From: Moniliella sp. 'wahieum'
Taxonomy: Eukaryota
Reading direction: 5' to 3'
DNA length: 64,000 bases
Assembly (NCBI GenBank): GCA_003971905.1
Contig: RSEE01000051.1
Location: forward strand, 1 to 64,000
In this document: positions 1 through 64,000 of the stretch, piece after piece
Layout of the letters: the number at the start of each line of letters is the position of its first letter
Numbering within the stretch: the stretch's first letter is position 1
Position numbers and translations under genes: made by a program
Notes under the pieces: generated by a model
What the model was told of the DNA's origin: nothing
Databases searched by the model: none
Seen by the model: only the letters and a program-made list of their open reading frames with translations

Positions 1-1278
1 TTTCTCTCAAATCCTCCGCAAAAGAAACAGTGCCACCCAAGCCCAATGAATGATCCGCAGGTGAGGAAATAATAGCGGATGTAGGGCGGGGTCCCGGCAA
101 GTGCACCGCTATGTCAAGGGACTGAGAAGGCGGAAGGATAGTGTTGTGTTGTAAAGGGCGAGACTGGAACCATCCGGCTTGAGAGATGACGTTGAGAGGG
201 TCGTGCGGAAAGACAGAAAGTGTGGTGGTATTTCTGGTGGTGGTAGTACTTACTCCCTCGTCCGGCTTGACGGATTGGTTGGAGTTCTGAGCGTCCGTCA
301 TGTTAGCTGTGGTTGCTGCTTCTCCCCCTTCTGAAGCGACGGTTCCCAGTGCATAAGGGAGGCTTAGTCCCTCCAGCGCAGTTGGCGCAAACGCATTTCG
401 CTTGGGCCAAACGAGACGAATGCCTAATGAGGTGTCTAGATCATTAAGACTCTTTTGACCCCATAGATCACAGAAAAGAAAATAATGTGGTTAGCTTCTC
501 CGCCTCGCCCGAAAGGTCTGGCCAAGAGCAGAAACGCACACTGTACGCTACTATTACGTCCTCAAGTGAGTCGAACGTAACGTCGATGGCTGCAGCCAGA
601 GTATTCAAACCATGAACTGGAGGTTGTTCCCCCGCCGAGCGAAAGGCAAAGGAGGTGGTAAACAAGGAGAGAATGGCTCGGACCAGCTGAGGCAAAGGTC
701 AGTCACCTCTTCGGTTTGCGGATTGCAGAGAAGGATGCGTACACTCTGCTCCCAAGGCTCCTCCTCCTCCGGCCCAGGGGTTGTCCAAGCGAGGGCCTTT
801 TGACGTCTACCGAGCCAGAGGATGGCATCAAGTTGATTCACATTTTGAGTGAATTCGAAGCGCATGGTGCGATCAAGGGGTTGAGAGATAGGTGAGGCTT
901 GCTGCGATTGAGGACGATTTTGTGTGAATGTTGGAGCAGTGCCTGGGCCTGGGCTATGGTCTGTGCGCACGGGTTAGGGGGGGGGGGGGGTAAGCGTTCA
1001 ATGCAGCCCCACGTTTTCTCTTGGAACTGGCAGGGAAAGAAGGTACGCACATCTACTTCTACGTCGGCCTGGCGCCCGGCCGGGTTGTCGTGGCTGGCCG
1101 ACTTTGGCAGAGACAAGATGCGGATGGCGCGGACGGGGGCCCAGGGGGCGAGCGCAGCGGCGAGGGCGCTCTCGGTAGGCGGGCTGGCGAGGCCAGCGAC
1201 CCAGATGGCGGGCCCGCGCTTGTGTCCGCCGTGGGGGCGGGGTGTGTCGGGTGTGGTCCCCGCGGGGTGGGTGGCCAT
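1..1278 (-). CDS. Protein with N-terminal RRM-like domain; frameshifted, probably continues beyond window start
   Basis: ATG at 1278. IWVAGL...ESALAAALAPWAPVRAIRIL...ADVEVD follows an RRM beta-alpha-beta-beta pattern. A GTACCT/GTGCGT-type donor near 1050 and CTAAC...CAG near 960-977 suggest an intron. Coding-like frames continue towards position 1. Confidence 0.4.
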
Positions 1279-1909
1279 GGCGCGGTGGTGGTGGGGATGG
1301 GGATGGGGAGGGGGTGGGGGTGGTCGACGTGAGAGGGGGCTGGGCGCACGTAGGAGCAGTTAGTTATAGCGAGTGGCCAGCTAGCGCTTTGGCGCTGTGG
1401 GTTGCATTTAGCTTTGTGGCCCTCGGCCAGGCAGTGAGGACTAGATGACTACTAAGAGACAAATATGGCTGGGTCCGCGGGTAGCTTTCGCTTGCCGTCC
1501 TATTCGCACCTGATTGCATTGCACTTGCATGCATTGCATTCTCTTCCTTCCACCCACAGCATCTGAGTCAGACAGGACGGGACAGGACTGCACTGAGCGT
1601 AGTGGACGTTTGTGTGTTGTATGAACGCGCCATGCCCACCATCACATCCGATCGCACGCACATCGCAGCGACAAAGACAAGCATGGAAGGGCCAGGGACA
1701 AAGACAAGGAGGAGGACAGGGAGGAGGACAGGGAGGGAGGGGGCAGGCGAGGAAAGTAAGGACGATAAAGTACATAAGGTAGTGCAGCAGAAAGGGGAGA
1801 AGGTTAAAGGGGGCGGCAGAATGGGAGGAGCTCGGGGGGGGGGGGGGTCAGGGTAATCGTCAAAGGAAAGCAAAGGAAAGCGAAGAATGGTGGGGAGAAG
1901 GAGATGGTG

Positions 1910-2895
1910 CTAATCAGTGTGCGGTCGATGTGGCGCGGTACGGTGTCGCAGTGGGCTCGGCTCCAACGGGTGGATGGGGGTGAGGCTCATCTGCGCTCCC
2001 AGCCTCGGCGTTGAGGGCACCGAGACATCCGATTCGTCCATGTCAAACTCATCAAAACCCAGCGGGCCATGAACGCCCACATCCATCGAGCCTGGCTCTT
2101 GCTCATCCAATGGGCTTGGATCCACCTCGGCCAGCTCTTCGACATGCATCATATCATCCTGCTCGGCTCCGGCTCGCTTTCGTTGGGAGGGTGGAGGGGC
2201 GAGTGGCCGCAGCGCAGGGAGGGAGTCGGTGGCACTGGTTGCACTGGCCTTGCGGGCCCGGTGGTTGGCCAGAAGCGTCGATGCATCGTACGTGCCTGGG
2301 GTCAGCAGCGGAGCCTTTTCGCCAGGCTGGATGCGAAGCGGCGATGCAGAGGACGGGTGCTGGTACACATGCGCGTGGGGGCCAGGCCAGGCGACAAAGT
2401 CGCCCTCCTTGGCCAGCGTGGGGGCCATCTTGGGACAAGAACGGGGGACGAACGTGAACGCGGACTTTGCGCAGGCCTGGGCGGGGGAGAAGGAGTCAGG
2501 AAGGAGAACGAGGGGAGGGGCAGGAGAGGCAGGAGAGGCGAGGCGAGGCGAGACGTACCCAGGGTGCGGAAAACGGCATAGCTGGCCACGTCGACGAGGA
2601 TGAGGCCGACAAGCGGGAGGAGGATGAGGATGGAGGCGATGCGGCAGAGGGTGGCAACGAAGGCGAGCAGGGCGGGAGGGGGCGGGTGGAAGACAAAGCC
2701 CCAGGCCATCTGCCTGCGTGGGCGGCGTACGCGCAGGCGGCTGCGCTCGGCATGGATGGGGGTGTGGAGGAGGGCGAGGGCGAGGGCGAGGGAGAGGGTG
2801 GCGGCGGCGACGCTGATGATGGCGGCGGGGTGGATGCGTGGCGGGCGGGTGCGGAGGGCGCCGCCGCGGGGGGGGGGGGGGCGGGGGGGCGCCAT
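1910..2895 (-). CDS. Hypothetical membrane protein with disordered C-terminus, one intron
   Basis: Hydrophobic segments IISVAAATLSLALALALL and LCRIASILILLPLVGLILVDVASYAVFRTLG. GTACGT donor at ~2558. Downstream ORF ends at 1910. Confidence 0.45.
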
Positions 2896-3458
2896 GGGGA
2901 GGAGGTGTTATAGGCGGGGTAGGTGGGGTGGGCCAGGGGGTACGGGTGGGCGCAGACGGCACGGCCGCCGAGGCACTAGGCCGCGTGCGGGCCCCAGTGA
3001 ACATTGCAGATTCAAGTTCAATGTTCAACGTTCAATCTGCCGTGGTGGACCGAGGCCAACCTGGGCACAGGGCCAGTGCGCGGCCACATCACAGCATTGC
3101 TGTGCCGCGTGCCGTGGGAGCGAATGCGGCCGGCTGAAAGTTTGCGCCGCAAGCGCCTGTCGTTTCGGCAGGGCAGGCACAAACGGTGGTGCAGTGGGCA
3201 CATCTGGCGAAAGAGCATCTGCCTCGCTGGCCGCCGCCAAACGCACCACCAGCGGCGGCTCAATCCATCCCATCTGTCCCATCCTCCGTTCGGCACGCAT
3301 CGCTCCCAGCCACATGGCCAGCGCCGGTGTCCATGCGGCCGGTGGGGCCTGCTAGAGACGAGAAGGCAGAGCATTTATTGTTCAGCAGATGCAGTAGAGC
3401 GTCACGAGGGAGAGATCGGATGAGCGCGATGAGCACATGGGCTGCAGAACGCTGTGCT

Positions 3459-3501
3459 TGAACTTCTGTAGCATTGAACTTCTGTTAGCATTGAACTTCT
3501 G
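3459..3501. repeat. Short tandem repeat (TTGAACTTCTG(T)TAGCA, about 2.6 copies)
   Basis: Read directly: ttgaacttctgtagca ttgaacttctgttagca ttgaacttctg. Confidence 0.85.
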
Positions 3502-3873
3502 GCTTCAAGCCGGCCAGACCCAAGAGCAAGAAAGAGGCAAGCCAGGAAACCCAAGGGGGAGGTGAGGCCTACCTGAGGAAAGGAACAGTGGAGAGACAAT
3601 GCCAATAACGTCGTGGAGAAGCTGTGGAAAAAACCCATTGGAAAAAATCCATTCGTGGCAGGCCAGTCCGTTTAGCTCCCACAAAGCTGTACTAATAAAG
3701 CCATACCAACCACAGTCTTGGGCTTCTCGCCACTACCTTGGGACTGTCCGATTGCCTACGTCAAGGCCCACGCGACGCCATGCCATGCCCGGCCAGGCTC
3801 GACCTCGGAGGTAAACGAGACTGGATGAGCATATACAGAAGATAGTACAGGGCCAGATAGGAAACAGCAGCCA

Positions 3874-4686
3874 TCACGACGCCGACAGCGCCGGCAAGCC
3901 GGTCACTGTCTCATCCGGATCCTGCATCCCCGCCGACGTCTGGGCCCAGCGCGACACCGACCCACTTCCACTCGCCGTGGACGATCCGCTGAGCTCGGTG
4001 CGGTGGCCGAACCGGTTGGGGATCGCCGGACCGCCGCCATGGACGAGTGGGCGGGGTTTGGCAGGCAGCCCTGCCAGGCCACCCAGGCTTCCGAGAGATA
4101 CTGTGGGCTGTGGCCGCGCTCGTAGCCTCCGGACGAGGTGACTGACGAAATGGAGGTCGAGTGCCCATGCACGCCGCCGCATGGGGCGGCAGGCACGTTG
4201 GGCTCGGGGATCGAGGCCAAGGAGCTCACTGAGCTGGCGCCGCGGGCGTGCGAGCCCGCGATCCGGCTCCGCGGCCGGTTCTGCACCGAGGCGAGGATGG
4301 AGCCGGCATTGGCTCCGTCGTACGGGCGCACCTGGGCCTTCTTTCCCGGTGCGTTCTTCAGACCGGGTGCGGGGGTGGAGAAGACGGGTCAGATAGGCGC
4401 GCTTGGCTGTGAGAGCAGGGTCAGCAGGGAGCTCTAGATAGACACGACAGACATACGTACCCGTAGCAGGGTCGGCAAAGACGACATAGACGCAGTTGTC
4501 ATCGACCCATTTGATCTTGAACCCGCCGCGGTCGTCCTCCCAGGGACGAAAGATGGCCTGAATGTCGCGGGTCTTGAGGTCGGCATGAAAGTCGCGCAGC
4601 TCGAGGATGCGTGTGAGGAGAGGCGAGCTGGCAAAGGCGACGGAGCCGGTGGATGAGGACGGGACGGTGGCGGTGGCGAGAGTCAT
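3874..4686 (-). CDS. Thc1/R3HCC1-type RRM-like domain protein, one intron
   Basis: ILELRDFHADLKTRDIQAIFRPWEDDRGGFKIKWVDDNCVYVVFADPAT, intron GTACGT...GCTGAC...ACAG, then AKRAYL. The KIKWVDD motif is typical of this RRM family. Ser-rich tail. Confidence 0.65.
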   Translation of the reverse strand: MTLATATVPSSSTGSVAFASSPLLTRILELRDFHADLKTRDIQAIFRPWEDDRGGFKIKWVDDNCVYVVFADPATGTYVCRVYLELPADPALTAKRAYLTRLLHPRTRSEERTGKEGPGAPVRRSQCRLHPRLGAEPAAEPDRGLARPRRQLSELLGLDPRAQRACRPMRRRAWALDLHFVSHLVRRLRARPQPTVSLGSLGGLAGLPAKPRPLVHGGGPAIPNRFGHRTELSGSSTASGSGSVSRWAQTSAGMQDPDETVTGLPALSAS

Positions 4687-6009
4687 GGGAACAGCAATCG
4701 ACGGAAGCGAAGGAGGTGAGGGGCACGGGGAGGGGGGTGGTATCGAGGACAGAGGAAAGGACTGGCCGGGCGGAGGGCAGGCAGAGGGCGTCCAGCGCAG
4801 GAAACGAACGGAGCGAGCGGGACGGAGCAGGGGGGGCGGCGAGGCGGAGGCGGAGGAGGGAGGGGAGGACGGGGAGGGAGGGAGGGAGGAGGAGGGCGTG
4901 GAGGGGGAGGAGATGGTGGTGGCAAATCCACTCCGCTCGGGCCCGCCGGCTGAGGACCGACGGGGTGCTCGCCGCGGGCCGCAGTGCTTGCGCGACCGCC
5001 GGGGAGCGAGTCTAGTCAGCAGGCTGGCCCACACTGCCGCCACGCGCCGGTTCGGCCCAGCACAGCGCCTGTCGGGCCTCGGCGACTCCACGTGTGCATC
5101 CCGAAGGATGATGCAGCAGGCGTGGTGCGTGACGGTCGATGGTTGGAAGCAGGGTGTGTGACGTGCATGTGACATGTGACATCGCACGCCTGACGCCTGG
5201 TGCGCGACGGTGGACACGTGAAACGTGAAACTCTCGTGCAACCCTACCGCCCGCCTGTTCTGACAAGTAATGTACTCCACCAATCCCATCCGAGTCTCAT
5301 ATCAAGCCAAGCGATAGCTTCCTGTGCAACGACACCAGCCCGCTAGTAGAGAAGATGCCAGTCGAGCCTGCGCCTCCATACGCCACCCGTCCCGTTGCCA
5401 GGCTGCTCACATCAGGGCCTGACAGCCATCCTTAGGGTTAGATCACCGTGGCTCTGAGGCCTGGCACGAGGAGAAGAGGCGGAGCACGCTGTTGCCATGA
5501 TCTTATTGTCTTCATCACAGCCAGCGGCGCCCCTTGGTCTGGGCGTGAGCCGCTGTACTCGGGAAGGAAAACGTATCCGCATCCTCCTTCTCATCCCTCC
5601 ATTTTACATCACTCAAGATTAAGAGTAAGATTATGGCCGAAGAACACATTCGCGCCATGATCGAGCACTGCAATAAGGGGGTTCCGAGGAGGAAATTGTG
5701 TGTGCCCGTAGCCAACAGTGACAACTAAGAACATATGGTTGAACCCGCACAGCGCCACGTATTCTACTGTGCCATTTTGGACTCTCGACTGGAAGCAGGA
5801 CTTGGAACTTGGCCATGACGACCGGCAGACAGTTGGCTGAGTGATTGCGAGTACCACGCCAGCAACCTTGGTGCCACAACCCGCCGCAACACCGTGCAAA
5901 TCTGGTCCGGTTGGGTCAAGCGATCCAACGCTTTTAGAGCGCGGCACCACATCGCACGGTAAGTGGAAGCATGTCCGGGACGTATGATTAACAGAGGCCT
6001 GTGCAGGTG

Positions 6010-6703
6010 TCAGGGATACAGGGAAGCTTGGGGCTGGGTGGGCAGCTCAGTGGCGTATGCTACTGCCACCGTTTCGTCCCAAGGCAGGCCACGGCAGTCG
6101 GCCCGCAAAGGCGATGTTGGGGGTTTCCCAGAGCGCTGGGGCAGGACAGTCGGAGGGGATGTCAGTATCCACAACGGCCCAAAGAGCGAGGTCGAGTTGA
6201 GCGTCATACTTTTCGCGGCAGCAGGGCCATGGAGAAAGATGTGACATGGGCGGTGGGAGTGATGGTAGCGACGGCATATTCAGTAGGATGGAACCAGGCG
6301 CGGACAGCCCACTTGTCGGCCGCGTGTGACAATTGCTGAGTTCTGTGGTCGCGGCAGACAGTGCGTATGGCAGATCGAACGTCCGAGAAGAGAGATGGAG
6401 AAGCAGGTTCAGGCTCGGGTTCGGGTTCGGGCTCGGGTTCGCCTGTTCGGGCGTGGGAGCGGGCGTTCAGGCTTCGGCCACCAAGGTGTGCAGCCGGGGA
6501 AGTAGGGCCTGTATAGTGTCGGCGGCATTGGATTGCATGTCGGGACCGGCGGCGGGGGAAGTGATCACGGGATCACGGGAGGGGGTGATCCTTGAGGTAC
6601 CGTGGTGGGAGGGCCGTGGAGTCAACGAAGAGTCGTTGCCGTCGGAGATGTCGTCCATTTCGGGGCCGGCCGCGTTGCGTTCAAAGGCGCGGCGGTTGGA
6701 CAT
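6010..6703 (-). CDS. Hypothetical protein with Glu-Pro repeat; frameshifted, probable intron
   Basis: MSNRRAFERNAAGPEMDD..., then an (EP)n stretch encoded by GAACCCGA repeats at ~6405-6440. GTATGA...ACTGAC...CAG intron at ~6135-6210. No recognisable family. Confidence 0.3.
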
Positions 6704-7917
6704 GGGGTGGGAGGGGAGTGAGGTAGGGCGGAGGGAAATGTCGAACAAGATGGGGGGGTAGTTGGGCTAAAGCCAGGAAGGCTGAGTGGGATGATCAAAC
6801 TTAACAAGAGAGATGGAGAATGGGGGAAAGGATGAGAATCATATTCATCGAGTGGAAAGAGGGCGAGGTATAGTGTCTCGGAGAAGAAGAGAACATGCAA
6901 GCTAAGTCATACGAAGAAGGAGAGGGAAGCATAGTCAAAGAGGGAAGTCAGGGTCTAGAACAAATCAGGGGCCAGTCAACCTGGTGGCTAGAAGTGTGAC
7001 CACAGGTGGGTCTGATCCCGACAAAGATGTACCCAAAAGCGTCCATCCATCCGCTCCCTTCTGCCCTAGCTCGCCGTCCACGGAGAAGATGGTCAACGGT
7101 CCCTCAGTCCCACCACCGTATCCGAGGGGATCGGTACACACAGTAGATGTGCCTCTTGCCTGCCAACGCAGTTACGATCATGAGCATGTGCTTGCGTATA
7201 CCCGCGCCGCCTCTGTAGGCATAACTGTTGGCAAAACCGTTCTGTGGGATGTAATGGGCGGAATTGTTGTTCACCCATCCCACCACAGGGAAGAACGGCA
7301 AGGTTCCCAGATCGTGCCTCACTTTCTGGTCGGAGTCGGTGGGGCTAAGTACTCGGCCACCTCTCCGAGGGGGCCCAAGGGTGGACCTGGAACGGTTGTG
7401 GTCAGCAGCAGCTGGGCGCGTTGTGTTGGGGGTGGCGCGCAGCCCCACGGGGATTGAAATGTTGAGTGGGGATTGGGATTGCTATTTACCCGCGCGGCTG
7501 GCTGGCTGAGCATCTCAGCCCATTTTTGGGCGCCCAGGGGCGGGCAGGAGAGAGCCGGGTGATGGGTGGGTGACGGGTGCGTCTGGGCCAGAAGTGGAGC
7601 GATGTGCTTGACTGGTGTTCGCCTCAAGGCGAGAGGAGGAGGCCATCGCAGGCACGACCGTCGGTGCCCCAGTGTGGCGCCCCGGGCGATGCTCCCGGCT
7701 CTGTCCGACTGGCCGTCTGGTGCGTCCAATGCATTATGACCCCACTTGGCAAATTATAATACACCTGCTCTCAGTCTGCCGCCCCGCTGTGCTGTCAGTC
7801 CCTGGGGAGGTTATGCGTGCTCTCAGAGGCAGTGGCTGTGGGCGCTACCACAGACGGCGTCTTGTCCACCTGCTTTTCTTCCCTCCTTCCGTCGCCTCTT
7901 CTCCCCCCCATCCCACC

Positions 7918-10077
7918 ATGCGCCCCCCAGTGCTGCTGCGTCGTTGCCTCGGACTCTGCGCAGCTGCCGTCGCGTCGGCCGCCGCTGGCGCAAATACCCC
8001 TCCGCACCCCCTCGCGCCTGCTCACCACCAGCTCCCTCCAACGCAGCACCGCCTCCCACCACCACCAACACCCCACCATCAGCACCACAACCATCCATCC
8101 TCCTTCCGCCTCACCCATACACAGGCCGGCATCATCCTGGCCGCCGCCGCCTACCTCGCCTCCACATCCTCCCCGCCCGAAGAGGCAGCCATGGAACTAT
8201 CCTGGGACGAGGTGAGCCGGGTGTTGCTTCCGTCGGGCCTGGTGCACCGCATCGAGGTCGTCGGTGGCACCCGCGCCCACATCCACCTCAACCCCTATGC
8301 CGACCTGCTGTCCAAGGGCATCTCCCTCTCGGCCCGGCCGCTCACACCAAGCATTTCCTCGTCAATGTTCCGTCGGCCGAATGGGTGGAGGCGCATCTGG
8401 ACACGGCGCTTGCTGCCCTCCCATCGGAGCAGAGGGACGTATTTCCTCCCGTCCGGTTTTCCGATTCGTACGGATGGGACATGGCCTGGGCCTTGGCACC
8501 CACCCTGGGCTTCTGTGCATTCCTTCTCTTCCTCGATGGTGCGCGACACAGCCTCACATCCCCGGGGGGACTTTCGTGGCGTAATGCAGGTCAATCCCTC
8601 TGGGGCCAAACCAAGTCGCTTCTCGGTTCCGGTGCTCGAGCTGCCGCTCCATCCGCCCCACGGTCCAGCATCACCCTGGCCTCTGTCGCGGGCTTGGGTC
8701 CCGCCAAGGCCGAGGTGGAAGAGCTGGTTTCGTTTCTGTCGGCGCCCCATGCGCATCGGGCGCGCCAACTGGGCGCACGGCTTCCGCGGGGAGCTCTGCT
8801 GACCGGTCCGCCCGGGATGGGCAAAACGTTTTTAGCGCGCGCGATTGCGGGTGAAGCGCGCGTTCCGCTCTATGCCTGTTCGGGGTCCGAGTTTAGTGAC
8901 AACGTATGTGGGGGTTGGGGCGGCGCGGGTGCGGGAACTTTGAGCAGGCGCGTTCCAATGCGCCCAGCTTGATCTTGTGGATGAGATTGATGCGTTGGCC
9001 CGCGCACGCGGCGCCGGGGCCGACGGTATGGGCGGTGGGTGCGACGAGCGGGGAAGCGACGCTGAACGAGTTGCTGGTTCAACTCGATGGGTTCTCCACC
9101 CAGGAAAATGTCTTGGTCTTGGCTGCGACCAACCGGCCGGATGTGCTGGACGAGGCGGGTGAAGCGGGCCGGTCGCTTTGACCGTCACATTGCGATGCCC
9201 GCGCCAGACGAAGAGGGCCGACGAGCCATCTTCTCGGTCCACCTCGCTCCGTTGCAGTTGGACCCAGCCCTGGACCGTACCAAGCTGGCCGCGCTGCTTG
9301 CTGCCGCCACGCCAGATTGGTCAGGGGCAGCGATCGCGTCAGTGTGCAACGATGCGGCGCTGCTTGCCGCACGACAGGGCGCCGAGTGGGTGAGCCAAGC
9401 GCATTTGGACCTTGCGGTGGCACGGGTACAAAAGGGGCCTCTTGGTCCTCGGCCGGCTCTGTTGAAGGAAGAGCAGCAGACGGCCCGCGTGCATACTGCC
9501 GCTCGCATTGCTGCGCGATGGTACCTGCCTCTGTCGCCGGGCGTGGCGCGTGCGGGAGTGGGCATCGGCGCCAGCTCGGCCCCAGGATGGATCGTGGCTC
9601 CGCCTACGTCCGAGTTGGCCTCGCAAGCCGAGCTGGAGCAGCGCCTCGCCTGCCTTTTAGCCGGCCGGGCTGGGGAGATGCTTTTCTTGCCGCACTCACC
9701 TCGGCGAGCCAGGACGAACTGGCGGAAGCGACACAGTTGGCACGAGCGATGGTGGTCCGATTTGGGATGAGCAGCCTAGGTCCCTTGGCCCCTCCTCTGC
9801 CACGGACCAAACCCCGGTCGATTCCCGCGCCACCCAAGCCCTCGTGGACGAGGCGGTAGAAAAAGCCCTGGCCAAGGCGTTGAGCCACGCGCGATGGGTG
9901 TGGACCAGCACCGGGCCCAAGTCCACCGCTTGGCCCAACAGCTGGAGCATCATCCTACTCTTGAGGCAGCAGATTGAGGCTTGCCTCGGTCCGCGTCCTG
10001 TCCCCCCCTCGCTGGTTCCGGCCACGTTGCCTAGTACCCAGCGCACCTCTCCCACAGCCTCGCCGGCGCTCGTTTGA
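7918..10077 (+). CDS. AFG3/paraplegin-type (m-AAA, FtsH family) protein with intact AAA motifs and degenerate M41 protease site; frameshifted
   Basis: Presequence-like N-terminus, TM1, [23 protein letters not shown] domain, TM2 ([14 protein letters not shown]). Walker A GPPGMGKT, pore loop YVGVG, Walker [29 protein letters not shown]...RAGRFDR. M41-like LLAGRAGE and [11 protein letters not shown]. Confidence 0.9.
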
Positions 10078-10782
10078 AGTGCTCGGCGCACCAACGAGGA
10101 CAGCGCCATACCCTTCCGGACGCCCTCTGAAGATTCCGACTTAACGACCGTGCACGTGGCCATGTATGTTACTCCGTCTGGAGGGACAGCCGTCTCTCCG
10201 GCCAGCAAACGAGCAAACGAGATACGCAATGACATATCAAGACGCCCATCAATATAATCGACTGCCTTTTCATTTATTTGCTGGTACATCATCTGCAGTC
10301 TGTTTTAGGCTACAACAGTGCGCTGGCCAGAGATAGTCTGATCCAGCCTTCCAGCGAGAGAGTCTGGGCAGGTGTGGGCCCAGTGCAGAGTCAGCACAGC
10401 GGCCTTGAGGTTGCAAAAGGCACTGGAATATTATATGGACAAGTGAATCTGGGAGGCTATAATAGCACCACCCCCCCTTTCTCCTTTGGCACGTGGTCTG
10501 TGACATGGTGGCACACTGCCTTGTCCTGGTTGGCTCCTGCCCCTCTCGGCAACTGCCCATGACTGCACCTATATGAGAGAGCATTCCGCAGAGCGATCGC
10601 CGGTCAGTGGTCACAGTCGACACCGTCGCTGGAAGAAGTAATTGGTCTATACCTACTACGCACGTCACAAGCAAGCAGACAGGAGGCGGGATCGATGATG
10701 AATGGCCAGGGAGGCATTGCAGGCAAGACCCCTTCAGCAACACAGAAGAGCAGAGCAGAGGGCAACCCCCGCTTCCGACTCT

Positions 10783-12938
10783 TCAAAAGTCTTCGCCCGA
10801 CATGTCGCTTCCGAGTCGGAGCTGTCCGAGTTGACCAGATCATCATGCGTGGCTGGCAGGGGCGCATCAAAGCCCAATGCCGATCCTTCAAACTGCTGCA
10901 GCTGGGCCTGCAACCGTTCGATCCTCGCCGTTTCCTCCGACTCGTTGAGCGTCTTGCCCTTCAAGCCGCCCGTGCCGCGCTTGCGCCCATCATTGGCATT
11001 CTTCACTGGCTTGCTGTGCGTCGTCTTTTATCCTTGGGACGCAAACGTAGCGGTACAACTTGTACAGCGTGCGCGGACTCAAATCATCAATGTCCAACTC
11101 AATCTCTTCTCCTCCACCGCCAGAGTCTGGTTTGTCCTCCGCAATGATCTTCAGTGCCCCTCCAGTCGGTCTTCGGGCAAGGTAGTGATCTTGTTGGCCA
11201 ACTCCTCCTTTTGCTCGTACGTGACCAACCGTATGTCCTCCTCGTCCTCTCGTCCGAGGCGGCCGTCTTGGACTTGCGTGCGCGCTTGGGGGCAGGTTTT
11301 TTGGCGGCAGGGCGCTTTGCCGCTGCCGGTGCCGAGCTAGCCACTGGCACGACCCCAACGTCGCCCGGTGTACTGGCGCGGGCCGCCGACGCCTGCTGGA
11401 GGCCCCGGAACTTTTCTTGGGGCGTTTGGCGGGAGGGCGTTTATGCCATTCTCGCTGGTCGACCGACTTGCGTCGTTTCGCGCCGCCGTCATACTGCCTC
11501 CGCCACCGTATCCACTGGGAGAAGATGCCAGTACGCCGTCCGGAGCGCGCCCAAGAGAGACAAGGTGGATCGAGCATGGGCGATCGCACGCTGTGTCGGC
11601 GTTCTCCGCCTCCATATCCTCGGCTTGGAGTACAAGAAGGTGAGCCTGGTCGCGCAGTGCTTGGGCCAACAAATTGGATTCGGGCACAGGCGTGGGTTCG
11701 ATCGGCTCCTCAACAAACGGTTTGGGGTCGGGCCGCTTGGCCCAGACACGTTCGTACACGGCCTTCAGCCGCTCGCCCATCACGTACACATCCGACCAGG
11801 CGGGTTGAAGGTAAAGCAGTTGCGAAACAAGAGTTGCACATCCGCGTCAAACTCGGCCGCGTCGGCCGTACTGGCCTTGACGCAGTCGCAGGCAGGTCAG
11901 AAAGGGAAATGGGGTGGTGGTGGATCATGGCATAATACGCCGGTGCATAGTCAGCGACCGATCGCGGCAAGTCATTAAAACAACGCCACGTCCGAGTGGG
12001 AAGGCTTGAACAATTCCTCCACCACCTTGGCGCAAAACTGAGCTCGGCCGCGCGACTTTGTCCCAGTGGGCCGCCTCGGCCTCGGACTGGGCAGCATTGA
12101 AGAGCTTGGACTTGCGCCGGGTCTGGCCGCTGGGGAGCTCCTCGTAGAGGATGTCTTTTGATGGTGGCGGGTGGATCTCGCGTTTGGGCCGGCTGTGGCT
12201 AAAGGAGGACAGGAACGGGCGCGTCGGAGGGGGGGAGGGGGGTGCGGTGGTGGCAGAGGGAGGGATCGGATGTGCTTGTCAAAAACCGACTCGAGCACGT
12301 CGGCGTTGAGCGAGATGAGGTGGGCAGGGCCATTGAAGATGCGCGTGTTGTTAAAGACGAGGCGCACGTCGTCTTGGACCTGCTGCGGCGTGAGGTAGAC
12401 GTCGGAGCGCACATCGAGGCCCCAATGGGCGCGAGCTTGACCTTCTCGGTGGGCTTGTTGCCGCCCTTGAGGGTGGCGGCGGTGAGGAGCGAGCTTGATG
12501 TCAACGGTGCCGAGGTCCATGGGGTGGGTGACGATGGTGGGGTAGTGGGGCACGCCCTGGGCGACGGGGTCAACGGGGGCGAGGAAGGGGCGGGCCTCGA
12601 TGCGGCCTTGAGGGCCTTGATGACGTTCTGGAGGAACTTGACCTGGGCGGTGGTGAGGGTGATGGGGCCGGGGGCAGGCCGCCGATGGTGAGGCTGGGGT
12701 CCCATTGGGGGACCTCCTTGGGGGGGGGTGGGAGGTGGTGGAGGTGGGGGGGTGGGGTGGGGGGAGGGAGAGGCGAGAGCGGTCGGGGGGCGAGGCGGGC
12801 GCGACTGGAGAGGGGGGGGGTGGGGGTGGGGGGTGGGTTGGGGAGGCGGTGGTGGTGGGGACGGCGGTGGGGGTGGCGGTGGCGGTGTTGGCGGTGGCGG
12901 TGGCGGGGGGCGGTGGTGGGGGCGGCGGGCTCGCTCAT
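10783..12938 (-). CDS. BDF1: BET-family double bromodomain + ET domain protein; frameshifted
   Basis: BD1 YPTIVTHPMDLGTV...DVRLVFNNTRIFNG; BD2 DVQLLFRNCFTFNPP; ET domain EEIELDIDDLSPRTLYKLYRYV; acidic Ser-rich end. Confidence 0.88.
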
Positions 12939-13151
12939 GGCGCGGGCAGGCAGAGTAGGGTTGGTGCGCAGAAATGAAACGGGCAAAACGCAGCAGGCAG
13001 CACAGCGCAGCACTCGTGCTCAGCAGCGGCGGGGGCTGTGGTGGAGCAGAGCCAAGAAGCTCCCCGGCCGCCGACGCCCGACAGGGCCGCCCAACCCCCG
13101 CTTACGTACGCCCGTCCCCCGCGGAATGCGCAGTTCCGCCCGTGTGCCTGC

Positions 13152-16100
13152 ATGCAGGCCGTGGTGGCTGAGTCTCAGCGCTCACCACCACCGCTTCCTC
13201 CGCCCCCACCACCGCCATCGCCACCGCCACGTGCACCACCGCCACGTGCACCACCGCCACCAACTACCCCCACCCCCCCCCACCACCCCGCTTGCCGCGG
13301 TGCTGGGACTGCTTCTTGTGATCGTGCGCGGGGCGGCGGTGGCCGGCGCGTTGGCTGCCTTCGCCGCCGTCTTCTCCACCTTGCTCGCCCCGCCCCGCGC
13401 CCTCCCCCGCCCCCCCACCACCCCCTCCGCCTTCCGCCGCCCTCCACACCCTCGTCAGCATCTCTCCATCGCCCTCGGCCTCGTCGCCTCCCTCTACGTC
13501 CTGGCACGCCCCGACCCCGCCGCCTCCTCCTCCGCCGCCGCCGCCGTCGCGGCCACCCTCCCGCCCCGCGACCCGCCGGCTGGGGCCCGCGCCCCATCAA
13601 TTGGACCGCCACCCTCCCCTTCCGCCCGCTGCTCCTCAGCCTCGGCCGCCTCTTCCACTCCGCCGACACCCACCCCCCCCACAGAGACGCTGCCGACGCT
13701 CCCCAGCCTCCCTGCGCTGGCGGCGGACACCCAGGGCCTGCTTCCCCCTCCTCCGACGTTGCTGGCCACCACGGCCTCTGCGAGTAGCGCCGCAGCCACG
13801 GTCACTGTCGCGGCCACATCCACGTCGGCAGCTTCGGTACCCTCTGCCTTGGTGAAAATCTCCTCCCTCTCGACCACCACCGCGTGCGTCTGCCTCGCCT
13901 TGATTGCCCTTCTCGCTCTCGTCGCCTACCTGAGCAACCCAGGAGATGTGTCGTTCCAGTCCTTTTTGACCGACCTTACTTTCCGCGAGCATCTGCGCGC
14001 CGCCAGAATAACCTCCGTGCCCTCACCCTCGACTCACCCGGGGACCATCTCGGCTCGATGCATCCAACTCCCCCGCTCCCCGCCGCATATGCTTTCGTTT
14101 GCCAACCATCTCGCCATCTCGGTCAAGACACCGCCCTACACTCGTTACGATTACCGCCTTTTTTCCGTCGTTATTGTCACCCGCCGCTCCATTGCCTCTG
14201 GCCCGTCGCCAACGCCCAACGGGCCCAACTTGGCTCGCACCCGCGGTGAGCTCCCCCCGCCCGTGACGGGCTTGCTGTCGGCGATTGACCACCGATCGTA
14301 TTGGTTCTTTGGCCTGCTTGGCACCTGGTACATCGGCACCCCGCCTGGGCTCGCACTTCCTCCACGACGTCAAGCGTGCCGCTGCCTTTGGCCGTGCTTG
14401 GCACCAGCCCCTTGCTTCCGAAGATCCGTGGGGGTCATGGCGATGGAGAACGACTCGCTGGGACAAGGTACGTTGCGCTCCCACCCGTTTTGAATTATAT
14501 GTGAATCAACGACTGACTATTCCCGCTGCTGTTCCAGATGAGAACGATACGTCGTCCCCGCACCAGTCGATGCTCCTGGTGCGTCCGTGCTGGGCGGGGC
14601 AGCACATCGGCCAAGGGAACGAGTCCCTGCGGTCCGCTCGGAATCGCAGTCCCGCCCACCGGTCCCAATGGCAGTTCGACCAAGCCCGGTCGACGACACG
14701 ATCTCGCTGGCCTAGCGCGAGCGGTGGAGGAGGCACGCACCGCTGTCGACGAAGCTGCAGCCCAGCTGGCGCATCTGCGTTCCTCCGAGGCCGAGATGCG
14801 CGAGCCGTTGCAGGCGGAGCTGGATGAATTGCGCCGGCAAAAGAAGGATGAGGATGCAATGAGGGGCGATTTGAAGGGCCAGGGAGATGAAAGTTTGGAC
14901 GAGGCGAAGCGTGCGGCGGATCTAGAGAAGAAGGAAGCGGAACGGACCTTGCTTGCCGCCCAGTCGGTCCGCGCGCATCGACTGGAACGCATTGCGAACC
15001 AGCAACTTGCGTTGGACCAGCTCACCCGCCAAGCCGACGCGGCCTCGCATCGCTTGCAAGCATGTCTCGATGAGCGAAAAAGTAGGACTCGCCACACTCG
15101 AAGAATCCAACGCAGCCCACCAAGCCACATTGCACGCCTCCAATCCAAATTAGGCGCTTTGGAGCAAGACGAAACGTCGGTGGAGAAGGAACTGCTGAAG
15201 CCAAGCAGCTGTTGGAGCAGCCCAAGCCCACCTTGCCATGGCCGAGCAAGACCGCCTGGCTGCTGAATTGGCGAGCCAAGTGCCTGACGAACCGGCTGAC
15301 CCTTCCCCTCCCGCTGTAGATCCCTCCTATGGCGTTCCCGAGCCCAGCAGGCCTGAAGAGGTGGTGGACGCACCCGAGTACGACACGGGCCTGCTCGCGC
15401 CCCAGGGTACGACGTTGAGGTCTTCCCCGCCCTGCGTCCTCGACCTACTTTGGGTCGCCGCTATCCCTACCTCGATCTTACCTTCCCACGCGAACGCGGT
15501 CAGGGTGGGCGACCGTCCGCGGATCGTGGCTCCGCATCCGCTTCAACCCATTTTCCCACCTCGAGTGGACATGGAAGACGATTTAGACATGGAACTGGGT
15601 CTGCCGCTTGATGCCGACCCGCATGGTATGGCGAGCATGTTGGTCCCGCGAGCCTGTTTCCTAGGCAGGCGCCGACGACGCCTTCGGGTCCACTGTACCG
15701 GACGACCCAGGGCTGCTGTCCTTGTCGTCGGTATCCCCTTTGCCAAGGGCCTTTTGCCCAGCAACTTGCTCGGCAACTTGGACGAGATACGCATGCCAAT
15801 CTGGTCTCTCCCTCGCGGGTCAAAGATGCACTGGCGCAGTTTGGCGTCCAGCCTCCGTCGGTGACCAACTCGATGGAGGAGTGGGTTGGCGGCGACCGGA
15901 TGTGCACCGGCCTGTGCTCGACCTGGACCGCCCGCGCCTCGGCCGCGTTCCTTGGCCAGACGGACATGAGCCACGCCAGCGGTGGGCTGTACAGTTCACC
16001 ACTTTGTCCAATCCAACCCTTCGCTCGATGGCCATCCCGAACTGCAGCATCCCGAGCTGGACTTTTCGCCGCCGCTTGCGCACGCTTCGTACGCTGCGCA

Positions 16101-17069
16101 CGAGGTCGACCCCGACCGGGGCGGCAAAGGTCCCAAGCGCACCTGGTGGGGCAAGAGTATGTTTGGTCGGGAGCCCAGTGCGCTAGGCGGCACCTCCTTG
16201 TCCCCGCTTGACGCACGGGACGAGCCGCCGCCGAGGCAGGCAAGCGACGTTCGCTGCTTTTCCCCCGGCTGGGCCAGATGACATCCAAGTTGCCCGACAC
16301 GCGCGGGCGCATGGGCGGGCGTACGATCAGTGGCCGATGGGCCACCTGTGCCGCTGGACCGAGTGGCGGGGTGGTGACGGACTACGAGGCGGTGCGACGC
16401 GCGTTCCAGCGCCCGTTTGACGACGACGAGCTCGGTCGCCATTCCTGGTCGGCTTTGATCAGTGGCAAGCGTCCCGTCCCAGCTTTGGCCCGGGCACGAG
16501 CAGTGGCCTAGGCCAGGCGGGAGTGCACCGGGTCGGACGAGCTTGGGGCGGACCCGACGGGCGCGGGGAGGGGACGGGGTACCTGTCTGCCCACCCTTCG
16601 GCGCGGGACGGTGCTGCTGGATATGGAAGCCGACGGCTACGGCTTACCGTCCCACCGCTTTTCGTCGGAATCCATGCCGCCGCTCCGATTCCGGGCTGGC
16701 CTCTCGTCGCACAGCTTGATGGCCCGGGCCGGGGCCGCTGCCGTCGTCACATGCTCAGTCGCACCGCCGGCCGAAGCGCGGTGGCAACCTTCTCAGATCT
16801 GGCCTTCCCCTGCTCCTGCTCCTGCTCTGCGCCTCCCGCGCCTCCTACTCGCCCTGACGGCCCCCCCACGGACACACGGGGGTCTTCTTTGCACCGCCGT
16901 TGCGTGGGGAGGATGTGGCTGGGGCTGGGACTGTGTTGGGGCTGGGCTTGCATCCCACGCCCAGTACCGATCTGATGCCCATCCACCCACGTCGGGCTCG
17001 TTTGGCTCGGGCACGGAGTTGGGCTCGGTCCCCCGGTGTGGCCGGGAGCGAGGAAGCGAAACGGACTAG
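13152..17069 (+). CDS. Large hypothetical protein: N-terminal TM segments, long coiled coil, disordered tail; many frameshifts, ends uncertain
   Basis: TM-like segments, then LLALVAYLSNPGDVSFQSFLTD...LSFANHLAISVKTPPY...WFFGLLGTWY. Intron GTACGT at ~14468. Coiled coil LQAELDELRRQKKDED at ~14700-15280. Confidence 0.5.
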
Positions 17070-18059
17070 TTCGAACGTGTGCCGGGCAGTGCGGGCCGGG
17101 CGCAGGCACGGGTAGCACACCTTCCAAGCTCTTGTTCTGGCGTCGGCCTGCCTCGGCGCGAGGGCGGGAACAGGCGGCGTAGCGTGGCGTACGCACCCAC
17201 GCCCCACGTACCGTCTCCCTCGCAGCGCAGGGGGGCGCCATCTTCCCTTGAAGCTTGTCCGAACCTGTTGGAGCTTGCAGTTTGACTTTGGGTCGCTGTC
17301 GGATGGAAATGATCTTCATGTCGATCATCGATCGGGCTGTGTGCACAGAGCAAGCGAAAGGACCCTCCCAGACGGGATCTGATCCGTCGGATTCGTCTCC
17401 CAAGACTACGTACGGGGTGTTCTGCAGTGGGATGATGTGGAGGTAGACTCATGTAGGGGCAGGAGCGGTGGCAGCGACGTTTTGTGGTGTGGCCCTGAGT
17501 GTAGCTGCCAGTTGGATTCGATGTTTGGGCGGGATAGACTGGAGACTGAGTAAGGATATCTCACGGAACGCTGTAAGTACGGAACCTCCAACGAGAAGGA
17601 GGCACACCGCGGATGGCATGCCAGCTTCAGTTAGCTCATGTCTACAGATCCTTCTGCCCAGGTCCTGAGTGGGTCGTGTGTCTGGTTTCTTGTTTGCGAC
17701 CAACCACCAACAGCTCGGATTTCTACTTCAACGGCGCCTCTCCTGCTTGTTTCCATTCGCATTCTCTTCTCTCCTCAATGGGCCCTCTCCTACTCGCTTC
17801 GTTTCTCCCACGCGACGAGCGCGCTGTGAGCCTGTTTCGCCCTGAGTGCATGGGCTGCTGGAGGGGAGAATCTATTTCTTTCCTCCGTCTTTTCTGGGCG
17901 AAAGTGAGTCTGGGTCGATTCCTATGGTTTTCATCCTTCTCTGTCCGTGGTCCGCCTGTTTCCTTTCGGATCTTACCGCTCTACTTGCTCACGGGAATGC
18001 ACACACAAGGCAAAGACGCAGGGTGAGGGCGACGGATCTGCGGGCGACGGATGCCAACA

Positions 18060-18152
18060 GGCGAGATAGCGAAGTGGTCTAACGCGCTGTGTTAAGGTGG
18101 CCTACCTCGACCGCAGTCCTCCGGGGCGTGGGTTCGAATCCCACTCTCGTCA
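18060..18152 (+). tRNA. tRNA-Leu(AAG) with 13-nt intron
   Basis: Acceptor GGCGAGA/TCTCGTC, D-stem GCG/CGC, anticodon stem CTGTG/CGCAG with TT-AAG-G, variable arm, T-arm GTGGG-TTCGAAT-CCCAC, followed by TTTTT. Confidence 0.92.
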
Positions 18153-18906
18153 TATTTTTGCCTTTTAGGGTTGGATTGGGCGGTAGGGGGCTATGCTTCT
18201 GTTTGTTGACGGTGTTGTTCCGATGACTGAAGGGAGGGCGTTGGGATGCTCGGAGAATTCCGTCAGCAATGGAATCCACTCCGCAAGATCCATCCTGCGA
18301 AAAGGGAACTGTAAGCCACCTTGGTGCCTGCGAAGATGGGACCTGGAGGGAGATGGCGATGGCGATGGCGCGATGGCGATGGCGATGGCGACGGAGAAGA
18401 TACGAGGAAGAAGAGGAGGATCTGCACACAGGCCGTGTGGGAGCGATGCCCAGCCAAGCACTAATCAGATGGGACAGCCACGCTGGCAAGCCACATGTGC
18501 GGCAGAGGATGCGTACGTAAGACGCCCGGCCGCGCGGGTGCGTTCGATTTGATCGGCTGGGTTGGGTTGGGCGCGCTGGGCGCTGGGTTAGCTAGTCCGC
18601 ACGGGGGCAGTGCGGTGGGGCGGGTCGGCCCAGGCGCCAGGCACGGCACGGCGCCAGCCACGCAAGGGTCAGCGTCCCAGCGCGACGTGTCACGCTGCTC
18701 GTGCGCCCAGCGCTACGGGAGGCACCGCGCCAGTGTGCCCCCCCCCGCGCCCCCAATGGCCTGCTTTTGCACGCGCATCCCAGCGCTAGGGTTGCCCCCC
18801 CGCCCGACACTCCGGCCAGCTTTAAACTGCTCGCGCTTCCGCCTTCTTCTTGCTGCGGTGCTCGCCTGTCGTCCTCTTCGCCCCCCGCACCCTCCCCCTC
18901 CCCGCC

Positions 18907-20374
18907 ATGTCCACCCGCCCCCACAACGTCGGCATCAAGGCTGCCGAAGTCTACTTCCCCCGCCGCGCCATCTCCCAGGATGCGTCGAGGACTTGACGGC
19001 GTGTCCAAGGGCAAGTACACCATTGGCTTTGGCCAAAAGTTCATGACCTTCACCGACCCGCGAGGACATCAACTCGTTCCTCCTCACCAGTATGTCCCCC
19101 CGTCCCCTGCCTGTGCTGTGCATCTGCTCACCACGCCCCGCCCCGCCCCGCCGCAGCCGTCAAGAACCTGATGGACAAGTACAACATTGACCCCACCTCG
19201 ATTGGCCGTCTGGACGTGGGCACGGAGACGATCATTGACAAGTCGAAGAGTGTCAAGACGGTGCTGATGGACCTGTTCAAGGAGAGTGGCAACATGGACA
19301 TTGAGGGGCTGGACAGCAAGAACGCGTGCTATGGCGGTACGAATGCACTGTTCAATGCGATCAACTGGGTCGAGTCTTCCTCCTGGGACGGCCGGGACGC
19401 GATTGTGGTCATGGGCGACATTGCCATCTATGCCGAGGGCTCGGCGCGTCCGGTCGGCGGCGCAGGCGCGGTGGCGTTTTTGATTGGGCCCGATGCGCCC
19501 TTGGTTGTCGACCCGATCCACGGCACCCACATGACCAACACGTGGGACTTTTACAAGCCCAACCTGTCGTCCGAGTACCCGACTGTCGATGGGCCCGAGA
19601 CGCTGCAGACGTACCTCGGGTGCCTGGACCGTGCCTGGGACGCGTACCGCGTCAAGGCGGCCAAGGCGGCGGCCAAGGCGGCTGGGACGACGCTTGCGAA
19701 TGGCCATGCGAGAGCCCGAGGCGCTCAAGGCGCAGGTCAAGACGACCGACTTTGACTATGTCGTGATGCACTCGCCGTATGCCAAGCTGGTGCAAAAGGG
19801 ATTTGGTCGTCTGTTTACAATGACTTTTTGGCCGACCCAAGAATGCGGCGTTTGAAGGCGTGGACGCGTCGGTGACCACCAAGGAGCGCCAGTCGACCAT
19901 TGCGGACAAGACGGTGGAGAAAACGTTTATGGGCTTCTCCAAGGCGCACAATGCGATGCTGGAGCCCGGGATGGACACGGTGCGTCGGTGTGGCAACATG
20001 TACACGGCGTCGCTCTACGCTGGCCTGCTGTCACTCTTGTCGAACCAGACGAAGGAGGTGCAGGGCAAGCGGATCCTGATGTACTCGTTTGGTTCGGGCT
20101 CGGCCGCATCCATCTTTTCCATCAAGGTGGTCGGTGACGTGACGCCGATCGTGAGCAAGATTGACTGTGCAAGCACGTCTGGACGCGATGACGGTCGTGC
20201 CGGTGCAGCAGGTGCAGCAGTACGTGGATGCGCTACAAGACGCGCGAGGACAACCACAATGCCGTCGAGTACGACCCGCAGGGCCTACTCTCCAACCTCT
20301 GGCCGGGCTCCTTTTACCTCACCAAGGTCGACCACATGTACAGGCGATTCTACGCGCGTGTGCCGCAGGCCTAA
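18907..20374 (+). CDS. ERG13: Hydroxymethylglutaryl-CoA synthase; one intron, frameshifts
   Basis: [47 protein letters not shown], catalytic [38 protein letters not shown]. Confidence 0.97.
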
Positions 20375-21694
20375 TCGGTCCCTTGTCGGATTCATGTCCG
20401 CGCTCTTGCCCCACCCCGCCTTTTTTCCCCAGAGGGCCTGCGTACGTACGTACTGCGTGCGCCACGGCACTGCGGGCCACGTTCCTTCCTGAGCAGCCTG
20501 ATTCGCACTAGCATCGATCTATGAATGTTGCACCGCATGGACTCTGCTCGCGCGCGCGGGCGTCTGGTTGTGGGGGTTGCTTGACAGAGGTAGGCACGGA
20601 GGATGCAGCTCCCGTTTTGGGGGGTATTGATCTAGCCGTTTGTGTAGGAAGGAAAGGAAAGGAAAGACCAGATGGATGGATGTGGTGTGGTCTGCGGTCT
20701 GGTGGCGGCCGAGGGACAGCGTGGGGACGGCTAACCCGAGTCGGGGAGGAAGGTGTCGTAGAACGAATGGGAGCGCTCCACGTGCGCCCATAGTCGCCCA
20801 GGTAGAGGTAGCGTGCGTGGCAGCGGTAGCACAAAAGTACTGTGGTTCTTTGGGCGGGATGAGCAGTCTGCTCCGCCTCTCGTGGGCCCCTCGGAGCCGA
20901 GCAGGACACGTACGGTCGCCAGCGGGCGCAGGCAGCAGCGGCAGCTCCCCTTCCGCACGCGGTGGCGAAGGGCAGGGCATGCCGGCGTCCACTCTCACTC
21001 TCACTCTCAGCGCTCAGCCGCGGCGACAGGCGGATGGTGCTACGCAAGAAGACATCGGCCGAGAGGGGGCTATATACGCGAAACCCCCGGGGCCCATGCG
21101 CCCTCTTGTCGGCAACGCTTGCGTGCCTCGGCTAGCGAGGCCGCAGCCTCAGGCCGTAGGCCTTACGCCAAGCCGGGCCCCACCAGGATGGGGACCAAAA
21201 GGAAGGCTGCGGTGCGAAAGCTCAACGCAGCTCTTCAGTGCCTGGTGGCCGGCACCCGCCAACGTCGACAACGTGTGCCAGGGACGGGTGGGGGGCAGTA
21301 ACAGCCTAGTGAGCGACGGTGGCTACGTTGACAGCCATGGCCTGCGTATCCACCGGTGCGTCGGAGGATGCGTGGAGGAGGCTGTGGCAGCGCATTGGCA
21401 ATTGCTCCTTGGGGCGGCGCAGCAATTGCCAATTGGGCCGTGCGGTTGCGCTTACTGCTTAGTGCTTACCGCTTAAGCCATCGGATGTCAAATTTCACAC
21501 TGGCCACTCAACCATACACGCCTTCACCCCCCCCCCCATCACCCATCACAACATCACAAGATCGTCACCCCGTCCGGAAGGCTTCCGCGGGCGGAATTGG
21601 TGTGGATGGGGGCTTTTCTCGTCAGAAGCGGGCGGGGGACGGACGGGCATGTCGAGGAGCGTGCCCACCACCTCGGCCTGCGTGTACGCCATCC

Positions 21695-22634
21695 ATGCTC
21701 TTCCGCCCCGCCGTCGCTGCTGCGCGCCCGCTCCTGCGCCGCCCCAGCCCCAGCCCCAGTGCCCTGGCCACCGGCGTGCGCTTTGCCTCCACCGCTCCTG
21801 CGCCCGCGCGCCGCTCCGCCGCCGTGTCTGCCGCGGCCGCTGCTGCCGCCCTGCTTGCTGGCACCGCGCTCTACGCCGCCACGGCGCCCGCGCTGCACCT
21901 CGAAGGGCGCTCCAACTACGCCGAGCGTCTGTCCAACATCACGCGCTCCAGCACGTCTGCCGAGCCCGCGAAGGAGCAGGAGCCTCCCTACACCCCGTGT
22001 CCTCCGCCTCCGGCGCGCCCCCCCGTCGCCAGAGTTACAATGAGCGCATTGCCATCATCCGCGACTCGGGCGAGGTAGTGGATGAAGTCACCATAGAGGG
22101 CACAGGTACGTTCTTCTTTGGCCCTCCTAGCCTCTCGGCGCCGGACGAAACTAACCGCGGAATGCGACTGCGACTGCGATGACCGACGTGGAGATGCCGA
22201 GGCGGTGGAGGATGGTGGCGGCGACTGTGGTGGATGCTGAGCTGGCCGCACTTGCCGCCGAGGCCGAGGGGGCCTTGTCGGACGACCCGCAGGCGGCTGC
22301 CATTGACCCGCGCACAGGGGAGATCAACTGGGACTGTCCCTGTCTCGGCGGCATGGCCCACGGTCCCTGTGGGGAAGAGTTCAAGCTGGCGTTCAGCTGC
22401 TTTGTGTTTAGCGAAGCCGAGCCCAAGGGGTTCGACTGCGTGGACAAGTTCCAGCACATGCAGACGTGTTTCCGCCAGCACCCGGATGTGTATGCCGAGG
22501 AGATTGCCGATGACGAAGAGGCGGCTCGGGCGGCCGAAGCCGAGCAGAAGCTGAGGCCAAGGCCAGGGCTGAGGCCAAGGCCCAGGCCTAAGCCTAAGTC
22601 TACGCCTAGGCCGAGCCGGCCGGCTCCAAAGTAA
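21695..22634 (+). CDS. MIA40: Mitochondrial intermembrane-space oxidoreductase Mia40
   Basis: Presequence plus TM, then [52 protein letters not shown] (CPC + twin CX9C). Confidence 0.95.
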
Positions 22635-23023
22635 ACTCCCTGCACCCCAACAACCCAACCCACTTTGCCCCTTCTATTTGCACCTCTGTCTTGCACTGCT
22701 CTTCGCCTACCCCCTGCGCAGCGGCGCCGCCGACGTGGCAGAAGCAAAAAGCTGTCCAACATGCTGGTGGGAAGGACGGATGAGAAGGTAGTCTTGCGAG
22801 AGAGGGCGCAGGAAGGCAGACAGACAGTGTAGCGCCTCCCGGAGGCCATTTGTTCCCGCCAGAGAAGGAAAGCTAGCGGTAGATTGGTTTGAACGTTCAG
22901 CTAGACCGCTCCCGAAGCTTCTGGTCCGAGCGGAGCAGCGCGGGGACGGTCACATGACCTGGCAGATGACGTAGACGCCGGCGGGAGGCACTCCCACCAC
23001 CACCACCAGCCTTGCGCGCGTCC

Positions 23024-24120
23024 ATGAGCGCCCCACCGCCATCTGCCACGCTGCTCCAGCAGCCCCCCGACGCCCAGGTGGGCGAAGCGAATCGCATCCC
23101 CGTGCCGCAGCCCAAGTATCGCATTGCCACGGCGTGGGGCGGCGTCGGACGCGGCGCCCCGTTGTCCTTGGCCCATCGGGCTTCTTCTACTGCCCAACTT
23201 TATCACCGAGGACGAGGAGGCGTACTTGATTGAGCACATCCTGCATGCGCCGCAGCCCAAGGGAAGGTACTGCAAGCGCGTCGACTGCAGTACTGGGGCG
23301 GTACGTTAACGGGCAAGGGAAGAACGTGTTGTTGCCCGACCCACAGGGCTTGCCGCCGTTTCTAGCTTCGTACCCGGACTGGTCGGGCGCCTGGCCGCGT
23401 GCGGCGCGTTCCAGGGCACGCGACATGCCGCGCGAACCATGTCTGATCAATGAGTACACCCTGGCCAGGGCATCATGCCGCACGATGATGGGCCGGCGTA
23501 ACAGCGGTACAGCGACCATTTCCCTTGGCTCGCACGCGCTGCTGGACATTTACGAATGGATTGACGATGCGTCGCTCGAGGCGGCTGGGGCGACGCCCAA
23601 CCTACGCCCACACCTACACCTGCTTCTGCCGCAAGTGCGGAGACAGCCGCTCCGGCCACTCGACGCGCACGCGGCGCCCGCGCGCCCGACCCGACGTTCA
23701 GCCTGTTACAAGAACGCCGTTCGTTGCTCGTCACGCGCGGCAGCGCGTACCACGACTGGCTGCATGGCATTGCCGATCGCGCCGAGGATGGGGGGGAGTG
23801 TCTAGCGCGCGTGGCGAATGCCGCGTTGCTGCACGATACGGACTTGCAACGTAGGGTGCAGCAAGCGCAGCGTGCCCATCCAGAGTGCGTTCCGCACGTG
23901 GGTGCGGCAACGGTGCGCCCTCCCCCTCCCCTGCGTGTGCGTCCAGCCCCACGGCACCGGCACCGGCACCGCGTCCACCAAGCCGGTCGGTTCGGACCCG
24001 ACCCCAGCGCGGAGGAGGCGTTGCAGCGCGAAACGCGCTATGCTGACGTTCCGGGACGTGGCGCGGGTGAGTCATGCGCTGGGTGGGCTGGCGGCGCGGA
24101 AATTGGGTCTGGGGGCGTGA
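23024..24120 (+). CDS. AlkB-family 2OG-Fe(II) dioxygenase, ALKBH6-like; frameshifted
   Basis: PNFITEDEEAYL, CLINEY..GQGIMPHDDGP, ATISLGSH, LLVTRGSAYHDWLHGI, RETR..LTFRDV. Confidence 0.85.
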
Positions 24121-24151
24121 AGGAGGAGCGGGGTGCGGTTTGGTACGAACA

Positions 24152-26288
24152 CTACGAACGTCTACGAACCTCATCTGAACCAGCGCAGCGCCAGAGTAGC
24201 GCCAGCGCGTTCGTCTGGTAGCCAAGCCACGGTTGACGGCTGTGCCATTGAGCCCAGTGCTGGAGGCGGATGAACTTGCATCGTATTTTACCGCTTGGAA
24301 AGACGTGGGAGGGATGGCTTTGGTTGCGAAGCTGGCATGCGGGCCCCAAACAGAGAACGTTAGAAGATCCACGTGGTAGGGAAAGGGCTGAAAGGTGGAG
24401 GACAGAGAGAGACAGAGAGAGGGGAGACGTACCAAATGGCCAGGCATGCCACGGCCAGAACCGCACCAAGTCCAACGGGAGGAACAATATCACGAAGAGT
24501 GGCGGGGCAAACGTTAGGAGGGGAAGCGCCTGGGTAAGTGGTGCCCATCCAGCGAGTCCAGCGTGCGTGGCGGGGGGTGGCGGGGTGGCCATACGCCGCG
24601 GGCCAGGGCAGAGCGACATTCAACAAGCCCGCGCACGCGCCCAAGGCCGCGAGGACCGGGAGAGGCGGCAACAGCTGGGCGGAGCGAAAGCGGTATGCAA
24701 AGCTGGGCTGGTCAGCCGGCGCGGTGGAGCGGAAGAACCAACGAATGTAGGCCAAGCACGCCGTGCCCGCGTGACAGTCGCTGCGATCGCAGCTAGCGTC
24801 AGCGCGGCCGAGGCGTAGCGTGCATGGGCCAAGGCGTCGCCGTCGCCGTCCGAAGTAAAGAGGTGGGTGCGCAGAGTAGGTTCGAGCGCATGCGAGGCGG
24901 CGAGGGTGGCGATGAACGCGCCGCTGCTCACGGCGAGCAGGAGCGAGTAGGAGCGTAGCAGGTGCGGCGAAGCGGTCGCGGTGAGGAAGCCCTCGGCGGA
25001 CCCATTAATGCCCATGACAGGCACGTAGAGCGCATAGACGCCCAGCTGGAACCCTGCGACGCTCGCTGGGTTGCACGCCCATCCCCGGCCAGCCAACATC
25101 CACAGCGCCCACGGCGCCAGGGGGAACCCAAACGTGCAAAAGAAGGCGCCGAGGAGGAGGAGCAAGCGGAGGATGTCAGAGAGCTGCTTTGACGCGCTAT
25201 CGAGCGAAGCCTGGACGGCCGTGACCGTAGCCTTGTCCGTCGCCGTCGCCAGTGCCGGTTCGGCATCGGGCAGCAAGCCACCCAGCTCGCGCGCAAACTG
25301 GATCCGGGCCGCCTCTTCAATAGGAAGAAGAGGAGACGAGCGACGAGGGAGCCGTAGTTGGACGCGAGCGCGTACCCGCCCTGGTCTTCCAGCGACCCGA
25401 GCCGCGCGACGGCCAACTTATCCAGCTCGCCCAGCACGTACTTGAACAGAGCCTGCTGGCTCAGCGCGGCTACCAAGCGCAATCCCGACGGACTGAACAG
25501 GCGTGGCGCGCGCTGGCCAGGCTGCTGCGCATAGCGAGGCACGGCAATCGCCCAGAGACCCCGCCATCCCCTCGCCTGCGCATACGCCGCCACATACACC
25601 ACCAGCACCGTCATGCCCATTGCCGCGCGGCCCAAGCCGTAGGCAACCAAGGCGTACTCGTACCCGTCCCTCGTGTCGCCAATGGGGATGCCCACCCAAC
25701 TCGGCCGCACAATCGACACGAGCACCACGACACAGTTGGCCACCAACGACGCCCCCTCGGCGCGCACACGCAGGGATACGTTGCCCCCGGCCTGGGCGTG
25801 GTTGAAGAGCGTTCGGCCAGCAGCTCCAACACGCCGCCGCCGTAAGGTAGAGGCCGACCGAGGGGCTAGGTAGGGCGACGAGGCGAGCGAGGCCGGGGCG
25901 AGGCGGGTGAGGTACACCCACGCCGCCGCGGGGGCCAAGAGCAGACCGGCGCCGACACTGAGGAAGGAGAGGTTGTGGATCTGCTGCTGTGCGGGCGGGA
26001 GCGCGGGAGAAGCCCGAGGAGGGGAGGAGGAGGAGAGGAGGAGGAGGAGGCAGAGGCAGACGAAGGACGCTCGGCGCGCAGGGTGGCGGCGCGGACGCCT
26101 TCGCGGGCCGCAGACAGGACGACGCCGAGGAGCAGCTCGAGCTGGATCGACGCGGCGCCAAAGACGGCGGGGGAGGTGAGGCGGACGAGGAGCTGGTTGA
26201 GCACAAACGTGCTGAGCCGCGCGGCGAGCTGGAGCTGGACGAGCAGCCGCAGCGCATGGCCCAGCGGCGGCGGCGGCGGCGAAGCCAT
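24152..26288 (-). CDS. RFT1: Man5GlcNAc2-PP-dolichol translocation protein Rft1; 3' end approximate
   Basis: QLAARLSTFVLNQLLVR...IQLELL...REGVRAATLR; QALFKYVLGELDK; QGGYALASNYGSLVARLLF; YVPVMGINGSAEGF. Confidence 0.9.
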
Positions 26289-26916
26289 GGGTGGGGGGCA
26301 AGAGCAACAGCAACAGCACCTCCCGCCGGGCGGCCGCGGGGGGGCTGTGCCACGTCACCCCACCTGCGCTCCCTCTCCCGACTGTGTATCGCCTCGCGTC
26401 CGACGAGCATGCGCGAGGGGCTATGGCGTAGCGCCTACGGGGCGCATGGGCTTCTATCAGCAGACACACACGCCGCTCAGCGCCCATGCGCGCCGGACGA
26501 AGAGGAGAGGAGCGTCTGGGGACGGAGCACGCAGCGGCCACCGGGAGCGCCGAGCAGAGCAGAGCAGAGCAAGCAGGGTGGCCGGGGCGCAGGACGGGCA
26601 TCACCTACGAGTCGGTCTCTGGCGGGCAAGCGTGGACAGGATGGCGATGGAGTAGATCTAGACGGTGGCGGCGGCGTGCCGCGTGCGATGGAGGCAGCGC
26701 GTCTGGTGGGGGCGTGCAGTCCCAGTGAGTGGGATTGGCCTGCCAGACTAAGGCCACCCCAGCCGGTTCCGCTCTGCCGTGCGCCGCACTGGCCCGCTGC
26801 CCGCGCCGCCTTATTCCGCCGGTATTCCGCCCCGCCCATTCCGCCCTCGCCCCGCCCCGATGCGCCCGCGGTCCTTCTTGGGCGCGGCGACGCCCAATAC
26901 CCCCCCACCGCCCCCC

Positions 26917-27506
26917 ATGTTTGCGTCGTCTGCTACGCCGCGCGGCCGAGGCGCTGAGCCCCGCCACGCAGCAGCTGCAGCTGCGTGCGCTGCGCGCGCA
27001 GGTGTTCCAGACCCAGTTCAACCCGTCGGGCGAGCGGTGTGGTCCAAGTACCTGCGCGAGCGGCCTTTGGGCTCCGCCATCCTGCCCTACTATGGCACCC
27101 ACCACCAGTTCCGCAAGACGTGGAACACGTTCACCAGCTACGCCAACACCCAGCGCGACGTGCCCTTTGTCATCCCGCCCGACCAGGACACCACCCCGGC
27201 CCAGGTGCGCGCCGACATGGCCGAATCCTGGCGCCGCCGCCGCATGGCCAAGTTTGGTGGCCTCGGTCTGCGGCCCCACCGAGCCGTACCAGGACAGCGA
27301 GGGTACCTGGCGTATCGAGAACAAGTTTATCTCCGAGCAGGAGCAAACGCGCTGGATCACGCTCGACCGCAAACGTCGTCTGGGCAAAGGCGCTCCCAAA
27401 AAGGGTACGTCGGCCGTAGCCTTCTGCCGCTTGCGTGCGTTGCTGACCGTTTCTGCTTGCCTGTTCCCTCGCCCCAGGTCAGAACGACAAGAAGAAGAAG
27501 AGGTAA
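26917..27506 (+). CDS. RSM27: Mitochondrial small-subunit ribosomal protein mS33/Rsm27; one intron
   Basis: LRALRAQVFQTQFNPSGER.GSKYLRERPLG...RKRRLGKGAPKKG, intron GTACGT...GCTGAC...CAG, then QNDKKKKR*. Confidence 0.85.
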
Positions 27507-27615
27507 ACACACCGCCTCCTGCTTCGGGTTGGCTGGGTCCCTCCCCCAATCTATGTCTGTTCCTCTTGGAACCACCAACGGATGCGAGATGGGTTCGCTG
27601 CTCCGAGATAGAATT

Positions 27616-28150
27616 CTATAAGCGTCCAACGGATCGGGTCTCCCCCGTGGTATGCCTCTCGACTCCTGGACAGTATAGTTGCGCTCCTGGCTCTGCCCCC
27701 CCTCCCTCATCCCTCCCCCTGCCTCCCAGCTGCGTTGGCTCCCGCATGCTGCCGCGACGTCCGTCCTTTGCTGCCAATTCCTCGTCCAGGTCAGATGTAC
27801 GGGTCGGGGGGGCGAGCGCATTCAGTTCGAGGTTCGTTACGGTCGGGCCAGGAGCGGGGGCCCTGTCCAACATGTCGTGGTTATGGGCTAATAGCCGCCA
27901 CTTATTCGCCCAAGGAAAGCGAAGGGGGAACGTCAGCGCGTCGGGGCTACCTCTGGGCTCCGCCTCGGCAGCCCCACTGGCGGCCTCGACACCGTCGTCG
28001 GTGGGGTTACCAGGCCCGGGCCGGTGGTGGCGCTTCGTCCAAAACGTGGTGAGGGCCAAGGCAGGCACGAAGGCAGCAGTGGCAGGTGTGATGGCGGACG
28101 TGGGGTTGAGGTCAGTTGAGTTGGCGTGGGATTGGGTGGTCGGGGCATAG
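27616..28150 (-). CDS. Hypothetical protein
   Basis: Open frame containing PLRFPWANKWRLLAHNHDML; start uncertain; no recognised family. Confidence 0.25.
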
Positions 28151-28361
28151 GGTGTCGAGTGTGGGCAGGGCAGGGAAAGGGGTGTGTGTTTGGTCACTTT
28201 GCCTCCCAGAGCCCCGACGTTCCAAGGTGGTCTTGCACGTCTGCGCTACGTTGCTCCCAATGTCAATGAGGTGTGGGGGCCGGACCCAGCACGGACGCAT
28301 TGCTGTGCGTTCAGCGGCTGGGACTGATTGACGTCGTGAGGCGATGAACAGAAGGCAGTCT

Positions 28362-28420
28362 GGATGCGCTAGCAGGATGCGCTAGCAGGATGCGCTAGCA
28401 GGATACGCTAGCAAGATACG
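28362..28420. repeat. 13-bp tandem repeat (GGATGCGCTAGCA, about 4.5 copies)
   Basis: Read directly; the last copies are degenerate (GATACG). Confidence 0.9.
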
Positions 28421-29042
28421 TCCAACTGAGAGAGGAGAGGCGTTTCGCGCCGCACCGGATTCTGGGCGGTGACGGTGGAGTTGGGTCTGGGCGGATGAGG
28501 TACCATTGGTACTACTAGGCAACCGGCGCACTGGCTACTTATTGAACCCTTCCCTTCCTAAGTTTCCTTAGTTGTATTCTGACCCACAATGATGTCCTTC
28601 CATGCGACGCGACAGCAGACCCATCCATGGATTGCTCGCGCGTTGTCCTGGAGCCTGGACGCAAGAACGAAAGGAAGCAACAGCAGTTCGAACTAAAGAA
28701 TGGGTGTACTAGGGGGCCTTGCGCGCGCGATAACAAGTAACATCTCCTATGAACCATGCATGAACCATGAACCATGCCCACACGGTGACGGACAAATCAA
28801 CAAGTCTCTCGTAAGGGGTCCAAGAGAGAGGCAGCATAGTTTGTCCATTTGCGCTGCCCTCGCGCCACAGCGTCCCATTCGTCTTAGGGTTACTCGATCC
28901 CGGGCTCGCACTCGTCCTCCGCCGCGCACGGTCTACCTTATACGCTTCGCACGACGAGGCGGCAGCGACGGGCCGACGCAGCGGTGCAACCGTCAACGGT
29001 TCAGCGCCCAGCGGCTGCTGGTGATCTTGGCTCCAACGTCAA

Positions 29043-29138
29043 GGCAACGTGCCCGAGTGGTTAAGGGGATTGATTCGAACGCTTATTTGTACCATCAATT
29101 AGGCTTTGCCTGCACAGGTTCGAGTCCTGTCGTTGTCG
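29043..29138 (+). tRNA. tRNA-Ser(CGA) with 14-nt intron
   Basis: Acceptor GGCAACG/CGTTGTC, anticodon stem ATTGA/TCAAT with TT-CGA-A, variable arm AGGC-TTT-GCCT, T-arm ACAGG-TTCGAGT-CCTGT, discriminator G, T-run after. Confidence 0.95.
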
Positions 29139-29643
29139 TTTTGTTCTGGTTTTGCCTCGACGATTTCCAACATCTCTCTTTCTTTGTCTCTGCTCCCCCC
29201 CCGCACGGCGTATCGGTGCCTTGCTACGGGACAACCAAGCGAGCCGAGGCAGTACACCGAGTAGCCAAGGCCCCCCTATGCCTGACTTGAGCGCCTACAG
29301 CATCCTCCCTCCCACGCACCTTGCTGGCATAGATCCCAGCGGCGCAGGACACACCCACTAGTCCGCAAAGCATATACGTATCAACCTGGCGCTCTGTCTG
29401 TCCCGCTCTGGCCCCCCCGCTGCCAGGTGCGCCGACAATCAGCCCCGGACCAGCAAGCGAGGGCGGCAAGGCCAGCACGGCACGTGATCGTAGCAGTGCC
29501 GGGAGTACAGGAGGGCAGGGGCGGGGGAAATAACAAGGAACGTGTGGCAAGCGAGTCCCCCGCACTGCCGTTTGTTCTGCTCGGCTCTGCTCTGCTCTGC
29601 TCTGGCAGGGGCCAGACCCGCAACGGGCGCTGCGCTGATGCGC

Positions 29644-31756
29644 CTAGGACACGGACGCCACCACCTCGGACGCCTTCTCCAGGGCGGAGATCATCTTGAG
29701 CACCTCTTGTCGACGCAGCTTGACTTGGTCCGACTCCTTCAACAGTTCCTCCACCGCGCCCGACGCATACAGTTCCTGCAGCAGCACCGCCTGCATGTTC
29801 TTCTTGGCGTTGTTGACCAGTTCCAGCACGATCGCCTTGGGCACCATGTCGGCCACCGTCTTCTGCACCACCTTAAAGTACGACGTGACCAACAACTTGA
29901 CTGTCTCGAGCTCGATTTGTTCCCGGCTGGTCAGTGTGCCGGACGCCTTGAGGCTCGGCGGCGGCGCGTCGAGCGCAGAAGCCTTTTGCTTGGCCGTCTG
30001 GGACCGGGTGAAGAAACTGCCAAAGAAGCCTCCTTGGTTCTGGTTCTGGTCCTTGTCCGCCTCGTGCGCATGCTGCCGCACTTTTGGCCTCCTTGCTGTT
30101 GGCCGGCGGAGCCGGCGTGGTGGGGTTGTAGCGTTCATTGACAATGGCCAACGCTTGTTGTCCACTAATAAGTCCGGGTGGGCCACGTTGAGGTACGCCG
30201 CTTCGGCCGAGATCAGGTCGCTGACCAGCTTGGTGGGTGGGCGCCATACACTTTTTGAAAAAGACAATGACGACATTATTGAACCGCTCGCGCAGTTGCG
30301 GGAAGCGGCGGAACGCCTGGTTTTTCGCCAACAGTTGCGACAGGATCCGAACCAGCTCTTCGAACACCAACTGGGCGCATTTCAAACTCGGTTCTTCCAG
30401 TCGCTTGATCTGCTGCTTTACAATCACCTCAAACGCCGTCGTGCCACAAAAAGCGAAGGCGTGGAACCGGCCGAGTTGTACAGGATGGTGCGAATGTCCG
30501 TGTCCTTGACCGAGTCAAACGGGTCGAGGGCATTGACACCATTGTTGAACAGTTCGTGGAAGACAAACGAGATGCGTGCACCGCCAGCCAGCTCGGTGAC
30601 CGACAAGTCGTTCGAATTGCCATCAATCACCGTGCGGAACTCGTTGGTAAACTCGGTAATGATGGTCAGAATCACATTGGACGGGTTTTGCTCCCCCAAA
30701 GCGCCGCCCAACGACTGCAGCTCGCCTTGGAATTTGACCAGTTGCTGGCCAATTTTGGTCTTAATGTCGGGCAGGGTGGAGCGGATGTGGTGCATGAGAA
30801 TGGTGGTCAAACGACGGGCAAGGTAGGGAGTTCCGCAATACTTGGCCTTGGGCCGGTAGGACGGGTGCGACATGAAGAACTCCTTCTGCCTCCAACGCCG
30901 CCTTGACCTTCTTGCGCGAGTCAATGTCGCGTTGGCCGCGATTGACCACGGGGACGTAGCCGAGGCGGAGATGGATGACCTTGCCGGCCAGAATGTCGAC
31001 CACGTCGGTGCCAGCGTCCATCAAGTCCACCTTGGTCAGCACGCCGATCGTGCGCAACCCCTCTGGGTCCACCTCACGGGCCAGCTTGAGTCCGTCCGAG
31101 TTGGCCAGATCCGTGTTGGCCGCCGTGACAGCGAGGATGACGGCGTTGGGGCGGGAAATGTACTTGTACACCATATCGCGGATCAGGCGCTCAATGTCCT
31201 TGGGCTGGTCCCCGACCGGCACCTTGGTCAGGCCGGGAAGATCAACAAGGGTGAGGGTGAGAACATGGGGCGAGTAAATGCGCAGGTTGATGGGGCGGGG
31301 CGAGATGGCGACGCCCTTGCCTGTCTCGAGTTCGGTCTGGCGGACAATCTCTTGGCGGATCTTGTTAAAGTCGTAGAACTTTTCACCGCGCAGGTCCAAA
31401 AACTCGCCCCACTCGTCGGGGCTCAACTCGGGATCGGCGTCGGCGCCAAAGACCTCTTCGCGGGTCTTGCCCGACGCAGGCTGGTTGATGAGCTGGAGCA
31501 CGAGCGGGCGGCGGGTAACAATGCCCGTGCCACGCGGGAGAAAGTCGCGGCCAACAATGTTCTCGAGCACACTCGACTTGCCGGACGACTGGCTGCCGAG
31601 GACGGTGATCTGGGGCAGATCAATGGGGTTCTGGATGCCAACGCTGGTGAAGGCGTCCTGGAGCTTGTTGACAAGCTCTGGTGGGGGGGGGGGGTTAGTG
31701 GGCGAAGGCAGGGAGGGCAGGAGAGACGTACGGATGAGCGACTGGTCCATGCTCAT
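29644..31756 (-). CDS. VPS1: Dynamin-like GTPase Vps1; one 5' intron, frameshifts
   Basis: MSMDQSLI, intron, [11 protein letters not shown]-loop [57 protein letters not shown]...DMVPKAI. Confidence 0.95.
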
Positions 31757-32240
31757 GCTGGGCAACTACAACAACCGCGGGGGCGATGGCGACGGCGATG
31801 GCGATGGCGGTGGCGATGGTGCTGGTGCTGGTGCTGGTGCTGGCGATGGCGGCGGAATGGCAGCGTGGCGACGGCTGGATGGCGGCCAGACAGACTGGCG
31901 ACGCGCCCAGCGAGCGAGCTGCGATTGCTGCGACGCACCCAAGCGGCATCCACCGCCACACGGCCCGCCTGCCCCGCTCCAGCGCAGTGTCGCGCCGCTT
32001 ACTTACGTCACCACGTCACCTGCGTCACACAGAGCCACGTCACCGCTGCGGTCGCCGGGGGGGGTCACCTGACCGGTGGCCTGTGTGGCACTGTGACATG
32101 TGACAGGTAGTGCCGCATGCTTAGCTCATAACCATCTCATCTGGGTCACGTGGTGCACCTTGTGTTGGTCTGCCAGCAACCGAGGCCTAACCGACGCTAT
32201 TAGAGCGGACAATACACACACATACTTGACGCCAGACGCG

Positions 32241-34270
32241 CTATGCGCTGCCCAGGAGCGCATTGTCCAGGAGGAAGGACCTGCTCATGGCGCGTGCCAG
32301 CGCAAAGCGCACCACCTCCAGCCGCTGCCGCGCACTGCCAGCTGCGCGTCCGTCGCTGCGTCGCCTGCGCTCTGCCCCAGCCGCGCAAGACGCGTCAGGT
32401 AGTGCTTGGCGCCCAGCGGGTCGCATCCGCCTCCGACACGACCTGCTCAAGTAGCCCAGCAGGCTCGCCAGGTCCCCGCCTGGGAACAGCGTGTCCTCGT
32501 GTTATCCGCACACACATACACGTCAGTCCATCGCTCTTGCCGTCGGCCGCAACAACGTACCTTCCAGCAGGGGGATCGCATCGATCAGCAGCACCGCCCA
32601 GAACGCTTCCGGCGCCCGGGCGGCAAACGCAAGGACCAGCGCGCGCGCCGCGCCAGCTCGTCGCCCTGTGCGACCAAGCGGTGAAAGTCGCGGTACGCAC
32701 CGAGGAACGCCAAGCGGTGAGCGTACTGCGCATTGGCTTCCCCGCCCGCACCGGGCAGGAGCCAGGTCTGTGGGAACTGGTCCACGAGGGGAGAGAAAGG
32801 CAGCCGCGCCCGACGCGCCGTACACGTCCAACATCTTATCCACCACCACGCGGATCAACGTTGCGTTGCCTGCGCGCACACTGTATGGCACCGCCTGGCC
32901 ATACTCGCCCTTAGCCACCAACGCGTCCGCCACGCCTTGGCAAATGGCGCGCGATTCCTCGATCATTTGGAACTCGAGACAAGCACGCAGCAGCTCGTCG
33001 ACACGTTTGAATCGGTCGCGCTCCTCGTCTGCCTCGCCTGCTGCGTCGAGCTGCATGGCGTCCGAGGCCGAAGCGCCGGCAGGCGCAATGTCGTAGGGAC
33101 AGAAAGCACGATTTCCCGCATCCGTTTCCTGCCTTGTTCCCCGGTCGAAGCGAGGTACGCAACTGCGATCCGCCACAGTCCCTGGTCCTCCATCACCGTC
33201 GTGGCATACGTGTCGATGGCGGAGAGCAGGAGCTCGCGGGCGCCGACATCGCGCTGGTCCAGCACGCCAGCACGACCGAGCAGGTCAATCAGGTGCACGG
33301 CCAGCCAAGGATCAATTTCCCTTGTTACCTGTGCGCCTTGGAGCGCGTCGGAGCGAGCAAACGAAGTGAGGCAACGTTCCACCGGGTCGGTCGGGTCGAA
33401 CGGGAAGCGATCCAATACCAGCCCACGACTTCCGGTACATCGCTCCGCTTCATGGTGGGGGTGCACGTACAGCCCCCACGCACCCAACGCGTCCCTCCAG
33501 TCATGGGAGGCTTCCAGGATACGTTCCTGGTTGCCCAGCAGCAGGATTTGGAGGAGACACCCCAAGCTGCCTCGTACTCCACCGCTCGTCCGCGTCCATC
33601 TGCACCTCCACTTCGAGCTGGTCCAAGGTGGACTCGAGTTTGGCCAGGTGGGTGGCCACTTTGCTGCTCCCGCCTTGCGTGGACCGAAAAACTCAGCCTC
33701 GATGGCAAACGGGTGGAGCGGGGCATGGCGAGCAAGGAGACCAATGGAGCGGTGATGTAGGCGCGGAAGGAAGCGGAAGGGTGGGTGTCAAACTATGAGC
33801 GCGCAATCGCGGCCTGGTCTAGGCGCGCAAGACACATTGGAAGAGGTAGTCCCAGTACATGGGCTGGCTTCCCGGGTTGGCCACATCGGCTAACGCGGTT
33901 GCGTTCGGCATTGGTCGGGCGGGGTCGTAGACGTTGAGCCAGCGCAGCAACTCTTAGCCTACCACGCCGGTGCGAGCCCGTCGGCGGGGAGGTAGAGCAG
34001 GTGGACCAGCGCGAGGGTTTCGGAAATGCGGAAGGGGACGTGGGACTGGTCGGCGGGGAGGGTGTGGCGGTAGTCGTCGAGGGCGGTGCGATAGAGACTG
34101 AGGATGCGGTGGTGGTAGCGCTGCTCCACCTCGACGCCAGGGCCGTCGGGCGGGAGCGGGGTGGTCTGGTCGATGCGCTGGAGGCCAGTGAAGATGCTGT
34201 CGCTGGTGGAGAGCAGCGCGAGCATGGCGGGCGTGGTCCAGTCGCCGACGAACATGCCGGGCGAAGCCAT
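32241..34270 (-). CDS. NUP85: Nucleoporin Nup85; frameshifted
   Basis: LLRWLN, DWRDALGAWGLYVHP, DPWLAVHLIDLL, LWRIAVAYLAS, C-terminal RLEVVRFALARAMSR match my recollection of fungal Nup85. Confidence 0.75.
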
Positions 34271-35788
34271 GGCGGCAGACGGGCGGAGCGGAGCGCAGAC
34301 GATGTAGACGATGGCTGGGCAGACGCGCCGAGCGTTGTTCCAGCCGGGGCTAAGAGCAGGCCAAAAACACCCACTGGCGGTAGCGCCTGCTTCCGCCCGC
34401 CAATTCGCCGGGGGCCATCGCCTGCTGGGGTGTGAAATTTCATGACGCATTGACAGCCGCAGACAGAAAGAAGAGCATCACCGGTCACCGGTGACCAGCC
34501 TCCCCGAAACGATTCGCAGCACTTTTTCCAGCCCAACCTAGCCGGCTCGCTTGGTCCGTCGGGGTGCTGGGATCCAGCCCTCTCGAACTTCGTTCGCCGA
34601 AAGGGCGTAGTCGCGCTCAAAGAGTAAATGATCAATTGTCTTTACCCCCCGGCACTGTCGATGCTGTCCTGTCGCTCCCGCTGCCGGACCGGGATGACTT
34701 TCTGGCCCAAGCCCTGCTTCCCTCTCCGCCCCCCTATTATTGCCAACATAGTAGACGCACGTTCTCCCTTCCCGACCCTATCTTTCTGGCGCCACAAGCG
34801 GACAACGTCGACGATGATGTACACTCGTCGCGCCAATTGCGGCAACACCGCCACCAACAAAACCATGAGCAACCACAACCACAACCACAGCCACCCCCAC
34901 AGCAACAACACGAATCATCACCGCCCCTTCTTCCTACTTGCCCCAATGGCTCAAGTCGCGACTGTCGCAACGGAACCAGCGCCGCCGTCAATGAGGCTGG
35001 ACCGCCTCCAATCCTTTCACGCAAGGCCGGGCTCTCATGAGAGTCCTAACTCAACTTGTCATTGCGAAAGCGGTTCCTCTGCTGGAGAATGAAGAGCCAG
35101 CGAGGCCAAGACGACGGCACGATGTTGTATAATGTGGGCGGGTGCAGCTGACGCCCCTCCGCAGCTGGAAAGGAAGCCGTGTACAAATTCAATGAGAAAC
35201 CGGGCTGTGGTGCTTCTCTCAACTGGGCAATGCTTCTTCTTTTATCTTTTCTTTTCTTTCTTGTCTTCTTTTCTTCTTTTCTTGTCAAGGGGTAAGACCA
35301 CCACGAGACTGACAAGAGCACAGCACACTATGTATAATGTTGGAAATCGAGTCTCTCTACCCCTAAGCGCAATTCACCAAGAAGACACACCCCCGAGACA
35401 CTTTCCCCGAATCTTGCATTGACACATGTCGCGCTAGTAGCCCTGGTCTCCTTCTGCACCATGTAAAGCCGTACCCGTCGGGGCGCTGCATGGAAGAGCC
35501 ATGTCCTATCAAAGAATAGAGCAATCCGCACGGGATAGATATGCAGGATCAGTGGACTTTGAACCGTCGGAGCAGCTTTTGTTCGAGTCAACCAGCCTTG
35601 ACATCGCGACGTCACCAGGTTGCCGCTGGATCCTTGCTCCATTCACATCGGGCCCAAGTGGCCCCGATTTGGAGAGAGATCTGAGAAGACAGATGATGCA
35701 TGACGGTGCCATCCGGCCTAGGCCGGGGCCCTTTGGAATACGATGCAGGTCGAACCAAAACGGACGGATGTTGCGTCCTGCGCAGCTT

Positions 35789-35962
35789 CTACACCCCAAG
35801 GGGGATGAGCACGACGGCCGACGGCTCGTTTAACCCAAGTAGTTCGTCGGGCTCATGAAAGCCCAAAATCGCCATCCGGTTCACACCGCTTTCAATGTAG
35901 CCCCGGGCGATCGCTCTGCCAATCCCGCGAGCTGCACCGGTCAGCAGCGCCGACTTGCCCAT
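35789..35962 (-). pseudogene. N-terminal fragment of a short-chain dehydrogenase/reductase (Rossmann motif only)
   Basis: 57-aa ORF absent from the supplied track: MGKSALLTGAARGIGRAIARGYIESGVNRMAILG (TGxxxGIG). No NNAG or YxxxK found downstream. Confidence 0.55.
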
Positions 35963-36330
35963 CAGCCAACTTCATCCATGCACACTCTTGTGCCGCAGTG
36001 TAGGATTGGGGAAGGGGAAGGGGAGGGGGGTTAAGGGCAGCTGGATATTGTTGTGCAAGTGTCATGTAGTGGTTACCCTGGCATCCTACGAACGCATCCC
36101 TTTCGTCTGCCTAACCGTTCGTCTCTGGCCGCAGATACGACGACGTCGGGGGCGGAGACGCTGGCTGTCGTCTTACACGCTATCGACATTCAATATTCAG
36201 CTCTGATCCAACCTAATGGGGAGAAAAGGTCATGAGTAACCAACAGCAAGAGTCACTGATTGGGGTGTGCGAGAAGAACGGGGACAAAGACAAGAAGAAG
36301 TAGCGGGAAAAAGACGAGAATACACGCTAC

Positions 36331-37337
36331 TCAAGCGGCCTCGTCAGCTGTCGGCTCGGCGGCGGGCGCGGCGGCGGGCGCGGCGGCGGCGGACTCGGAA
36401 GCGGGCACAGCGGCGGCGGACTCGGCAGCCGGCTCGGCGGCGGGGCGGAGGACTCGGAAGCGGGCGCAGCGACGGCGGCGGACTCGGAAACGGGCGCAGC
36501 GGCGGCGGACTCGGCAGCCGGCTCGGCAGTCGGTTCCGGATTGGGCTCGGCCTCCTGCATGTCCGATGTCCAGAGCGCCAGGTTATCATGCAGCAGCTGC
36601 ATGATCAGTGTCGAGTCCCTGTAGGACTCTTCCGACAAGGTGTCCAGCTCGGCAGTCGCATCGTCAAACGCCAGCTTGGCCAGGTCGCAAGCGCGATCGG
36701 GCGAGTTGAGGATCTCATAGTAGAACACGGAGAAGTTGAGCGCCAGACGAGGCGGATGGGGTGGGAGGGAGCCAGCTCGGTGGCAGCCACGTCGGAAGCG
36801 GCCTTGTATGCCTCGAGAGACTTGTCCGTGCTCTCCTGCTGCGTGGAACTCATGGAAAACTCGGCAAGTAGCGGAAGTAGTCGCCCTTCATCTTGTAGTA
36901 GAACACCTTGCCCTCTCCCGTCGTAGCCGAGGGCAAGAGGTGCTTGTCGAGCACGGCGAGAATGCCATCGCAAATCTTGGCCAGCTCCGCCTCAATCTTC
37001 TCGCGGTAGGTCCTGGCGATGCCAAACTGGGCCGTGTTGCCCTCGCTCTCCTCCTTGTGTTCGATGAGGAGGAGACGATGCGCCAGGAAGCACGGCGGGC
37101 ACCAATCACGTTCTGTACGCGACCGAGAGCAGGTTGCGCTCCTCCACGGTCAGTTCCTGGCCAGCGGAAGGACGAGGTTGATGTGCTCAACCATCTCTGT
37201 GGCAAGCGGGTCAGGTTGGCAGGACGAGGCGAGGCGGGGCGCAGATACCGCAACAGAAACGGAACCACGCACCGTCGTACCGCTCAGCCTGCTCGGCAAG
37301 CTTGGCAAGGTAGACGTTGTCCTCAGGGGCGAGACAT
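36331..37337 (-). CDS. 14-3-3 protein, divergent, with Ala/Glu/Ser/Pro repeat tail; one intron
   Basis: [13 protein letters not shown], intron, [77 protein letters not shown]. Confidence 0.95.
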
Positions 37338-37359
37338 GGCAGGCAAAGGGGAGGATGGT

Positions 37360-37476
37360 GGGGATGGGGATGGGGATGGGGATGGGGATGGGGATGGGGA
37401 TGGGGATGGGGATGGGGATGGGATGGGGATGGGGATGGGGATGGGGATGGGGATGGGGATGGGATGGGGATGGGAT
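37360..37476. repeat. (GGGGAT)n hexanucleotide array, about 19 units
   Basis: Read directly; starts about 22 nt upstream of the 14-3-3 ATG. Confidence 0.97.
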
Positions 37477-38311
37477 GAGGAGGTTGACGTTGAGGAGGAG
37501 GTTGAGGATGAGGGCCAAGGCCACGGCCACGGCCAAGGCCCCTGAGGGGTGGTGCATTGAGCCAGGCTGGCGTGGATTGTCCGATCCCATCGGCGATGGA
37601 CGGTCAATGACCGGTGGATCGATGATCGATGATCGATAATCCAGCGTATCACGCTGACGCCCCGCACATCCACACTGCGCTCCTGCCCTTGCGCTCGCCT
37701 GAGTGTGTTGGGCCTGCGGCTGCGCCTGCCCCCCGCCCAGGGCCAGTGTGATGCGCAACCCTACTGCTACCTGGGTGCTCCAATAGCGAGCGCATGCTAG
37801 CTCCAACCACCGGAGGGCCGCGTGACGTGGGCCTGTCATGTGACCTCTCCCCCGTCGCGATGGACGGTGGAAGAGCACGCGAGAGCAGCAGCAGCCCCCC
37901 ACCGGCCGACTCGCCTCTTCTGGCGCTGGTGGCACGTGTCGAGCAGCGAGCGTGGTGCTCGATACGCCGACCAAGGAAGCCTTGGCGGACTGGATGTCCC
38001 TTAGAGGGTTGCTGGCGTGACATGCGACATCACATGCATCACAGGCGATGCCAAGGGCGTGGACTCGGCCGTTGAAATTTCACAATCCTCGTCGTGCCCT
38101 CCAGCATTGAAATTTCACCTCCTCAGCGAGGCCGTGGCACGGAGGCAGTCGTCGGGGACACTGGCTGGGTGCGGGACTGGATTTCTAATTGGGGGCCGGG
38201 GCGCTTGGGCCCAGCCCCGCTGGTCGGCGAGCTGCCACCACTACCACTACCACCGCTGCTGCGTGCGTGCTCGTAGGTGGTCTCGACGTGCTGGTGCTCC
38301 CGCTGCCCTCC

Positions 38312-38869
38312 ATGGCCTTCCCTCTGCGCTCCTCTGTCCGCCTCGCCGTGCGTCCCGCCTCGGCGGCCCTCCGCGCGCCCATCCCGGCCTGCGTCCGCTT
38401 CTCGTCCTCCGACAGCCACGGCCACCCGATCAACGAACCCCCCACGCTCCTGGGGCGTGCCCGAGGGCCAGAAGCGTCCGCGCGAGTCGTGGGAGATGCG
38501 TTTTACGCGTTCTGCGGTGGCTTTGCCATGTTTGCTCTCATCGGCTTCCTCCGCCCCGACACCTCGTGCGTTCGCATCCCTTCCCCCCTTCCTTCTTCCC
38601 CTCCCCCTGCCTGCTCACTGACAGGACAACTGACCCCTGACTCTGTCTCTGTCTGGTGCTGAATCGTTGGCTGGCGCTACAGGAAGGATGATGAGCACAA
38701 GGCCGAGGCGCTGAGGCGTCTTCAGAACAGCGACCTCAAGTGGTGGTACGAGCCTAGCCCTTACTCGGTTCTACTATGGCAGGCCGGAGTATTACCCCCT
38801 GGGGTGCCTGTACCCGAGAGGAAGAAGCCGGCGTTTTTGGTGGGTGAACCGGCCGCGGAGGAGCACTAA
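38312..38869 (+). CDS. NADH:ubiquinone oxidoreductase ESSS subunit (NDUFB11-like); one intron
   Basis: Presequence MAFPLRSSVRLAVRP, NEPPTLLG...QKRPRESWE, single TM ending RPDTS, intron GTGCGT...TACAG, then KAEALRRLQ. Confidence 0.8.
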
Positions 38870-40125
38870 CTTGGGCACGTACCTACCCATGCACTTTCCT
38901 CCTTCTCAGGATCCGCTCTGCCCCACCTCTGCAATCAATCTCCCTTGGCCACTCGGTCCTACATACAATCTTCTCCCCTCCACCCACAGTGGCGCCAAAA
39001 GGAGACCACAGTGCTAGGGCCCAAGGCTATAGAATGGAAGCTGGCGACCGCTTGGTTGCGAGGCGCCCGTAAACGTAAACACACCCAGCGCCGCTGCTCG
39101 GCGAGAAGGGCGTGTTACCACCCGGGGAAGAACGTCTGCCTGGCGCCACGGCGCCGTCCGCTTCCTCTCCAGGGCCCCCTCGGCAGGGGGAGAACTGTTG
39201 CTGCAGCGAGATGCCATGGCAGCCCGTTGCGAAGCACAGTGGGATGCGAGCGTTTGGGACCGGAATGGGTTCAGGTGCCGCGGGAGCTGTGGAGGGGGCA
39301 TCGCTCGGCTCCTCGGCTCAGGCTCTGGGTGGCCGCCCGCCTGGCTCGCCAAGCCAGTTGGGGCAGAAGCAGGCAAGGACAGGCTACTCGCGCGGAACCC
39401 CAATTCCGCCCGCCCGTGTCATTTATTGTCCTCGCCGGGACCGCATTGGCTAGTGACTAGGGACGCGTGACGCTGCTACGGGCCGAGCTCTCTGCTGGAC
39501 TCTCTGCGTGGCTAGCCTGCCTCGTCCTGACTAGCTGGACTGGATACGAAGCCTCGAGTGGGCAGTGGGGCCCGACGGGAAGATCGTCCGGACAGAGTTC
39601 TACGCATTGCGTATGGAAGACGGGTACAGATACCGCGGTGGGGTGTGATGCATGATGGCGCGGTGGAGTGCACGAATCCTTCCCGTCGGATTGGATGCTC
39701 CCAGTGCTGTCCCACCTGCCGCGTTGAACGTTGATGGGGCCCCTTGGCGAGCCGGATACGGCAACACACCATGTGTTCTGCTTTCGTCGCGGGGGGGGGG
39801 GGGGTGCACACAGATCCGTACTGGATGGGTCCAGGATCAGGATCAGGAGATCCACACCTACTCTTTGGTGCCCCCCAGCCCTGAGGGGCGCCATTGGGCT
39901 GGCCAAACGAAACGATCGCTCCTCTCCCCCACCCACCCAACCCCTGGCCCTACCGAGCGTGGGGTCCTCGTCCACCTCGTCCACTACGGAACTTTTGGAT
40001 CGTTGATTGGTTTCAGGTGGGGATTACATGTCCCATGTGCATATATGGGGCGGAGCCTGGTGCAAGCTAAGCAATGGGAATCGGCAAGGGAGGAGATGAT
40101 GAGGAAACGGAAGGATGCGTGGAGA

Positions 40126-40168
40126 AGATCGAGGGCATGGTAAGATCGAGGGCATGATAAGATCGAGG
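40126..40168. repeat. 17-bp tandem repeat (AGATCGAGGGCATG(G/A)TA, about 2.5 copies)
   Basis: Read directly. Confidence 0.85.
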
Positions 40169-40428
40169 TCGGTCGGCTTGGATGCACTGCAAGCGCGTCA
40201 AATAACGTTTCGCAGAGGGAGAAGCCATCAGGTGCAAGGAGACGTGCTGGGCCAAGGCTAGGCGCCGAGGCGGAGGCGGGGCAGGGGGAGAGGCGGGAGA
40301 GGTTCGGGTACGGACAAGCAGTCTGCCCGGTCCGACGAGCCAGCGGGCAAGCCGAGCAGAAACCTCAACCCAGAGTGGTAGTAGCACTGTAGTGTAGTAT
40401 AGTATAGTGTAGTGGTCGTGGTCGTGGT

Positions 40429-41903
40429 CTACTCGAAATGGTTGCCGTGTTGTGTTTTGAGGTGGCGGGCCAAGCTGTCTACCCGCGAGACGGCCAGGCC
40501 ACAGAGCGAACAGACAAACTTTTTCTCTGCGCCTACGGTGGGCAAGGGTACGGGCGAGGATGAGGAGGCGGAGCGCGAGCCCGATGGGGAACCTGGCGCA
40601 GGAGACGCAGAAGGACGAAGGCTGGGTCGCGGCGGGAAGAGAGAAGCCAAGCCGAGCGGACCGGCACCAATGTTGCCCCGGCCGCTTGGACTTCCAAAGC
40701 ATGTTTGCGCTTCACGTGCCGCGTCAGGGTCCATCCGACTTACGCTAATCTGACAAAAGTGACACGGAAATGAACCCTTGACTCGCATACGCGCTCCCTC
40801 CTCCTCCTCCTCCTCCTCCCGCCGCACGGTCGTCGTCCCAGCGGACCGACGGGCGCGCCGAAGAGCCATGCCCGATCGCCGGTTCGGCGGCGCGTACAGC
40901 CCACTCGCACTGGATCCTATCCCCACCGTCCAGCTGCCGGAGGGACGCGGTCGAACTAGGCGCAGTCGAAAGCAACGTCATTCGATCGGGCGAGCCTGCT
41001 TGGCCCTGGTCCAAAGTGCTAGGCCCACACAGGGAGCCTATCGCAGCAAGGGAGGTACCCATGTCCCCGAAATAGAGCGGTTGCGACCACCAGAAGCACA
41101 GAGCAGGCCCCCAGTTACGGCCGCCGCTCCTGCAGACGAACTGGACTCGGTCGCGGCCGCGGCCTGGACAGGAAGATGCGAAGGCGCCGACGTCCTCGCT
41201 GGCCCGGCCGTTTGAGTCGCAGCGCGAACGGCTTGCGCGGCCTGTTCCTGCACTTGGGCCAAGAGTTGGTCCGAGATGGGCGATCCTTGCGGCGGTGGGG
41301 GTTCGGGATCGCACGGCGCTTCGTCGAGGGCAGGCTGGACCTGGGCCTGGACCGAGGACGGTTCGGAGCTGGTGAGCAGGTTGGACGACGGCTCGGGTTG
41401 CACCCAGTCAGTCACTGCGTGCCGACGCAAATGGTCATCGGCCTGGGCGTAGTTGGCCAACAGGCGGACAGGCGGGGACGGGACAGGCCATCGAAGTGGT
41501 AGGTCCATTCCTTGGCCGAAAGGCCCAGGAGCGTCCCATCCAGCTGCCGGGCCGAGGCACGTGGGACCCGACTCAGTTTGGATGGCGTGTCGAGAAACGA
41601 AGGCTCGAACGCTTCGGCGTCCCCCAGAAGCACACCCGAGGGGCAGAACTGGCGGGGGCAAGCAAGGTTGTGTGTGTTGTGCTTGCTGTCTGAACTACAT
41701 TGGCAGCTGTGCCTCGGCCGCCGAGGGTTCGCACGACCCGGACAGGAAGATGTTGGGACAGAGGCTGCTTGGACAGATGGGAAACAGAGGCGGGCGTGGA
41801 GATGGGTCGAAGGCGGTCGGGAGCAAGGCGGGGCTCGTCTCGGTACATTGGACCTCCCCGCCATGGGGCTCGGCGGGGGAGGAGCAAGCGCAGTAAAGGG
41901 CAT
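40429..41903 (-). CDS. C2H2 zinc-finger protein with two C-terminal fingers; start uncertain
   Basis: FPCHFCQISVSRMD (frameshifted finger) and FVCSLCGLAVSRVDSLARHLKTQH; upstream low-complexity Ser/Pro/Gln/Ala frames. Confidence 0.65.
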
Positions 41904-43310
41904 GAGAAGGAGGCAGAATACGGGGTTGGCCGGGCCTGCTGAGATGCTCGATGCGGGCAGTGGGGGAGGCGAAGCGTCCAGACGGACGACAGGCTGGAGC
42001 GTGCGGGAGCAAGTGCTGCTGGCCAGCTGGGAGCAGAGCGGCGTGATGAGCAGGCATCACGCGCACCGCGTTCATTAATCATTCCGTCACGAGTGACACG
42101 GAGTGGTCACTAGTCACTGGGCTGCTACATCCGGCTGCGTCGGCCTGGCGGGTCAATTGAACCAGTCGCATTGCCAAACTTGGGGGCACATGGGCCGGCA
42201 GCTGCCGTGCAGAGCGCAGACAGGGGCACAGGAATGAATGATCGCAACGATCACGGCGTTGAATGCTGAATGACTCGATGGGTCGGTAGCTAGCAGCTGG
42301 CAGTGTGTTGGGTGCGCTCTTTGTGTGCAGCTCGGCATCACACGCCCGTGCTGGACGCTTCGACTAGTCAAGAGAGCCGCTTTGCTACGCACGAGTCAGC
42401 CGACTGCTCAGCTAGTCAGCTTGACGAGTGACGCTTCCAGCTGCGGGGCCTGAGCCGGAGTCGGAGGGGACAAGAAACAATCGGCGGCACATTTCGAGGT
42501 GAAGGCACGTTGAACGTTGAACGGTGAACTTGAACGTTGCCGGGGCCACGTACATTGATTGAGGTGGAGAGATGGCCGGTGGCGAGAGGCGAGAGGCGAG
42601 CGGCGCGGCGGCTATATACCAAGTTTGGGAAAGTTCGACTTGGGAATTTCATTCGGAGCATAATCCAATGGGTTCAGCTTGATTTGAACGTTAGCCGTCT
42701 TAAACCCCGTCGTACCGCGCGCGGGACAACCGGGATAAACCCGTCCGAAGCGGACAAGGGACAACGCAGCCCGCGGCCGCAGGCAACCGAACCAGCCGCT
42801 GATTCTGAAAAGAGCGCCTGGCACCGAGGGGCATCGCAATCCCATCCATCGGGTCGCTGCGAGTTGCGCTAGCTCGGTGGGAGCCGTCTCTGAGCCCCCT
42901 GGATGCCTGCGCGCCGTCGAGCAGCGGAGGGACGAGCACAAGAGGCAACGTGTAACAGGCACCAGTGGAGCAATAAAGATGCTCCCCATCTCAGCATTCC
43001 CCATCTGCAGATCCGACAGAGTCCAACACATCCAACCATGCCCCCAGCGCTGAGCGTTGAACATTTGACTTGCGTAGCCGCGCCGGCGTTCTTACTGGGG
43101 GGGGCACGTGACGCGTGCGGCTGAGCTGAGCTCAGCTGCCACGTAGCTGCGGCCCCGCGCCGCGCGTGTGCCTGCCCCCCCCGTCCCCACACCCGCCCCG
43201 TCGCATAGGTAATTCCGCCCCCTCGGCGTCGGCCGCTCGCTTGAAAAAAAATTCCTTGGCCCAGGGGCCGGCCGCCCACGTCGTCTGCTCCACCAACCGA
43301 CGCGCACACC

Positions 43311-43760
43311 ATGCCCAAGGCCAAAGGAAAGGGTGGCAAGAACCGCCGCCGCGGGAAAGGCCAGAGCAACATGAAGCGTGAGCTCCTCTTCAAGGAGGAG
43401 GGCCAAGAGTACGCCCAGGTCAACAAGATTCTCGGCAACGGCCGCCTGGAGGTGCAGTGCTTTGACGGCGAGAAGCGTCTGGCGCTGATCCGGGGCAAGC
43501 TGCGCCGCCGTGTGCTCATTGTGCTGCAGGACATCCTCCTGGTCTCGCTGCGTGACTTCCAGGACTCCAAGTGCGATGTCCTGCAAAAGTACACGCCGGA
43601 CGAGGCGCGCGAACTGAAGAAGTACGGCCAGCTCCCCGAGACGGCCAAGATCAACGAGAACGAGGGCGAGGAAGTGGGCGGTGGCTCGGACATTGAGTTC
43701 GGCGAGGTGTCGGACGAAGATGAGGAGGAGGATGACGATGAGGACTTGGATGACCTTTAA
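43311..43760 (+). CDS. TIF11: Translation initiation factor eIF1A, intronless, divergent
   Basis: Intact 149-aa [60 protein letters not shown], acidic tail ending DLDDL. Confidence 0.95.
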
Positions 43761-45624
43761 TATGGTCTCTCCTGCACTTGTGTCCTCCCCGCGCGCCACT
43801 TCCTCCCTCCCTTCCCCCACCCCCAAACCCCTCTGCTCCCGGGGAGGGGCATCTATCGTGGAGCCCAAGGACCGAGGCACGGTCTTTTCCCGGATCTGTT
43901 GTTGGAAGGAGTGGGCTCTCCTTTTCTCTCGCTTGCGCTTGGCGTGGACCGACGTGGGATTCATCTGTTTCACAGTAGGGCGCGCCGGCCTCTGGCCACG
44001 CATGATGCATGACCCCCCCCCCACTCCTCTCCCCTTTGTTTGTCCCGGCACCTTGTTCTCCCTTGTACATTTGCCTCTTCTCCCCAGGGGTCCTTGCCTT
44101 GGCTGCCCTCAGCATTGAAACCTTTTCAACCAGTTGCTTTGTGCATGTTAGTGAGTCGGGTACGCGTGGCCTGCAGAACGTGTGGTTAGTAGGGTGAAAG
44201 AAATTTACGTTGAGTGGGTCCGGCGAGGTGTGATGGCAGTGGGGTAACCGGCAACTGAACATTGAGGTGTCCCCTGGTACCCCTTGGTTGATGAGCCACC
44301 CAGGGTATAGCTACTGACTGCTAGTAGACTTGGGTGGGAATGCAGGTACGTATGCACCACCCTGCCCACACGGAACCTACCGCGCCATCAATACCCGCCA
44401 CATTCCCCTGCATGCCCACCCCACGCAGTCTCCGTAGATGGAAGGAAGATGGGTATACCATACCCAAGCATATCCTACACTGCCCCCTAACCAGTTCAGG
44501 GCTCACTTGCGGGTGGTTGTATCCTGAGCTGCAGGGGCACCACGCTTCACCCCCGTTTTTCCGCCCACCTCCGCCTCGCCAGCTTCGGGGACCCAGAGGC
44601 CATGCAACATCGTAGCATAGTAAGATCGAGCTGCAGCCTGTTGCTACCCCTCATTTTGCCCCCCCCCCCAGCTGCCCTTGCCTTCCCGTCGAGCAGAGCA
44701 ACTGCGCTAGGGCGAGTGTACCCCCACCACGGACAATCCAGGGGACAGTATTGATGGGGCTGTAAAGTTGGCCCTATATAGTCCTTTTTATTTCTAGGCC
44801 TTACGCGGGGTGCGCGTTATGAGTTGCGACCACAGTTGCAGGAGCACAGGCTTTTGTGCGAACACAAGGCACACGTGGGCAGGAGGTAGGAGCGGCCCAC
44901 TCAAGGTGTCCAAGTAGCTGGGGGCTACCGTCCAGCATGGCGGCAAGTAGGGTGGAGGGGTGGTGGTGATGCTGATGTGCCAAGGCGCCCAACCAATCCA
45001 CTGATCCAGCCGGGCGCAGGGCCTGCCCCGCCCCTCTCCCATCTGAGCGTGGGGAGAGGCCTGGGCTCCGGCACGGCAGCTGGGTTGGTGCGTGGGGCGA
45101 GCCTTGGGTATTGGCGTGCGTTGGCCGGCTGGGCAGGCACGAGACCTGCGTATGCACAACTGACAGCTGCTCGCAAGTTCGCAGACAGGGCCAGTGGCTG
45201 GCGCTGCGCGTGTGGCCGGCCAGCCGATGGGCGCGTGTTGGCACACTGCCTCCCCGCGGGGGCTGGACCCCCAGCCGCGGCCCCGCACGGCCACAGTGTC
45301 GCACCGCAGCGCACGCCGGCTCCTGCGCATCGCCTTGGAGATCTGACTGTGGGCTGGAGCCAGCGGAGCGACGGAAGCGGTGGGCATAGCGCCTGCCTGG
45401 GAGGCGTAGGCCCTGTCTGGCCCCAGTTCTGCTGGGTCGTGCGGCGGCCAGTAGGCCACTGTGCATCTTGTGCGCAGAAGCGCAGGCAGCAGACAGCCGC
45501 CGTGGGGGAGCTTTGGTTGGTTTCGGCCCTCTTCTCTCGCCGGGCATAATATACCTTTGCCCCCTCCCCCTCTCCCTCAATCTTCGCCACTCGCGCTTGC
45601 CCCCCCCGCCTTGCTGCCCACACC

Positions 45625-47208
45625 ATGACCAAACTGGCCCAGGCTGCGTCTCTGCTTCTGCTGGCTGCCGCCCTTGGCGCCGAGGCTGCCATGGTGCGCC
45701 GCCAGGGGCCCGCGCCCGGCGCAACCAACAACACGGACAACATCCTCGACATCCAGTCTTACCTTGCCACCGGCTACACCAACGGCTCCGTTGCTCCTGG
45801 TACCTGGGCCACCGATGCCTCGGGCCAGTACGTGGTTGTCAACCCCAGCCAGGATGGCGCCGATGACAACTCGCAGGTGAGCTGGTGCCCGACCATCTTC
45901 ATTGGCGACGCCAACGTCGGTGGGTCCTTCCTTACTGGCTGGACCTCCCTGCCCAACATTGTCAACTTTGACTTGAAGCGCGATGTCGTCGTCGACCGCG
46001 CTAGCAACGCCGTCTTGCCCTACTATGTCGAGCGCAAGGATTTCACCAAGGTCAAGCGCGTCGTATGTCCTCTCTTCCTTTCCCTCTTCATTTCCTTCTT
46101 CTTCTTGTATTGGTGTACCCGCAGTTGTTACTAACGGCCCTTGCCTGCCCCTCCACACACAGATTGTTATCCAACCTGGTCAGCCGCGTGACAGCTGGAA
46201 GTACACCAACTTGGTACGCAATGCACTAGTGTGCGCGGCGAACTCGTCCATGGTGTGTGTCGCTGCAAGATGTGCTGGTGGTGGGGCCAGCGTGGTTGAG
46301 CTCGGACGACCATAACGCAGGCGCAGCCCAGTCGAACGATCTCTACTTCCCTCGGGCGGTGCGTGGGCCGAAGGCGTTCGTTCGGACGGACCCGGCTCTA
46401 CGTCGGTGAGCTCGTTCAAAGCGATGGACGAGCTGATCAGCTCTTTCTTTAACAAGGCTACCTACCCGCAAGTGGGCAGTGTGATCGTGATGGGTCATTC
46501 GCTTGGCGGGACATTTACCCAGCGGTACGCCATGCTTCGCCATCCCAACGCGGCCGAGGACCCGTACCTTTCGTACTGGACGGGCAACTGTGGAGCGTAC
46601 GCTTGGCCGTCCACTTCGCGTCCTTTCCCCGCCGCATCCAAGTGTGCAAGTTCGTTTGACAACTGGCCCTATGGCCTGGCGGGCAGCATCCCAGCCTACG
46701 CCAACTCGTCATTTGACCGCGACGCTACCCTGGCCACCTACCTCAACCGTACCATCCACTACACCGCGGGCTTGCTCGACAACGGAGCTGGCGATACCTC
46801 CTGTGCTGCCCAGACCCAGGGCGGCACGCACTTGCAGCGTGCGCAGGACTTGCAAACCACCCTCTCTGGGCTTCCTCAGGCGGCCCACAACGCACCGTGG
46901 ACATTTGACTTTATGCCCAACACGAGTCACCAGGACGAGCGGATGATCGCTGCCATCCCTTCTCTCATCCGTCTCTTCTCGAACGGACTGAACAACACAT
47001 GCCTGGTACTTCCGCTTCGTCCCACCCGTCCAGCTCTACGTCTCCCTCGGGGGCACACCCCGCACATGGTTCGGCCTCGGGAAGTGCAAGCAGCACTCAA
47101 CGGGCCTCGTCGCACCACAGTGGCGTCGCGTCGCTGCCCAGCAGCAACTTGCTTGTCCCGCTCCTCACCCTCCTCGTCTCCTTCGCCGCGACTGTCACTT
47201 GGTTCTAG
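45625..47208 (+). CDS. Secreted, probably GPI-anchored alpha/beta-hydrolase-fold protein; introns
   Basis: Signal peptide MTKLAQAASLLLLAAALGAEA; nucleophile elbow VMGHSLGG; candidate Asp (LLDNG) and His (TSHQD); Ser-rich linker and hydrophobic C-terminus LLVPLLTLLVSFAATVTWF*. Confidence 0.7.
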
Positions 47209-47636
47209 TGTGATATCTGGTCTCCCTTTTGGTGCTCACATGTGGCCCAGGCTTTCTCCTCCCCCCCGGTCTCCTCGTATGGGTTGCGGCGCTGACTGAT
47301 GCGCATGCATTTTTAATTCATTCAACACCTATTTTTGGCTCATCTGCCTCGACTGATATATCTATTTTCCCATGTAAGGAACAGTTTCCCTCTCTGGTGT
47401 GTGGTTCCGAAAATACGAGAGTAGGATATCCTAACATTGTGCACACATCGCATGGACTTCATGCGGCAGGAGGCAAAAAGAGGTCGAAGGACGAAAACCC
47501 AGTTGGTCGTACTTGAGCCTACTTACCGCCATGGACCTGTGCAACTTTGCCTACAAAACAAATGCCACAACAGGCCACGGCAGCCACGACGCAGGTAGAA
47601 AAGAAACCATTACGAAAAAAGGACGCCCTGTCGGGT

Positions 47637-47718
47637 CGAACGACGCAGGGGTCGAACCTGCAACCTCCTGATTACAATCCAATCGTAGTCAGACGCGCTA
47701 CCATTGCGCCAGCCGTCC
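47637..47718 (-). tRNA. tRNA-Arg(ACG) with 10-nt intron
   Basis: Reverse complement: GGACGGC/GTCGTTC acceptor, GCGC/GCGC D-stem, TCTGA-CT-ACG-A[intron]A-TCAGG, T-arm GCAGG-TTCGACC-CCTGC, T6 run about 17 nt downstream. Confidence 0.95.
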
Positions 47719-48222
47719 TTGTGATGCAGTTTGCTCAACCAAGGCTCCTGCCACACTGAAAGTTGACCGTTGACCGTTGAGCGATATTGACGGTAGATTC
47801 AGCTCCTTCCTTCACTACCTCCTTGCTGTCCTCTATCCGCGTGCTGCCGTTACCCATCTCATTAGCCGCTTGATCACACCCCCTTTCGCTGAGCTGTCTC
47901 TGCGGATGGTGAGACGAACCAAGTGTACTCTTGCCCCCCCCCTGCGTTCTCCGTGAACAGGGCCCATCCTTGGCAACCCGGCTATCCTACCCAGCGCAAC
48001 AAGATGCGGTAGAAGAAGTTCAGACTGGTATCAATCAGGATTGCAGCGCAAGATGGGACAAGCACTTGTCTGTACCCCACCTACGCCTTACATACCTTGG
48101 CCACGGCGACCCCACCGCGTGGTGGCCGGCTTGGAAAATAAAGAACAAAAGTGCTAAAGAAGGGACAACCAAGCAGACCACCCGTTCCCTGTTAAAGCCC
48201 GAGGCGGGGGGGGGGGGGGGTT

Positions 48223-48770
48223 CTAGAGCGCCATCCGTGTGGTGAGACAGCAGGAGGCAGCATGACGATGTTCGTGTGCGAGCGTGCGCACCACTTGGGC
48301 CAGGGCGGTATCGGGGGCGACCATGGCAGGCCGCGCTCCGGCCGCGACGGCGGCATGAGCCAAACTTTCCATCTCCTTTGCCACGCCAACCAGTAAGGTG
48401 GCGTAGCACGCATGTTGGCTTGCGTGGGCCTCAGTTCGGGGCCGGGAGCGAGGCAGGCGCGCAGACCACAGGCGGCAGGACGGGCGGCTGGCCCGGCGCT
48501 TGCACTTGAGCTTGCGCTCGCTCATGCCTCTCTATGGCGCTGGTGGCGTTGTGCAGCGCGAGCTGCGCAGTGCCGCGCTGGATGGTGAGCATGGCGTAGA
48601 TGCGGCTGACCTGGTGCGCATGCGTCCGTGCGTTCGTCCGATTGTTCGTCCGTCCGTCAGCGGGGTTGTCCTGCACGCCACGCGGCACGGGCCGAGGAGG
48701 AGATGCGTACCGTGTCCTCCTGCTGTGGCGAGAGGGGCGGCGGGCGCGCAGACAGGGGGGGAAGGAGCAT
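48223..48770 (-). CDS. Small hypothetical protein, probable intron
   Basis: MLLPPLSARPPPLSPQQEDT, intron GTACGC...GCTGAC...CAG, then VSRIYAMLTIQ; helical-looking C-terminal frame; head-to-head with the Borealin-like gene. Confidence 0.3.
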
Positions 48771-49042
48771 GGGAGGCGGCGACAGGTGCAGGCGGTGGCG
48801 GGGAGGAAGGGGCAGGGGGGGTTCCGGAGTGTGTGCACTGTGGGCGTCGGGCTGGGAGCGTCGAGCTGCCTGCGTGGGCGCCCGGCGGTTGAAAGCAGGG
48901 GTGGGGCACCACACCTTGACCCGTCCGGGTAGCATAACCCGGTGGATCCCGCTGTCGGCACGTGACCACCCGGCTGAACATGAACGTTGCACGTGCGGAG
49001 GCACGTGACCGGAGCGCGTGTGCGGGCAACAACACGCGTGAA

Positions 49043-50528
49043 ATGTTCAAGGCACCAGCCCAACCAGCGCGGCTGAGCCCACGCCCAGCAGCCAACAGCA
49101 TCCACTCGCCGCCCCCACCACCATCCCGCCCGATGCCCCCGCGCTCGGCAGCTCCCGCAAGCCCTCCGTGCGTGGACGCCGCGCCAAGCACGCCGCCACG
49201 CCCGCCCCTCAATCTGCGCAGGAAAACAACGCCCCCGCCCCCGACGGCGCCTCGCTCGACAAGCTCGACGCGGCCTCGCCGCCCTGCGTGTCGTCTCCCA
49301 CACCCGTCCCCCCGACCCGCCCTCCCCGGCGCAGACCAATGCGCTCCGCCGGCCGGCCTGCCCGAGGAGCAGATCGGGACGCTGCTCCAAAATTACGACC
49401 TGGAAAGTACGTTGGCTGACCGCCCACCCTCCCGCACCACGACACACAGATCCCGCGTACCGGTACTGACCGCCCGGGGTGGCACACAGCCAGTGTGCGC
49501 GTGGCACGCTTGCAGAATGCGCTGGCAGCCAGGCAGCACGAGTCTAGCGCCGCTGTCGCCAACGCGATCCACCGCATTCCGCGCCAGGTGCGCCAGCTCT
49601 CGCTCCAGTCCTTCTTGCTGGACTATGATGGCGACGTCCTCGCCGCCGTCGCTGCGTTGGGAGAGTCGCTGGCAAGCACCTCATGCCCCCGCATTGGCCT
49701 CTGATCCATCTGCCCCAGGCAGGACGCGGGCCCCTTCCTCCTCTGCGGGGCTTGCCACCTCGCGCTCTGGCGCGCCCTGCCGGGCCCATCCTCCGGCTCA
49801 CTCGCGTCCGATGAGATGGAGGACTGGCCGCATTCAAAGCCCAAGTCCGTGCGGCCGGATTGAAGAGAGCTCGCTCGCCAACAAGTCGCCGCGCAAACCG
49901 CCCGGTTGTCGTTTCCGTTTCCGTTCTGCCCGCACCCCCTCCTCCTCCCCCACACACGTCCCTCCGCCTCTCGAGCTGCTCGGCTAGGAGAACGGGTCCA
50001 GTTTACCAGCCTCAATGGCACGCCGCTTCAAGGACTCGTTCTTCCCGATGGAACGGTACAGCCTTTACAACCCTCTCGCCTTGCCCTCCAACTGCTGGAA
50101 ACCACACCTGCCGAGACGAAGAGCAGGACAGCATTGCCCACCGTCTAGCCTCTGCACGCCAGGCCCTAGGCTCTTCAAGCTCGATCCAATTTCCTTCCTC
50201 CCCTGCCCCATCGAGGGCAGGAAGGGTAGCCGCCGCAGCTGCAGCCTTGGATCGGAGGGCCGGAACCAGCACCCGGCGCATTGGCCCACCTACAATGGGC
50301 ATCAACACCCGGTCCGGCGTCCCTTCTTCCCCCCGGGTTAGATCACCTTCTCGCCCAACGGCGCCTCCGCCCAAAACAATCTCCCTCTCCAATGGTCGTA
50401 CGCTCAAACTGGCCTCCACCAGCCCGCAGGATCTTGCGGCGCTGCGTATATCGGCGGCAGAGCGGGCTCGGGTACGAGCGCAGATCGCTCAGTGGCATTT
50501 GGAGCAGAGCCAGCGCTGGACTGGCTGA
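49043..50528 (+). CDS. Borealin/Nbl1-like chromosomal passenger complex subunit; frameshifted, one intron
   Basis: EEQIGTLLQNYDLE, intron, RVARLQNALA...IHRIPRQVRQLSLQSFLLDYDGDV resembles the Borealin N-terminal domain; later SLNGTPL motif. Confidence 0.65.
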
Positions 50529-52502
50529 GTTGTCGGTCCGTCCAGCTAGTCATCAGTCGTCCACCTCACCTACCCTACCCCGATCGATTCGTCTACGTTC
50601 ATGTTTGCATTTGGTTTTGCCCCCCGCCTTAGCACCGGCCCTTGTCCTACTACGATTGAGTGTTCGCCATGTCAGAAAGTAGAGCGGATGTGAACCCTCT
50701 GCCATAGCGTAGTCTCGGCCTCACGGGCCCTCCGTAGCGCTAGCCCAGGGGGTACCCACCACCCATAAGCCTCGAGGGCGGCAACGTCCTGTCGCAGTGT
50801 GGGTTTTGCGTTTCGCTTCGCATGGACAAAAACGGCTCAGTAAGCGGTTCTGTCGTAGGCGTTCGTTGGACCTGCCCTCCAATTGATTCGCTCGCGCCCA
50901 CGCTGCCTCCAGCCGCTCTTTGACTCTTTGATCGCCCCCGGCTCACCTGACACCACAAACCAAAACACGTTCGACACGACCGCCGCCTGCCCCCCACACG
51001 CCTCGTGCACCTCGGCCCGCTTGGGATGGAGACGGACTGTGCTAAGTAGCTGCGCACCCGACCAGTACTTGGAACTAGCCCGCCAGGTCCTTGGTGCACT
51101 TGGTGCCCGCCCGCTGGCCTATGCGCATAGGGTCTCAATCCAACTTAGGCCGGTTCCCACTACTGTTGTCATGTGGGAAGGATGAACATGTGGGCCGTTT
51201 GGCCAGCAGGAACCCTGTGATGCCATCACCTTGGTTTCCCGGTCCAGAACCCCTGAGGGTCAACGCTGCGCCCCCCATTGGTCTTCTTGGTGGCCCAATC
51301 TGGGCATTTGGGCCCAACGGGCGTTGCGTTCAGTAGTGGAGGGACGAGCAGCTAAGCGACGGACTGGATGCGGGGGGGGGGGCAGTTGTTCTTTTATTTT
51401 CTTCTTTCCCAGTGAAGCTTGGAGATGACACCGCGCACTCTTTTTCAGGGTCGTGTCCTCCACGTTGGCCCACCCACGCCCACGCATGCCCACACTCTGC
51501 CCCTGGCCGCGAAATCTTCATCGGATCAAGTCCATGCCCAAACGCCCACGGGAGACGGTACCGGGGAGGCGGAAAGGCGAGCAGGCCAAGGGCACCAAAA
51601 GGCTTGGAGCAGCCCCGGCAATCGTCACGTGTATTGTTGGATGAACCAGTGCACACAACAGTGGGCTGACCTCCAACGCCCCCGACACCTTATCCACATC
51701 CATTGCTGCATGCTATGTACCAAATCCGCCCCTCTTTTCGTTCGTAGGAGGCAGAGCATGCGCGCGCCATGTCATCGCAGAACTGGATGTGGTAGAGAAA
51801 GTCAAGCTAAAATTGATTCCTCATGGGGAGAAGAGAGCAAAGTGTCGCAGCACATATCGTTGTACGAATCCGGGGAAGACAGGTGGCACATGTGCGGCGA
51901 AAAGAGGTGGGTATGGGCAAGAACGTGGGCCTTGGAGAACAGGCAAGTGTCGGGCGGGTCGTCAAGGTGTGTGCCGAAACACAGAGAGAGCGGGTGAAAA
52001 AGGATGGAGGCGAGTGCAGTCGTAAAGAAAAAAAGATGAAAGCGAGTGTTGCAAAAGGGCCGCAAGGTAGGTCACGTACAGTCGAGTCGGCCATGTATAT
52101 GTAGTAAAATAGGGAGGCGTCGGAGGAAGCAAAAGTGATTGAGGGAAGCGATCGTGGAAAGGTCGTGAAAAAGTCATGCAGTGCATGCGTGGCATACAAG
52201 GTCAAGGTAGAGCCCATGTAGCAAAGAAGAAAACGGGAACCAAGTGCATATGCACGAAAGGGAGAACAGCAACACCTGGCCGAGGTGGAATCACATCACC
52301 ACACAATTCTCCTCTTGCTCGGACCCCGTACTGGTCAGGGCGCGCCGGCGACCAGGAATCAGACGCAGCCCACCTGTGGTGCCGATCGAATGAGAAACGT
52401 GGAACTGAGGCTGGACACCCGGGCTGGTTGTACCGTCAAGGCGAGGTGAGGTGGCCAAGGCCGAACTGCTGTGCGAGAGGGCGCGCTGATCCTCGTATTT
52501 CC

Positions 52503-54463
52503 CTAGGAGGGGCGTGGGCCCTGGGACACAGTGGCATCGCGCGGGGGCGAAAGGGTGGACGAAGCGACGGCAGCAGAAGACGTTTGTCTGTCCTCTGCCG
52601 AAGGAGACGGAGAAGGTACGCGAGGTTGGACCGTGTGGTGCCGACGGCCCTTGAGGTGCATGCGCGAGGGCACTTTGAAAGCCGGGGCGTGCAGGCGTGG
52701 CAACTTATCCAATCCCGATGGCTCGAAATCGTCAATCGGCACTTGGGGCAAGAAATCCACCCGCTTCTCCACAATCATGGGCGCGATCTTCTCTTCCGGA
52801 TTGGGGTTCCAAGCACTTCTCTCGCGGATCATATCGGCCCGCTTGGGGTCCACGCTGGGCGACAAGGCGAGCGCGGCGCGCACCGCTCCAAAGCTGGCCA
52901 TGGGACTGGGAGTACGTGCGCCAAGCGAATTGTCGTTTTCATTATCCGTCTCGTCCGCCTCGTCCGAGTTGACCGACACGGTGCTGCGACTGAGGCTGCG
53001 AACGATGTTCAAACTGGCCTGCACAGCGGCGTGGCGCTCCTCCTCGTCGCCTTCCCACGACGCAATCGAAGAAGGACGCCGGGACCGACTGGCTGCAGAT
53101 TCACGACGGGCGCGAGTTTCCAGCTCCGAGCCAACAGGGCGCTCAGGGAGCTTGCTGCCCATCGTGACCGTTGCACTGCGAATGCGAGAGGAGGCGGTAG
53201 CCTGGACCGAGAGGGAGAGGCTCGGCTCGGCGCCTTGGGACACAGGCGCCCGAACGGGCAGAGTGCTGCGACGAGGGGGGGTGAATGCCGTCGGCGTAGA
53301 CCGCCCATCTTCCACGGGAGTCTCGGCAAACTCTCGAAGCGTCTCAACTGTACTTTGGCGTGAGATGGTGTGCTCAGTCTTGGCCGTTGAAGCGTTGGAA
53401 GGCAAATCCGCCTTCGCCGGAGAGGAAGGCGAAGGACGGGAAGGACGTCCACGGAGCATGTCCGGGGAAAGCACAGCATCCATAATAGTTGGGGGGACAG
53501 TCGTGGTTGGGAAGGATAGCTGCGAGCCAGTCCGGCTTGTATCCGTAGGGAGGGTACGAATGGTAAGCGCTGCAGGCCGATCCATCGTGGGAGCGGTCGG
53601 CTGGGCACGTTTCTGGCGGCGCATGCCTAAAAACGAGCGCTTCTGCTTGGGAGAGCTGTCTCCGGAAAGGCCCAGCTTCCCCCCGGCTGCATGGGATTCG
53701 TGTTGGTTGTCGGTCATGTGCTGAGCAACATGCACGTCCTGGTACCGGCTCAGATACTCTTGTGCGGAAGGAAACTCGAGTGCAGCCACAAGCACAGGCT
53801 CGTCGACGCCCAACTGTCCTTCCTGAGCCGGCTGCGCCGAGCTGAACAGCTTGGCCTTGCTGTCCACGTTGTGACGAACGGGGGAGAACAGGGCAGGACT
53901 TTGCGCGGCCAGCTCGACGATCCGGGGCTGGTAGCGTGTCTTGGGAACACGCACTGCCATCTCCTCAAGAATCTTGCCGAGCACTGCAATGGCCACGTCA
54001 CGCGGGTAATCGTAGTCGGTCAGGATCACTCCACACAGCGCGTCCTGCTGCGGACGGCCCGAGGAAAGGACGACATAGTCAGGTTGCTCCACTTGGACCT
54101 GGTCGTTGTGCGTGGTCTCCTCTGCCAGTTCCTGCACAATAGAGGGGCATGTTAGCTACGGAACACATACGACCCAGCCGAAGGTGTAGCAGTGGGAGGA
54201 GGCAGAGGCGCACCTTGGCGTCGGCCATCATGCGGGCCTGCATTCCTTGACGACGGACCCAGCTAATGGGGTTGAGGTCCCAGACGGCCAACAGCGGGAT
54301 GCGCCGCGTATTGTCGTCCTGGTTGAAAACGATGGCACCATCTGTAGAAAGGGGAAGGGGGTACAAGGTCAGCACGGGGTGGCGGGCGGGCAGGGGTAGA
54401 ATGAGAAGCAGCCGAGACAAGGTGCTCACATAGATGCCTTTGTATTGAGGGAGAAGAGGCCAT
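52503..54463 (-). CDS. Ykt6-type longin-domain protein with long disordered tail and no SNARE/CAAX; two introns
   Basis: Spliced: MASSPSIQRHL/YGAIVFN...DLNPISWVRRQGMQARMMADAK/ELAEET...QVEQPDYVV...LCGVILTDYDYPRDVAIAVLGKILEE...LEFPSAQEYLSRYQD. Introns GTGAGC...TACAG and GTGCGC...TGCAG. Confidence 0.7.
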
Positions 54464-55509
54464 GCAAGCGAAACGGCGATGGAACGTGTCAGTAAGAAAC
54501 GGCCATTGTGCCTTGAGGCTGGGACGCATGGAAGGGGAGGGGGCGTACATGGCGGATGGATGAGGGGGATGGAAGGTGCAGAAGTGGCGGTGGTGGTCGG
54601 ATGCCAAAGTCGGGGCGAGGGTGAGTACGGCAGTGGATATAAGAGGCTGAGGGCGGATGGTGATGCTGGGGCTGGGGACGGGTGATACGGGGGATGGGCC
54701 CAGAAAGCACATCTGGCGTCCGCAGCTGTCCAGCGCCACCCTCCACTTTTCTCGTCCTCCAAGGTCAGGGCTCCTCGGTGGCTGCTAGTGCGCTCACCGA
54801 TGATGCTCGCCAGCGCAGTCTCTGGTCTGGCCTGTTCTGCTCTGCTCTGGTCTGGTCTGGTCTGGGCGCTGGATGTGGGTCGTCTGAGGAGGCAAAAACG
54901 CACAAATCCAAAGTCGACTGTCTGTGACGCTGGCTACGTAGCGAAGCAAGAAAGAGGCTTGGAGTGTGGGTGTCGTAGTGGGGATGGTCGAGGGGGCCTC
55001 TTACGATAATGCCGAGTGGGGCGCTGTGCCAGGGGCTGCGGTTCCGCGGCAGCTCGCAAGTGTCCACCGCCCCACTGGCTAAGACCCCCCCTCCGGTCCC
55101 TAAACGCGGTGAGGCGCCAGTGTCTGGGACCAAGTCGGCCCACCGCCACCAGCGCAGAGGCCGGCGTTGGACGTTGGACGTTGGCCAGGAGCCCCAGCAC
55201 TGCATAGCACTGCCCATTCCCGGAGGTTGGATAATCATGATGATCACGGTGATCAAGGGCTCAGGCGCTGAGCGCTCAGGCGCAGTGAGGCTCGGATGAT
55301 GCTGACGAAGCTTTTTGAAGCTTGAAGCTCGAAGGCAGAGGACATCAGACACCAGATGTGTGTTCCTCACGGCACAACGGGTGATGCAAGTGTACCCTGC
55401 CTAGTGCACCTTCCCAAAGCAACCGGCAGCTCTTCGATACCGAGAAAATCCCAGTACTCACAGAGTGAGTCGAGTCGGTGAGTCTTTCAGCAACGGAGTA
55501 AAATGACGG

Positions 55510-55669
55510 TGTTGACATCCGTCCTAGGACCGCGCGGACCCTGAGTCACGTGAGTCAGCTTTCATTCCTTCCGAGCTCGCACCAGTCTTCTGGACGAGTC
55601 AGTCGCAGAAGCTTCTTAGTCCAATACGACGTTCAGTGCTCACATTCTGTGGTAGTAGCGAGGCCGACA
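55510..55669 (+). repeat. 5' LTR
   Basis: TGTTGACATCC...GGCCGACA, identical by eye to 60406-60565. Confidence 0.97.
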
Positions 55670-55723
55670 GAGTTACATCCTTATCTGCTCATCCCTGAGC
55701 TGGCCAAAACTACACCCACAACC

Positions 55724-56970
55724 ATGGGCGCCAACGCTAACACCGATCTCTCGGTCAGCGACACCACAATGGTGAACAAGCGCGATTACTGGACACCAAC
55801 CGGTCGCGATCCGCCACCGATTGGCACCGACAACGAGGAACTCATGATGCTTTGCGCCGAAGCGCACCTGTGGTTCAAGAAGACGAACGACATCGATGTC
55901 GTTAAAGAGAAGATCAACAGAGCTATACACGACAGAGCCGAGTGGCTTGGATGGAAGGACGAACCTACGTCTATCACGACAAACTGGGTTCGACGGGCTA
56001 CGAATTTTGTGGTGCAAAACATCCACCAAATGGAAACTCAACCCAACGCAACTTTGGGGGCACCTACAGGCGCAGCCTCGCGACCCGAGTACGACCTTTA
56101 CAGATCACTACGCGAGTCTCCCACCAAGAATATCAAGTGGCCTGATCTGAACAAAGACCCGTCCGCCTACAGCGCTTGGGAAGACGAATTTCTCTTCGCG
56201 ATAACAGATGCCCACCCCCACGCAAGCGACGTCGTCCAGAATGGTCGCAGCTCCCGCTACTTCACCGAGGACCTCGACAGACGCTTGCACAACCTTCTTA
56301 GGGAAGCCATGCCGTCAACCCTCTTCCGGACGATCCGCACCCACCACGAAATATCATGCACCCAGGACACGCTGAACATGCTGCGTCAGCGGTATGGATA
56401 TACGCCTACCGCAAACAGAGGGCCTCTACTCATTCGCTACTTTTCGGCCGACCAAGGAAACCGATCGGGTCGAGACTACCTCGACTACATGGAAGAGATC
56501 AGTGCAAGCCTGACGCGAGCGGGCATCCCACTTACGGAAGAGCAGGAACGCACTGGGATCCTACTCGGCTTACGCGACATGAGCATTCGCCAGCGTGAAG
56601 AGCGCTCGAGTCTAGACAAGTTACGGCAGGCCGTGATGGACATACCAGCCGCCACGTATCCCGGTGGGAAAGGAAGAGAAACGGAGGCAAGCCGGTCAAC
56701 GGAGGAACGCCTTGGACTCGACCCGACAGCGGGGGACGACCCACCAGCGGGGGAAAAAACTCCAGCGGGGGCAAAGCCGGCGACGACAACCTCGCGGACA
56801 CAAAGACCAAGGGGCAAGACCGCACCAACCAACCCTGGCGCAGCGCGACGTCTAATAAACCTGTTGTCCCTCCGCGCAACCCAGGCCGAGCCAACGCTCA
56901 CGTCGCTCAGAGAGCGAGCTCTCCCGAGTCTGAAGTGATTGACGTTGATGCGGGCACAGCTGACTACTAG
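55724..56970 (+). CDS. gag: Gag (one inferred 1-nt deletion near 56670), ending at TAG 56968-56970
   Basis: ATG in ACAACCATGG context; YSAWEDEF...TLNMLRQRYG...DYLDYMEEI...ILLGL copia-gag pattern; basic Gly-rich C-terminal part in the shifted frame. Confidence 0.8.
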
Positions 56971-59900
56971 GAACTCGGGGGCGAAATGCGAATCATCCGG
57001 GCATTATATGACAGTGGGGCATTCCCATCCATTTGGAAAGACAAATCCGTCTTCACATCCATGACCCCTTGCGACGACGATAGAGGTTGCTAACGGGACA
57101 CATGTAAAGGCGGAAGGACGAGGCACGGCCACAATCCGTATCCGATGCTTAGGAGGACACCAAATGGAGATAAAACTCCCCAACAGCCTATACATGCCCC
57201 GTTTCAGCCGAAATCTCGTCAGTGTAGCACACCTGTCGAACACCGGAATCGCATCATACTTCGCCCCACACCAGAAGGGTATCTGGCTTGGTAACCCAGG
57301 ATCCACCCTACGAAAAGTAACCGGCAGTGACTATCAATTCACGATCTTACACAACCCGCGAACGCCACCCACACCCCTGCGGGCCATGGCGACCAAACCG
57401 ATCAAACCGGCCGACCCACCCTCAACCCCAAACTCCCTCGCAGCATCCCTGGCCCTGGACCACGTCTCTAAAGCCCACAAACGCTGGAACCACGCAGCCA
57501 TCGACCTCCTCCCCTGGCTTACACGATCGGAAACCGCAGGCCTCCGCGTCACAGCCAAGCATATCTCCCTCTGTCGTTCAGAGTGGGATTGCCCAACATG
57601 CGCGGTGGCACTAGCGACAGCATCGCCCCATCCGAGCCGGGACCGCCTCCGATCCAAAAGACCTTTCGAGGTCCTCCACGTCGACGTAGTAGACCTCCCC
57701 CGGGTAACCGGCATGGGGCACGGATACGCCCTCGTCGCCGTTGATGACTTCACGCGGTACGTCTTCACCACAGCGATCCCGACAAAGGGCGCTGCAACGA
57801 AGGAACTGCGGAACCTCATATTGCGGGAGCAACGCTACGGCCCGGACAGACTGCTGCGGACTTTGCGCACGGACAACGCCCCCGAATTGACAAGCGCACT
57901 GCAACCTTTTCTGGACGAGCAAGGCATCACGTCAGAACGGACAATCCCGGGGCAGAGTGCTAGCAACGGTGTGGCTGAGCGTGCCATCCGAACCATAACG
58001 ACTCGTGCAAGGCAGTTGCTCTTGGGTACAGGTCTTCCGACGTCGGACTGGTGGGAACACAGCCTCCACGCTGCGTGCTTCACCCAAAACCAAATGCCAC
58101 TCAAAACATCCGGGGAAGACAACAAATCGCGATTTGAGCGATACAAAGGCCACGCATACTCGTTACCGATGCAACCCTTTGGCCGCGTTGCATACCTCCA
58201 TCTGCCCGAGTCACGCCGCGAGCACAAGCTCAGCGCGCGGGCAGAGGAAGGTATGCTGGTAGGATACCACCATCAGCGCGGATCAAAGGGATGGCTCTTC
58301 GCCACATACCAACCATCCCTGGGTACCTTCACCTACCGCTGGTCGAAACCGTACAAATGGGGCAACGCCATCTACCCCCATCTCCACCCCGACCACTTCC
58401 CACCCGACATCTCCAAATCACCTCAAATTAAAATCGACAGTGAAAAAGACGCTAACCCTACTCCGCCAGCCGCGGCAGCACCCATGCCCCGAACCGCCGC
58501 CACACCCCAGACACCCGCTCCCACCACCACCCCCCCTCCGCGCCGCTACCCCCTCCGCCAGCGCACCACCCGCACCTCCCTCGACCTGCACACACTCCCA
58601 ATCGCTGACGACCCCACCGACACGACCTACCATGCTCGTGCTGCAGCCGCCACGCCCCACTGCGCCGCACCAGAGATCGGCATCGCCCGCCCCCTACCTG
58701 ACACATCCGCCCCCCCGTTTGCCGACACAGTTCAACCTCCCGAATACGCCGCCATGACTGCTCTCAGCGCACCCATCCACCCGGACACGGTTCAGCTCAC
58801 CAAGGATGGCGTACCCCTCGCTCCCAAGACGCTCAAGGGTCTCGAGACTCACCCCTCCTTTGCCATGGTCAAGCAGGCTATGGCCGACGAGGTGGCCACA
58901 CTCGCGCGATACGGCACCTACGAGGCTACGTACCCACCACCGGGTGCACAAATCCTCATAGGACTATGGCGCATCACCACAAAGACGGACGCCGAGGGCC
59001 GGTTCCTGCGCCACCGCGCGCGCTTTGTCGCGGGCGGACACCAACAATCGGCCGAGACTTGGGGCCAGACGTTCGCACCATCGGTGCGCACACCTGCCAT
59101 CCTGACCCTCGTCGTGCTGGCCGAGAAGTATAAGTTTGGCCTCTTCTCGGCGGACGTCAATGCAGCGTACCTGAACGCCCCCCTCGAAGAAGCAGTCTAC
59201 ATCCGCCACCCCCCTACTTCCCCGAAGCGGGTGGTCGCGTGTGGCGTCTCAAGAAGAGTCTATACGGGCTACATCAGAGCGGAGCAAACTGGGCACGATA
59301 CATCCGGAACCTGCTGCGTGACAAGCTCGGCTTCACGCAAAGCTTGACCGAGCCCTGCTTGTTCGTGCGCGCTGCACCACCGGGTGAGCAGATCCTCCTG
59401 GCGGTCCACACCGACGATCTGCTCCTCGCATGCAAGTCACACCAAAAGTACGAGGAGTTTATGGCCGAGATAAACACACACATTGATGTTCGTGGTAACG
59501 GTCCCCTTCACTACCACCTGGGATGCCAATACGATCGGATCGGTGGGGAGCTGTACCTGAGCCAACCAAAGTTCATCGAGGAAGTGGTGGCAAAGCACCA
59601 CATCAAAGCCCCGTGGATCCGGACTCTCCCACATCCCGTACGGATGATACCGCCCCGTGCCGACCCTGAACCCCCATCCCTCCCAGCCTTGCGCAAGGCA
59701 TATCAGGGGAAGATCGGATCGGGACTGTGGGCTGCACGAATGGGCCGGCCTGACTCCCTCTTCGCTATCACGGCCCTCAGCAGAGCCGCTGCCGACCCAT
59801 CGCAGCAGCATCATCAAGCAGTCGATGACTTCCTTCGCTACCTGTACCATACTCGAGGAAAGGGCCTGAGGTTGACCCCAACATCAGATGCACCGGCCAT

Positions 59901-60411
59901 TGCGCTGTATACAGATTCCGACTTGGCGGGAGATCCCATCCAGGCACGCTCCACATCTGGATGCCTACTGATGGTGTACGGTGTGCCGGTGTCGTGGCGA
60001 TCCATTCTTCAGCCGAAGAGCGTTACCAGTACCGCCGCCGCCGAATATACGGCAGGATATGATGGACTGGTTGACGCCAACTATGTCAAGAACATCATGA
60101 TCGAGCTTGGGGCCATCGGCGAGGGTACACCCATTCATTGGTATTGCGACAATAAGTCTGTCGTCGATCTCGCCCACAAATTTGGCAGCACCGGCAAGCT
60201 CCGAGAGCTGAAGATCCGGTACCACAATGTACGGCAACACGTGGACTCGGGCGAGGCCATACTTGTACACATCCCCGGCGAAAGGAACCCAGCGGACGTC
60301 CTCACCAAGCCTCTCGGCCGTCCCGCCCTGACAAGCCATCTTGCTCAACTCCGCGTCGAGGAGATGGATCCAGTCCACATGACTGGGCCCTCCGGTCAGC
60401 GGGGGTGTTGA
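56971..60411 (+). CDS. pol: Pol polyprotein: protease, integrase, reverse transcriptase, RNase H (indels at ~57068 and ~59220)
   Basis: PR YDSGA, IEVANG, NLVSV; IN HKRWNH...CPTC, HVD/RTDN/NGVAER; RT DVNAAYLN, KSLYGLHQS, HTDD; RNase H YTDSD, AEY, CDN, ADVLTK. Confidence 0.95.
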
Positions 60412-60565
60412 CATCCGTCCTAGGACCGCGCGGACCCTGAGTCACGTGAGTCAGCTTTCATTCCTTCCGAGCTCGCACCAGTCTTCTGGACGAGTCAGTC
60501 GCAGAAGCTTCTTAGTCCAATACGACGTTCAGTGCTCACATTCTGTGGTAGTAGCGAGGCCGACA
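60406..60565 (+). repeat. 3' LTR
   Basis: Identical to the 5' LTR, followed by GACGG. Confidence 0.97.
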
Positions 60566-62243
60566 GACGGTACTGATGCATGATGAGTGAAGCACCTGTG
60601 CCTGCGTCCAATGTGTCTCAATAGGTCTACGGCCTAAGACGCTCTCGAGAAACGGGGTGTCTATCAGTATCTTTTTGTGTCGTTTATAATAGTAGCGCGT
60701 ATTAACTCGAGCTTTTGATTGCCACCGTACGACAGAAAGGATCGATGATGCAGGCGATACAGGTGATGCAAGTGATGCAGGTGATGCACGGTATCTATAT
60801 GTCACCCGCCGGGAGGAGTTGGGAGCCAATGGCCGACTGTCCACACTCCATTCCCACGCCCAGCTCAGGTTAATAATATGTCCACCCCGTTCATGTCGAC
60901 GATCGATGATCGATGATCAATGACGCGATAGCGTGTGTTTATGACGGATGGATGATGCCGACAACGCGAGCAGACCGAGGGGCCGGGAACAAAAGGGCGG
61001 ATGGCCTAAAAGGCCTGCTAAGTACGAAGGCCAAAGGTGAGTCGAGGGTGAAGCAGGGTGGCCTTGGTGAAGGGTGAGCTGAGCGGTGAAGCTTGAAGAA
61101 TGGGAACACAATGAAGGACAAAAGAGGCTAATAAATTGGCAGCTTAGTGGGGTGACTTGGGCGTGTGACTCCGCCGGTGATGTTCGGAGTATATCGGCTG
61201 TGTACGTAGTCCCTGCTAGCCCAAATTGGAGATTTGTTTCTTGCTCGCAGATTTCAGATCTCAGACTCACCGATCTCAACGGCGTTAGTCAGAGGTACCC
61301 AATAAGCCTACCCAACCTTTTTCCGGCCCTGCAAGTGGCGTGTGCTAGCCAATGCGGCAGGACGAGGCGTGTCTTTCAGCTTTGTCCCAGTCGTCAACAA
61401 ACCATCCGCTCTGAGGGGCTGGAGGGACAGTGGCTAGAGTGACTAGCACTGGCCAAGCTTTTCAAGTGTTGGTTCAGTTATTGACAGGGTTCCCACCACA
61501 GGCCACACTATATTACCCTTCTGGTGACACACAGATCATAGTACAGCAGTGTGTTTGCTTATTGAAAGAGGCTGCAGCTGTAGTATACTTGTGTTGTGTG
61601 GTAGATGTTGGACTGCACGCGTTACGGCGGGTTTGCCTGATGGAGCTTAGAATCTCAAAAAAGCTGAGAACAGAGATCATACTCTTAGCTATTATATCAG
61701 CTCAGCGCTGAGCTCAGCCTCAGCTCACCACCGTTCGTCGACGGACGGGTCGACGAGTTAGCAGCCAGTAGACTGTATAACAGGTACCATGCAATGCAAA
61801 ATGTGGCTACCGACGGCAAGGCGACAGCGGCCAGTGCGACAATACCATAATCAGCAACTCATTCACAGTCGACATCCCATCAATTGACCAGCCCTCTTAC
61901 CTGTTACCTGCGCAGTCGTGCATGATGCAGAAGACCAAGCACACCTCGAGCACATCCTTTGGGCCTCCTTCAACTTCTCTCTCCCTCCGCGAGTCCGGGG
62001 ACAAGTTGGCAGATTGCGCTGGGTCGGCAAGCACGGTGATAAGATGATGATTCATATATTTCGTCCTGCTGTTGGCTCCGTAGTAGACATTTGAGTAGAA
62101 ACACGGGATCCAGTCCCGCCCGACTGTGTTGAGCGTGGGTCCCAGGTCCAAGGTTGTTAAACAGAAAAAAAAAAAACAGCGTAGTGGAGTGTAGCGCAAT
62201 ACCGCGGCAAGGCAACGCGTTGACCTGATCGCCGGCCCCAACG

Positions 62244-63427
62244 TCAACACTCCAAATAAGGCCAACCCATCGGGGGTTCATCGCCGTCGTAGGAGGACCT
62301 TCGGCGCCTTCGGTGCCCTCCATAACGGCGGTCCATCTCGTCCGCCTCTTCTTCGTCCATCCGACGGAGCATTTCGCGAATGCGGCGTCGGTCTTCCGGA
62401 TCGCTTATAGAGTCATCATAATCGGGCTCGGGATCTTCGGCATACGGCCACGAGTTCGCTTCATCGTTCGGCAACTCCTCCGCTTCTCCATCCTGGTTCG
62501 CACCAAAGTCTTGACGGATCATTTCCATCACCGCGGGTTGCAGCGGCGACGTACCATCAGGCGAAGGGTCAGCGTAGCTCGAATCACACAGACCAATCGC
62601 ATCCAGTCCCTGTTGACGCCGAACGCCAAGCAAGCGACGGCGCGACTCGGGGCATCATTTCCTCCGCCGTCATGTTAAACTCAAAGGGCAACCCCTCGAT
62701 CTCGTGAGCGTAGAGGCAGTCATCGGGGGGGGGGGGGGGGAGGAGGCGACGGGTGAGCATCGTGGCCACAACCGCCATCAAAAATACGGGCAGACGTAGG
62801 ACGTACCAGCAAAGGGGCAAAAGATACCTGTGCAGTTCTGCAACGAGGAAAAAAAGTGCTCGCACAGCTTGTGACGAGCGGCTTCCCTATACCGATCGAC
62901 AAGGGCACTCTTGTCGGTCCCCATTGGGAAAGCAGAGGATGGGATCACAAGCTGGCTCAGCTTGCGGCACATGGGACACAGTCTCCGATGCGCACCCTCA
63001 TCGGCATCCTCGCCCGTGACAAACGGGTCGGCGTCCTCAGGGACCGCGGTACGCCACTTTTGATGCACTCGTGGCAAAACACGTGGTCACAGTTGTCCAA
63101 GAGCCCAAATGTGGTGGGCACCTCGTAGCAAATGGAGCACGTGGGGCGCGTGGGAGAGGACGAACGGTCGGAATAGACAGATTCCATCCCATCCACACTG
63201 GAGACAGGTCGGATCGGTCGTGGGCATACCAGCACTTGTTGCCGCGATCGCAGTAGCCGGCCATGTAGTACCGGCAGGGCTCGGGGCCCGCGGAGCGGGC
63301 GTGAGCAATTGCGGACAAGGATCGGGTGGCGGAAGGGGCAAGCGGCGCCGCGGAGGCAGCCGCGGTGGGTGCCGTAGAACTTGCACGCCGGAGGGGAGCT
63401 GAAGGGGTAGATTGGGTCGTCGCGCAT
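62244..63427 (-). CDS. Makorin-like CCCH zinc-finger/RING E3 ubiquitin ligase; 3' end approximate
   Basis: CCCH fingers CKFYGTHRGCLRGAACPFRH and CRYYMAGYCDRGNKCWYAH; RING CSIC...FGLLDNCDHVFCHECI..WR...CPMCR; C-terminal C...CPFAG/DDCLYAH split by an intron. Confidence 0.88.
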
Positions 63428-63687
63428 CGCTACTTGGTGGTGGTGAGGGGGGGGGGGCAAGCAGCAGGGCGTGGTGAATCAACGTGTGTGCTATCAGGCC
63501 ATCAGGATGACCGGTGTCTGATGGGTCTACTAATCCCTGCCGCCTCCAACACAAACAACACCGCCTGCCGCGTCGCGCTGGTGCATTGCATCGGCAGGAT
63601 AATTCCGCCCCTTCCGCGCTGGGGCCGAGCACACGAGCGGAGTATGCTGTGCACGCATGCTACGCCCCCTCCCGCCCACCTCGCCTG

Positions 63688-64000
63688 ATGGCCAGCCCTG
63701 CGTCGCCATCAGCGCCCGCGCCCACCCCCGCCCGCGGGCTGGGGCCCGCACTGGGCCCGCACGTGCCTGCGCCGATGCCGGTGCTGGACTGGGACGTGCT
63801 GCCCAACGCCTCCCTCGCGCCGCGTCCGCCGCACGCGCCCGACGCCTCCCCCCCGCGCCTGCGCCCTCCGTGCCGCTCGCCATCACGCCGACGGAGCACG
63901 GCCTGATTGCCGGGATTGAACGCCGCGCGTTCCACACCCAGCTCGCCGGCTTCTTCGTGGGCGCGCTCGCCGGTGCGTATGCGCGCGCCACGCGCCGCGG
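63688..64000 (+). CDS. 5' part of a hypothetical gene, truncated by window end
   Basis: MASPASPSAPAP..., hydrophobic LAGFFVGALAG, then GTGCGT donor at ~63973; head-to-head with the makorin-like gene. Confidence 0.35.

Follow-up and report, generated by a model that had tools for sequence, protein, structure and literature searches.

A gene on the forward strand of Moniliella sp. 'wahieum' contig RSEE01000051.1 encodes an additional, divergent and fast-evolving copy of the AFG3/YTA12-type m-AAA protease of the mitochondrial inner membrane, in which the motifs of the ATPase motor are kept and the zinc site of the protease domain is lost. It lies in a window of 64,000 nt, which is the whole stretch of DNA that was analyzed, and its conceptual coding region runs from 7918 to 10077. 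The ATG (7918-7920) and the TGA (10075-10077) share a frame, with about 10 frame changes between them. Frameshift-aware alignment gives a read-through of 609 amino acids for 8194-10005, which crosses 10 breaks and contains no in-frame stop. A second FtsH-like locus was not found within the 64-kb window.

An earlier note on this DNA, made from its letters alone, had called the gene an AFG3/m-AAA homologue, and this assignment is borne out by structure, alignment and phylogeny. The best solved structure for positions 9159-9695 is human AFG3L2 (6nyy, 108.7 bits), with which this segment was aligned over residues 197-371; bacterial FtsH reached at most 62.7 bits. The read-through can be aligned from end to end, intermembrane-space domain included, with fungal afg3 and YTA12. 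It is 35-39% identical to afg3, YTA12 and the m-AAA component of Malassezia sympodialis (P0265), the value for P0265 being 39% overall and 29% in the M41 domain. Two membrane segments flank an intermembrane-space domain located N-terminal to the AAA module, and the architecture from this domain to the C-terminus is shared with fungal and animal m-AAA proteins (P0265, P0293, P0325 of the Pichia YTA12 cluster, and 6nyy). Pfam AAA was matched by two window fragments (34.5 and 30.3 bits) and AAA_lid_3 at 31.5 bits, and a match to M41 scored 29.1 bits, slightly below the cut-off of 29.9.

A tree of FtsH proteins had been suggested as a check of the assignment. Constructed from 70 rows out of about 330 FtsH-like proteins, it places the window protein and a single close relative, P0004, in a clade (SH-aLRT 100) inside a 38-row eukaryotic m-AAA group (SH-aLRT 92). 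The branch of this clade is long (stem 1.41, tips 1.29 and 1.03), and its position inside the m-AAA group is not settled by the tree. A clade with the 9 fungal and animal AFG3/YTA12 rows was not rejected in an AU test (p = 0.213). As judged from sequence comparison, the window gene is an extra, diverged copy and the orthologue of neither Afg3 nor Yta12. Top matches to multi-AAA actinobacterial proteins had raised a bacterial origin, which the PDB comparison and the tree rule out; the scores of these proteins are inflated because of their repeated AAA modules.

The host can be placed from the same window. Matches to its VPS1 dynamin gene put the organism in Ustilaginomycotina (smut-related fungi), and the neighboring genes are fungal nuclear genes. 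The m-AAA-like gene is a nuclear gene of an Ustilaginomycotina fungus. An alga or another plastid-bearing host, for which the gene would be an ordinary FtsHi, is ruled out by the fungal neighbors and VPS1.

The predicted protein begins with a presequence-like stretch (7918-8040) that is rich in Arg and free of acidic residues, with three R/K and no D/E among its first 40 residues, and that may serve as a targeting sequence. Two transmembrane segments had been proposed, and two hydrophobic stretches are indeed present. The first candidate, at about 8125-8172, is evident from translation and aligns with a hydrophobic segment of P0371, and the second, at 8481-8537, emerges from a hydropathy scan (19 residues with a mean Kyte-Doolittle value of 1.68). 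Between them, positions 8194-8470 (ELSWDEV...VRFSDS) align as an AFG3-type intermembrane-space domain with P0293 from residue 213. The matching region of P0265 is Pfam FtsH_ext, and a 43-residue piece of the window domain alone gave no Pfam match.

Translation and alignment locate every motif of the AAA motor in the conceptual read-through. These are Walker A (GPPGMGKT, 8805-8828), the aromatic pore-loop 1 (Y-V-G, corresponding to F-V-G in AFG3, 8905-8913), Walker B (V-D-E-I-D, 8977-8991) and, within 9122-9185, sensor-1 (AATNRPD, with its Asn at 9131-9133) and the arginine fingers (RAGRFDR, 9165-9185), which are separated by a frame change at about 9152-9158. Thus, the retention of Walker A, Walker B, the YVG pore loop and the arginine-finger region, as the earlier note had described it, holds. 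Its broader statement that the ATPase motor is intact holds in part, for the motifs are all present but are intact in conceptual read-through only, the assembly having no intact open reading frame.

The protease domain presents a different picture at its catalytic site. Inside the stretch 9483-9530, the codons cat act gcc gct cgc at 9492-9506 encode H-T-A-A-R, which BLASTP and phmmer align onto the H-E-A-G-H of AFG3 proteins. The counterpart of this stretch in Dispira afg3 (P0293) is 'AYHEAGHAVAGWFLE', Branchiostoma AFG3L2 (P0320) aligns its HEAGH here, and the human AFG3L2 chain in 6nyy reads HQAGH. Both the codons and the AFG3 alignments confirm the proposed replacement, in which Glu has become Thr and the second His has become Arg. 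The loss is an in-frame substitution, as had been claimed; neither alternative frame at 9492-9506 contains HEXXH, and P0004, an independent relative, reads HTASR. The segment in which active M41 proteases have their third zinc ligand (TSGAxDD) was likewise found to read T-S-A-S-Q-D-E (9698-9718), as reported before. The position aligned with the last Asp of AFG3 'AADDL' or bacterial 'AQNDI' is Glu in the window protein (SQDEL) and Asp in P0004 (NQEDL).

M41 and zincin chemistry requires HEXXH, which is missing from both the window protein (HTAAR) and P0004 (HTASR). The zinc of M41 proteases is described, in the accessible text of one study, as coordinated by two His residues and an Asp (PMC12994072), and a table in the accessible part of a review puts the third ligand, an Asp, about 74 residues past the HEXXH motif (PMC11266112). 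The encoded protein is therefore predicted to be unable to cut peptide bonds. It is conceivable that the substitute residues hold zinc or another metal and permit some peptidase activity, given that the motif still has its first His and that the third-ligand segment still contains an acidic residue. We regard such residual proteolysis as extremely unlikely, as the window protein and P0004 alike have Thr for the general-base Glu and Arg for the second His, two His and an Asp would be needed to hold the zinc, and half of the conserved M41 positions are lost.

The age of this loss is best judged from P0004, an intact reading frame of 413 amino acids from a public read-set assembly that is 49% identical to the window protein. 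Like the window protein, P0004 keeps the AAA motifs and has a degenerate M41 domain, with HTASR and TTANQED where the window protein has HTAAR and TSASQDE. It differs in that the N-terminal half is missing from its gene call and in having Asp rather than Glu at the third-ligand position. Shared motif loss in orthologues had been named as a check, and P0004 provides it at the matching position. Because the two share a dead motif, HEXXH was lost before their lineages split. These two sequences indicate that the dead-protease state is old and has been maintained, and that the gene has persisted.

P0004 also permits a look at the fold. Its AlphaFold model (pLDDT 80.4) superimposes on AFG3L2 6nyy with a TM score of 0.65-0.66 over about 390 columns, and it also matched chains of FtsHi motor complexes in a fold search. 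The Pfam Peptidase_M41 score of P0004 is 70.7 bits, versus 216 bits for the Malassezia protein. According to the model, the AAA+M41 fold is retained, a result that concerns the orthologue P0004 rather than the window protein. The i-AAA protease YME1, like the window protein a mitochondrial FtsH-family AAA+M41 protein, is matched by the P0004 model as well (6az0), at rank 24 in the fold search and with 27% identity, where the top ten have 30-34%. Unlike YME1, the window protein shows the two-segment N-terminal layout of AFG3.

The two domains have fared differently when conservation is counted over those columns of a MAFFT alignment in which at least 90% of 31 active m-AAA rows agree. The window protein retains 99 of 119 such columns in the AAA domain (83%) and 20 of 39 in the M41 domain (51%). 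For P0004 the figures are 60 of 71 (85%) and 20 of 42 (48%), and for the bacterial FtsH P0012 they are 90% and 81%. The window protein and P0004 are identical at 97 of 163 AAA positions (60%) and at 80 of 175 M41 positions (46%), whereas the M41 identity of each to active m-AAA proteins is 26-30%. This pattern shows, at the level of predicted proteins, a motor that has been kept and a protease domain that has been relaxed. Relative-rate tests with five outgroups counted 21-28 unique changes in the window copy versus 29-37 in P0004, which is no excess of substitution in the window copy relative to P0004.

The frame changes deserve separate consideration. By frameshift-aware alignment to P0004, P0371, P0293 and P0258, they were placed at about 8320-8341, 8895, 8938, 8975, 9052, 9152-9158, 9684-9693, 9782-9821, 9880-9886 and 9954-9969. 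Introns behind them are ruled out, as homology crosses each break without residue loss. Other genes in the window are affected too: VPS1 has five frame changes relative to the 97%-identical P0124, and Rft1 contains a gapless junction that joins two frames. As seen from their sequence contexts, the breaks are not clearly sited at long homopolymers and therefore give no clue to the sequencing technology. The earlier note had attributed the frameshifts to assembly indels, which is plausible in view of the five in VPS1, but it understated their extent, which amounts to about 10 net changes between 8320 and 9969. Because VPS1 in the same window has five, the breaks in the m-AAA-like gene are probably mostly assembly errors, and the true gene is probably open.

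If the frame changes are genuine, at least in part, the locus could instead be a decaying pseudogene, the dead duplicate of an m-AAA gene. Its roughly 10 frame changes in 1.8 kb correspond to 5.5 per kb, twice the density in VPS1 (2.6 per kb), and the long branch, the narrow distribution and an M41 domain that retains only 51% of its conserved positions are what such decay would leave. But the difference in density is not significant (binomial p = 0.12), and the five frame changes in VPS1, an essential gene, show that the assembly itself introduces such errors. Decay is also difficult to reconcile with the absence of in-frame stops across the 609 corrected codons, with an AAA retention that matches the intact P0004 (83% and 85%), and with unique substitutions that are not in excess in the window copy. 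Furthermore, the shared HTA[AS]R motif shows a dead-protease state that is old and was maintained. We therefore consider a pseudogene quite unlikely.

Few relatives of the gene could be found. A word-based search with the C-terminal fragment scored 8000 candidates, of which 139 reached E <= 0.001 and only P0004 was close, and a search with the N-terminal fragment returned 62 proteins and no orthologue. When P0004 was searched exhaustively against 1.84 billion representatives, 42,369 matches resulted. Among the best 150 of these, none exceeded 44% identity except for proteins at 45-51%, which match best over no more than roughly the first 150-175 residues, in the AAA part. Many of the top-ranked P0004 matches are multi-AAA proteins. 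A metagenome scan, in which 491 of 546 candidates were confirmed and 80 loci kept, gave full-length matches of no more than 38% identity, with higher values only in short AAA-only pieces (58%, 43% and 40% for loci L059, L065 and L075). The clusters retrieved from a protein atlas were all generic AAA_lid/M41 ones and lacked useful taxa. Thus, no relatives beyond P0004 were found in the databases searched. Many named Ustilaginomycotina genomes gave VPS1 matches, but none of them yielded an orthologue, and the gene is therefore narrowly distributed. Relaxed constraint could be an alternative cause of this narrow distribution together with the long branch.

What might a protein of this kind do? 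We lean toward the view that it is a non-proteolytic motor in an inner-membrane hexamer of the m-AAA type, most likely mixed with active Afg3/Yta12. It would then be a fungal and mitochondrial equivalent of the chloroplast FtsHi proteins. The m-AAA subunits Afg3/Yta10, Yta12 and AFG3L2 share with the window protein the two membrane segments and all AAA motifs; the window protein differs from them by its HTAAR in place of HEAGH, by keeping only 51% of the M41 columns and by its long branch. The protein would bind and hydrolyze ATP and thread substrate through its Tyr pore loop. It would most likely do so as a non-catalytic subunit among active Afg3/Yta12 subunits and less likely in a hexamer of its own, and the motor would pull or dislocate membrane proteins, which other proteases might then cut. 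Precedents for such action are Ccp1 dislocation by yeast m-AAA and the chloroplast FtsHi subunits. Dislocation of Ccp1 requires the Walker motifs but not the zinc site, according to the text available of that work (PMC12994072), and the accessible accounts of FtsHi proteins describe them as motors (PMC11266112, PMC9020784).

A stand-alone homo-hexamer in the inner membrane, which would use ATP for unfolding, dislocation or chaperoning without Afg3/Yta12, must be weighed against this mixed ring. The dead M41 domains are 46% identical within the pair versus 26-30% to active m-AAA proteins, which suggests a conserved surface of their own rather than one matched to Afg3/Yta12. Moreover, the full FtsH architecture and the fold are retained, and AFG3L2 itself can form homo-hexamers, as stated in the accessible text of PMC5835776. 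On the other hand, the known M41 pseudoproteases, the FtsHi proteins, work in mixed hexamers together with a partner that is either active or FtsH-like, as far as the available part of PMC9020784 describes them, and on general grounds a mixed ring is where a subunit can most easily afford to lose its catalytic site. A homo-hexamer of this kind is unlikely in our judgment, and the mixed ring with Afg3/Yta12 is the arrangement that we prefer.

The chloroplast proteins FtsHi1-5, of the Ycf2-FtsHi motor, are like the window protein in that the AAA motor is kept and HEXXH is missing. They belong to the plastid envelope of the green lineage, with Ycf2 and FtsH12 as partners, whereas the window gene is fungal, and fungi have no plastid. 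Given its fungal host, the window protein is not a member of the FtsHi group, although it might be FtsHi-like in its working. The motifs of FtsHi1, 2, 4 and 5 are given as TEVGV, NEAAM, REAAV and WAAGR, respectively, compared with HTAAR in the window protein, and FtsHi3, which is placed in the m-AAA group, is described as being without the C-terminal protease domain that the window protein keeps (accessible text of PMC11266112 and PMC9020784).

Degenerate m-AAA-like proteins also occur elsewhere in the same group of the tree. They include Sexangularia P0311 (QEAGK) and P0383 from the rotifer Seison nebaliae (HQSST), as well as P0322 (NESAH), P0330 (FEAGK), P0357 (HECGK) and P0308 (HEAGR). All six are full-length AAA+M41 proteins that have lost HEXXH, and they retain 60-83% of the M41 consensus, more than the window protein and P0004. 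Because they fall outside the clade of these two, the losses look independent. We know of no study of any of the six.

The earlier note knew of no described fungal example of such a protein, and the literature searched, reviews included, likewise yielded neither a fungal nor a mitochondrial M41 pseudoprotease in its accessible text. In the accessible part of a 2024 review of pseudopeptidases, the M41 entries are chloroplast FtsHi1-5 only (PMC11266112), and the median number of FtsH homologues per fungal genome is reported as two (available text of PMC9020784). As a tentative proposal, some Ustilaginomycotina may carry a third, lineage-restricted m-AAA paralogue that is an ancient pseudoprotease with a working AAA+ motor.

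The practical value of this proposal is limited for now, with two sequences and a poor assembly. If the gene is maintained, it would represent a natural separation-of-function variant in which the ATP-driven pulling of m-AAA is isolated from proteolysis, a separation so far achieved only via engineered site mutants, such as those in the Ccp1 dislocation work, as far as its accessible text indicates (PMC12994072). If true, the proposal would provide the first mitochondrial and the first fungal counterpart of chloroplast FtsHi. The conserved dead M41 domain would then have a new role, for example in binding substrates or partners, in dislocation that is independent of proteolysis or in an import-type motor. 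The scattered degenerate m-AAA copies of an amoebozoan, a rotifer and other eukaryotes would indicate that this change has recurred across eukaryotes, and the conversion of FtsH into a motor-only protein would not be peculiar to plastids.

The FtsH-like gene at 7918-10077 (+) runs from ATG to TGA in one frame by codon reading. No single frame is open across this interval; the stop-to-stop ORFs that carry parts of a single FtsH-like protein are spread over the three forward frames. When seven in-frame pieces were run against Pfam, AAA was matched by two of them (34.5 and 30.3 bits), AAA_lid_3 by a piece at 31.5 bits and Peptidase_M41 by a piece at 29.1 bits, slightly below the cut-off of 29.9; three of the seven matched no family. 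The dead zinc motif, H-T-A-A-R, is read at 9492-9506 (+) and falls exactly on the HEAGH of AFG3, both in BLASTP against 18 chosen FtsH-family proteins and in phmmer against PDB. Nothing resembling HEXXH is encoded by the other two frames at 9492-9506, which rules out a local frame artefact. A base-calling error is also ruled out because P0004, a 413-residue reading frame from a separate assembly and the sole orthologue found (49% identity to the window protein), carries HTASR at the equivalent position. The earlier note's observation, an in-frame replacement of HEAGH in AFG3 register rather than an indel product, is thus confirmed, and the loss is shared by the orthologue.

The proposed AFG3/m-AAA identity is supported as well. 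For positions 9159-9695, human AFG3L2 (6nyy) gives 108.7 bits, whereas no bacterial FtsH structure exceeds 62.7 bits. The read-through protein aligns over its full length, from the domain between two membrane segments, with 35-39% identity to m-AAA proteins, namely afg3 of Dispira and Agyrium, YTA12 of a Pichia cluster and the m-AAA component of Malassezia sympodialis. A tree of 70 rows from about 330 FtsH-like proteins (48 best by BLASTP, 21 chosen, and the window) unites the window protein and P0004 in a clade (SH-aLRT 100) whose stem (1.41) and tips (1.29 and 1.03) are all long. This clade lies within a 38-row eukaryotic m-AAA group (SH-aLRT 92), separate from the bacterial FtsH rows. Its branching point inside the group is not resolved by this tree, in which long rows are unreliably placed and the amino-acid composition of the window row is unusual; in an AU test, a position with nine fungal and animal AFG3/YTA12 rows was not rejected (p = 0.213). 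Because the window protein is 39% identical to the Malassezia protein, whereas Malassezia and Dispira share 75% of the AAA part and 58% of M41 across fungal phyla, the gene appears to be an extra, strongly diverged paralogue rather than an AFG3 or YTA12 orthologue.

Every canonical motor element is found in the gene, as had been claimed: Walker A GPPGMGKT (8805-8828), the pore loop YVG (8905-8913), Walker B VDEID (8977-8991), sensor-1 ATNRPD (Asn at 9131-9133) and the arginine fingers RAGRFDR (9165-9185). Over columns at least 90% conserved in 31 active m-AAA-type rows, the window protein keeps 99/119 in AAA (83%) and 20/39 in M41 (51%), and P0004 keeps 60/71 (85%) and 20/42 (48%). The corresponding AAA and M41 values are 90% and 81% for the bacterial FtsH P0012 and 82% and 69% for the Paxillus protein P0442. 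Between themselves the two dead M41 domains share 46% identity, against only 26-30% with active M41; they have thus drifted off the enzyme consensus yet remain common to both lineages. Pfam M41 gives 70.7 bits on P0004 (profile positions 56-189) versus 216 bits on the Malassezia protein. An AlphaFold model from a 50-row alignment (mean pLDDT 80.4, pTM 0.73), built on P0004 and not on the window protein, reaches TM 0.65-0.66 with AFG3L2 across some 390 columns; chains of the Ycf2/Orf2971-FtsHi motors, YME1 and bacterial FtsH are matched as well. The M41 fold is therefore retained in the orthologue.

Frame breaks were mapped with a frameshift-aware dynamic programme using four guide proteins (P0004, P0371, Dispira afg3 P0293 and the 'AFG3 family' protein P0258). 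Their alignments concur, with about 10 net frame changes within 8320-9969, and the read-through of 8194-10005 comprises 609 codons with 10 breaks and no in-frame stops. Introns are rejected as the cause because the DNA stays homologous to the guides before and after every break. As a control, the VPS1 dynamin gene (29647-31765, -) was handled identically with guide P0124, for which the search listing gives 97% identity to the N-terminal VPS1 ORF of the window; this highly conserved housekeeping gene required 5 frame changes. In addition, Pfam coordinates reveal a gapless junction between two frames in Rft1, and the anticodon loop is malformed in both of the window's tRNA-like calls. Small indels thus pervade the assembly, at about 2.5 per kb of coding sequence as shown by VPS1, and its ORF-based annotation will come out badly fragmented. 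The density of breaks is higher in the FtsH-like gene (5.5 versus 2.6 per kb in VPS1), although not significantly (conditional binomial p = 0.12). That the locus is a pseudogene in this particular genome seems improbable; Tajima-type relative-rate counts with five outgroups give 21-28 unique changes for the window copy versus 29-37 for P0004, with no excess in the former. We conclude that most or all of the breaks are probably assembly errors, so the earlier attribution to assembly indels is plausible.

Other genes in the window encode a BET bromodomain protein, HMG-CoA synthase, Rft1, VPS1, Nup85, 14-3-3 and eIF1A, and no second FtsH-like locus was found within these 64 kb. Among VPS1 matches covering at least 87% of the query, the best named ones are from Ustilaginomycotina at 74-79% identity (Tilletiaria, Moesziomyces, Tilletia, Pseudozyma, Ceraceosorus, Meira and Malassezia); Microstroma and Jaminaea match at 80-81% across 79% of the query. 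By these matches the host is a basidiomycete in Ustilaginomycotina, which excludes an ordinary plastid FtsHi. A Copia-type retroelement (Pol_BBD, integrase, SH3_retrovirus and RVT_2) occupies 57065-60411 (+), its reverse transcriptase divided between two frames near 59210. The tRNA-like calls by ARAGORN, at 18060-18152 (+) and 47637-47718 (-), are of undetermined type with two-letter 'anticodons' and may reflect anticodon-loop damage by assembly indels or intron-containing genes. A microsatellite at 37359-37513 repeats the unit TGGGGA about 20-25 times, and a GC-rich 27-30-bp tandem repeat at 36357-36527 overlaps an ORF with a 14-3-3 C-terminal match. Upstream of the FtsH-like gene, positions 1-8000 have a steadily positive GC skew (0.14-0.24), and ORFs of at least 150 residues there yielded no Pfam match.

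For a gene of demonstrated m-AAA descent whose zinc site is dead, whose motor motifs persist, whose orthologue keeps the M41 fold and whose motif loss is old, the functional reading offered earlier, a motor/dislocase or pseudo-subunit, is plausible. The protein would reside in the mitochondrial inner membrane, as hinted by its AFG3-type topology and an N-terminal 40 residues with three R/K and no D/E. It might form or join a hexamer via its AAA and M41 rings and use ATP to pull substrates without cutting them. Two precedents exist for such pulling. Membrane dislocation of Ccp1 by yeast m-AAA needs the Walker motifs and not the zinc site, and the cleavage is done by a rhomboid (PMC12994072). 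Similarly, chloroplast FtsHi proteins are described as motor subunits beside FtsH12 and Ycf2 (PMC11266112, PMC9020784). We favor mixed hexamers in which the protein would be a non-catalytic partner of active Afg3/Yta12, because such rings should best tolerate the loss of a catalytic site. With an M41 domain so strongly diverged, a stand-alone hexamer is a serious, if less likely, rival.

Only two members of the family are known, and the evidence on it comes from these two sequences, of which one is disrupted by probable assembly errors. No others emerged from two word-based searches (among candidates scored), an exhaustive HMMER search of 1.84 billion representatives with P0004 (best 150 of 42,369 matches) or a metagenome scan (among 80 loci kept), nor did the named Ustilaginomycotina genomes that yielded VPS1 matches provide an orthologue (among matches listed). 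It follows that the gene is either confined to its lineage or left unannotated in other genomes. Long FtsH-like proteins of about 870-1490 residues (P0001, P0002, P0003, P0005-P0011 and P0241-P0249), one annotated as an Acidimicrobiales AAA family ATPase, were also gathered; P0001, P0002, P0003 and P0005 have two to four tandem AAA modules followed by one M41 with HEAGH/HESGH, and such proteins head hit lists because the scores of repeated modules sum.

An HExxH string is present in 233 of the 269 FtsH-like proteins screened for it. Several of the 36 that lack it are full-length m-AAA-like proteins with degenerate motifs, including Sexangularia P0311 (QEAGK), Seison nebaliae P0383 (HQSST), P0322 (NESAH), P0330 (FEAGK), P0357 (HECGK) and P0308 (HEAGR). 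Because these six fall outside the clade of the window protein and P0004, loss of the zinc site in m-AAA paralogues seems to recur, which suggests a repeated, unstudied conversion into pseudoproteases. The earlier note knew of no described fungal example, and we likewise found no fungal or mitochondrial M41 pseudoprotease in the accessible portions of the open literature and three reviews; the M41 entries seen in a 2024 pseudopeptidase review are FtsHi1-5 only (PMC11266112). The concept of protease-dead FtsH homologues is already established; what is new is that such a pseudoprotease occurs in a different lineage and probably a different organelle, its zinc site apparently lost independently.
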